Virus record (IMG/VR): IMGVR_UViG_3300047313_000026
Location: 1 to 43,842 of that record
Direction: 5' to 3' (one strand)
DNA from: a virus
Lineage: Duplodnaviria > Caudoviricetes
Length of the DNA stretch: 43,842 nucleotides
The position numbers and the translations under genes were made by a program. Position 1 is the first letter of the stretch. Each line of letters opens with the position of its first letter. The notes under the pieces were generated by a model. That model searched no databases, was not told where the DNA came from, and saw only the letters and a list, made by a program, of their open reading frames with translations. Below are positions 1-43,842 of the stretch, piece after piece.

Positions 1-99
1 CGTTTGTTTTCAAGCGCCGGTACTCCGACGCGCAGGTCGCGATGGTCACGCAGCGTGACCACCCGACCTACACCTCCCTCTCGAAGATCCAGGGCCTCG
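1..99 (+). repeat. 99-bp terminal direct repeat, copy 1 (assembly circularisation overlap)
   Basis: Identical to 43744-43842 (cgtttgttttcaagcgcc...gatccagggcctcg). Confidence 0.97.
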
Positions 100-1181
100 G
101 CGGCCAGGACTTCGTCTACGCCGTGGTCACCGGCAACCCGCAGGGCGTTGCCAACACGTACGCCGATGCCGTAACCGCCGTCGAGGTGCTCAAGGGCGAG
201 CAGTTCGTCGCGACCGACGTGCTCAAGTACGGATACATCACGCTCGATGGCCCGTCGATCAATCGCTACAAGGCGAACAACGCGGCCTTCATCAACTTCA
301 TCACCGGCCACACCGACGGCGTCCTGACGACGCTCGGCGACGAGGCAGCGTTCGATATCTTCCGCGACGGCTCGGGCAAGCGTGGCCGCCGCGCGTCGAT
401 CTCGGGCAACACGGTGACGCTGACCGATGCGGCCGACGTCCACAACTTCCGCCGCGGCATGACCCTCATCGCCGCGACCGGGGCGACCGGCACCGGCGCG
501 CGCATCGGCTCGACCAAGGTCACCCAGATCATCCGGTCGGCGAAGAAGATCGTCCTCGCCGACGCGTCGCAGATCGCATCGTTCTCGGACAACGACTACC
601 TGTTCCGGCTCGGCCAAACCGCGACGAACGGGATCCAGGGAATGGGCGCGTGCACCCCGCTGGTCACGCCGGTGTCCGGCGTCCTGTTCCGGAACGTCGA
701 TCGCGCGAATGACACCGAGGCACTCGCCGGCACGCGCATCGACGATGTGACCGTGCTGCCCGAGGACCAGATCGGCGACCTCGCGGTGCAGGTCTCGCTC
801 GTCGGCAAGCGGCTCGAGCGCGCCGTCGTCTACCCGACGGTGTTCCAGTCGATGGTCAAGCGCCTCGGCGCCAAGGTCAGCTACGTCAACCCCGAGAGCA
901 AGGCGCGCGTCGGCTTCCAAACGATCATGATCGACGCGGCCGGCTACACGATCGAGGTGATGGCCGACCCCGACGTCGTGCCGACCGAGATCCGCGCGTT
1001 CAAGAACGACGCGCACAACATCATGTACCTCGGCTCGTCGGTGGTTCACCTGATCCGCGACGACGGCAACTTGCCGCTGCGCATCGGCGACGCGGACGGC
1101 CTCGCGTACCGCGCGCGCCTGCAGGCGAACTACATGCAACCCGACCAGGCGTCGCACGGCGTCGCCACGTTCCAGGCGTAG
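3..1181 (+). CDS. Major capsid protein, 3' part (true start ATG 43710 across the junction; 404 aa total)
   Basis: Follows portal and scaffold; typical size; frame is continuous with MTAGAADNTTVTFVFKRRYSDAQVA encoded from 43710. Confidence 0.85.
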   Translation, partial: FVFKRRYSDAQVAMVTQRDHPTYTSLSKIQGLGGQDFVYAVVTGNPQGVANTYADAVTAVEVLKGEQFVATDVLKYGYITLDGPSINRYKANNAAFINFITGHTDGVLTTLGDEAAFDIFRDGSGKRGRRASISGNTVTLTDAADVHNFRRGMTLIAATGATGTGARIGSTKVTQIIRSAKKIVLADASQIASFSDNDYLFRLGQTATNGIQGMGACTPLVTPVSGVLFRNVDRANDTEALAGTRIDDVTVLPEDQIGDLAVQVSLVGKRLERAVVYPTVFQSMVKRLGAKVSYVNPESKARVGFQTIMIDAAGYTIEVMADPDVVPTEIRAFKNDAHNIMYLGSSVVHLIRDDGNLPLRIGDADGLAYRARLQANYMQPDQASHGVATFQA

Positions 1182-1256
1182 CCACCGGCGCGCCACCACC
1201 ACCCCAACTCCACACGATGGCGCCGCCGCCGGCGCCCGAGAAAAGCGAAACGGACA

Positions 1257-2027
1257 ATGACGAACGACATCACGAACAAGGCAATGTGGGTCCCGGGAAC
1301 TCGCGCGACGCCGCAGCCCGTGCCCGGCGACGGCGCGCTGATCGGCGTGCGCGGCAACCGCTACGGCGAGCTGTTCAACGTCCCGATGGGGCGGTGGCGC
1401 TACCACGCCGCCGACGAGGGCACGTACTTCACCGCGCACAACGCGACGAACGACGCCGCGACCACGCTGGCCGGTCACGCCGCGCCGGTGCTCGTCGACG
1501 CCGATGCGACGATGACCAAGCCGTTCATCCACCTCGCGAACGGCGACGCGGCGACGAGCAAGCTGCGCTGCTACCTCGACTTCATCGAGATCGAGGTCAT
1601 CACCGCCGGCGCGAACGGCACCGCGGACAGCTGGGCCGACGCGCTCGACACCGGCAACACCCGCATCACCACGCCGGGGACCGCGCTCACCAAGGTCAAT
1701 CCGAACATGCAGTCGAGCGCGACCGCGGTGCTCGCGCCGACTGGCGGCCCGATCGTGGTCAGCGCCGAGAGCGCGCAGTCGCGCAACCTCGGATTCGGGC
1801 AGTTCCGGCCGTCGATCCAGATCGCCGGCGACAAGTACATGTTCGTGTTCGGCGCCGAGCCCGAGACGGCCGGCCTCGCCGGCGCGACCGCGACCATCAA
1901 CCGTCACATCATCTGTCGGCCGCCCGTCATCCTGGGCCCGACCGACGTCTACATGCTGGCCCTGTACTCGCCGTCGCAGTCCGCGGCCGGCGTCTACAAG
2001 GTCCGCGTGGGCTGGCTGGAGCGCTGA
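1257..2027 (+). CDS. Putative virion structural protein (256 aa, beta-rich)
   Basis: Directly after capsid; strong GC3 codon bias; Thr/Ala/Gly rich. Confidence 0.6.
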   Translation: MTNDITNKAMWVPGTRATPQPVPGDGALIGVRGNRYGELFNVPMGRWRYHAADEGTYFTAHNATNDAATTLAGHAAPVLVDADATMTKPFIHLANGDAATSKLRCYLDFIEIEVITAGANGTADSWADALDTGNTRITTPGTALTKVNPNMQSSATAVLAPTGGPIVVSAESAQSRNLGFGQFRPSIQIAGDKYMFVFGAEPETAGLAGATATINRHIICRPPVILGPTDVYMLALYSPSQSAAGVYKVRVGWLER

Positions 2028-2030
2028 GCC

Positions 2031-2399
2031 ATGCAGTTCCAGCCCAGCCTGAGCAACGTGCACTACGAGCGGGTCATCCGGATCCGACTCCTCGGCACCG
2101 GCGCGGCCGACCCGACGGTCGAGTTCGGCCCGAGCATGACGGTCCTGCGCCAGGGGGTGGGCGTCCATCGCATCACCCTCGCCGAGGCCCGCGGCACGTT
2201 CATCGGCATCGGCGGCTACATCTTCGGCGCAGCGACGCCCGGCGATGTGAAGGGCCAGACGCTCACGCGCGACACGTGGGACGCGACGAACCGCCAGCTC
2301 GATATCGCGATCTGGAGCTCGGTGTTCGCGGCCGACGAGCTGAACGCCACCGAGTACCTCGATCTCACGCTCGTGTTTGCCGACACCAACAAGCCCTGA
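2031..2399 (+). CDS. Putative capsid decoration / small structural protein (122 aa)
   Basis: Position in head module, beta-strand pattern, codon bias. Confidence 0.55.
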   Translation: MQFQPSLSNVHYERVIRIRLLGTGAADPTVEFGPSMTVLRQGVGVHRITLAEARGTFIGIGGYIFGAATPGDVKGQTLTRDTWDATNRQLDIAIWSSVFAADELNATEYLDLTLVFADTNKP

Positions 2400-2405
2400 C
2401 CGACC

Positions 2406-3083
2406 ATGGCGCGCAATGTCCTCATGGGTACGCTCACCACCCGCGCTCGTCAGCGCTGGACGGGTGAGGGGGACAATTCGATCGATGTCACCGAGGTGAA
2501 GGCGCTGGTCTCGGAGTTCTACGCCGAGCTCCACGCCGTCGTGGCCGACAAGGGCGCGCGCTACTTCGAGACCGAGGCGACGCTCGACCTGCTCAACCTC
2601 GCCCTGCCGTCCGACCACATGACGACGATCGGGGTGGACCTCGTGTTGTCGGGCACGACGGGGCCGCGCCGCCCGGTGTGGGGCCCGATCGGCCCGGCGG
2701 ATCGCACGTACGTCATCGGCCTCACCACTGGCGGCCCGGCGTGCTTCTTCGCGGAGGAAGGCGCGAACCTCGCGCTTTATCCGGGCCCGACGGTCGGCAC
2801 GTACAAGCACCTGTACGTGCCCCAGCCGACCGATCTGGCGACGGCGGCCGACGCGACCGTCGTCGATACGATCAACATCTACGGCGAGCGCCTCATCCTG
2901 TGGGGCGTCGCCTCGGTGGCGCTGCACAAGGGCTCTGCCGCGCAGCAGCGGGCCATCGACGAGCACCAGCGGGCGCGTGGCGAGCTCGAGTACTGGGCCT
3001 GCCAGCGCTCGCTCGGGCAGCCGGTGTATCGCATCCCGGGCGACGTGCTCGAGGCGCTGCGCTGCGGGCGGTGGTGGCGATGA
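2406..3083 (+). CDS. Head-tail adaptor protein (podovirus gp11-like)
   Basis: N-terminal TLTTRARQR helix, LPSDHM, LYPGP...YVPQPTDL pattern of adaptor proteins; position before nozzle. Confidence 0.7.
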   Translation: MARNVLMGTLTTRARQRWTGEGDNSIDVTEVKALVSEFYAELHAVVADKGARYFETEATLDLLNLALPSDHMTTIGVDLVLSGTTGPRRPVWGPIGPADRTYVIGLTTGGPACFFAEEGANLALYPGPTVGTYKHLYVPQPTDLATAADATVVDTINIYGERLILWGVASVALHKGSAAQQRAIDEHQRARGELEYWACQRSLGQPVYRIPGDVLEALRCGRWWR

Positions 3084-3433
3084 CGCTGAAGGCGCTCGCG
3101 GGCGTCCGACTTGCTGACCCGCTTGCCGAGCGCGCGCGGGACACGCACGCGCAGGCCATCACCGAGCTGCAGCAGCAGCCCGGCGTTGGGCTGAAGATCC
3201 TCGGGGACTTCGAGGTCCCCGACACCGGCTCGGTGCTCGTGAATCACCCGCTCGGGCGCAATCCGAGCATGGTGGTCCTCTCTCCGCCGCGCGTCGAGTT
3301 CGGGGCGCCGATTCTTTTCACCGGCGGCATCGTGATTGACCTGACCGGGCCCGACGTCAACCGCGCAAAGCAGGTCCGGATCTTCGCGACCGGCTACGGT
3401 ATCCCCGTCGTCGTGACCGTGGCGGTGATGTAG
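3080..3433 (+). CDS. Small tail protein (117 aa, VNHPLGRNP motif)
   Basis: ATGA-coupled to adaptor; HxLGxxP motif common in small podovirus tail proteins. Confidence 0.6.
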   Translation: MTLKALAGVRLADPLAERARDTHAQAITELQQQPGVGLKILGDFEVPDTGSVLVNHPLGRNPSMVVLSPPRVEFGAPILFTGGIVIDLTGPDVNRAKQVRIFATGYGIPVVVTVAVM

Positions 3434-6400
3434 TGGCGTACGGGGGCCTCAACTGGCAGGTGATGAATCTGCCGCTCGCGGCGGGGCTGCAGCAGCGCAC
3501 CGACGATCGGGCGCGGCCGCAGCCGTATCTCGACATCTGCCGCGATGTGCAGTTCGACGAGATCGGCGGCATTCAGACGCGGCTGCCGTACCTCGCGATG
3601 AACAACACGATCTTCGGAGGCGGCACGCTGTCGAACTGCCGACGCCTCGCCGTCGTGAACGGCGAGCTCTGCGTGTTCACCGACACACAGTTCTACTCGT
3701 GGAACGCGCAGCTTGCGACCTGGGTGCTGCGCGGGACGCACATGGCCGCGATGATCGATACCGCGCAGCGCTTCGCGCGGGCGACGGATCAGTTCTTCAC
3801 TGACCGCGCCGAGCTCAATGGCACCGTGGTGTACGCGTGGTTCGAGCCCGACGGGTCACTGCTCGGCGGGGCCGTGTACGCCGCGGCGATGGACAAGGTG
3901 ACCGAGTCGGTGCTGGTGACGTCGACGCTGGTCACTCCGTCGAGTGGCAGCAGCTTCAGCGTTCGGCTGGTGGCGCTCGCAACGAAGATCCTGATGCTCA
4001 CCGAGGTCGGCGGCGCGAATCGAACGCTCGAGGTACGCGCTATCGACCCGGCGGCGCCGCTCACCGGTATCCAGTCGGTCGCCACCACCATCCTCGCGTC
4101 GGGTGTCTCCGGCGGCACGGGGTACGACGTCGTGCGCGTGCTCGGCGCGGACCAAGCCGTCGGCGCGGCGATCAGGGCGACGACCACTTCCTATTCGGTG
4201 TTCACGGTCACCGCCGGGCTCGTCGTGGCGGCGTCGACGAAGGCGCGAACGGCCGACGGCCGGATCGCGGTAGCGTCGCGCCCGTCGGCCGGCGCGCAGA
4301 CGCACATCTTCCGCACCGTGAGCGGGACGACGCAGGTGCTCGGCGATGTGGTCACCACGAGCACGCTCGCGGACGTCGCCACTGGCCAGGTGATCGGGAC
4401 ATACACAGCCAACCCGAACCACCTGACCGCGTGCTACCGCTCCGCTCAGACGGCTGGCCACTTTGTGTGCCGGGCGTTCTGGACGGCGAACGAGTTCTCG
4501 GCGAACACCCCCGAGACCAAGAGCAATACCGTCGACGACGCGGGTACGATCGGCACGCAGGCGACGTTCGCGAATGGGCTCGGCATCGCCTCGCGCGCGT
4601 TCGACTACAGCGGCTCGGTCTACGTCAACACGATGTTCGCGCTGAACAGCCTGGCCTCGACCGCGGTCGGGGCCTCGCTGCAGAACACCTACTTCCTCTA
4701 TCGCGAGGACGGCTCGCTAATCGGCAAGGCGCTCGCCGGCGTCGCCAGCGGATACGAGAACGTGGGCGTGCGGCCCGGCGTCGATCTCACCGGCCCGGCG
4801 ATCTACTCGTGGGCCGGTGCGCGTCGGCGGACGCTCGAGGCGACCTCCGGCACGGCGCTACCGGAGGCGGGCGGCAACTCGTACGGATCCCGGACGCTCA
4901 CCGACATCACGATCACGTTCGACACCAACGCTGCGCGACGGACTGCGCAGATCGGCCGCACGGGCTACATCACCGGGGCCGAGGTCCTGCAATACGACGG
5001 CGTCCGGCTCGTCGAGTGCGGCTTCAACACCTTCGCGTACTCGTTCGCCCCCGCGGACGCCGGCGTGACCGGCGGCGGTGCGGCGATGGCGGCCGGCACC
5101 TACGCGTACAAGCCGACGTTCTCGTACACCAATGCGCAGGGAGAGAAGGAGCGGTCGACCACGGCGGCGATCGCGACCGTGGCAATCGCCGCCGGCGCGA
5201 GCTCGATGTCCGCGGCGTCCGCCGACAGCGGGCCGCTATTCACGACCCGCAAGACGTCCCCGGCGCCCGCCTTCGAGGTCTGGCGCACGGTGGTCGATCC
5301 GCCGCCCGGCGACCCGCCGTTCTACCGGGTCAGCTCACAGGACCCGAGCGCGACCACCAACCCGAATCGGTACCTGCTGAGCTCGTCGCCAGTCCCGGCG
5401 TTCACCGACGAGCTGGCGGATACCGCCATCCTGTCCCGCGAGCAGAACCCCGAGGGCGGCGATGTGCTCGAGGTGCTCGCGCCGCCGCCGGCGACCATCA
5501 TCATCGCGACCGAGGCGCGGCTCTTCCTCGCGGGCGTCGCCGGCGACCCGGATCGGGTGTGGCCATCGCGCGAGCGCGGCGACGGCGAGATTGCCTCGTT
5601 CCATGACTCGCTGCCGATCGACATCCCCGGGCCCGGCGGGGATATCACCGCGATCTGGTTTCAGGACGAGATCCTCTACGTCGCGCGCGAGACGGCGCTC
5701 TACGCGCTCCCCGGGCGCGGCCGCGACAACCAGGGGCAGGGCAGCGGCTACGGGCCGGCGCGGATCGTGTCGGCCGACATCGGTGCCATCAGCCAGGAGT
5801 CGGTTGTGCTCACGCCGCACGGCACGCTCTTTCAGAGCCGCAAGGGCTGGCAGCTGCTCGATCGGAGCGGCTCGGCGGTGCTCTACGTCGGCGGCGCCGT
5901 CTTCGACTTCGAGACCGAAACGGTGCTCGCGACGAGCATCGCCGAGACGCAGCATCACGTTCGCATCCTCACGAACCAGCGCGTGATCCTGTGGGCGTAC
6001 CCCCGCGAAGGCGCCGCGGGCGGCTCGTATCCGCAGCAGATGGCGGCCGGCGGCCAGTGGGGCGAGTGGACGAACGGCGACGGCGTGCACGCCTGCATGT
6101 GGCAGGGGTCGCACGTCATCCTGACCGCGACCGGGCCGAAGATTCAGCAGACCTCCTACTCGGCGCTGACCTACGGGCTCGACGTCGAAGAGACATGGAT
6201 CAAGCTGGCCGACCTGCAGGGCGCGGCGCGCGTCCGCAAGATCCAGCCGCTCGGCGAGTACCGCAGCGCGTTCCTGCTGCGGATGCGCGTCGCCTACAAC
6301 TACGATCCGACATACGTCGATGACGTCGTGTGGACGCCGACGCCCGCGGTGGTCGGCGGCGCACTGCAGATGGCACACGGCCCCAAGCGGCCAGCCTGTC

Positions 6401-6993
6401 AGGCCATCAAGGTCCGCATCACCGCGGTCACCGACGCCGTGCGCGCGCGACTCCTGACCGCGAGCATGTCGCCGACCGTGCCGACGTCCGGCGCGGCGTG
6501 GACGTCGACCTGGACCGCGGCGAGCGCCCTGCCCGGCGAGGCCGGTAACGCGCTGACGATGACGGTCTCCGCGATCGCCTTCACCGCGGTCGAGGCGCCC
6601 GGGCTTCCGCTGGAGATGCCGTTCGACCTCATCTCGGAGACCGGGGCGGTCATCGTGAACGACAACGCGACCTGGTCGCCCGCGAGCTCGAGCTGGGTCG
6701 CGGCACCGAACAACATCGGCGTCCTGGTCGCGGGCTCGCTGACGGTCTCGGATCTCGAGGCGGTGATCGCGGCCACCACGACGCTCGCCACGCTGACGGC
6801 GCCGGACGCGAGCCCGACCAAGACGGTCGATACCGCCACGCTGCTCGCGCTCGCGCAGGTCTCGACCGGGGCGTTCGCGGGCGGCGTGTACGGGGCGCCG
6901 ACGGGCGAGGCGCTCAAGCTCACCGGCCTGGCGCTCGATGTCGGTATCGAGGGCGGGCTCTACCGGCGCCTCGCCAGGGAGCAGGCCGTATGA
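3433..6993 (+). CDS. Tail nozzle / tail tubular protein B-like (1186 aa)
   Basis: Large beta-rich protein after adaptor; RLFLAG...DRVWPS, DIGAISQESV, LDVEETWIKL segments resemble nozzle (T7 gp12 / P22 gp10-like) proteins. Confidence 0.7.
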   Translation: MAYGGLNWQVMNLPLAAGLQQRTDDRARPQPYLDICRDVQFDEIGGIQTRLPYLAMNNTIFGGGTLSNCRRLAVVNGELCVFTDTQFYSWNAQLATWVLRGTHMAAMIDTAQRFARATDQFFTDRAELNGTVVYAWFEPDGSLLGGAVYAAAMDKVTESVLVTSTLVTPSSGSSFSVRLVALATKILMLTEVGGANRTLEVRAIDPAAPLTGIQSVATTILASGVSGGTGYDVVRVLGADQAVGAAIRATTTSYSVFTVTAGLVVAASTKARTADGRIAVASRPSAGAQTHIFRTVSGTTQVLGDVVTTSTLADVATGQVIGTYTANPNHLTACYRSAQTAGHFVCRAFWTANEFSANTPETKSNTVDDAGTIGTQATFANGLGIASRAFDYSGSVYVNTMFALNSLASTAVGASLQNTYFLYREDGSLIGKALAGVASGYENVGVRPGVDLTGPAIYSWAGARRRTLEATSGTALPEAGGNSYGSRTLTDITITFDTNAARRTAQIGRTGYITGAEVLQYDGVRLVECGFNTFAYSFAPADAGVTGGGAAMAAGTYAYKPTFSYTNAQGEKERSTTAAIATVAIAAGASSMSAASADSGPLFTTRKTSPAPAFEVWRTVVDPPPGDPPFYRVSSQDPSATTNPNRYLLSSSPVPAFTDELADTAILSREQNPEGGDVLEVLAPPPATIIIATEARLFLAGVAGDPDRVWPSRERGDGEIASFHDSLPIDIPGPGGDITAIWFQDEILYVARETALYALPGRGRDNQGQGSGYGPARIVSADIGAISQESVVLTPHGTLFQSRKGWQLLDRSGSAVLYVGGAVFDFETETVLATSIAETQHHVRILTNQRVILWAYPREGAAGGSYPQQMAAGGQWGEWTNGDGVHACMWQGSHVILTATGPKIQQTSYSALTYGLDVEETWIKLADLQGAARVRKIQPLGEYRSAFLLRMRVAYNYDPTYVDDVVWTPTPAVVGGALQMAHGPKRPACQAIKVRITAVTDAVRARLLTASMSPTVPTSGAAWTSTWTAASALPGEAGNALTMTVSAIAFTAVEAPGLPLEMPFDLISETGAVIVNDNATWSPASSSWVAAPNNIGVLVAGSLTVSDLEAVIAATTTLATLTAPDASPTKTVDTATLLALAQVSTGAFAGGVYGAPTGEALKLTGLALDVGIEGGLYRRLAREQAV

Positions 6994-8540
6994 CCGACAA
7001 CTTCGTCGACCAGGATCTCGCCCTCCCCGACGACAAAATCAACACGTCTGGAAACGCCGATGCGCTGCCGAATCCGACGCGCAAGTGGTCGGCGAACGAT
7101 GCCGACCGCGTGTTCTCCTCGCTGAGGGACCTCCGCACCGTGGCCCAGCGCGCGCCGCTGAACGTCAAGGCACGCGGCGCCGTCGGCGACGGCGTGCACG
7201 ACGACTCGACCGCGATCCTGGCGACGATCGCTGAGGTCGCCGCCGATGGCGGCGGGACCGTCGACATGTCCGCGGGTACGTACCTGTCCAGCTCGCAGAT
7301 CGTCGGCGCCGACGCCGTCCTGCTGCGCGGCGACCGGTTCGGGCGGACCGTCATCAGGGCGAGTAACACCTTCAACGCCGCGAGCCTGATCACGAATGCC
7401 TCGCATGATGGCACGCAGGAGTTCTTCGGCATCGAGGGCATCCTGATCGACGGCAATCAGGCCGGCGGCGCGGTGTGCTCGGTGGCCGTCGTCGACTTGG
7501 TCTCGCTGTTCATCAACAGCTATTTTCGCGACATCATCATCCTCAATGGGTCAGGCGTCGGGCTGCGCGTCGCAGCGACGAACGCGATGGGGCCGCTGCT
7601 ATTCGAGAACGTGTGGCTCGCGAACAACGTCGGCCACAACCTGCTCTGCGAGGAAGTGGCCGGCAATTCAGGCGCCTGCGATGGCCTGTGCTTCGTCAAC
7701 CTGACCAGCGAACACCAGGGAAGCGGGAAGTCCGCGATCTACCTCAAGGGGCTCGGCAGCTGCGCAGGGTGGAACTTCTTCAATACGCACGTCGAGCAGG
7801 GGCAGGTGGGGGCGACGACGCAGACCTGTATCACGATCGACGGCGTACCCGATGTCCTGTTCGATGGCGTCCAGCTGCTGACCGGAAACGTCGCGGCGAT
7901 GACCGCAGGAATCGCGATCACGACAGCGGTCCAGAACGTGCGCATCCAGATCCGTGGTGTCACGAATGCGAATCTGATCAACCCAGTGATCGCCGACGCG
8001 AAAAACAGTGTCACGATCGGCGCGATCTCGCCGCCCTGGTACGTCACGCCCGAGGTCAACGTCCGCGGCGGACTGCGCTTCACGCCGGACAGCGCCGCAG
8101 CGGCCAAGAGCCTCGTGCTCCAGGATTCGGGTGGCGCCGATCGCGTGTGGGGCGACAAGAATGGGCGCCTCACCGGAGCGAGCGTGTTCGGTGCCGGGGT
8201 TGAGATCGTCAGCCCGGACAGTAACGAGCGCCCATTGGCCTTGACCAATCTGGCCTTGAATCAGCTCGTCGGCTGGGTGTTTCAGCCCGGCGGAGCGCTC
8301 AGGCTGCGCAACCTCACCAACGCCGTCGATGGCTACGAGTTGACCACGGCGGGGTTGATAAAGGTCATCCAGGCGCTGCAGGGGACCGGCGCCCGCGCCG
8401 CAGCGCCGAGCACGGGTACGCACATCGCCGGCGAGATCGTGCTCAACGCCGATCCTGTCGCCGGCGGCAAGGCCGGCTGGATCTGCGTCACCGGCGGGAC
8501 GCCGGGTACATGGAAGGCGTTCGGGGCGATCGACGCATGA
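6990..8540 (+). CDS. Tailspike with pectate-lyase-like beta-helix (polysaccharide depolymerase)
   Basis: NVKARGAVGDGVHDDSTAI...GGGTV..SAGTY signature of Pectate_lyase_3; C-terminal GWICVTGGTPGTWKAFGAI tailspike motif. Confidence 0.85.
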   Translation: MTDNFVDQDLALPDDKINTSGNADALPNPTRKWSANDADRVFSSLRDLRTVAQRAPLNVKARGAVGDGVHDDSTAILATIAEVAADGGGTVDMSAGTYLSSSQIVGADAVLLRGDRFGRTVIRASNTFNAASLITNASHDGTQEFFGIEGILIDGNQAGGAVCSVAVVDLVSLFINSYFRDIIILNGSGVGLRVAATNAMGPLLFENVWLANNVGHNLLCEEVAGNSGACDGLCFVNLTSEHQGSGKSAIYLKGLGSCAGWNFFNTHVEQGQVGATTQTCITIDGVPDVLFDGVQLLTGNVAAMTAGIAITTAVQNVRIQIRGVTNANLINPVIADAKNSVTIGAISPPWYVTPEVNVRGGLRFTPDSAAAAKSLVLQDSGGADRVWGDKNGRLTGASVFGAGVEIVSPDSNERPLALTNLALNQLVGWVFQPGGALRLRNLTNAVDGYELTTAGLIKVIQALQGTGARAAAPSTGTHIAGEIVLNADPVAGGKAGWICVTGGTPGTWKAFGAIDA

Positions 8541-8583
8541 GGGACCTCAACCAGCGCCCGGCTGTGGCGCAGAAGGCAATGCC

Positions 8584-9258
8584 ATGGGCGATCTAGGCAA
8601 CGCAGCAGGCGGAGCGGCAAGCGGTGCGGCGGCGGGCGCCGTGCTGGGTCCGTACGGTGCCCTCGCCGGCGGGCTCGTCGGCGGCGCCATCGGCTATTTC
8701 AGCGGCGGCGATGACGACGCCGCGAAGGCCGAGGCGCTCCGCAAGCAGCTGCTCTACCAGCAGGCCGGAATGTCCGGCCAGTTCGCGGACAACGCCCAAG
8801 CCGGCTACGGCGCATACGGGCAGCAGGCCCAGCAGCCGCTGACCTACCTCCAGCGGACGGCACAGGGCGAGAACTCGGTGTCGTCCGAGCAGCTCCGCCA
8901 GGCGCTGCAGCAGAACGTCGCCGCGCAGCGCTCGCTCGCCGCCGGCGCATCGCCGCAGAACGCCGCGATGGCCGCGCGAACGGCCGCGATCCAGTCCGGT
9001 CGGCTCGGCGCAGGGCTCGCCGGGCAGCAGGCGGTCGCCGGGCTGCAAGAGCGCGCGCAGGCCAACCAGGCGTACGGCTCGCTGCTCGGGACACTGCGCG
9101 GGCAGGACCTCAACGCCGCGCTCTCCGCTCGGCAGAACGCCATGACCGGCTACGGCGCGAACAACGCGGGCGCGCCGCCGAAGAGCTGGATCGAGCAATA
9201 CGGCCCCGCGATCCAGGGCGGTCTCAGCGCTTACGCGGCTTCGCAGAGGGGCAAGTAG
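8584..9258 (+). CDS. Internal virion / DNA ejection protein (small, 224 aa)
   Basis: N-terminal Gly-zipper (GAAAGAVLGPYGALAGGLVGGAIG), Gln/Ala-rich helical body, first of three post-tail genes. Confidence 0.7.
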   Translation: MGDLGNAAGGAASGAAAGAVLGPYGALAGGLVGGAIGYFSGGDDDAAKAEALRKQLLYQQAGMSGQFADNAQAGYGAYGQQAQQPLTYLQRTAQGENSVSSEQLRQALQQNVAAQRSLAAGASPQNAAMAARTAAIQSGRLGAGLAGQQAVAGLQERAQANQAYGSLLGTLRGQDLNAALSARQNAMTGYGANNAGAPPKSWIEQYGPAIQGGLSAYAASQRGK

Positions 9259-9261
9259 TAG

Positions 9262-11721
9262 ATGGCCGATCCGGCGCTCTACGGCGACGCCGCCGGCGGG
9301 TTGCCGCCGGATGCGGCCGACCTCGCGTCGTTGCAGTACCCGTGGAGCGTCCCGCCGGCTCTGGCGCTTCAGCCCGGGCTTGGCATCCCAGCCGCCGCGC
9401 TCGGTCCGCCCACGCAAGACGAGCTCGCCGCGCACGCGATGGCCGCGCTGGCCCAGCCGGCGCCGCCCGAGCAGCAGGCCGCGCCGCCACCGGAGTCGCC
9501 GCCGTACGCCGGTCCGCCGCTCTCCGTCGCTGGGCCAGCTGGCCCGCCGGCGTTCGGCCCGCCGGCGCCGACCGTCGCGCAGCTCCCCGACTTCACGGTC
9601 TCGACCGAGCGCCAACCGTCGGAGGCCGAGGCGCTCGCCGGCGACCCGCTGCGCACGCAGCCCGGTGCGCAGGGTCCCATCGGCCAGCTCGCGCCGACGC
9701 AGATCCTCAGCGACGAGGAGGCCGGCCGCGCGATCGCGAACCTGCCGCCCGAGAAACAGGCCGAGGTCCGCGCGAAGCTCGACGCCGCCAAGGCCGAGGA
9801 CTTCGCGACGAAGCTCGTCGAGGCGTCCACGGCCAACCGGGTGCGCGCGCAGGAGGATGCGGACCGCTACCAGAAGGCGACGGAAGCCGCCGCCCAGAAG
9901 GCGGCCGAGCTCGAGCACGACTACAAGGCGCTCGCGGCCACGACGATCGACACGTCGGGGCGCATGGGGACCGGCCAGCGCATCGCCGGCATCCTCGCCG
10001 CGACGATCGGCGGGCTCGTGTCGGGCAGAACTGGCGGCCCCAATCAGGGCATGCTGATGCTGCAGCACACGATCGATCAGGACGTCGAGGCCCAGAAGGC
10101 CGACCTGGCGAATCGCCGCGGCATCCTGGGCGCGCGCCAGGGCGCGGTCAGCGAGATGTTTGCCCGCTCGGGCGACATGTACCGCGCACAGGAGACCGCG
10201 CGCGCGGCCGCGTGGGAGACCACGATCCAGCAGCTGCAGGCCGAGCAGATGAAGTTCGACCCGCGCGGCACGACGTCGATGCGGATCGCCGACACGATCA
10301 CGCAGGCGCGCGGGCTACAGCAGGCCGGGCTTCGCGCCTACGGGCAGCAGCAGTTCAAGAACTACCTTGACCTCTCCAAGGAGAGCCGCGAGGGCCAGCT
10401 GGCGCAGAGCACGATCGGCAAGAACGCATCCGAGGTCACGAAGAACAACGCCGAGTCGGCGAAGCTCTACTCGAAGCTCGGCGGCGGGGGCGGCGGCGGG
10501 CCGGGCGCCGCGGGTACCGGCTACCAGGTCGCGACGGGCTTCTATAACCCGTTCATGCATCCCGACGAGCCGGGCGCCGCGGTCATGGGCAAGCGCCAGA
10601 TCGGCGGCAAGGGCGAGGACGCCAAGGAGCGCAAGGGCGTCCAGGACCAGCTCGATGTCTACGCGGGCGTCAATGACTACTACGGCAAGCTCGCCGACAT
10701 CGGCCGGCGCATTGGCAACGCCAAGTCGCTCGGCGAGTCGATCTGGTCGGCGCGCAAGGGCACGCTCGGCGCCGAGTACGACAACGCGCGCGAGGCGCTC
10801 ATGGTCTACCTGACCAAGCAGCTCGGCGACAAGCTCACGCAGGGCCAGCTCGAGGCGCAGCAGCATCGCATCCCCGAGCGTGCATCCGTGTTCGAGACTC
10901 GCGATCCCGGCAAGCAGATCCAGGACGCCCTCATCGACGCCGATCGCGACTTCGGCCGCTCGATGTCCGTCGTGGGCATCGACGCCGATCCGGTCGTGAA
11001 GATCGCCCAGCGCCAGCGTGCGGTGGTGCAGGCGTCCTCCACGCAGGAGCTCGACGCTGCGCAGGCTGCCGCGGCCGCGCACCCCGAGAACAAGGACGCG
11101 CAGTCGGCGCTCGCGGCCGCCTCGCAGCGCGTGCACGACGAGACCGCCGCCACGCAGAAGCGGCAGCAGGACGTCGCGACGGTGCGCGACCTGCCGCCGC
11201 CGCCCGCGCCGCTGCCCGAGCTCGACGGCCGGCCCGTCGCCGAGGCTGCCGCCGTCAAGGAGGCGAACCGGGCCAACCTTCGGTTCACGCAGCTCCTGCA
11301 GCGGTTCCACACCGCGGCGGGTGACACCTCGTACCGCAAGGGCCTCAAGCCCGGCGAGGTCGCGGCCGCCGACGCAGCGGACACCACGAAGCTCGGCAGC
11401 CTCGCCGGCGAGGTCCTCGACGCCCAGGTACTCGCCGAGCAGCAGCGCACGAAGGCCGCCGGCGAGATCCGCAGGCATGAGATCGCCGATCGCGCCAAGG
11501 CCGCTGGCATTGACCCCGACGAGGCGCTCCGCCGCGCGCGCCTAGGGCTACCGATCGGCGACGAGCAGCCGACGGCGCCGCTGGTGCAGCAGCCGGAACC
11601 GAACCCCCTCGCGCCGAACGCGTCCTATCTGCCCGGCGCCGATCCGTTCGGCCCGCCGGTGAACAGCTCGCAGGCGGTGTTCCCGCCGCCCCGAGCCAAG
11701 CCGAAGAAGAAGGGGCGGTAG
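9262..11721 (+). CDS. Internal virion / DNA ejection protein (819 aa)
   Basis: Large helical Ala/Gln-rich protein with Pro-rich ends, in ejectosome position. Confidence 0.6.
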   Translation: MADPALYGDAAGGLPPDAADLASLQYPWSVPPALALQPGLGIPAAALGPPTQDELAAHAMAALAQPAPPEQQAAPPPESPPYAGPPLSVAGPAGPPAFGPPAPTVAQLPDFTVSTERQPSEAEALAGDPLRTQPGAQGPIGQLAPTQILSDEEAGRAIANLPPEKQAEVRAKLDAAKAEDFATKLVEASTANRVRAQEDADRYQKATEAAAQKAAELEHDYKALAATTIDTSGRMGTGQRIAGILAATIGGLVSGRTGGPNQGMLMLQHTIDQDVEAQKADLANRRGILGARQGAVSEMFARSGDMYRAQETARAAAWETTIQQLQAEQMKFDPRGTTSMRIADTITQARGLQQAGLRAYGQQQFKNYLDLSKESREGQLAQSTIGKNASEVTKNNAESAKLYSKLGGGGGGGPGAAGTGYQVATGFYNPFMHPDEPGAAVMGKRQIGGKGEDAKERKGVQDQLDVYAGVNDYYGKLADIGRRIGNAKSLGESIWSARKGTLGAEYDNAREALMVYLTKQLGDKLTQGQLEAQQHRIPERASVFETRDPGKQIQDALIDADRDFGRSMSVVGIDADPVVKIAQRQRAVVQASSTQELDAAQAAAAAHPENKDAQSALAAASQRVHDETAATQKRQQDVATVRDLPPPPAPLPELDGRPVAEAAAVKEANRANLRFTQLLQRFHTAAGDTSYRKGLKPGEVAAADAADTTKLGSLAGEVLDAQVLAEQQRTKAAGEIRRHEIADRAKAAGIDPDEALRRARLGLPIGDEQPTAPLVQQPEPNPLAPNASYLPGADPFGPPVNSSQAVFPPPRAKPKKKGR

Positions 11722-13983
11722 ATGCCGGGCTACGTCTCGTTGACCAACCGGACGACGGGCAAGGAGGAACTCGTCGACGCGGACCAGGTCCCGGCCGCGG
11801 TCGCCTCGGGCAAGTACCTCGACCCCGGCGCGGTGGCCGTCAACCGCGGGATGGCGCGGTACACGACGCCCGACGTCGCCGCGCGCGAACAGACGGTGGC
11901 GCCCGTCGTCGACCCGGCGCAGGCCGCGCTCCAGCAGGGCCACGACATCCGCGAGCGCGAGAACACTGGCGCGCTGGCGACCGCGAAGGCGGTGGTGGGC
12001 GGTGGCGCGAGCGGCCTCTCGTTCGGCGCCCTCAATCCGTTCGAGGACGCGCAGGAATTCAACCCGATCGCGTCGGGCGTCGGCCAGGTCGCCGGCGCGC
12101 TGGCCCCGGCGTTCGTCGGCGACCTCGGGGGGCTGCTCGGCGCCGGCCGCGAAGCGGCGCTCGCTGACGACGCGCTGACCGCCGAGCGCGCCGCGGCGGG
12201 GCTGCCGTCCAAGGCGCTCTACGCCGGCGAGACCGCGGCCGGCACCGTCGAGGGCGACCTGACGCGCGCGGGCAAGGCGATCACCGCTGGCGCCGAACGC
12301 CCGCCGCCGGTCCGTATCCCGACCGCGGCGCCCATCGGCCCGCCGCTCGAGGAGCTCGACCTGGCCGGACTCAAGACGGCGCGCGAGAGCGAGCTCGACG
12401 CGATCAGGGCGGCGCAGGCGCCGGAGCGCCAGGGGCTGGTCAATGACCTCGCCGCCGCGCGCAAGGCGACCGTGGAGGAGAAGCCGTGGATCGCCACCGC
12501 GAACGGCAAGACGCGCGAGGTGCGCGAGATCGGGAAGCTCACCCTCGACGCCGACAAGCGCATCGACGTGCTGCTCAAGAATCCCGTCGAGCTCGCGGAG
12601 AAGCCCGAGCGCGTGCTGAGCGCGCTGCGGCAGCAGGAGCACGCGCTGTCCAAGTTGCTGAGCTGGGGCGAGACCGAGGTGGGTGACTACCTCGAAGCGC
12701 GCTCGGCCGCGCCCGAGACTATCCGCGCCGAGATCATGGCCGGCAAGGTCAAGGGCTACGTGCCCGACGCGCTCAGCCAGCGTGGCGTCGAGGCGGCCGT
12801 CGAGCGCGTGTTCGCGGAGCGCTACGGCACCGAGATGGCGCTGCCGACCAACCTCAAGGTGCTGAACACCGTGCCCGGCGCGGTCGAGCGCAACAAGGCC
12901 CTGCAGTCCCGCGTGGTCGACCTGATCGCCGAGCCGAGCTCCGACCGGCTGCAGGCGATCGACGCGATGCTCGCCGACCGCGCGGCGCCGCACGAGGCCT
13001 CGTTCGGTGAGAAGGCGCTGCACGCCGTCGCGCCCTACCTGGGGCCGGTCGGCGCGATCGCGGAGAAGGCCTACGCTGGGCTCCGCCGCGTCATCGGCGC
13101 CGGCGCAAAGGCCACCGCGCACGCAGCGAACTCGTTCATCGAGGCAGCCGTCGCCGCGGCGCCGAAGGTCGCACCGACGCTCGGCGTGCTGTCGACCCGC
13201 GCGCTCGCCGGCGTGGCGTTCGCGGCGCCGGCCGCAGCGCTCGCCGCTGGCAGCTCGCCGCCGCCCGTGGCCGGCAAGAAGGCAGGCGCTGGCGTCGGGG
13301 TCCCGGCCAAGGCCGCCGACCTCGAGGCGCTCTACCAGCAGCGCACGGCCGAGATCCGGTCGCAGACGATGTATGGCCCCGGCGGCGTGCCGGTGATGCG
13401 GCCCGAGGCGCGGCAGATGATGGCCGCCCAGCTCGCAGCGATCCGCGCGACGTCGCCGATGCTCGCCGACCGGATCGAGACCGTCGGCGCGCGGCGCATG
13501 GAGTACCTGGCGGGCATCATGCCGCACCTGCCCGACTACGGCGTGATGCAGCTCGGCCCCGATCGCCGCCGCATCCCCGACCTGCAGATGCGCTCGTTCG
13601 CGCGCTCGGTGGCCGCCGTCGAGGATCCGCATGCGGCGCTCGCGCGCGTCGCCGGCGGCAACTTCGTGCCCGAGGACGCCAACGCGATCCGTGCGGTCTA
13701 CCCCGAGCTCCTCGCCGACTTCACGCAGCAGATCGTCGCGAAGCTGCCGACCCTGCAGAAGACGCTGCCCTACAAGCGCCGGCTCGCGCTCTCGATGCTG
13801 ACCGGCGTGCCCGTCGACGTCGCGATGACGCCTGCGGTGCTGCGCGAGATCCAGGGCATGTACGCGGCCGAGCCGGGCACCGCCGGCGGTACGCAGGCGC
13901 CGGTCGCGCAGGCGCAGTTCGGAAGCGTGCAGCGGACCGACCCCGGAACGCCGGCTCAGCGCCGGGAAGGACTGACGACATGA
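11722..13983 (+). CDS. Internal virion / DNA ejection protein (753 aa)
   Basis: GGASGLSFG...NPIASGVGQVAGAL motif typical of large podovirus internal proteins. Confidence 0.65.
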   Translation: MPGYVSLTNRTTGKEELVDADQVPAAVASGKYLDPGAVAVNRGMARYTTPDVAAREQTVAPVVDPAQAALQQGHDIRERENTGALATAKAVVGGGASGLSFGALNPFEDAQEFNPIASGVGQVAGALAPAFVGDLGGLLGAGREAALADDALTAERAAAGLPSKALYAGETAAGTVEGDLTRAGKAITAGAERPPPVRIPTAAPIGPPLEELDLAGLKTARESELDAIRAAQAPERQGLVNDLAAARKATVEEKPWIATANGKTREVREIGKLTLDADKRIDVLLKNPVELAEKPERVLSALRQQEHALSKLLSWGETEVGDYLEARSAAPETIRAEIMAGKVKGYVPDALSQRGVEAAVERVFAERYGTEMALPTNLKVLNTVPGAVERNKALQSRVVDLIAEPSSDRLQAIDAMLADRAAPHEASFGEKALHAVAPYLGPVGAIAEKAYAGLRRVIGAGAKATAHAANSFIEAAVAAAPKVAPTLGVLSTRALAGVAFAAPAAALAAGSSPPPVAGKKAGAGVGVPAKAADLEALYQQRTAEIRSQTMYGPGGVPVMRPEARQMMAAQLAAIRATSPMLADRIETVGARRMEYLAGIMPHLPDYGVMQLGPDRRRIPDLQMRSFARSVAAVEDPHAALARVAGGNFVPEDANAIRAVYPELLADFTQQIVAKLPTLQKTLPYKRRLALSMLTGVPVDVAMTPAVLREIQGMYAAEPGTAGGTQAPVAQAQFGSVQRTDPGTPAQRREGLTT

Positions 13984-14360
13984 GCCAGACCGAGAAACAG
14001 ACCGAGCCGATGTTGTTCAAGGGCTCGATCCCGACGAGCACCACGAAGTACATCGAGCTCCCCATCCGCGAGGTCGGCGGGAACAGGTACCTCGGCGCGC
14101 ACGTCGGGTGGCTCGACGCGACGAGCTCGGCGACGATCACGGTCGAGCTCACCAGCTACCGACACGTCGCGGTGCCCGTCGCCGGTAGCGCGTGGGAGTG
14201 GGTCGACTCCGGGCTCACGTTCACCGGGCCGGCCGCGAGCGCCGCCGGCGGGCTCCTCATCAACATCGAGAACATCCGCCAGGAACGCGCGCGCCTGAAG
14301 ATCGTCACGGCCGCGGTCTCGACGTTCGACATCCGGGACGGCACGCGTGAGCCTGTTTAG
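13980..14360 (+). CDS. Hypothetical beta-rich protein (126 aa), probable tail-fibre partner
   Basis: ATGA-coupled, RBS GAAGGA, codon bias. Confidence 0.6.
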   Translation: MSQTEKQTEPMLFKGSIPTSTTKYIELPIREVGGNRYLGAHVGWLDATSSATITVELTSYRHVAVPVAGSAWEWVDSGLTFTGPAASAAGGLLINIENIRQERARLKIVTAAVSTFDIRDGTREPV

Positions 14361-15969
14361 CGGACTTCGCTCGGGGCTGCGCAGCGGCCTGCAGTCCGGT
14401 CTCAATCCCGGGCTGACGGCCAACTTTCTCGCCATGGGCGTCGGCCAGTCGAACATGCCGGGATTCACCGACTACGCGCGCGCGGGCACGGCGACCGTGG
14501 AGCACTCGGGCACCGGCCAGTCCGCCGGTGACCCCGCGCTCGGCCTCGGCGTGGCGTTCCCCGCGTGCGGCTTCCTGCAGCACTGGCAGGCCGCGGGCAG
14601 CAATCCGCTGAACATGATCGTGGTCGGCCCCAAGTCGCTGCAGAACTACGCAGCCGCCGGGCAGGTGGATAACACGGGGCTCGCGAACGGCCTCGGCCGC
14701 GCGCTCGTGCGATACGGCCTCTACACCGCACCAGCAATCGGCATCTGCGGCGTCGGCTCGACGAGCCTCAATAGCCAATGGGCGAAGTCGAGCGGTTACC
14801 CGGGATCGGGCGAGACGCTCTACAACCACATGATCGCGTTCGGCCGGGCGTTGATGAACGCCTACGGTCGCCCGATCGATTTGCTCATCGACTACTTGAG
14901 CGAGACGGACTCGCAGGCGATCGGCGCGGCGACCGCGCAGGCCGACCGCACGACGTGGTGGGCGAACATCCGCGCCGACCTTGGCCTGCCGAGCCTCAAG
15001 ATCCTCACGATCATCATCAACTCGGAGTGGGACTCGACGCCGTTCACGACGGCGACCTATCAGACCGCGCAGATCGCGGCGGCGGCCGCTGACGGCAACG
15101 CGACCACGATCGACCCGTCGTGCTACCCACTCGACCACTACCCGCACTACCTCGCTGCCGACTACGCCGCGCTCGGCGAGATGATCGCGATCCAGCTCCG
15201 CGACCAGCTCCAGCCCGGCAAGTCCATCAACCTCGGCTCGGGCCCGGCGCCGTGGTTCCAGGGCAGTCACGGCGCGTTCAGCGCCAACAGCGGCACCGGC
15301 GGCAACCTGTGTACCGCGCGGCCGCGCGGCTACGTACACCCCGAGGTCGGCGACATCGAGATCCTGGTAGCGCAGAGCAGCCCGAGCACGGGCACGAACG
15401 TGACGCTCACGACTGCGGCTGGCTTCGCCGCGCTGATCGCTCAGACGCGCTCGATCAACGGCGGCGCCGAGCGCTCGATCACGGTGTGGTCGCGGACGAT
15501 CGACCAGACGATGCTCGATGCGCGCACCGCCGGCGCCGATGGCGTCAAGCGTGGCCCGGTCGCGACGCCGGTGATCGACAACAACCTCAACACGCTCAAC
15601 AACGCGTTCATCTTCTGCGTGCGCGGCAGCTCGGGCATCACGGTGACGCCGGTGACCGGGACCGCCGCGAGCGGGACGACGGTGACGATCCCGACGATCA
15701 CCACGACGAGCAACAACTCGCTCGTGATGTTGATCGGCCTCTGTAACCAGGCGCTCGGCTCGCCGGGCACGCGCTTCGTGAACGCCAACATCCAGGGCAT
15801 CACCGTGCAGCGAGACGGGCAGCAAAACCCCGGCGCAGGCGTCATCAACTACGCAATGGCGACCGGGACCGTGGCGGTCGCCGGCGCGCTCGGCTCGACC
15901 GTGTGCACGTTTGGCAACGGGGCGATCAACAGCGTCAACGTCGGCGCCGCGATCGTGTTCAACCCATGA
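14347..15969 (+). CDS. Virion-associated SGNH / sialate O-acetylesterase-like (SASA) protein
   Basis: GQSNM nucleophile motif, YLSETD block, DHYPH near domain end; N-terminal SGLRSGLRSGLQSGL repeat; beta-rich C-terminal domain. Confidence 0.7.
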   Translation: MSLFSGLRSGLRSGLQSGLNPGLTANFLAMGVGQSNMPGFTDYARAGTATVEHSGTGQSAGDPALGLGVAFPACGFLQHWQAAGSNPLNMIVVGPKSLQNYAAAGQVDNTGLANGLGRALVRYGLYTAPAIGICGVGSTSLNSQWAKSSGYPGSGETLYNHMIAFGRALMNAYGRPIDLLIDYLSETDSQAIGAATAQADRTTWWANIRADLGLPSLKILTIIINSEWDSTPFTTATYQTAQIAAAAADGNATTIDPSCYPLDHYPHYLAADYAALGEMIAIQLRDQLQPGKSINLGSGPAPWFQGSHGAFSANSGTGGNLCTARPRGYVHPEVGDIEILVAQSSPSTGTNVTLTTAAGFAALIAQTRSINGGAERSITVWSRTIDQTMLDARTAGADGVKRGPVATPVIDNNLNTLNNAFIFCVRGSSGITVTPVTGTAASGTTVTIPTITTTSNNSLVMLIGLCNQALGSPGTRFVNANIQGITVQRDGQQNPGAGVINYAMATGTVAVAGALGSTVCTFGNGAINSVNVGAAIVFNP

Positions 15970-16535
15970 GCGCCGACGAGGACGATACCGACCGCTGGCG
16001 CAACCCCAAGCGTGCGCAGACCAGTGACGATCGCGCGCTGGCCTCTCGTCGCGATCGCTCGTTCAAGCCGCGCGGCGTGCCGATCGTCAAGCCCAAGGAT
16101 CCCGACATCACCGATGCGTTCGAGATGCTCGAGCGTGAGCCGGACGACGAGGCGCGGGCCATCGTGCAGCGGTCGCGACGCAACAGCGGCGATCCGGCGA
16201 CGGTCGATGACCTGGCCAAGGTGTTCGTGGCGCTCTACAGGGAGCGCTCGGCGAACGAGCAGCGCAACAAGGACGCCGAGGCCGTGCTGGCGGGCCCGCA
16301 CAAGGCGCAGCGCTCGACCCGCCGCCACCTGATCGCGGCCATTATCGCCGCCGCCACTTCGATCGCAGGTGCGATCACCGGTGCGGCGATGACCCGCCAC
16401 GGCGAGCCGGCCGGCGAGCGCCAGCAGCTGCAGCACGAGATCGACCGGCTCGATACCGAGCTCCGCGAAATCCGCTCCCTGCTCGGGCGTCGCTCCGAGC
16501 TCGGCCCCCAACCGACGAAAGGACCCCGACCATGA
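15966..16535 (+). CDS. Membrane protein of lysis cassette (189 aa, one C-proximal TM segment plus short coiled coil)
   Basis: ATG 15966 overlaps previous stop; LIAAIIAAATSIAGAITGAAM hydrophobic segment. Confidence 0.6.
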   Translation: MSADEDDTDRWRNPKRAQTSDDRALASRRDRSFKPRGVPIVKPKDPDITDAFEMLEREPDDEARAIVQRSRRNSGDPATVDDLAKVFVALYRERSANEQRNKDAEAVLAGPHKAQRSTRRHLIAAIIAAATSIAGAITGAAMTRHGEPAGERQQLQHEIDRLDTELREIRSLLGRRSELGPQPTKGPRP

Positions 16536-17155
16536 CCGACATCGCTCCTCCGACCCCCGTCAAGCCAGGCTGGCAGACCACCGAATTTTGGATGAAGCTC
16601 GCCGCGATCGCGCTCACGGCGCTCTTCGCGAGCGGCATCATCCCGACCACTGGAACGGCGGCGAGCGTCGCCGCTATCGCCGCGACCATGCTGGGTGCGC
16701 TCGGCTACACCGTGAGCCGATCGCTCGTGAAGGCGTCGGGCGCGGCGCTCCTGCTCGTGGTGGCGCTCGCTGGCGGCGCGACGTCGCTGACCGCCTGCGC
16801 GGCCGCGTCGAGCGCTGCGAGCTCGGCCAAGGCCGCCATTGTCGACTGCGTGCACGCGGACCAGGCGCCGATCGAGGCTCTGCTGGTCCAGCTCGGCGCC
16901 GACGCGGTGACGTTCGCGCTCCGCGGCGCCGTCGACTGGTCGGCGCTCGAGGCCGAGGCCGAGACCCAGGGCGTCGTGGTCGGCGGGTGCGCGTTCAGCC
17001 AGTTCGCGCACGGCAAGCCGAGCTCGACGCCAGGCGTCGCGGTCAGCGCGCTGTCGACCCCACCGGCGCCGCCCGATCCGGCGGCAGCGGCGCTCGAGCG
17101 GTTCCGCGCGGCGCACGGCGGGGTGAAGTGGCAGACCGGGGCCGGGGTGCTGTGA
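16532..17155 (+). CDS. Holin-like protein with appended lipoprotein-like domain
   Basis: VKPGWQTTEFW start and GYTVSRSLVK end of a two-TM small holin family; third hydrophobic stretch ends in lipobox LTAC (Cys89); RBS AAAGGA. Confidence 0.7.
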   Translation: MTDIAPPTPVKPGWQTTEFWMKLAAIALTALFASGIIPTTGTAASVAAIAATMLGALGYTVSRSLVKASGAALLLVVALAGGATSLTACAAASSAASSAKAAIVDCVHADQAPIEALLVQLGADAVTFALRGAVDWSALEAEAETQGVVVGGCAFSQFAHGKPSSTPGVAVSALSTPPAPPDPAAAALERFRAAHGGVKWQTGAGVL

Positions 17156-17715
17156 CGCCGGCGCCGCGCCCCTGCTCGCCGATCGCCGCCGTGACGGTCG
17201 CGCGCTCGCTGGTCGGCTCGGGCGTGTACTGGCTCGGGACGGGCGACTTCGACACGCCGGTCGGTGGCAGGAGCGACTGCTTCGGCTTCGCGTTCTGTCG
17301 CTGCTACGGCGTCAAGCGCCACCGGCCGGGCTTCAACGTCGGCGACTGGGCGAGCGTGACCGACGACCTGAACTGCAACAGCGCGATCGAGGACGCCGAC
17401 CACCACCGCGAGCTATTCGTGCGCGTCATCTCGGGCCCGCCGCGGATCGGCGACCTGCTCGCCTACCCGACGTTCCACCTGCCCGGCCACGACAAGCCGT
17501 GGATCGGGCACATCGCGATCGTGGTCGGCGCCGACCGGCTGCTGGAGTGGGACTGGGCGCGGCCGACGTGGAGCTTCCTCGACGTCGCGCAGTGCGCAGG
17601 GCCCGACGGCCGGAGCCCCGGCATCATCGCGAGCTCGGCGCACCATTGGGACGAGCACGACCACGACTGGCCGAAGTTCGAGCACCGGACCGCGCTGCTA
17701 CGCGTCGTGCCGTAG
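17152..17715 (+). CDS. Endolysin, NlpC/P60-CHAP cysteine peptidase (187 aa)
   Basis: GTG overlaps holin stop; YWLG...SDCFGF catalytic Cys, PRIGDLL, GHIAIV catalytic His. Confidence 0.8.
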   Translation: MTPAPRPCSPIAAVTVARSLVGSGVYWLGTGDFDTPVGGRSDCFGFAFCRCYGVKRHRPGFNVGDWASVTDDLNCNSAIEDADHHRELFVRVISGPPRIGDLLAYPTFHLPGHDKPWIGHIAIVVGADRLLEWDWARPTWSFLDVAQCAGPDGRSPGIIASSAHHWDEHDHDWPKFEHRTALLRVVP

Positions 17716-17724
17716 ACTTCGCGG

Positions 17725-18018
17725 GTGCCGTGCTGCCAGCCAGGCGCCCTGTGCGAGCGCTGCTACGGCCGCGAGCTGGCCGTGAAGGGGCGCCAGGCCG
17801 ACGTGGTCGGGCAGTGCTGGGCCGAGCGGACGGCCCGGCGCGCCGAGCACCGCGGCCGCGTCAGCTGGCCGGACGACGAGCGGGCGCTGGCGATCGCCGA
17901 GCGGTTGGTCGCCCAGCTGGCGCCCGACCCGCGGCTCCGCGTCGAGCTCGCCAAGGCCTGCGTCGCCGGCGCCGCGGCGTGGTGGGGGCGCAGGCCGGCA
18001 AGATACCGAGCCCCGTGA
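17725..18018 (+). CDS. Hypothetical protein (97 aa, Cys-rich N-terminus)
   Basis: ORF between endolysin and attP; TAGACT lies 6 nt before GTG (possible leaderless start). Confidence 0.5.
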   Translation: MPCCQPGALCERCYGRELAVKGRQADVVGQCWAERTARRAEHRGRVSWPDDERALAIAERLVAQLAPDPRLRVELAKACVAGAAAWWGRRPARYRAP

Positions 18019-18113
18019 CGTTACCAGGTCAACCACTTGACCGTGCGGGGGAATCGGGCAAGCTGGGAAGCAAGCGCGACCGCAGGTAGCCGGATTGTCT
18101 GATACTTCATGGG

Positions 18114-18166
18114 GCTTGAGGTGCTAGTGGGTAACACCGTGGGGGTTCGAGTCCCCCTTCGCGCAC
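18114..18166 (+). other. attP core: 3' half of tRNA-Leu(GAG)
   Basis: gcTTGAGGTgctag anticodon loop, long variable arm tgggtaacaccgt, T-arm GGGGG-TTCGAGT-CCCCC, acceptor 3' strand TTCGCGC-A; no 5' half; ends 7 bp from the integrase stop. Confidence 0.9.
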
Positions 18167-18173
18167 AACAAAA

Positions 18174-19238
18174 TCAGTTCGTTGGCGGCTCGGTCGCCGG
18201 CGAGTCGGTCGGCTGGGAACCGGGCTGGGAACCCCGGAGCACGGCGAGTACCCGCCGCGTCCGGGCGTTATCCTCTTCGCCCGGGGCGAAGTAGTGGGCG
18301 CGTGTCACGGCCGGGCTGGAGTGGCCCATCGAGCGGGCGATGTCATCGACCCGGACGCCCATCTCGAGCGCCAGAGTCGCATGGAGCCCACGCAGCCCTT
18401 GCGGCGTGACCCGCGGAACCCCGGCGACCGCGCACAGCCGCACAACGTGATGGTGAAGCCAGGAGCGCGTCACGTTGCCCCAGAGCCGATCGGTCGGCGC
18501 ACGCCCGGCGGTCCGCCCGGCCAGCCGCTCCTGCATCACCGGCGGGATGGCTAGCGTCCGCACACCCGCCGCCGTCTTGGACCGTGTCACCCACAGCACG
18601 CGGCACTCGTCGTCAACGTCGCGGACGATCCGGTCGGTGACCTCGGAGGCGCGCAGGCCGAGCAGCAGGGCTAGCGCCGCCGCGTCGCCTGCGGCGGTTC
18701 CCTCCTCGAGGGCCGCCGTGACGAACCGGCGCGCCTCGTCGATCCGCAGCTGCGGTCGCCCCCTCGACTTCCGGCCGACGCGCACGATCTCGGCGAACGG
18801 ATTCGCTCGCAGCCAGCCCCGCTTGGCGCACCACACACCGAATTGCTTGGCAGCCACGAGCTCGCCGTGATGGGTGTCGACCTTCGTCATCGCAACGCGC
18901 CGGGCGTACGCGGCCGCCGCAATCGTCGGGGTCAGCCGCCAGAGCGGCGCCTCGCCCTTGGTCTCGAGCTCGAGCAGCGCTGTCAGTCGGTGCTCGAACG
19001 TGCGCTCGGTCGATGCGCGCAATCCGCGAGCACGCAGGCTGAGCACGAACGCGGCGACCGCGTGGCTCACCGTGCGCCCTTCCGCCTGCCGCTCGGCTTC
19101 GTCTCGGAATCGCTGCGCGGCCTGGCGCGACGCAAACGACTCCATGAGGCGCCGGCCGTCTGCGCCAACGAGGACGACGCGCCATCGCTGTCCGTGTTTG
19201 TATGGTCCATGAACTCGCTCCGTTCTTTCTCGGTGCAC
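18174..19238 (-). CDS. int: Tyrosine integrase (354 aa)
   Basis: GLRASEV (R), SKT (K), QGLR (HxxR variant), MGHSS...HY (H, Y); RBS AGGAG; adjacent attP. Confidence 0.93.
   Translation of the reverse strand: MHRERTERVHGPYKHGQRWRVVLVGADGRRLMESFASRQAAQRFRDEAERQAEGRTVSHAVAAFVLSLRARGLRASTERTFEHRLTALLELETKGEAPLWRLTPTIAAAAYARRVAMTKVDTHHGELVAAKQFGVWCAKRGWLRANPFAEIVRVGRKSRGRPQLRIDEARRFVTAALEEGTAAGDAAALALLLGLRASEVTDRIVRDVDDECRVLWVTRSKTAAGVRTLAIPPVMQERLAGRTAGRAPTDRLWGNVTRSWLHHHVVRLCAVAGVPRVTPQGLRGLHATLALEMGVRVDDIARSMGHSSPAVTRAHYFAPGEEDNARTRRVLAVLRGSQPGSQPTDSPATEPPTN
18211..18233 (+). repeat. Tandem GGCTGGGAACC repeats, probable integrase arm-type sites
   Basis: Copies at 18211 and 18223; related AGCTGGGAAG at 18061 on the other side of the core. 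Confidence 0.55.
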
Positions 19239-19357
19239 TGGTCATCTCCTTGGACCAGCCCGCCGATTCCCGATCGCGAGCCTGATCCGGATTGCAGTCG
19301 CCGCGCAACCGCCTCGGCGATCGCCTCGATGTCCTCGGGGTGCAGGCGCGCGGTCAC
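19067..19357 (-). CDS. Small protein overlapping the int start (excisionase-position ORF)
   Basis: GTG just after upstream stop; LHPEDIEAIAEAVARRL N-terminal helix. Confidence 0.45.
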   Translation of the reverse strand: MTARLHPEDIEAIAEAVARRLQSGSGSRSGIGGLVQGDDQCTEKERSEFMDHTNTDSDGASSSLAQTAGASWSRLRRARPRSDSETKPSGRRKGAR

Positions 19358-19358
19358 G

Positions 19359-19742
19359 TCAGCATTCGTCGCCGCACGGGTAGATCGTCGCCCAGCACTC
19401 CGCGGTGCCATCGGGGTAGAGCGCGCAGCCGATGGCGAGCCGCGAGCCGTTCCATACGATGTTCACCGCGCAGGCGATCTGCTGGTCGTTGGCGTGGCAG
19501 GCCAGGGCGCTCAGGTACGTCGCGCCCGGGTAGTGGTCTGGCGCCTGGATCCAGTTCTGCGTCCTCTGCGCCGGGGTCGGCGGTGGCGGACAGCGGGGCG
19601 CTAAGTTGTCGCCGTCGCCGTCAGCGACGATCGGATCGGACACACACGTCGTCGATGCGGCGGCCAGCGACGACGTCGTCGGCTCCACTGCGCATGCGGT
19701 CACCGTCACGATTGCGAACACGATCACGAATGCTCTGAACAT
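19359..19742 (-). CDS. Cys-rich lipoprotein (127 aa)
   Basis: Signal MFRAFVIVFAIVTVTAC with lipobox; 8 further Cys; RBS GGGAG. Confidence 0.7.
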   Translation of the reverse strand: MFRAFVIVFAIVTVTACAVEPTTSSLAAASTTCVSDPIVADGDGDNLAPRCPPPPTPAQRTQNWIQAPDHYPGATYLSALACHANDQQIACAVNIVWNGSRLAIGCALYPDGTAECWATIYPCGDEC

Positions 19743-19768
19743 TGCCTGTCTCCCTGTCTGGTTGTTGT

Positions 19769-19942
19769 TCACCACGGCCGCCAGTGCCGTGCGTCCCACG
19801 CCGCCGCCCCGATGCCACTGATGAAGATCGCGCCGACCACCCACCACCCGAGGTACTCGCCGATCGCATAGAGGAGCGCGGCGCCGGCGATCAGCGTGAC
19901 GACGGCGCGACCGGCCGCCGCCAGCTCGTCCCGATTCAGCAC
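19769..19942 (-). CDS. Small two-TM membrane protein (about 57 aa)
   Basis: Two hydrophobic segments; fits operon tiling. Confidence 0.55.
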   Translation of the reverse strand: MLNRDELAAAGRAVVTLIAGAALLYAIGEYLGWWVVGAIFISGIGAAAWDARHWRPW

Positions 19943-20127
19943 GTGCACTCGTCCTCCGGCCAGCTGTTGAGCGACGCGAGCCTGATCCGCAGCAGCGCCT
20001 GATGGACCGACGCGGCCGAGATGCCGAATCGCTCGGCACAGTCTCGGATGGTCAGCCCGCCGCCCTGCTTGTAGAGGACCGCCGCCTTGTACGAGAGCGA
20101 TGCCGTGCCGCGTGGCTTCCGCATCAC
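19936..20127 (-). CDS. Small HTH DNA-binding protein (63 aa)
   Basis: LTIRDCAERFGISAASVHQAL helix-turn-helix; RBS AAGGAG. Confidence 0.7.
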   Translation of the reverse strand: MMRKPRGTASLSYKAAVLYKQGGGLTIRDCAERFGISAASVHQALLRIRLASLNSWPEDECTC

Positions 20128-20285
20128 GGCTCCTTGCCGACGGGCAGGAAGGGCCCGCGCCCTCGGGGCACGTCCGGGCAGTCGAAGCGGTGCAGCACAC
20201 TCGACTGACAGCAGACCCGCCAGCTCTCGATGCGTTCCTGCGCTGGCATGTCGCGCTGGCGATGCGGTTGGACCTGGGCCGTCAC
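20124..20285 (-). CDS. Hypothetical protein (53 aa)
   Basis: GTGA-coupled at both ends. Confidence 0.5.
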   Translation of the reverse strand: MTAQVQPHRQRDMPAQERIESWRVCCQSSVLHRFDCPDVPRGRGPFLPVGKEP

Positions 20286-20923
20286 CCGTCCCCCTTGGCG
20301 GTGTCGCTCAGCTGCGCGTGGAGCTGCGCGTGATCGACGAGCCCCTTCTGGCAGGCCTCGCACCGGCCGAGGTGCTCGCGGAATCGCTCAGCCCGTGAGG
20401 GGTCGAGCTCGCCGTCGTGGAACCGCATCAGGTCGCCGCAGCGCAGCGCCTCGACCTCGCGACCGAGTGCCTGGATGCGCCGCTCGAGCTCGTTGTCGCG
20501 CTGGTGCTGGGCGAAGATGCCTTGCTCAATGCGCGAGAGCGTATCCTCGGCCGACTCGACGCACCCAAGCCCGAAGGCCTCGTCGGCGATGGTGACCATG
20601 CGCGCCACCAGCTCGTCGTGCCTCGCGGCGAACTCGATGGCATCGCGGGTCAGCCCGGTGATGCGCAGCTTGTCCTCGTCGCGCAGTCGCCGCATCTCGC
20701 GCCAGCTCGAAAACCAGAACGCGCTCGACTTGGCCTCGTGCTCGAGGTCGGTCGGGTCGACCGCGAGCGTCGCGCGCAGGTCGGCCAGCTCCTTGCCGTG
20801 CGACTCGGCGAGCCGGAGCGCGGTCTGGGCGCGGGTCTGCCAGGAGATGGACAGGTTGCGCGCGGCCTCGAGCTGGGCGTGCAGCTCGGTGACGAGGCCC
20901 GGGTCGATGGAATCGCCGCTCAT
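20282..20923 (-). CDS. Coiled-coil protein with C-terminal zf-HC2 (ZAS anti-sigma) domain
   Basis: CGDLMRFHDGELDPSRAERFREHLGRCEACQ = C..DGEL..HxxxCxxC; RBS GGAGG. Confidence 0.75.
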   Translation of the reverse strand: MSGDSIDPGLVTELHAQLEAARNLSISWQTRAQTALRLAESHGKELADLRATLAVDPTDLEHEAKSSAFWFSSWREMRRLRDEDKLRITGLTRDAIEFAARHDELVARMVTIADEAFGLGCVESAEDTLSRIEQGIFAQHQRDNELERRIQALGREVEALRCGDLMRFHDGELDPSRAERFREHLGRCEACQKGLVDHAQLHAQLSDTAKGDG

Positions 20924-21126
20924 CGCGCGCGCCTCCACCGGCTGGCACCCACGACGTACTCGCCCTCGAGGCCCGCGTTGAACGCCGCGAGGAACGGGCC
21001 GGCCTTCAGCTGCCAGAAGAGATCGAGCCGGCGATGGCGGAGCGGCTTGCGGCGATGGATGCCGATGCCGACCGCGGTGCGGTCGACGGGCACGACGGGC
21101 TCGTGGCGGAATAGAACGGGCAGCAT
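20920..21126 (-). CDS. Hypothetical protein (68 aa)
   Basis: Operon tiling, coupled stop/start. Confidence 0.5.
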   Translation of the reverse strand: MLPVLFRHEPVVPVDRTAVGIGIHRRKPLRHRRLDLFWQLKAGPFLAAFNAGLEGEYVVGASRWRRAR

Positions 21127-21127
21127 G

Positions 21128-21472
21128 TCAGTACCCCCTGAAGAAAGGGCCGAACACGTCCTTGACGAGTTTCTCGCCCTCGTAGCTCGCGAGCTTGGCC
21201 GTGAACTTCTCGACCATCGAAGTCGCGAGCGCGGCGGCGATCCCGCGGGCGGCGACGAGCACGGCCGCCTTGATCTCGTCGTGCTGGGCGGCGAGTTCCG
21301 CTCGTACCGTCGGCATCACTTCATCGACGATGTACTTCTTGACCTCGTCGGCGATCGCCTGCGCGGTCGTGTATTCGATGTTGCGGAGCGTCTGCTCTTG
21401 CAGCTTGGCGCCGATCTCCGCGGCCATCTGCGGGATCATCGCCACGACGCTCTCTTCGATGCTCGACATCAC
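21128..21472 (-). CDS. Hypothetical helical protein (114 aa)
   Basis: RBS GAGG, coupled to upstream stop, strong codon bias. Confidence 0.65.
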   Translation of the reverse strand: MMSSIEESVVAMIPQMAAEIGAKLQEQTLRNIEYTTAQAIADEVKKYIVDEVMPTVRAELAAQHDEIKAAVLVAARGIAAALATSMVEKFTAKLASYEGEKLVKDVFGPFFRGY

Positions 21473-21660
21473 GCACCTCGCATGTAGAACAGCGTGATCG
21501 ACAGACAGTGGAACTCGCTGTCACTCGACTGCGTGACCACCTTGTCGACGAGCCTCAGGTCGCGATGGCTGGCGAGCCAGTCGGTGACCTTGTCGCCGAG
21601 CCGGTCGCGCTCCTCGCGCTTCGTCGAAGTGAATACCTGCACTCCATTGAACTGGTCCAT
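21469..21660 (-). CDS. Conserved myxobacterial-type small protein (63 aa)
   Basis: FNGVQVF...RLGDKVTDWL...VDKVVTQSSDSEFHCLSITLFY recalls a small protein family I know from Myxococcota genomes; RBS GGAGG. Confidence 0.75.
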   Translation of the reverse strand: MDQFNGVQVFTSTKREERDRLGDKVTDWLASHRDLRLVDKVVTQSSDSEFHCLSITLFYMRGA

Positions 21661-21675
21661 TGCCACTTACCTCCG

Positions 21676-21764
21676 TGCCGAGAGCTGGAATCGAACCAGC
21701 GTTTGCCGCGAGGGGTAGATGCGAATCGCTCCCCGCGGCCGCGTCACCTGCACGCCGTCTCAGC
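21676..21764 (-). ncRNA. tRNA-like RNA with extended, anticodon-less arm (89 nt)
   Basis: Acceptor GCTGAGA/TCTCGGC+A, D-arm GCGT-GCAGGTG-ACGC, T-arm GCTGG-TTCGATT-CCAGC, 35-nt hairpin GCCGC...GCGGC in anticodon position. Confidence 0.7.
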
Positions 21765-21766
21765 AG

Positions 21767-21880
21767 ACACCGACGAGAGAGGGATTCGTCGGCGCTGGTG
21801 GGTTCACGCTGAATGCCCCAGCGTCCAGGTCCACCACCTGGCGGGCGCGCGTCGAGCTCTGGAGAACAACGCGCGCGCCA
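21767..21880 (-). other. Three abutting stem-loops upstream of the tRNA-like RNA
   Basis: Stems at 21839-21880, 21796-21836 and 21767-21795. Confidence 0.6.
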
Positions 21881-21887
21881 CAACGAA

Positions 21888-22046
21888 TCAGCGACAGCAG
21901 CCCGTGAAGCCCGAGGTCGGGACCATCACTCCTTCCGTCGTAAAGGAGGTGGTGTCGCAACCGGCCGCGACGGCGCCCAGGTCGACGGTTGCGAGCGTGC
22001 GGATGGACTCGGGCTTGAGCGCGAGCTTGCGTTCTTTCTTCTTCAC
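21888..22046 (-). CDS. Lanthipeptide/RiPP precursor-like peptide (52 aa)
   Basis: MKKKERKLALKPESIRTL-ATVDLGAVAAG leader plus Cys/Thr/Ser-rich core; RBS GAAGGAA; GTGA-coupled to exonuclease. Confidence 0.7.
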   Translation of the reverse strand: MKKKERKLALKPESIRTLATVDLGAVAAGCDTTSFTTEGVMVPTSGFTGCCR

Positions 22047-22963
22047 GGTGTTCCTTCGGTGGTGACGGTTGGCGCGCCGGTCATCCAGTCCGGATCCGGC
22101 GTAACGGGCTCGGAGTCGAGGAGCTCCCACGGCTCGATGCGCTGCGAGTAGCCGCCCCACAGGTCGGTGGCCTCGTAGACCTGCAGCTTGTCGAGCCAGA
22201 TCTCGCAGAGGCGCTCGCCTTGCTCGAGCGCGCTCGGCAGCACCTCGTAGACCTGGACGATGTACGGCGGCACGTTCTCGACCGCGACGATGTAGACCGA
22301 CCTCGGCGCGCGGCCGCGCTCGTGGGCAATCGCGGCGCGCTGGTCGGCGAGCTGCGCGTGATAGCCCATCTTCTCTGCATCGCGCAGGAAGCGGAACGGC
22401 GCCGCACACCGCGTCGTCTTGAGCTCGATCAGCTTGTCATCGCCGCGCGCGTCGGGCGTCGACTGCCGAGCGCGGCCGTTCTGCGCCCAGATGATCGAGC
22501 GCTCGTGGATGACGTCGGGCGAGAACAGCAGCCGCTCGGCGTGGGCGTGCGCGTGGATGGCGTCGCAGATGCGGTTCGCCTGCGCCTGCTCGGCGATGCT
22601 CAGGATGACCTTGCCGGCGTGCTCGAGCTGGAACTCCTTCCACGCGTCGCCCGAGCGCGGTGCGATCTTGCTCGGGTTCTTCTTGGCCGGCTTGCGCCAG
22701 ACCGCGAACGGCTTGCCGAAGAGGAACGCATGCACGCCGGAGCCGAGGCGCGACGCGAGCGAGTCCGGCGAGTCGCCCTGGAACGCGAGCATCGCGTGCG
22801 CACCCGACAGGCCGGCGGCGCGCATGTGGTGGAACCGAACCGGCAGCGTGCGCGGATCGACGAGCTTGCGACGCGGCGCCTCGAGCTCGGCCGGCGTGGG
22901 CTCGGCCTCGTCGTCCGCTGGCGCGTCCCAATCCTCGTGCGTGGTGGCGTACGGGTCGGTCAT
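22043..22963 (-). CDS. PD-(D/E)XK exonuclease, RecE/DUF3799-like (306 aa)
   Basis: LGSGVHA, ERSIIW, STPD...IELKTT, GYHAQLA, IVAVE..PPY motifs. Confidence 0.85.
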   Translation of the reverse strand: MTDPYATTHEDWDAPADDEAEPTPAELEAPRRKLVDPRTLPVRFHHMRAAGLSGAHAMLAFQGDSPDSLASRLGSGVHAFLFGKPFAVWRKPAKKNPSKIAPRSGDAWKEFQLEHAGKVILSIAEQAQANRICDAIHAHAHAERLLFSPDVIHERSIIWAQNGRARQSTPDARGDDKLIELKTTRCAAPFRFLRDAEKMGYHAQLADQRAAIAHERGRAPRSVYIVAVENVPPYIVQVYEVLPSALEQGERLCEIWLDKLQVYEATDLWGGYSQRIEPWELLDSEPVTPDPDWMTGAPTVTTEGTP

Positions 22964-23169
22964 GACCGCGCCGCCTTCGCGGCCGCGCGATCGTCGAGCC
23001 ATTCGAGTGCCTTCAGCACGGCGGTCCGATGTGCATCCGATCCGTCCTCCTCGCGGAAGAGCGTCCAGATCTCGCTGCGCACCGCCTGGGGCAGCGCGAA
23101 CCAATGCGGCCGACAGCAGACCTGGTCGACGTGGTGCGACCCGGTACAGCCCAGCACCCGGCACTTCAC
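22960..23169 (-). CDS. Small Cys/His protein (69 aa)
   Basis: CxxxGC...CCRPHWFALPxxVRxxIW motif common in phage early regions. Confidence 0.65.
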   Translation of the reverse strand: MKCRVLGCTGSHHVDQVCCRPHWFALPQAVRSEIWTLFREEDGSDAHRTAVLKALEWLDDRAAAKAARS

Positions 23170-23573
23170 GACTTGACCTCGCCCGCCGGGGGCACAGCGG
23201 CGGGCTTGCGCGGCCGCTCGGGCGCAATGCGGATCACGTCCATGTCCTCGACCTCGTCAGTGGTGGGGTCGCGCAGTCGCTTGTGGATCACAACGAGCGT
23301 GATCCAGCCGCGCCAGTCGCCCCAGTGGTCCGAGCCGCAGATGCTCGTGAGCGTCTTGGCCATCGTCGCGTTGAGCCCGAGCTTCTTGCTCTTGCCCTTG
23401 AACGCGATGTACAGCGTCTCTTTCTTGCCGCCCGGGTTCTTGATGATGCACTTGCCGCTGTCGACGATCTCGACGTCGGCCTTCGTGCCTGGCCCGCCGA
23501 GGTCCTCGGCGTAGAGGTACTCGGGGTCCATCCGCTTGATCACGGTCCTCCAGTGGGGTTTGCCGGCCGACAT
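23166..23573 (-). CDS. Putative ssDNA-binding / recombination partner protein (135 aa)
   Basis: YLYAEDL...LGLNATMAKTL...G...WRG.ITL pattern of a phage family found beside RecE-like nucleases. Confidence 0.6.
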   Translation of the reverse strand: MSAGKPHWRTVIKRMDPEYLYAEDLGGPGTKADVEIVDSGKCIIKNPGGKKETLYIAFKGKSKKLGLNATMAKTLTSICGSDHWGDWRGWITLVVIHKRLRDPTTDEVEDMDVIRIAPERPRKPAAVPPAGEVKS

Positions 23574-23839
23574 CAGTGGGTCTCCTCGTGATCGGTCTCG
23601 AAGTTGTCCACGGGCAGCGGGATGATCTGCGGCTCGGCCGGCACAGGCAGCTCGCGCAGCTCGACGCCGTGGCGGGCCAGCGCCTCGCGGATGTCGGCGC
23701 GGTTGTGGCGGCGGACGCGGGCGATCGCGCGCGGGGTCGCCGGCGGAAGGGCGCGAGGGGGCCGGTTGCCCACCAGGAAGCCGCTGCACCACGCTACGGT
23801 GAGGGCGGCCGCTGCAGCAATGACTGTCAGTACCAGCAT
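23573..23839 (-). CDS. Hypothetical protein with N-terminal TM segment (88 aa)
   Basis: Coupled both ends; RBS GGAGG. Confidence 0.55.
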   Translation of the reverse strand: MLVLTVIAAAAALTVAWCSGFLVGNRPPRALPPATPRAIARVRRHNRADIREALARHGVELRELPVPAEPQIIPLPVDNFETDHEETH

Positions 23840-24123
23840 CAGTGCGCCTCCCCTTCCGTCGGCTTGGCGTGCTTCGCGAGCACGCGCCCGACCAGGTGAA
23901 TCACCTCTTCGTCGCGCGACTTGGCGCCGCCCGATACCCACGCCACGGCAGCGACGAACTCGTGGCCGTCGCCGGCGGGGACCGTGACGGCCACCCACCA
24001 GCCCGCGCGGCCGCCCAGGCGAGCGCCCCACGCCGTGACGTCGAGGCCGTCGCGGTGCTCGAGGTAGTAGGTCGAGCGTACCTGCGGACAGCCAACGTAG
24101 GCCTGCAGCTCGGCGAGCGTCAC
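23839..24123 (-). CDS. Hypothetical protein (94 aa)
   Basis: GTGA coupling, operon tiling. Confidence 0.55.
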   Translation of the reverse strand: MTLAELQAYVGCPQVRSTYYLEHRDGLDVTAWGARLGGRAGWWVAVTVPAGDGHEFVAAVAWVSGGAKSRDEEVIHLVGRVLAKHAKPTEGEAH

Positions 24124-24425
24124 GGCGCACCATCCGGCAAGAGCAGCGCGGTCAGCTCGCCGCCGATCGAGCGGTGGGTGACGAGCCGCGCCTCGCAGCC
24201 CTCGTTCGCGCAGTCGATCCGCTCGCCGTGCGAGTCGGCCGGCGCGAACACCGGGCCGACGCAGAGCGGGCACTCAAGCGGCACGCTCGCGCATTCAATC
24301 GCGACGTTGAAGGCGCGGCGCTCGACCTCGCGCCGGCGGAACCGACGCGGATCGCGATCGCGGTCTCGTTCTCGCCGGCGCTCGGCGAGGTCGTCGCGGA
24401 AGATATCGTGATCGTCGGACGTCAT
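24120..24425 (-). CDS. Zn-ribbon hypothetical protein (101 aa)
   Basis: CPLC...CANEGC; RBS GGAGG. Confidence 0.6.
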   Translation of the reverse strand: MTSDDHDIFRDDLAERRRERDRDRDPRRFRRREVERRAFNVAIECASVPLECPLCVGPVFAPADSHGERIDCANEGCEARLVTHRSIGGELTALLLPDGAP

Positions 24426-24703
24426 GACGGGACGCCTCCGAGCTTCGAGGCGGCGTCGACGGCCTGCGCCCGCAGCGCCGGCATCACCTTGCGGGTCGCA
24501 TCGAGCATCACGATCGAGGCGTTGAGCGTGTCGTTGGGGCCGTCGCTCTCCGCGATCGCCATCGCGAGGGCGCCGAGTAGCGCCGTGACGCGAGCGACGG
24601 CGGGTCGCTTGTCGCCCGCCGTGAGCTTGGTCGCCGCGCGGTACAGCTCGCGCGACTGCAGCATGCACTCGAGGGCCTCTGTCGTGACCGGCGGCGGGCT
24701 CAC
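24422..24703 (-). CDS. Hypothetical protein (93 aa)
   Basis: Coupled both ends. Confidence 0.55.
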   Translation of the reverse strand: MSPPPVTTEALECMLQSRELYRAATKLTAGDKRPAVARVTALLGALAMAIAESDGPNDTLNASIVMLDATRKVMPALRAQAVDAASKLGGVPS

Positions 24704-25143
24704 CTGCCACCGCCCGTCACGCGCGACCACAGGCGACGCAGCCAGCCCGGGCGCGAGAGCGGCGGCGGGAACAGGCCGGCGGCGACCTTGGCGCGCACCC
24801 TGTCCTGCCAGTCCGGGTCGGGCTGCGACGTCGACCCGACGAGGCGCAGCATGCTCTCGAGCCGGCGATCGCGGTAGGCCGGGAGGCCGTTGTCGCGGCG
24901 CACGATCGCGAGGCCCGCGAGGATCGGGGCCCAGAACTCCGCATCCGCCTCATCGCGAACCCGGGCGCTGATGCGATCCTGGTACGCGTCGAGATCGGCG
25001 GCCGTGAACTCGCGATAGGCGTCGAGCGTCATCTCGCCGACGCGGCCACGCAGAGACCGGTAGGTGCCGGTCCGGGCATTCGTGATCATGTAGGGCTCGG
25101 AGCCGATACCGAAGTACCAGCGGCCCTCGACGAGCCGGCTCAC
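24700..25143 (-). CDS. Hypothetical protein (147 aa)
   Basis: RBS GGAGG before GTG 25143. Confidence 0.6.
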   Translation of the reverse strand: MSRLVEGRWYFGIGSEPYMITNARTGTYRSLRGRVGEMTLDAYREFTAADLDAYQDRISARVRDEADAEFWAPILAGLAIVRRDNGLPAYRDRRLESMLRLVGSTSQPDPDWQDRVRAKVAAGLFPPPLSRPGWLRRLWSRVTGGGR

Positions 25144-25220
25144 GAGCGCCTCCACCAGCGGACGATCCAGAGGACGCCGAGCGCGTAGCAGAACAGGGCG
25201 ATGGGAAGCGCGTACGTCAC
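25140..25220 (-). CDS. 26-aa hydrophobic micro-protein MTYALPIALFCYALGVLWIVRWWRRS
   Basis: Not in ORF track; GTGA overlaps with both neighbours; single TM helix with basic tail. Confidence 0.6.
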   Translation of the reverse strand: MTYALPIALFCYALGVLWIVRWWRRS

Positions 25221-25444
25221 GGGATGCCCCCGCGATCGCGCAGCTCGGCGATCCACGCGGTCGCAGCCGCGTCGGGGTCGTAGACCGGTAGCGGCTCGGT
25301 GGCCACGCGGTCAGGCGAGGTGCCGAGCTTGATGACCTTGGCGTGGCCGCGACGAGCGGTGCGCTTGACGCCAGGCAGCCGGCGCAGCGCGCGATCGAAC
25401 GCGTCATCGTTCAGGCCGTCGGGTCCGTCGTCGAGACCCTTCAT
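25217..25444 (-). CDS. Hypothetical protein (75 aa)
   Basis: RBS GGAGG, ATGA coupling. Confidence 0.55.
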   Translation of the reverse strand: MKGLDDGPDGLNDDAFDRALRRLPGVKRTARRGHAKVIKLGTSPDRVATEPLPVYDPDAAATAWIAELRDRGGIP

Positions 25445-25647
25445 GGCGCCTCCAGGGCCGCATCGCGGAGGGCGTCAAGCGCGCGCTCGGCCTCATCGAG
25501 GGCGATACCGGCGAGGCGCTCGGCCTCGGACTCCGCCTTCTCCGCTGCGCGGCGGGCCTCGGTCGCACGCTCCTCGGCTTCGCGGGCCGTTTTCGCCGCG
25601 GCGCTGGCGCGACGGTACTCGGCCGCCGCTTCCTCGAGCCGGGTCAC
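25441..25647 (-). CDS. Small coiled-coil protein (68 aa)
   Basis: Ala/Glu/Arg heptads; operon tiling. Confidence 0.55.
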   Translation of the reverse strand: MTRLEEAAAEYRRASAAAKTAREAEERATEARRAAEKAESEAERLAGIALDEAERALDALRDAALEAP

Positions 25648-25648
25648 C

Positions 25649-25987
25649 TCAGGCCACCCGGTCGAGGTCAGCGCGGATGGGCGGGTTGGTCGCGAGGTAG
25701 GCCTCGAGCGAGCCCAGGGCGATACCGCCCCAGGTGACGGTGATCAGGTCGCGCGGGTACTCGGTGATCCGGCGCAGCGGGTGGTGATCGAGGTGGACCC
25801 CGACCGTGTGATCGGCGCCGACGTAGCGCACGGTCCCGGGCAGGCCGACCAGGCTGCGCACCGCGACGTGGCGCTCACAGAAGGCGACCGGGCGACCGCC
25901 AAGCTTGGCGACGAACACCGGAAATGTGGGCAGACGCAGGACAAGCGCGTAGACCGTCGGTCCACGCGAGGTGACGTTGTTCTCCAT
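25649..25987 (-). CDS. First gene of leftward early operon (112 aa)
   Basis: ATG 25987 lies 7 nt downstream of the predicted -10. Confidence 0.55.
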   Translation of the reverse strand: MENNVTSRGPTVYALVLRLPTFPVFVAKLGGRPVAFCERHVAVRSLVGLPGTVRYVGADHTVGVHLDHHPLRRITEYPRDLITVTWGGIALGSLEAYLATNPPIRADLDRVA

Positions 25988-25991
25988 GCCT

Positions 25992-26046
25992 TGAGTAATA
26001 CTCACGGCAGGGCGAGCGGTCAAGACTCAGATTTGAGTATCTCTCA
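25992..26046 (-). promoter_or_regulatory. PL promoter with two operators
   Basis: Minus strand TTGACC-17-TATTAC; dyads TGAG-TAATA-CTCA (25992-26004) and TGAG-TATCT-CTCA (26034-26046). Confidence 0.75.
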
Positions 26047-26205
26047 AGTCGTCGTCCTCTTTCGGCGAACCGGGCGGCGGCGCTCGCGGGATCGACGCGC
26101 TCGCCGCGCGAGGACCTCTACAACCGCGGCGACCAACGCGAGCCCCTCAGCATCGCCATCCAGCCGCTCGCCGATGCTCTTTACCGCCGGTTGTAAAGGC
26201 CGCAT
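26044..26205 (-). CDS. Possible small basic protein downstream of repressor (53 aa)
   Basis: MRPLQPAVKSIGERLDGDAEGLALVAAVVEVLARRARR...; fills the gap, no clear RBS. Confidence 0.3.
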   Translation of the reverse strand: MRPLQPAVKSIGERLDGDAEGLALVAAVVEVLARRARRSRERRRPVRRKRTTT

Positions 26206-26285
26206 TCGGATGCAGGCTCCCTCGGGGAGTCGGATCGCGCAAGCGGCATCCGCGAGATTTCCGCGGTAACACGTAAAACGAGGAT

Positions 26286-26651
26286 CTAACGCCGTGCGCC
26301 CGCGAGCAGTTGCTCGACGAGATTGTCGACGAGCGCACGCTGGTCATTCGTGAGATCCGGCCACCGGTGATTGATGCGGCGCAGGATCTCGTCGTTCGAC
26401 GTTTCCATTGAGGGCGGGGGCCAGCCGAGCTCGCGGTGAATCGCCGCGCGGAGCCGGCTGTTTTTGGTCCCGGATCGAAAGGCGACGGTCAGGGCGGATG
26501 GATCGCAGCCAATTCGCCTGGCCATTTCAGCCCTGCCGATCCCGGCCCGTTTCATCTCCGCTTTGACCTCGCGTCGCCACGCATCGTCGACGGGCCACGC
26601 CGTACCGGAGGGTCGCGTTTGCGGCGGCATCTGGGCGGGGTATTGGAACAT
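26286..26651 (-). CDS. Immunity repressor (CI-like, XRE HTH)
   Basis: EMKRAGIGRAEMARRIGCDPSALT HTH; divergent from Cro-like gene; no S24 peptidase domain. Confidence 0.75.
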   Translation of the reverse strand: MFQYPAQMPPQTRPSGTAWPVDDAWRREVKAEMKRAGIGRAEMARRIGCDPSALTVAFRSGTKNSRLRAAIHRELGWPPPSMETSNDEILRRINHRWPDLTNDQRALVDNLVEQLLAGARR

Positions 26652-26669
26652 GCGGTTCTTGAGAGGCAG

Positions 26670-26698
26670 TTGACAGATGCCGGTGAGATGTACTCAAT
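26670..26698 (+). promoter_or_regulatory. PR promoter with operator
   Basis: TTGACA at 26670; dyad TGAG-ATGTA-CTCA at 26684-26696 covers the -10 region. Confidence 0.75.
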
Positions 26699-26703
26699 GA
26701 GCC

Positions 26704-26922
26704 ATGGACCTATCAATCCGGATTGCTGCCTGGCGCAAGGCCAAGGGCCTCTCGCAGGCGGCGCTCGCGATAGCTGCGGGTGTGACGGTGTCGTCGGTTT
26801 CCCACTGGGAGACCGGCGACTGGGCGCCATCTCAGGCGCACCTCGCCGCCATCATTGACCGGATGGGCCTGTCGATGGCCCGCTTCTATGGTCGCGTGCC
26901 GCGCTCGCGGGCGGCTGCGTGA
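26704..26922 (+). CDS. Cro-like XRE HTH regulator (72 aa)
   Basis: WRKAKGLSQAALAIAAGVTVSSVSHWETGDWAPS canonical HTH_3. Confidence 0.88.
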   Translation: MDLSIRIAAWRKAKGLSQAALAIAAGVTVSSVSHWETGDWAPSQAHLAAIIDRMGLSMARFYGRVPRSRAAA

Positions 26923-26987
26923 ACTGCTCGGGTACAACGGGCGCGACCGTAAGTCGCGTCAGTGAATCTCGCAAACTGCGCGGGTGC

Positions 26988-27260
26988 TCAGTTCGGTACG
27001 CAGATGCAGGCGTCCGGATTCGTGTCGAACGGCATGCGTACCTCGCGCTCGCCGCCGGCGCATTGCGACGCGGGCGGCGGCACGGCGAGGCCGCACCACT
27101 GACGGCACACACCCTCGAAGCACAGCCCGCCCCACCACCGACTGCAGAGCTGGATCGCGTCGGAGTCGCAAGCCTCGCCGATCGCGAGCTGGTACGCCGG
27201 TGTCGCCGGCGGATCGGCGCACGCGGTCAAGAGCGCCAGGGCAATCAGGGTCGGCCGCAT
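26988..27260 (-). CDS. Cys-rich lipoprotein (90 aa)
   Basis: MRPTLIALALLTAC lipobox; 8 further Cys. Confidence 0.72.
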   Translation of the reverse strand: MRPTLIALALLTACADPPATPAYQLAIGEACDSDAIQLCSRWWGGLCFEGVCRQWCGLAVPPPASQCAGGEREVRMPFDTNPDACICVPN

Positions 27261-27269
27261 CGATCGCCC

Positions 27270-27521
27270 CTAGTTCGGCCCGCAGCCGGCGGCGCGAATC
27301 GCTGCCGCGCGCAGGTCCTCGCAGGCGGTGAACGACGCCGCGCACGCCGAGGTAGTGACCTCGCCCGTCGCCTTGCTCCTCGCCAAGAAGCACGCGCCGT
27401 CAAGGTCGGCATGGCACACGCCGAAGACGGCGGCGCAGTCGTCGCTGCCGGCGTCTGGCGCTGGCGACATCGGCTCGCTCGCGCACCCCACGCTCAGCAC
27501 AACCATCGCGATCCATCGCAT
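27270..27521 (-). CDS. Cys-rich lipoprotein (83 aa)
   Basis: MRWIAMVVLSVGC lipobox; 6 further Cys. Confidence 0.68.
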   Translation of the reverse strand: MRWIAMVVLSVGCASEPMSPAPDAGSDDCAAVFGVCHADLDGACFLARSKATGEVTTSACAASFTACEDLRAAAIRAAGCGPN

Positions 27522-27527
27522 GCGCCC

Positions 27528-27556
27528 AGCCTAAGGCCAGCGCGCGCCAACCGCAA
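27528..27556 (-). promoter_or_regulatory. Sigma70-type promoter for the lipoprotein pair (leaderless)
   Basis: TTGCGG-17 nt-TAGGCT-6 nt-ATG on minus strand. Confidence 0.55.
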
Positions 27557-27589
27557 CGCGCCGCACTTCGCGGCAGCCAGGAGCAACCC

Positions 27590-28369
27590 GTGAGCGAACT
27601 ATCTATCTCGAATCCCTCACTCGTTCGCGAGCTCCCCCGCGGCTTGCGGCTCGCCAAGGGAGCGCACAGCAACGCGGAGGACGGTATGTGTGCGATGGAG
27701 GCTGTCGCATGGGTCGCCGGCGAGCCGCACAGCGATCGCCCGCGGTGCGCTTCGCCGGTCCTCGGCGCGATCATGCGCGGACTCAATGACCGATTCACCG
27801 ACGACGAACGCCAGCTGCTCGCACCGCTGATCCCACGGCTGGTCGGCACCCGGGCATCGGCCGACATCGAGCGCAAGCGCGCGTACGTGATGGTCGACGC
27901 GGCGATCCGCGAGTTCGCGCCGATGGGGCTCGATGCGGTGAAGTGGACCGACCTCGCGGATCGGATGCGCGCGATCGCTCCAATCGTCGACATGGCCAGT
28001 GCGCAGTCAGCACTCACGATCTGTCGCGAGATCCGGTCGGCGGCTTCTGGTAGGAGGGGGGGCGCCGACGCCTACGCCGCCGCCGACGCCTACGCCTACG
28101 CCGCCGCCGCCGCCTACGCCGCCTACGCCGCCGCCTACGCCTACGCCGACGCCTACGCCTACGCCGCCGCCGCCTACGCCGCCTACGCCGCCGCCTACGC
28201 CTACGCCTACGCCTACGCCTACGCCGCCGCCGCCGCCGCCGCCGCCGCCGACGCCGACGCCGACAAACTAAGTCCGGAAGAACGCGCGCGCATCCGCTCG
28301 CTCGCCCGCCGCCCGATCGTCGAGGCCACCGTGCGCGCCTACGGGCGCGCGATCGCCATCGTGGCCTAG
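27590..28369 (+). CDS. Phage protein with GxH...CAMEAVAW...HSDRPxC domain and Ala/Tyr/Asp repeat
   Basis: RBS AGGAG; recognisable unannotated phage family. Confidence 0.75.
   Translation: MSELSISNPSLVRELPRGLRLAKGAHSNAEDGMCAMEAVAWVAGEPHSDRPRCASPVLGAIMRGLNDRFTDDERQLLAPLIPRLVGTRASADIERKRAYVMVDAAIREFAPMGLDAVKWTDLADRMRAIAPIVDMASAQSALTICREIRSAASGRRGGADAYAAADAYAYAAAAAYAAYAAAYAYADAYAYAAAAYAAYAAAYAYAYAYAYAAAAAAAAADADADKLSPEERARIRSLARRPIVEATVRAYGRAIAIVA
28064..28264 (+). repeat. In-frame GCC/TAC/GAC triplet microsatellite (about 200 bp)
   Basis: Only three codons used; encodes ADAYAAADAYAYAAAAAY...ADADAD. Confidence 0.92.
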
Positions 28370-28371
28370 TC

Positions 28372-29061
28372 ATGGCCGGTGACGATCTCCAACGCCGAGC
28401 GCTCGCGTCCGACCTGGCGCGCCGGCTCCAGCTCGCGAGCCTCGACGAGCTCTGCCTGATCGACGCCGCGCTGACCGCGATCGAGCAGGCTCGCAGCCTC
28501 CAGTGGGAGCGCAGGATCGCGACGGGCCCGGGCGACGTCGACCGTCTCTTCCATATCGCGACACCCAGGCCATCGCGCGGTGTCGTCGAGACCGGGTGCC
28601 GCGGATCATGGGCATTCGGAGACATGGTCGAGCGGCAGCCCAGCGTGCCGGTGGCCGAGCGATGCCTCGAGTGCTGGCGCGCTGTCGCCGATCACCCGAT
28701 CGCCGTTGGGCTGCTCGCCATTGTCGAGGATATCGTCGCGCGGGACATCGAGCGCGCGGAGCTACGAGAGGCCGCGCGGCGCGAGATGCTCGGCGAGGAT
28801 CTCGCGATCGCGGTCGAGCCCGCGCCGGCCTTTGCCCTGAGTCGTCGCACGCCCGAGGCACGGCGCGAGTACATCATGAACGCCGCGCAGGCCGGCGCGA
28901 TCACCATCGAGGTAGCCGAGCGGATGCTCGCAGCCGCCGATGCGTTCGACGCCGAGCTCACGCGCTCGAGCTCCGTCCCCGCACAGCTCGCGCTCGCGGA
29001 CGTTGACCAGCGCGAGCCGCACGAGATCGAGGTCGACGAGACCGGAGGCGAGAGTGGCTAA
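28372..29061 (+). CDS. Hypothetical protein (229 aa, H..C..CxxC)
   Basis: Operon tiling, codon bias. Confidence 0.6.
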   Translation: MAGDDLQRRALASDLARRLQLASLDELCLIDAALTAIEQARSLQWERRIATGPGDVDRLFHIATPRPSRGVVETGCRGSWAFGDMVERQPSVPVAERCLECWRAVADHPIAVGLLAIVEDIVARDIERAELREAARREMLGEDLAIAVEPAPAFALSRRTPEARREYIMNAAQAGAITIEVAERMLAAADAFDAELTRSSSVPAQLALADVDQREPHEIEVDETGGESG

Positions 29062-29215
29062 GCGATCGAATCCGTCGCGCAGCGTGCCGCACGCAGCCCC
29101 GTTCGGCGGGGGGGCGTCGACGGTATGCGTAGCCGGTCGGACTTCGCGGGATCGAGCACGCGGCGCCTCGAGCGACGAACGCGGAAGCGCGCCGAGTGGG
29201 AGGCCGACACGATGA
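29054..29215 (+). CDS. Possible small basic protein (53 aa)
   Basis: RBS GGAGG before GTG; stop overlaps methyltransferase ATG. Confidence 0.4.
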   Translation: MAKRSNPSRSVPHAAPFGGGASTVCVAGRTSRDRARGASSDERGSAPSGRPTR

Positions 29216-29799
29216 AGCGCGGCCGCATCGAGACCAACAACGGCGACACGATGCCCGATCGCACGCCGACCCCGAAGCCACCGCCGCTGCTGGTGCTCTA
29301 CCAGGACCTCGAGGACTCGCCGGCGCCCGAGCCGGTCTACGGCCAGTATCCGCGCGGCCTCATCAAGAAGATCCTGCCGTGGCTGCGCTGCGAGCGGCGT
29401 GAGGTTCTGCACGTCTGCAGCGGATCGCTGCCGCGCGGCGAGGGGATCCGCGTCGACATCCGGCCCGCCGCGCGACCCGACGTCCTCGCCGACGGACGCG
29501 CGCTGCCGATTGCCAGCGGATCGATCGCCGCGGTGATGATCGACCCGCCGTACTGCGAGGAGTACGCCCTATCGCTGTACGGGGTCGAGTACGCCCGGCC
29601 GTCGCACCTGCTGCGCGAGGCCGCGCGCGTCGTGCGACCGGGCGGGCGGATCGCGATCGTCCACTACATCACGCCATCGCCGGCGGCTGGCACGCGGTTC
29701 GTCAAGGCGTTCGGCCTGTCGATCGGATTCGACGCGCCGATGCGCGCGGTGTCGATCTACGAGCGCGACCAGGCCGAGCTCGCACTAGGTGTAGCGTGA
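29212..29799 (+). CDS. Small amino-methyltransferase (DPPY type, probable DNA N6-adenine/N4-cytosine)
   Basis: LHVCSGS motif I-like, RVDIRP, IDPPY, EAARVVRPGG; RBS GGGAGG. Confidence 0.8.
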   Translation: MKRGRIETNNGDTMPDRTPTPKPPPLLVLYQDLEDSPAPEPVYGQYPRGLIKKILPWLRCERREVLHVCSGSLPRGEGIRVDIRPAARPDVLADGRALPIASGSIAAVMIDPPYCEEYALSLYGVEYARPSHLLREAARVVRPGGRIAIVHYITPSPAAGTRFVKAFGLSIGFDAPMRAVSIYERDQAELALGVA

Positions 29800-30266
29800 A
29801 CCGCGACGCGCCCATGATGCGGCTCGAACTCGTGCCGATCTCGCGCGACGAGGCACAGGCCTTCGTGTCGCTCCACCACCGGACGCATGCGAAGCGGCCG
29901 CCGGGCTGGCGGTTCGGCGTCGGTGCCGCGTTCGACGCCGCGATCGTCGGCGTCGCGATGGTCAGCAACCCGAAGGCGCGCTTGCTCAATGACGGGTGGA
30001 CCGTCGAGGTCGCGCGCGTGTGCGTGCTCGAGGGCTACCCGAACGCATGCTCGATGCTCTACGCCGCGTGCTGGCGCGCGGCTCGCGCGCTGGGCTTTCG
30101 CAGGCTGGTGACGTACACGCTGCCGAGCGAGGGCGGCGCGTCGCTGCGCGGCGCCGGCTACACGCTCGTGGGTGAGGCAGGCGGCGGCTCGTGGTCGCGC
30201 CGCGAGCGACCGCGCGTCGACGATCACCCCACGCAGAAGAAGCTCCGATGGGAGCGTGCCGCTTGA
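29796..30266 (+). CDS. XF1762-family / Mom-like GNAT-fold DNA modification protein
   Basis: PISRDEAQAFVSLHHR, VGVAMV..PKAR.L.DG.TVEV.R, NACSMLY, TYTL..E.GASL.GAG. Confidence 0.82.
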   Translation: MNRDAPMMRLELVPISRDEAQAFVSLHHRTHAKRPPGWRFGVGAAFDAAIVGVAMVSNPKARLLNDGWTVEVARVCVLEGYPNACSMLYAACWRAARALGFRRLVTYTLPSEGGASLRGAGYTLVGEAGGGSWSRRERPRVDDHPTQKKLRWERAA

Positions 30267-30547
30267 CTTGGCAGTGGGCGTGCCTCGCGTGCAACGAGAC
30301 GTGGAGCTCGACGAGCCCCGCGGCGCACGCGTGCGCACAACCGCTCGAGGGACTCCGCGCGTTCTGGACGCACCGACTGCGGTGGGCGCCGAACCTCCAC
30401 GACAAACCCGAGGCGCAGATCCGCGCGCTGGTCTCGCGCCCCATCAACCGCGCGCTGCTCGTGGTGCTGCTCGGTGCATCGTGGGACCCGGCCGGCGACG
30501 ATGGCGCGCGGCTGCCAATCAACAGCCCGCGGGAGCTCGCGCAGTGA
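30263..30547 (+). CDS. Hypothetical protein (about 94 aa, CxxC; start uncertain)
   Basis: TTG overlaps upstream stop; stop overlaps next start. Confidence 0.45.
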   Translation: MTWQWACLACNETWSSTSPAAHACAQPLEGLRAFWTHRLRWAPNLHDKPEAQIRALVSRPINRALLVVLLGASWDPAGDDGARLPINSPRELAQ

Positions 30548-30801
30548 CCGCACCCGTGGGCGCGACGGTGCGGCTGTACGTCGACCTCGTCGCCGCGGTC
30601 GCGGTCGGCGACCTGATCGAGACGACCAGCGGCCGCCGCTACAACGTCGTGGACGTCCGAGTCCAGGCTCGCGGCAAGCACGCCGGCCGGCAGCACCTTC
30701 ACTGCCTCGTGGTGGAGCCCGGATGGTTGCCCGACCCGCCCGTCGGCACGCTGCACACGATCCGGTGGTACGCGCGCACGCCGAGCCGAGGCAGGCGCTG
30801 A
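30544..30801 (+). CDS. Hypothetical protein (85 aa)
   Basis: RBS GGGAG, coupled both ends. Confidence 0.55.
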   Translation: MTAPVGATVRLYVDLVAAVAVGDLIETTSGRRYNVVDVRVQARGKHAGRQHLHCLVVEPGWLPDPPVGTLHTIRWYARTPSRGRR

Positions 30802-31961
30802 TGGCCGGCCGCATCCGGACGATCAAGCCCGACCTCTTGGACCAAGAGCGGTTCGCGCAGCTCACTGACGCCGGCGTGCGGCTGTTCACGGGGTGCCTGG
30901 CATTGGTGGACGACGCGGGTGTGTGCCCGGCCGGCCCCACCTACTTGGGGGGCCGGATCTTCTACGCCAGGCCACGATCCCCCATCTCGATCGGCAAGCT
31001 GCTCGCCGAGCTCGAGCGCGCGCGGCTGGTCGATCTGTTCGTGGTGGACCTCGCTCACTACCTCGCGATCATAGGCTGGGCCGAAAAAGGGGCTCCAACC
31101 TACCAGCGGATCGACAAGCCGCAGGCGTCAAGATTTCCGCTACCTACGTCGGTTCGTTCGTGGAACGGAGTCGACGCTGGATCCGATCCGATCAGATCAG
31201 ATCCGAAAGGGAGTGAGCCCGCGCGCGCGATCGCTGGTGTGGCACCAGGGCACGAACCACCACCACCACCACCACCACCACCAGTGACGCCAGTGGCTGC
31301 CCCGCGTCATGCAATTGTCCCCGCCGTGCCCCCGCCGGCGCCGTCACGCGAGGACACTGCGAGGACACACGCCGCGCCCTACGACCACACCGACGACCGC
31401 TCGCGCGGGCGGCTCGCTGAGGCGACCTACCAGCGCGTGAGCGACGCCCGGGTCGCGCTGGCCGTCGAGCTCCGGCTCCCCGCCCAGCTGCCGTTCCCGC
31501 CGGTCACTCCGAGCTCGAGAGGGCGCGCGTTCGTCGACTTGCTCGACCGCGTGCGCGAGGAGGGCCCCGGCGCACCGGCCGCGTGTGACCGCGTCGTCGC
31601 GAGCCTGATCGCTCAGGCGCGCGAGACTCGCGGGCCTGAGGCGCTCGAGTGGCTTTCGCAGAAGGCTTTCGGCTCCGGCGCGTGGGCGACTGCTCGAGAG
31701 CGCGTTCCAGGCGCGAAGCGATCGCGACCAGGCGCGAGGCCCGAGCCGGTCGCGGCGAGAGCGCCGGTGCCGACCGCGCGCGAGACCCGTGAGACCGCGC
31801 CCCTGCAGGTCTCGACGCTCACGCCCGAGGAGCGGATCGCGGCGGCTGCGGCGGACCGCGAGCTGCTCGCGCAGCTGCTCGGCGAGGCGCGCGCACCGCC
31901 GGCGAGCTCGAGTCCGACCCCCGACCAGCAACCCCAATCCCGACCAAAGGCAGCGACATGA
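30801..31961 (+). CDS. Replication initiator / replisome organiser (386 aa)
   Basis: MAGRIRTIKP...DDAG...QRIDKPQAS N-terminal domain of phage initiators; low-complexity linker. Confidence 0.78.
   Translation: MAGRIRTIKPDLLDQERFAQLTDAGVRLFTGCLALVDDAGVCPAGPTYLGGRIFYARPRSPISIGKLLAELERARLVDLFVVDLAHYLAIIGWAEKGAPTYQRIDKPQASRFPLPTSVRSWNGVDAGSDPIRSDPKGSEPARAIAGVAPGHEPPPPPPPPPVTPVAAPRHAIVPAVPPPAPSREDTARTHAAPYDHTDDRSRGRLAEATYQRVSDARVALAVELRLPAQLPFPPVTPSSRGRAFVDLLDRVREEGPGAPAACDRVVASLIAQARETRGPEALEWLSQKAFGSGAWATARERVPGAKRSRPGARPEPVAARAPVPTARETRETAPLQVSTLTPEERIAAAAADRELLAQLLGEARAPPASSSPTPDQQPQSRPKAAT
31180..31204 (+). repeat. Five tandem GATC(C/A) pentamers in initiator linker, candidate ori element
   Basis: GATCC GATCC GATCA GATCA GATCC. 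Confidence 0.7.
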
Positions 31962-32224
31962 ATACCAAGTTCCGCAAGAAGCCAGTCGTCATCGAGGCAT
32001 GGCAGTACGCAGGACCGGAATCGCACGACGCGATCGACATCGCGCGGTGGTGCGGCGGCGTGATTCGCGTCTCGACATCCGGCCCACCCGTGTTCGTCAT
32101 CGCGACGCTGGAGGGCAATCACACCGCGAGTCCCGGCGACTGGATCATCCGCGGCGTCCAGGGCGAGTTCTACCCCTGCAAGCCGGACATTTTCGAGGCG
32201 ACCTACGAGCCGGTCGAGGGCTAG
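31958..32224 (+). CDS. Conserved phage protein (KFRKKPVVIEA...TLEG...PGDWII.GV.GEFYPCKPDIF)
   Basis: Very widespread 88-aa phage family of unknown function. Confidence 0.85.
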   Translation: MNTKFRKKPVVIEAWQYAGPESHDAIDIARWCGGVIRVSTSGPPVFVIATLEGNHTASPGDWIIRGVQGEFYPCKPDIFEATYEPVEG

Positions 32225-32225
32225 C

Positions 32226-32600
32226 GTGACGCGTATCGACCTCGACGAGCTCGAGCGCAAGGCGAGGGCCGCGACGCCGGGCCCATGGCAGACGACGTCG
32301 GCCAAAGGCACCGGCGCAGACGAGCGCATCGAAACGACGGTGGAGACCGAGGAGATGCACCAGATCGCGGACGCCTACGACGGCACGCGATGGACCGACG
32401 CGATGTGCGAGGCCAACGCGAAGCACATTGCCGCAAACAGCCCACCCGTGACGCTCGCGCCGATCGCGCGGATCCGCGAGCTCGAGGAGGCGGTCGACGA
32501 TGCGCTGAATTCAGGAATCTACTTGGCCTTCACCGACGACGGCATCGAGCGGCGGGCTTGGCTGCGTGAGCTCCTCGAGAAAGGCGCGGTGCTGGCGTGA
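32226..32600 (+). CDS. Ead/Ea22-like protein
   Basis: DLDELERKARAATPGPW...NAKHIAANSP...RIRELE. Confidence 0.75.
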   Translation: MTRIDLDELERKARAATPGPWQTTSAKGTGADERIETTVETEEMHQIADAYDGTRWTDAMCEANAKHIAANSPPVTLAPIARIRELEEAVDDALNSGIYLAFTDDGIERRAWLRELLEKGAVLA

Positions 32601-33007
32601 AGTCCATCCCCGCCATCGTCGAGCCGCGCGACTGGACGGACTCCGGCATTGAGCTGGGCATTCCGCAGATCGCGTACGGAGGGTACGTCAATGCGGACTG
32701 GCCGAGCGAGGTCGTGCGAACGCACCGCGTGTACTTCGTGAGGGCCGGCGAGCCCGACGAGAATGACTACGCACCGGTCAAGATCGGATTCACCACCAAT
32801 GTCGAGGAGCGGATGCGCCAATTGCAGACCGCCTGCCCGTCGAGGCTCACCGTTCTCGAGCTCGTGATCGGAACGCAGGTCATCGAGGCGTTCTTCCACC
32901 GGCTACTGCGCAAGCGGCGCATCCACGGCGAGTGGTACACGCTGAGCACCGACGACATCTCGTACGCGCACGCGCGACTCTGGGAAGAAGGGCTGTCCTG
33001 GTGGTGA
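32597..33007 (+). CDS. GIY-YIG (T5orf172/MUG113-like) nuclease domain protein
   Basis: VYFV...VKIGFT..VEERM.QLQTA.P...E..FH...RIHGEWY. Confidence 0.85.
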   Translation: MKSIPAIVEPRDWTDSGIELGIPQIAYGGYVNADWPSEVVRTHRVYFVRAGEPDENDYAPVKIGFTTNVEERMRQLQTACPSRLTVLELVIGTQVIEAFFHRLLRKRRIHGEWYTLSTDDISYAHARLWEEGLSWW

Positions 33008-34149
33008 AACCGATCGCAGCCATCGTCGAGGGGCAGCACCAGCAGACGCTCGCCGCGGTGCGCGCGCGACACAGCGAGCTGCGCGAGGCCGAAGTGCAGA
33101 TCGGGAAGATCGGCAAGCGCCTCGAGGCGGCGCAGGGTGCGGCTGAGATGCGACGGCTCGAGCTTGGCAAGGCGCTGGTCGCGGCGCGTGAGCTATGGCC
33201 GAGCTCGCGCGCGATGATGGGCGGCGCGCGCGGCCCGGGCGGCGTGACATGGCTCGAGTGGCTTGCGAGCGAAGGCATCGCCGAGTCGACGGCCGACCGC
33301 TACATGAAATCGGCCGGTTGGACCCCAAGCCTCACCACGGTGACGGAGCCCGATACCCAACCTCGCGAAACACCGACGGCGCTACACGTCGTCCGACCGC
33401 CGGACGGGCCCGACTTCGACCCCGTGCCCCAGCCGCGCGCCGCGCTACCTCGCCCCGGCTTCGAGCTGCGGCTCGGCGACTGGCACTCCGTGCTGATCGA
33501 CGCCGGCATGGTCGACGTGCTGATCACCGACCACCCGTACGGCGCGCGGACGCACAGCTCGGTGCGCGAGGGCGTGCGCGAGGACGGCTACGCGATCGAG
33601 GGCCTGGCGCCCGAGTACACGCACTGGACCGCGGCCGACGTCATGCACTTCGCGCAGCACTGGTCGCCGCGCACCCGCGGATGGATGGTCGCGCTGTGCT
33701 CGCATGACCTGATCCCGGCGTGGGAGACGGCGTACGAGGCGGTCGGTCGCTATGGCTTCGCGCCCGTGCCGTGCGTGATCAACGGGATGTCCGTGCGGCT
33801 CGGCGGCGACGGCCCGTCGAGCTGGACGGTCTACGCGATGGTTGGCCGCCCGCGCACCGGAGAGTTCTCGCGCTGGGGCACGCTGCCCGGCGCGTACACC
33901 GGCGGACGCGAGCCCGGATCCGAGGGTGGACGCGGCAAGCCCAGCTGGCTGATGCGCGCGATCGTCGGCCACTACTCGCGGTCCGGTGACCTGGTCTGCG
34001 ATCCGCTGGCCGGCTACGGCGCAACCCTGATCGCGGCGCTCGACGAGGGCCGGCGCTGCATCGGCGCCGAGATCGACCACGCAGCATTCGACGAAGCACA
34101 CCGCCGCGCGGCTCGCCCGCGCGCAACCGACGACACCAGCAGTACCTGA
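33004..34149 (+). CDS. Beta-class DNA methyltransferase with N-terminal DUF3102-like domain (381 aa)
   Basis: GDW...VDVLITDHPY (motif IV variant), KP..LM..IV..YS..GDLVCDPLAGYGATL (motif I), IGAEID. Confidence 0.8.
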   Translation: MKPIAAIVEGQHQQTLAAVRARHSELREAEVQIGKIGKRLEAAQGAAEMRRLELGKALVAARELWPSSRAMMGGARGPGGVTWLEWLASEGIAESTADRYMKSAGWTPSLTTVTEPDTQPRETPTALHVVRPPDGPDFDPVPQPRAALPRPGFELRLGDWHSVLIDAGMVDVLITDHPYGARTHSSVREGVREDGYAIEGLAPEYTHWTAADVMHFAQHWSPRTRGWMVALCSHDLIPAWETAYEAVGRYGFAPVPCVINGMSVRLGGDGPSSWTVYAMVGRPRTGEFSRWGTLPGAYTGGREPGSEGGRGKPSWLMRAIVGHYSRSGDLVCDPLAGYGATLIAALDEGRRCIGAEIDHAAFDEAHRRAARPRATDDTSST

Positions 34150-34170
34150 CCCACGAAAGGAACCGTCACC

Positions 34171-34470
34171 ATGGCAAAAGCAGAACAGGCCGGGCTACCC
34201 GGCATCCCGCAAGCGCCGAAGCGCAAGGTCATCGAGGCCCTCGAGGATCTCTGCATCAAGCGCGACAAGCTCGCTGGCAAGCGCACCGCGATCAGCGACC
34301 AAGTCGCCGGGATGGGCGCCGAGATCCAGGCGAAGCTCGTCGAGCTCAAGCTCGAGCTCTACACGTACGAGGACGACAACGGCGTCCTACAGGACGTGTT
34401 CGCCGAGGCGAAGCTCAAGAAGCACAAGAGCAAGCTCAATCCGAAGAAGGCGAAGAAGGAAGACGAGTAG
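34171..34470 (+). CDS. Hypothetical Lys-rich protein (99 aa)
   Basis: RBS AAAGGA; strong codon bias. Confidence 0.7.
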   Translation: MAKAEQAGLPGIPQAPKRKVIEALEDLCIKRDKLAGKRTAISDQVAGMGAEIQAKLVELKLELYTYEDDNGVLQDVFAEAKLKKHKSKLNPKKAKKEDE

Positions 34471-34471
34471 C

Positions 34472-34672
34472 ATGCCGGAGCGCCGCTTCATCGAGGCCGG
34501 CTCGCTGCCCTCGTCGATGCACCGCGAGCGAGCCGACGCCGATCGCCCGCGCCTTCGCTGCCGCAACACCATCGAGCTCGACGGCATGGTGTATCGCTGC
34601 TGGCGCGAGCACGTCGACGGGATTCACGATGCATTCGCGACGCATGATGACGGCGGGCTGGTGCGCTGGTGA
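34472..34672 (+). CDS. Hypothetical protein (66 aa, C..C..H..H)
   Basis: Operon tiling. Confidence 0.55.
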   Translation: MPERRFIEAGSLPSSMHRERADADRPRLRCRNTIELDGMVYRCWREHVDGIHDAFATHDDGGLVRW

Positions 34673-35208
34673 TTCGACGCGACGAGAGCGGCTGGGCGTC
34701 AGGTGCCGGCGAGCCGTATCCGATGCCGGACGATGCGCCGGGCGCCGTGGTCGCGTGCTGCGCTCGCTACGTGCACGGCGACGGAACGCACGACCTCGAC
34801 TGCTCGACGCTCGCGCCCGCGCGCAAGCCCAAGCGCAAGAAGTCGACGAGTCCGACGGCGCGCACGCTCGCTGAATGCCGCAAGCGAGGGCTCATCGCCC
34901 AGGTCGTGGAGAAGTGGAACCCGCACGCCCGCATCCGTCAGGACCTGTTCGGTGTGATCGATCTGCTGGCGATCTTGCCGCCCAGCAACCTAGGTCCCGG
35001 ATCGATCCTCGGAATCCAAGCCTGCGCTGGCGGCGATCACGCCACGCGGCGCGACAAGATCTTGGCCGAGCCGCGCGCCGCTGCCTGGATTCGAAGTGGC
35101 GGCCGGCTCGAGCTGTGGTCCTGGAGCAAGCGTGGCGACCGCGGCGCGCGCAAGCTGTGGACGCTGCGGGTCGAGGCGTTCACGGCCGAGAGCTGGAGCG
35201 CCGCATGA
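34669..35208 (+). CDS. PD-(D/E)XK-type endonuclease / Holliday junction resolvase-like
   Basis: SPTART...VVEKWNPHARIRQDLFGVIDLLAI...GIQ. Confidence 0.72.
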   Translation: MIRRDESGWASGAGEPYPMPDDAPGAVVACCARYVHGDGTHDLDCSTLAPARKPKRKKSTSPTARTLAECRKRGLIAQVVEKWNPHARIRQDLFGVIDLLAILPPSNLGPGSILGIQACAGGDHATRRDKILAEPRAAAWIRSGGRLELWSWSKRGDRGARKLWTLRVEAFTAESWSAA

Positions 35209-35483
35209 GCAGCATGCGCTGCCAAGAGCCAGGCTGGCGCCGCATCGGTCGCATCGACGCACCCGAGCGTCGCTCGCTGTGGATCCGCGAGTCGCGCGAC
35301 GTCATCGAGCTCTGTGCCGGCCGCGAGGGCGACGATGCATACGTGCGAATCACGCCCGACAATCCGCAGTGGCACGACCTCAGCGACGTGCTGTCCCGCG
35401 CGCGGTTCGCAGCGGAGTACGAGGACGATGACGGGCTGACCTTGGAGCGTGAGGCGATGATTCGCGGCGAGGCGGTCGAGTGA
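35205..35483 (+). CDS. Hypothetical protein (92 aa)
   Basis: RBS GGAG, coupled both ends. Confidence 0.55.
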   Translation: MSSMRCQEPGWRRIGRIDAPERRSLWIRESRDVIELCAGREGDDAYVRITPDNPQWHDLSDVLSRARFAAEYEDDDGLTLEREAMIRGEAVE

Positions 35484-35839
35484 GCACCGAGCGCGACCCA
35501 GTGTTCGGGTGCGAGCTGGTCACGAGCCGGCTCGACAAGGACGGGTACGGCTTCCATGGGAAGAGCCGCGCACACATCGTCGCGTGGGAGCGGGGGCGCG
35601 GGCCGATCGCGGATGGCCTCGAGCTCGACCACCTGTGCCGGCGCCGTGCATGCGTCGCGCTCCACCACCTCGAGCTCGTCACGCGATCGGAGAACGAGCT
35701 CCGCAAGAGCTGGAGGTACCGCGCGAGGCGAGTGCTATGCCCGCGTGGTCACGCGCTCGCCGATCACGGCGTTGTTACACCAACCGGCGGCCGCGTCTGT
35801 CGCCAGTGCAATCGAGACGCAGAAGCGAGCGGCACATGA
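35480..35839 (+). CDS. HNH endonuclease (HNH_3-like) with C-terminal Zn motif
   Basis: DGYG...AH..AWE..RGPI..GLELDHLC..RACV..HHLE.VT..EN; CPRGH...CRQC. Confidence 0.88.
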   Translation: MSTERDPVFGCELVTSRLDKDGYGFHGKSRAHIVAWERGRGPIADGLELDHLCRRRACVALHHLELVTRSENELRKSWRYRARRVLCPRGHALADHGVVTPTGGRVCRQCNRDAEASGT

Positions 35840-36255
35840 ACAAGCTCACGTCGGACCAAGTCGCGTTCATCGAAGCGCAGGCCAAGGCGATCCGCAACCA
35901 GGGCGCGAAGGGCCCGCCGATGACGGCGCGAGCCGCCATGCAGCACCTCGCGCGCAATGCAGCCGATGGGACTGTTCGCGCTCTCGCACGCGCTCGGATC
36001 AGACAGGGCGAGCCGGTGCTGAGCGTCGGGCGACGGTTCGAGCGCGCGAATCCCGAGGCGGTCGGCCCGCGCTACGGCGACAAGCTCGCGAGGCGCATCG
36101 AGCGGCGTCGAGCGATCCGCGCGGCGAGCTACATCGAGCGCGTGATCGACAGGGTCCGCAAACGGAACGCCGACACGCGCGCGATGGCGTCGAACAGTCA
36201 CGAAGCCCGTCGCGTGATTGACGAGGATCGCAGGCTCGAGCGAGCGAAGCGCTGA
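35836..36255 (+). CDS. Hypothetical Arg-rich protein (139 aa)
   Basis: ATGA coupling. Confidence 0.55.
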   Translation: MNKLTSDQVAFIEAQAKAIRNQGAKGPPMTARAAMQHLARNAADGTVRALARARIRQGEPVLSVGRRFERANPEAVGPRYGDKLARRIERRRAIRAASYIERVIDRVRKRNADTRAMASNSHEARRVIDEDRRLERAKR

Positions 36256-36269
36256 GGATCGGAGGCATC

Positions 36270-36428
36270 GTGTCGAGCACCCAGATCTCAATCCGCATGC
36301 CAGAAGCCGTCAAGCGCGTGGCGTACACAACGATCCCAGTTCGAGCTGGAGCAGGAGCATGGGGAGGGCCTCCCCCTTTCGGGGTGCCGGGGTCTCGGGC
36401 GTGCGCAGCTGATCGCGAGATTTCATGA
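36270..36428 (+). CDS. Possible 52-aa ORF with ribbon-helix-helix-like start (MSSTQISIRMPEAVKR)
   Basis: GGAGG before GTG; stop overlaps ATG 36425; not in ORF track. Confidence 0.35.
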   Translation: MSSTQISIRMPEAVKRVAYTTIPVRAGAGAWGGPPPFGVPGSRACAADREIS

Positions 36429-36787
36429 CGAAACGCTATAAAAAGACCGCTGTAGAGACGAAACCGACCATCGAGAGCGTCCTGGACGACTCGATCGCGA
36501 CGCTCGAGCTCGGTTTGCGCCACCTCCGCGCCGAAATCGGCCTGATCGCGGCCGGTAAGGCGAAGAAATCGAAGTACGACCCCGCCTCCCGGATCGCCTT
36601 CCTCTCTGGCGGCGTCGGCCGCATCGTCGATTCGCTGCGGAAGATCGAATCCGCGCGCGCCAAGCGCTTCGACGAACTCACCCAGGCGCTCGTGATGGCC
36701 TGGCTACGTCAGCTCGACTCCACCGAGCGCATCAACTTCCTTCGCGAGGCGTCGCAGATCGACGCCAGAAAGAGCGGCCTCGCATGA
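36425..36787 (+). CDS. Helical protein (120 aa), candidate terminase small subunit
   Basis: First gene of block leading to terL, preceded by dyad-rich gap; no motif proof. Confidence 0.4.
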   Translation: MTKRYKKTAVETKPTIESVLDDSIATLELGLRHLRAEIGLIAAGKAKKSKYDPASRIAFLSGGVGRIVDSLRKIESARAKRFDELTQALVMAWLRQLDSTERINFLREASQIDARKSGLA

Positions 36788-37182
36788 CCTACAAGCTCAC
36801 CATCCGCACATCGCCTGGCGCCCTGATCGCCGCTGAGTACGAGTGTCCGTTGCACGGACGGTTCGCGCGCGACGTGCCGCGCCTGGAGAACGGCGACCCG
36901 CCCGAGCAGGTCGCGTGCGGCGCGCCGGTATCGCTCGGCCCGGGTCGGGCCACATGGCGCTGCGGCAAGGTGTCGCCGCATGTCATCTCCGCGTCCGGCA
37001 TCGCCCGCGTCCGCAAGGTCGAAGCTCACCGCGGCGGCTACCAGAGGCCCGAGTTCGAGACCTGGACCAACACCGAGAACCTCGGCGAGGGGCAGGACCT
37101 CGACGACTGGAAAGACGATCGCGCCAAGGTGTGGGAGCGCGAGCGCGAGCGCCAGGCGATGGAGATGGCCCGTGAGCTCTAG
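36784..37182 (+). CDS. FmdB-like zinc-ribbon protein
   Basis: EYECPLHGRF...C...CG....VIS. Confidence 0.55.
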   Translation: MTYKLTIRTSPGALIAAEYECPLHGRFARDVPRLENGDPPEQVACGAPVSLGPGRATWRCGKVSPHVISASGIARVRKVEAHRGGYQRPEFETWTNTENLGEGQDLDDWKDDRAKVWERERERQAMEMAREL

Positions 37183-37786
37183 CCCGAAACTGGTCGGTCG
37201 CGCTGTTCGTCGCTCCGGCGCGACGCTGTGGCTCGACGCGCTCTGTGTTAACGGCGAGCATGACCTCAGGAAGGGCGATGTCCTCGCGGCGTCCCACATG
37301 AACGACGGCGCTCCGCCGCTGCGCAACGGTCGGCTCGTGGTCGCCGCCGTCTATCGGGATGGCCACATCGACGCCACGTCACTGGACGCGATCGCGGGGT
37401 TCGTGGTCGACCCGGCATACGGTGACTGGCTCTATCTCGTCGATGAACCTTCCGTCGAGTCGCGCATCGCGGATCTCGCGCGCCAGATCCACGCGATCGG
37501 CGGGACCCCCGGCGCGCTACCGCTCGGCCAGTCGTTCGCGCTCAACGGCAGCTGGCGCGTCTACTTCAACCGCCACGGCGCCGCCGACAGACCATGGTGC
37601 GTCGCGCCTGATGCCGGCGGGTGGGAGGTGGCGGTCACCAGCGTCGGAATCTTCGGCACCGCGGTCACCGCCTACTTCCCGAAGGCCACGCCCGACGACG
37701 AGGACGGCCGGCCGAGCGCATGGATTGCCGTCGACGGACACCTCACCGTGCGCGACAGCGGGCACGCGTCGATAGAGGCGCGATGA
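37172..37786 (+). CDS. Hypothetical protein (204 aa)
   Basis: RBS GGAG before GTG 37172; coupled to GNAT gene. Confidence 0.55.
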   Translation: MSSSPKLVGRAVRRSGATLWLDALCVNGEHDLRKGDVLAASHMNDGAPPLRNGRLVVAAVYRDGHIDATSLDAIAGFVVDPAYGDWLYLVDEPSVESRIADLARQIHAIGGTPGALPLGQSFALNGSWRVYFNRHGAADRPWCVAPDAGGWEVAVTSVGIFGTAVTAYFPKATPDDEDGRPSAWIAVDGHLTVRDSGHASIEAR

Positions 37787-38238
37787 CCGCCTACCGCGAG
37801 GCGCTCCCCGCTGACCTGCCCTTCGCGATCGGCACCTGGTCGAGCAACTACAAGAACTCGCACTACGCGGGCATCGTCCAGACCGAGGACTGGCCCGACG
37901 TCATGCACGCGGCGATCGGGAAGATCCTGGCGCGGCCGACTACCCGCACGATCGTCGCGTTCGAACCGCCGGCCTTCCTCTACGGCTTCATCGCCGGCGA
38001 GCTCGCCGATACGATGCCGGTCGTGCACTGGATCTACGTCAAGAGCCCGTATCGCAAGGCCGGCATCGCACGCGGGCTGTTCGCAGCGCTCGGCGTCGAC
38101 CCGGCCCGCGAGTTCCTCTACACGTGCCGGACGATCGCGTGTGTCCGGCTCGCGGACAAAATCCCGCTGGCCAGGTTCACCCCGGGCGCGGCACGATACG
38201 CGAACTACCTCGAGCACAGGAGCGACTATGGCCGATGA
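37783..38238 (+). CDS. GNAT-family acetyltransferase (151 aa)
   Basis: YREALPAD...HWIYVKSPYRKAGIARGL acetyl-CoA motif A. Confidence 0.82.
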   Translation: MTAYREALPADLPFAIGTWSSNYKNSHYAGIVQTEDWPDVMHAAIGKILARPTTRTIVAFEPPAFLYGFIAGELADTMPVVHWIYVKSPYRKAGIARGLFAALGVDPAREFLYTCRTIACVRLADKIPLARFTPGAARYANYLEHRSDYGR

Positions 38239-38521
38239 ACAACGCAAGAATCCCCAGCCCGCGGCGCGCCCCGCCGGGCCCGAGCCCATCCACGTGCGCG
38301 AGCTGCGGGCCCGGCGCGAGGACGATCGCATCCCGGCGCCCGGGCGCTCGAACATCCTCCAGGCCGGGCGCCGGCAGAGCGGTGACACGATCCTGATCCA
38401 GTACGAGCCCTGGCAGCGACACCACCGCGTGCGCGAGATCGGCGAGGACGGCAAGGTCAAGACGGAGGTCTGCATCCCGGAGGGCTGGGTCGCGTACACG
38501 CCGGCCGCCGACGAGGCCTGA
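38228..38521 (+). CDS. Hypothetical protein (97 aa)
   Basis: RBS AGGAG; stop overlaps terL ATG. Confidence 0.6.
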   Translation: MADEQRKNPQPAARPAGPEPIHVRELRARREDDRIPAPGRSNILQAGRRQSGDTILIQYEPWQRHHRVREIGEDGKVKTEVCIPEGWVAYTPAADEA

Positions 38522-40194
38522 TGCCAAGGCGACCGCGCGGCGCGCCGCACTCCAAGGTGAGGGCCGAGCGGCGCGTGCTGTCGCCTGACGAGCTCTGGGC
38601 CGGTGGGATCCGCGAGCGCATCATTGGCGATTCCCACCCGTTCCAGGGTGACGCGCTCGTCGATCCATCGCGCCGCGTCGCCATTCTCGGCGGCCGCGGC
38701 GGCGCTAAGACGACGACGCTGCGCGGCCGCGCCGCCTTGAAGGTCACGTCGATCCGCAAGGCCGAGATCCTGTACTTCGCCCGGACCGACGAGCACGCCA
38801 AGAAGCTCTACTGGGACAAGTTGCAGGAGATGAACGAGCACTACCAGCTCGAGCTCCGCTTCAAGGAGAGCGACCAGACGGCGACCTGCCGTCGCACCGG
38901 TGGCGTCATCACGATCAAGGGGATGAACACCGACGCGGACATCGAGGTCCACCGCGGCTACCCGTTCAACGAGGTCCAGGTCGACGAGGGCGCGCTGCAT
39001 CCGCCGGAGCGGGTCGCGAAGCTGTTCTATCAGATCGTCGGCCCGCGCCTCGGCGAGCGACAGGGCTGCATCGTGATCGCCGGCTCCGCAGGCTTCGACC
39101 TGAAGGGCGACTTCTACCTCGCCACACACCCGGGCTCGGCGAAGCACGCGCCGTACGCCGATCGCGACAAGCCGGGCTTCGAGCGCAAGCTGTGGTCCTC
39201 GCACTATTGGACCGCGAAGATGGTCTACGAGCTGCCGAACGCGCGGAAGCTCTACCCGGCGATCGTCGCGAACTGGGAGGAAGCGCTCGTCGAAAAGCAC
39301 GAGAACCAGTGGTCGGACGACAACCCGATCTGGCTCCGCGAGTACCTGGCGCAGTGGGCCGCCGACGATACGAACATGGTGTTCCACTACCGAGCCGAGG
39401 TGGGCGGCCTGCCGTGGAACCAGTGGGACCCGTTCGACGGCAAGAAGATCGAGGGCGTTCAGGGGCTTGAGATCGCGATCGCCAAGCTCCGCGCGATGGG
39501 CTTCACCGACCTGCGCTTCGTCTACAGCGGAGACATGGGGACGGCGCTCCCTTACGCGCTGAACATCTTCGCGTTCTCACCGCGCGACCCCAAGCGCGGC
39601 ATCTGGCACGTGATGTTCTTCGAGCGCACGGGCATGCACGCGCGGCCGATCGCCGAGCTCCACCTCGGGGTCGAGGCGACGGAGCGCGCCTTCCTGCACC
39701 AGCAAGCCGAGCCGCTCGGCGGGGCGATGGGGATCACCGGGTGGCCCGACGGCCAAGTGATGGACACCGACCTCGCCACGCTCGGCGAGCTCACGAACAC
39801 GTACGGCATCCCGTACAAGAAGGCGGAGAAGAATCCGCACTACAAGAAGGGCGCGATCGAGCTGGTGAACGGCAACCTGATCGATGGCCGCATCCACGCG
39901 ATCAGGGGCTCGCCACTCGAGGGCCAGCTCACCTCGCTGCAGTGGCGCGAGAACCGCTTTGGTCACGTCGAAGAAGATCAGCGCCAGCCATCACATAGCT
40001 CCGATACCCTGGTGTACGGCAACCAGGCGATCGCGGGCCTCTTCGAGAGCGGGGCTGTGGCGCAGGAAACCTCGCCAAGTCCGGGCGCCGGACAGACCGT
40101 CCGCCGCCCGGACGCACCTGCCGATCCCGGCCCCGCCGGCGGATCCGCATTGACGGTCTCGAATCGCTATGTCGATCCTTGGGGCAACCTGTGA
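38521..40194 (+). CDS. terL: Terminase large subunit (557 aa)
   Basis: Walker A GGRGGAKTT, RGY...VQVDEG Walker B, REYLAQW, nuclease GDMG and HSSDTLVY. Confidence 0.92.
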   Translation: MPRRPRGAPHSKVRAERRVLSPDELWAGGIRERIIGDSHPFQGDALVDPSRRVAILGGRGGAKTTTLRGRAALKVTSIRKAEILYFARTDEHAKKLYWDKLQEMNEHYQLELRFKESDQTATCRRTGGVITIKGMNTDADIEVHRGYPFNEVQVDEGALHPPERVAKLFYQIVGPRLGERQGCIVIAGSAGFDLKGDFYLATHPGSAKHAPYADRDKPGFERKLWSSHYWTAKMVYELPNARKLYPAIVANWEEALVEKHENQWSDDNPIWLREYLAQWAADDTNMVFHYRAEVGGLPWNQWDPFDGKKIEGVQGLEIAIAKLRAMGFTDLRFVYSGDMGTALPYALNIFAFSPRDPKRGIWHVMFFERTGMHARPIAELHLGVEATERAFLHQQAEPLGGAMGITGWPDGQVMDTDLATLGELTNTYGIPYKKAEKNPHYKKGAIELVNGNLIDGRIHAIRGSPLEGQLTSLQWRENRFGHVEEDQRQPSHSSDTLVYGNQAIAGLFESGAVAQETSPSPGAGQTVRRPDAPADPGPAGGSALTVSNRYVDPWGNL

Positions 40195-40469
40195 CCGCCA
40201 AGGATGCCGCAGAGCTACTCGACGTGATCGCGAATCGCGCCAAGGGACTGCGCGATCTCGGGCTGCGGCGGGTTGAGCTCGGCGGCGGGGTCGCCTTCAC
40301 GCTGGCCGAGCCCGAGCCCGCAGGCGCGGGCGGCGGCGCAGCCCCGCCCGATGACGAAGCGCCGCGCGACGCGCTCGAGGATCCCGAGACATTCGGCATC
40401 CGCGGACCCGAGGCGCCGCGCCGCGTGCCCCGCCGGGCCCGAACCCCGTTGATGGAGCCCGGCTCGTGA
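40191..40469 (+). CDS. Small protein between terL and portal (92 aa)
   Basis: GTGA-coupled both ends; LRDLGLRRVEL motif. Confidence 0.62.
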   Translation: MTAKDAAELLDVIANRAKGLRDLGLRRVELGGGVAFTLAEPEPAGAGGGAAPPDDEAPRDALEDPETFGIRGPEAPRRVPRRARTPLMEPGS

Positions 40470-42391
40470 TCGACGCGAGCCTCTGGTACGAGGCCGACGA
40501 GGACGTGCACAAGCACGTGTTCAACTTCGTGTCCCGCGTCGAGCAAGAGCAGGGCGGTATCTACGACCGGCTACTCACCCTCGAGAGCCTCTACGACAAG
40601 CACTCGCCCGACGGCAGCCTCGCCGGCGACCCGCGCGGCGCCGCCGACATGCTGAACGACATGGCGGAGAACGTCGTGGCGTCCAACGTGGACACCACGT
40701 ACGCCGCGGTCGCGACGGCCGAGATCCGCGCGCGCTTCCTGACCAACGACGCCGATTGGTCGACGCAGCGCCGCGCGAAGAAGATGGAGCTCTACTCCGA
40801 GGGCCTCGGCAAGCAGCTCGAGCTCCACCGGAAGTGTCGCCTGGCGTTCAAGGAGGCGGCCAAGAAGGGCGTTGGCCTCGCGAAGGTCTACGCCGACCGC
40901 TGGGATGAGGTCACGGTCGAGCACGTCGCGATCGAGGATGTCGTGGTGCCGGACGAGGACAGCCGGAGCGGTGCGCCGCCGCTCCAGCTCCACCACGTGC
41001 AGCGCCACTATGACCGCGCGCGGCTCAAGGCCGAGTACCCCGAGGCCGCCGACGACATCGACCACACGTTCTCGGGCTCGATGCTCTCGACCGACGTGCG
41101 CTCCGAGCCTTCGGCCGGGCAGTGGGTCAAGACGAAGATCGTCGTGATCGAGTCGATCCGGCTACCGATCGGCAAGCGGCCGCCGGCGCCGAAGAAGGGC
41201 GAAAAGGTCAAGAAGGCGAACCGCCACGGCGCGCGCTACGTGCCCGGCCGCCGGACGATCACGATCGCGAACCGGACGCTCCTCGACGAGCCCTACCACA
41301 AGCCCTACTACCCGTTCGCGACGATCGCCTGGTCGGATCGCAAGGGCAGCTTCTACGCGATCAGCGGCGCCGAGCGCATCGCCGGCATCCAGCGCGCGCT
41401 CAACAAGCGCAACTGGACGATCGAGCGGATGCTCCAGCAGAACGCTCACGTCACGACGTGGGTGCGGCCGGCCGACTTCGGCGCGCAGGGCAAGATGAAC
41501 GACACGGGCAACTGGGTGCCGATCAAGGGCGAGTACCCCAAGACCGAGACGCCGCCGGCGGTGCACCCGCAGCTCCTCAACAGCCGGGCCGACCTCAAGC
41601 AGTCGGCCTTCGAGGAGTTCGGCCAGAACCAGGCCGCGAGCCACGGCTCGATCCCCGCCGGCCTCGAGACCGGCGCCGCGGTGCGCGAGGCGGTGCAGGC
41701 GCGGACCCAGCGCTTTGCCCCGCAAGAGGCCGACTTCGAGCGCTTGGTGCTCGACGCGGTCTGGCTCTTGATCGACGCCTGCAAGGACCTCGGCGACGCC
41801 GCGCCCGAGGTGATCGAGAGCCGGTGGAAGAAGCCGATCAAGTGGGGCGAGGTCGACATGGGCCAGGTGAAGATCCAGATCGAGGCCGCGTCGACGCTGC
41901 CGCGCTCCGCCGCCGGCCGCGAGCAGACGATCCTCGAATGGGCGCAGGCCGGCGTCATCTCGACCGACAGCTTCCGGCGCCTGTCCGAGCACCCCGACCT
42001 CGAGCGCGAACTCAGCATGTACACGGGCGCCCTGGACTCGATCGATCAGCAGATCGAGGTCATCCTGGACGGGGGGATCTCCACCCCCGAGCCGTTCGAC
42101 AACCTGAAGATGATCGAGTGGCGCGCGACCGCGACGTTCCACAACGTGCGGATCGCCGGCGCGCCCGAGCAGGTGCTCGAGAACCTGCGCGACTACATCT
42201 CGCAGGCCGCGTGGATCTCCTCGCAACAACAGGCACAAAACGAGAATGCAATGGCCGGCGCGCAGCCGGGCATGATGCCGGGCGCGGTGCCGCCGGCGCA
42301 GGGCGATATCAACGGTCCGCCGGCCGGACAGCCGCCCGCGGCCGCGCTGTCCAACCAGGCGATGCAGCTCCGGCCGTCCGCCGCGGCATGA
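40466..42391 (+). CDS. Portal protein (641 aa)
   Basis: After terL; NVVASNVDT, YPFA...FYAISGAE.I.GIQ..LN, GLETGAAV, Gln/Pro/Met-rich tail of P22-like portals. Confidence 0.85.
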   Translation: MIDASLWYEADEDVHKHVFNFVSRVEQEQGGIYDRLLTLESLYDKHSPDGSLAGDPRGAADMLNDMAENVVASNVDTTYAAVATAEIRARFLTNDADWSTQRRAKKMELYSEGLGKQLELHRKCRLAFKEAAKKGVGLAKVYADRWDEVTVEHVAIEDVVVPDEDSRSGAPPLQLHHVQRHYDRARLKAEYPEAADDIDHTFSGSMLSTDVRSEPSAGQWVKTKIVVIESIRLPIGKRPPAPKKGEKVKKANRHGARYVPGRRTITIANRTLLDEPYHKPYYPFATIAWSDRKGSFYAISGAERIAGIQRALNKRNWTIERMLQQNAHVTTWVRPADFGAQGKMNDTGNWVPIKGEYPKTETPPAVHPQLLNSRADLKQSAFEEFGQNQAASHGSIPAGLETGAAVREAVQARTQRFAPQEADFERLVLDAVWLLIDACKDLGDAAPEVIESRWKKPIKWGEVDMGQVKIQIEAASTLPRSAAGREQTILEWAQAGVISTDSFRRLSEHPDLERELSMYTGALDSIDQQIEVILDGGISTPEPFDNLKMIEWRATATFHNVRIAGAPEQVLENLRDYISQAAWISSQQQAQNENAMAGAQPGMMPGAVPPAQGDINGPPAGQPPAAALSNQAMQLRPSAAA

Positions 42392-42439
42392 AACGTGACG
42401 CTGGCGCACGTCACACGGCTCGTGTAATCGTTTGTCCGC

Positions 42440-43579
42440 ATGGCGGACGAAGCCGAGACCGACAGCCCAGCCCCAGGCGGCGCGGCTGTCGGCGCGCCCG
42501 CGGACGACGATGCCTCCCTGCTGGCCGAGCTCGAAGCCGATCAGGGCGCCGCGGGTGGTGGCAAGCCGGCAGCGAAGCCGAGCAAGGCTGCCAAGTCCGC
42601 GCCCGTCGACGACGATGCGGACGATGGCGATGTGGCCGACGATGCCACCCCGAGCGACGATCCGGCCGACGATGTCGAAGATGATGACGACGGCGAGCCG
42701 ACCGAGGATCCCGACGACGAGGATGACGCGCTCGCCGCGGCCGCAGCCAAGGATCCCGAGCTCGCCAAGCGCCTCGCTGCGGTCCGCCGCACCGAGCAGC
42801 GCCAGCGCGAGCAGCTGACCCGCGATCGCGCCGCGTTCGATGGCGAACGCGCACAGTGGAAGTCGCAGCAGCAGGGCTCGACCGATGGGCAGAAGCGCTA
42901 CGAGGCGCTAGTCTCGCGCGCGAAGCTCGACCCCGCCGGCGTGCTGGCCGAGCTCGGCGTCAGCGACGACGACATGGAGTACGCGGCGACGCAGGCCTAC
43001 GCGCGCTCGAAGAAGGCGGCCGCCAACCCCGCCTACCGCGCCGCCGCCGAGCAGGCGCAGCGCCAGCGCGAGGCCGCCGAGAAGACGGCGGCGAACGAGA
43101 AGCGGATCGCTGACCTCGAGGCCAAGCTGACCGAGCGCGACCAACAGGCCGCCGTCCAGCGCGAGCTGGACACCTACTTCGGCCGCGCGCTCCGCAAGGT
43201 TGATGACACGACCCCGCGCACGAAGAAGCTGATCGCCACGAATCCCAAGCTCGCCCGCGCCGAGCTGGCCGCCACCGCGCTCGAGCTCGTGGAGAAGGGC
43301 AAGAAGTCGCTGCCCGAGATCAAGGCGAAGGAGCTGCTCGCGGCGCACGAGAAAAAGATCGCGCGCCGGCTCCGCATGTACGGCGTCGAGGATGCCGCCG
43401 CGCCAGCCGCGGACGATGCCGCGAAGTCCGCCACCAAGAAGCCGGCCGCCGCGGCCAAGTCCAACGGCAAGCCCGGCGCGAAGCCCGCGGACGCTGCCGC
43501 TGATACCGACGCCGACGAGACGGTCATCCCGTCCGCCGCCGACCTCGTGCGCGAACTCCAGTCCGCGCAACGCAACTGA
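42440..43579 (+). CDS. Scaffolding protein (379 aa)
   Basis: Acidic disordered N-terminus, long coiled coil, between portal and capsid. Confidence 0.75.
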   Translation: MADEAETDSPAPGGAAVGAPADDDASLLAELEADQGAAGGGKPAAKPSKAAKSAPVDDDADDGDVADDATPSDDPADDVEDDDDGEPTEDPDDEDDALAAAAAKDPELAKRLAAVRRTEQRQREQLTRDRAAFDGERAQWKSQQQGSTDGQKRYEALVSRAKLDPAGVLAELGVSDDDMEYAATQAYARSKKAAANPAYRAAAEQAQRQREAAEKTAANEKRIADLEAKLTERDQQAAVQRELDTYFGRALRKVDDTTPRTKKLIATNPKLARAELAATALELVEKGKKSLPEIKAKELLAAHEKKIARRLRMYGVEDAAAPAADDAAKSATKKPAAAAKSNGKPGAKPADAAADTDADETVIPSAADLVRELQSAQRN

Positions 43580-43709
43580 TTTTCCGCGGCGCGCCGTGCG
43601 CCGCTTGCCGCCCGCACCGAAGCCCATACCCGTCCTGCCGATAAGTCGACCGGCGAAAACCCGCTGAACGTCGCGCCACCTCGACCGAGGTGGTCCGGAA
43701 GGACTGGAT

Positions 43710-43842
43710 ATGACTGCAGGGGCAGCTGACAACACCACCGTCACGTTTGTTTTCAAGCGCCGGTACTCCGACGCGCAGGTCGCGATGGTCACGCAGCGTG
43801 ACCACCCGACCTACACCTCCCTCTCGAAGATCCAGGGCCTCG
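43710..43842 (+). CDS. Major capsid protein, 5' part (continues at window start)
   Basis: RBS GGAAGGA, ATG 43710 in frame with ORF 42..1181. Confidence 0.85.
   Translation, partial: MTAGAADNTTVTFVFKRRYSDAQVAMVTQRDHPTYTSLSKIQGL
43744..43842 (+). repeat. 99-bp terminal direct repeat, copy 2
   Basis: Identical to 1-99. Confidence 0.97.

Follow-up and report, generated by a model that had tools for sequence, protein, structure and literature searches.

A tRNA-shaped, non-decoding RNA with a variable arm in a temperate phage of a likely Kofleriaceae host: a candidate antisense RNA

The phage, its likely host and the early block

The window (the whole stretch of DNA analysed, 43,842 nt) is a whole soil-phage record of 43.8 kb with a 99-nt terminal overlap and 70% G+C, which we read as complete. 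Its genes include terminase, portal and tail-type genes, an integrase, a cro-like helix-turn-helix gene and an exonuclease VIII-like gene, a gene set that marks the phage as temperate. The RNA described here lies on the minus strand of the leftward early block (operon), 2.4 kb upstream of the integrase, where the order is the exonuclease VIII-like gene, a 51-aa open-reading frame, the RNA and then, directly, a gene for a 63-aa protein (Table 1). The latter is the phage copy of a conserved Myxococcota family of 60-70-aa small proteins of unknown function, with a predicted beta-alpha-beta-beta fold (pLDDT 93); a fold search gave no structural match at E ≤ 0.001, the best being archease at E 0.02 only. 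The protein has about 25 close homologues; in three sources homologues are labelled TrmFO/GidA, probably wrongly. The 51-aa open-reading frame (21888-22043, minus strand) lies just upstream of the RNA leader, has a basic N-terminus and a Thr/Cys-rich end, is kept in runs X2 and X8 and matched nothing in Pfam, PHROG or NCBIfam; it resembles myxobacterial lanthipeptide-type precursors. Elsewhere in the window, a low-complexity repeat (28060-28260) forms an Ala/Tyr-rich stretch within a 259-aa gene (27590-28369).

Table 1 Features of the RNA locus and its surroundings (window coordinates)
Feature	Position	Strand	Basis or remark
tRNA-shaped RNA body, 89 nt up to discriminator A73	21676..21764	-	sequence, predicted fold, pair counts in relatives
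D arm, C8 and G14 instead of the usual U8 and A14	21741..21755	-	C8/G14 in 4/5 members
Enlarged arm replacing the anticodon arm, candidate guide	21705..21739	-	fold, relatives; swapped in run X8 relative
Invariant UUCGCA, then U or C (complement of AUG/GUG plus CGA)	21720..21725	-	5/5 full members
Pyrimidine run complementary to a Shine-Dalgarno-type purine run	21710..21715	-	run 3' of CA(U/C) in 5/5
T arm with canonical T loop	21684..21700	-	predicted fold, relatives
Hairpin H2, 4 nt upstream of the RNA; 6-nt arm-tip complement at 21783-21788	21769..21793	-	pair count, tip-leader search
Leader long-range helix, possible pseudoknot; 5-nt loop segment pairs with 21797-21801	21797..21841	-	same place in 6/6 loci
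Hairpin H0, after the stop of the upstream open-reading frame	21845..21876	-	alignment by eye, without pair count
Exonuclease VIII-like gene and 51-aa open-reading frame (upstream context)	21888..23002	-	protein-family scans
Shine-Dalgarno straight after A73, then 63-aa gene (gene 21469-21660)	21469..21674	-	synteny anchor
Integrase	18174-19238	-	context, separate from RNA
attP core, 3' half of tRNA-Leu(GAG), 53 nt, after integrase	18114-18166	-	context, separate from RNA

The attP stretch is matched with zero mismatches in 9/9 publishable host loci checked (a tenth locus, in an unpublished genome, was left out), and a search of 251 genomes across the phylum, which scored three candidates per genome, gave three matches at E ≤ 1e-15, all in the family of genome G006, whose locus (L399) is from Kofleriaceae. 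This tRNA-Leu match points to Kofleriaceae (Myxococcota) as the likely host. As the attP is a stretch of its own, the RNA is not the attachment site. The relative G001 carries near 24555-24625 of its record an attachment-like tRNA fragment unlike the tRNA-Leu one common to the window and G002. Two unpublished genomes (G046 and G047) are included in the family and order tallies given below, and no conclusion depends on either.

The RNA body and its relatives

The RNA reads as the original prediction had described it, tRNA-like with an enlarged arm at the anticodon position. Its predicted fold has a 7-bp acceptor stem with a U3.G70 pair, a 4-bp D stem, a 35-nt arm (25 nt of insert closed by a 5-bp stem), a variable loop of 4 nt and a 5-bp T stem. 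The claim that the acceptor, D and T arms are intact and the T loop canonical is borne out by the fold and by the relatives. C at position 8, the U3.G70 pair and the lack of an encoded CCA are likewise confirmed in the window sequence; the discriminator N73 is A. Among the features of canonical tRNAs, the 7-nt anticodon loop and U8/A14 are absent, and there is no G3.U70 pair. ARAGORN called zero tRNAs in the window and nothing reached the Rfam gathering score for the RNA, the sole overlapping match from the tRNA clan being to tRNA-Sec (22.7 bits against a threshold of 47). Folding energy is no better than that of shuffled sequences (z -0.52; 57 of 200 shuffles fold as well), so the case for the RNA being real rests on its relatives. 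A contig from one run spans 21400-22100 and is identical to the window, which, as it may be the source of this DNA, serves as an assembly check only.

We collected relatives with the downstream 63-aa protein as anchor, which gave 10 viral, 80 metagenome and 80 genome loci. Three of the viral loci hold the odd RNA (L297, L298 and L299, with L298 and L299 identical over the RNA region), six hold neither this nor a tRNA, and in one (L300) a tRNA-Arg(UCU) fills the same slot with the same upstream hairpin. Two metagenome loci (L307 and L308) also have the odd RNA, and none of the 80 genome loci does, these being mostly host copies of the 63-aa gene. The family therefore has five distinct members (window, L297, L298, L307 and L308), all in the same gene slot. 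Over hairpin H2 and the acceptor, D and T stems of these five, 97.2% of 108 cells are paired, a count biased in its own favour by a structure derived from the window sequence, with 0/500 shuffles as high and slid controls at 31-43%. Both sides have changed in 9 of 23 pairs, including five of the seven acceptor pairs and two of the five T pairs. All members have 7/5 acceptor/T stems, G14 and A73; position 8 is C in four and A in one, and CCA is encoded in two. The D stem of L298 is poor. In L308 the D-loop GG is changed to AG alongside a T-loop change of U55 to G, which, going by general tRNA structure, may be a kept elbow contact. A contig of run X8 has 47 letters of the D and anticodon arms replaced by 68 others, and keeps the T arm, the acceptor and part of H2. 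Conservation extends to the leader, which has a hairpin, a 5-bp long-range helix and H2; the middle pair of the helix is U-A, C-G or A-U over six loci including the tRNA-Arg one, and as pseudoknot-like topologies are present in 29-49% of random windows, only the position and covariation of this helix count.

Covarying stems, CCA in two of the five members and a true tRNA in the same slot argue for selection on the tRNA body rather than for decoding, as had been suggested from the window alone. No strong match to a known Rfam family appeared, and the relatives carry compensatory changes in place of random decay. As far as comparison of these loci goes, the RNA is tRNA-derived, non-decoding and under selection, and it is not a product of decay, an intron or an attP remnant. 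A plausible ancestor, judged by sequence, is the array tRNA-Gly(GCC), genes for which in four host-family genomes agree with the RNA in D-arm pattern, in having a base other than U at position 8 and in a variable loop of 4 nt. Kofleriaceae array tRNA-Gly(GCC) genes with A8 and an unusual D loop were noted at L508, L511, L515 and L516. A further tRNA-array member, L510 (G137:C32:23019-23178), has intact acceptor, D and T arms around a much enlarged central region and was missed by ARAGORN.

Further copies were sought in viral contigs and host genomes. A pattern scan of viral contigs gave nine candidates, all ordinary tRNAs, further such scans gave chance matches except for known members and two hairpin-plus-cloverleaf loci (L207 and L224), and a scan anchored on the exonuclease found nothing. 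The single 24-nt match among INPHARED phages was judged to be chance. No prophage copy was found in host-family genomes either by pattern (0/138) or via neighbour proteins, and a loose pattern matched in 65/147 genomes with no member among the 30 loci checked. Model R1, applied to 138 host-family genomes with 23 candidates scored per genome (not exhaustive), matched in 16 and gave no prophage copy: 14 matches were ordinary tRNAs, one was an odd array tRNA-like gene and two were, on our reading, weak non-tRNA matches. The loci L224:4001-4117 and L207 (minus strand) each show a hairpin resembling H2, its tail U-rich, immediately ahead of a cloverleaf; the cloverleaf has a 12-nt anticodon loop in L224 and is tRNA-Asn in L207. 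A 137-kb phage with the same small gene (L302 = L013) carries two tRNA-like genes with 8-nt anticodon loops.

The enlarged arm and a candidate host partner

The arm had originally been described as an irregular hairpin, a description that falls short: the arm also contains an invariant motif, and its sequence is complementary to what a translation start looks like. The inserts are 24-44 nt long (25 nt in the window) and differ widely across the five members, all of which have UUCGCA, followed by U in four and C in one and thereafter by a pyrimidine run. The complement of the arm consists of a purine run, a spacer, AUG or GUG and then CGA-A, which is the layout of a translation start. The pyrimidine run is unpaired within the predicted arm in L297 and L307; it is paired in the other three of the five, where structure alone could account for it. 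The UUCG of the arm also conforms to YUNR, the U-turn motif of recognition loops in antisense RNAs. Loose 30-letter ends in runs X3 and X7 fit the arm layout, on single low-depth contigs and so as a hint only. No shared bulge-helix-bulge was seen in the predicted folds of the inserts.

In three phage records (the window, G001 and G002), no gene start or shared leader motif fits the arm. An 11-bp site inside a virion gene, shared with G001, is estimated to be no better than chance, and the start of the downstream 63-aa gene itself pairs weakly.

Exact matches to the 11-mer number 125 in five host genomes; of the 30 loci that were read, two are orthologous starts of a 350-aa lipoprotein-like gene with GAGGGG 3 nt before the AUG, a spacing equal to that in the window arm. 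Of 138 family genomes, 105 have the gene. Promoter-like hexamers (by eye) stand just upstream of it, a FadL-type barrel gene precedes it, and after it come another lipoprotein-like gene and one for an OmpA/TSP3 protein, whose TraB match is below threshold; the lipoprotein itself has no Pfam, NCBIfam or Atlas assignment. Allowing up to three mismatches, the 22-nt complement of the window arm has two matches in 147 host-order genomes (control 0), one at the lipoprotein start with the start codon in register (G137) and one at an unrelated place (G098). The 22-nt length was chosen after the lipoprotein site had been seen, and it was the shared 11-mer that had led to this site, so the ranks below are partly by construction. 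For codon-like motifs a reversed-pattern control is unfair, the 11-mer count of 2-57 per genome mostly reflecting coding sequence.

Pairing energies at the lipoprotein leader are -52.6 (L297), -51.7 (window) and -51.8 kcal/mol (L308), and the site comes out on top, alone or in a tie, when ranked with 421 core sites from 1.15 Mb of further host DNA. Among 1693 seed sites of G137, in a ranking that covered 0.89 Mb (12% of the genome) and had its runner-up within 1-2 kcal/mol, the lipoprotein site stands first for the window and L297, 36th for L308, 201st for L307 and 277th for L298. When the 3' parts of the arms were shuffled, p was 0.11 for the window, 0.0135 for L297, 0.28 for L308, 0.69 for L307 and 0.78 for L298; only L297 is significant, so independent support comes from one relative, and the other three (L298, L307 and L308) give none. 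The L297 arm, which has a different 3' part, pairs with the same leader through the 11-bp core and three further blocks. A loose pattern drawn from this pairing matched 81/147 genomes and so does not discriminate. With the whole RNA, the predicted net binding is -19.5 (window), -12.6 (L297) and -13.4 kcal/mol (L308).

Within the lipoprotein family the site is restricted: of the 50 orthologue 5' ends that were read (30 + 20, of 105 found) six carry AUG-CGA-AU, and most of the others fit poorly or not at all. The net binding of the window RNA ranges from -9.9 to -19.5 kcal/mol for these six and from 0 to -4.6 kcal/mol for four others. Four of the six are in genomes with a tRNA-Leu matching attP exactly, and genomes outside the clade match too, so attP does not single out the clade with the lipoprotein site. 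Among 91 lipoprotein homologues MRI is the commonest start (16/91), and MRK, which the L298 arm would need, occurs in none (0/91). Two host genomes (L498 and L554) have genes, ImuB-like by sequence, which start AUG-CGA-AUC-GCU (MRIAC) and could be further partners; these starts lack a Shine-Dalgarno fit.

On these comparisons, we give the RNA about an even chance of acting as an antisense RNA at a host translation start, and regard the lipoprotein mRNA specifically as a possible partner, with rather less than even confidence. The early leftward transcript would be cut at the tRNA body by host RNase P and 3' nucleases to leave a stable small RNA, the RNase P step being suggested by established tRNA processing and the precedent of C4. 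The arm tip would pair first with AUG/GUG and the second codon, and the 3' strand of the arm would then zip onto the Shine-Dalgarno sequence, blocking initiation. For the window and L297 the predicted partner, in one Kofleriaceae clade, is the first gene of a lipoprotein-lipoprotein-OmpA/TSP3 cluster, and a lower level of this surface complex might, speculatively, limit reinfection or alter cell contact. The full reading, in which temperate phages of Kofleriaceae use a tRNA gene as a re-targetable antisense chassis, its body recruiting host processing enzymes and its swapped arm silencing the first gene of the surface lipoprotein-OmpA cluster as an RNA-based receptor exclusion, is put forward tentatively and is, taken whole, doubtful.

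Alternative readings and known systems

The tRNA body may instead be a processing or stability signal of the early operon that frees the downstream small gene and leaves its Shine-Dalgarno sequence at the new 5' end, with the insert as protein-binding or neutral cargo that has no RNA target, a reading that we think rather unlikely. It would suit the Shine-Dalgarno sequence found directly after A73 in three of the five members and in the tRNA-Arg locus, the ability of an ordinary tRNA to occupy the slot, the free replacement of the arm in the close relative of run X8 and the failure to find a target in the phage. However, CCA and a spacer precede the Shine-Dalgarno sequence in the other two members, UUCGCA is invariant with CA(U/C) varying only as a start codon would, and the pyrimidine run is still there in L297 and L307, in which it lies unpaired.

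An unlikely alternative is a CI-like control RNA, in which the arm tip pairs with its own leader and so switches termination or processing of the leftward operon. A complement to the arm tip, 6-9 nt long, lies within 45 nt upstream of the RNA in all five members (genome-null p of 0.003-0.04 per member, relative to random windows of phage DNA and with the more favourable of two G.U settings), L298 carries a matching 2-nt change in tip and leader that gives 9 bp, and the tRNA-Arg locus has only 3-6 as a tip-type leader complement. P4 CI likewise pairs with an upstream site, seqA (PMC4825925). Yet the 45-nt window was picked post hoc and the signal is weaker at 135 nt, random windows give duplex energies that are just as good (p 0.11-0.50) and the site lies at three different positions among members, so that this signal supports a CI-like role only modestly. 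Such a role also leaves CA(U/C) unexplained, and neither a conserved downstream (seqC-like) complementary site nor a terminator-like site at H2 was called. Pairing with the own leader and pairing with a host start could both be real.

Host defence enzymes may cut or modify the ends or anticodons of tRNAs, and we judge it very unlikely that the RNA serves as a decoy for such enzymes or competes for them. The acceptor and elbow are intact, no cleavable anticodon loop is present and two of five members encode CCA, the link to defence being by inference only; a decoy predicts neither an invariant motif with start-codon-like variation nor complementarity to a host start site, and the earlier idea of an anticodon-nuclease decoy gained no support. 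Decay of a tRNA gene, a tRNA with an intron or a remnant of an attachment site would fit the lack of a folding signal above shuffles and the poor D stem of L298, but is largely refuted by the compensatory changes across the acceptor and T stems, the differing insert lengths without a shared bulge-helix-bulge and the real attP.

The best reading, judged from sequence comparison, is that of a putative RNase P-processed antisense RNA, C4/CI-like but tRNA-bodied and probably aimed at a host mRNA, and it is this reading that we compare with known systems. Bacterial Y RNAs (YrlA) and tmRNA mimic tRNA without decoding; the RNA has no Rfam or ARAGORN match to these, and no Ro60-like gene is present among the 52 window proteins scanned. 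It shares its slot, upstream hairpin and T stem with a canonical phage tRNA (the tRNA-Arg UCU of L300) and differs in the missing 7-nt anticodon loop, the 24-44-nt insert and the lack of any ARAGORN or Rfam tRNA call. Allo-tRNAs and other irregular tRNAs of soil metagenomes and phages have non-canonical cloverleaves with 8/4 or 9/3 stems and keep their anticodons (PMC5389517), whereas here the stems are 7/5 and the anticodon arm is replaced. In the literature covered (few subscription papers) we found neither a description of this RNA family nor a natural case of a phage antisense RNA that is built on a tRNA scaffold and directed at a host mRNA. A phage gene that has the shape of a tRNA but is missed by tRNA finders is usually discarded as a pseudogene; here one such RNA is conserved, its slot is filled by a true tRNA in another phage and a candidate host target can be named.

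The P4 CI RNA is processed from a structured leader transcript and pairs with an upstream site in its own transcript (PMC4825925, PMC10111431). A short leader complement is likewise present here, but it is 6-9 nt only, lacks a downstream counterpart and belongs to a phage with a separate repressor/cro-like region; the RNA gave no Rfam C4 or isrK match. C4 of P1/P7 is a multi-stem-loop phage RNA that RNase P releases from a precursor and that uses its loops to pair at a ribosome-binding site (PMC5320573; PMC12197685), which is the same combination of processing and ribosome-binding-site pairing as is proposed here. The loops of C4 are complementary to a ribosome-binding region in the antirepressor operon of its own phage. 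Unlike C4, the window RNA has a full four-arm tRNA body with D and T loops, a single contiguous arm is its putative guide, no gene start in three phage records fits as a target, and there is no Rfam C4 match at E ≤ 10 (none at E ≤ 5 for four relatives). Its anatomy is compatible with C4-type RNase P processing from a precursor, and the analogy with C4 and CI drawn in the original prediction is supported. If the antisense reading is true, this would be a natural instance of an antisense guide carried on a tRNA body and directed at a host mRNA, it would suggest which receptor may serve phages of a myxobacterial family that has hardly been cultured, and it would extend control of the C4/CI type from phage immunity to the silencing of host genes.
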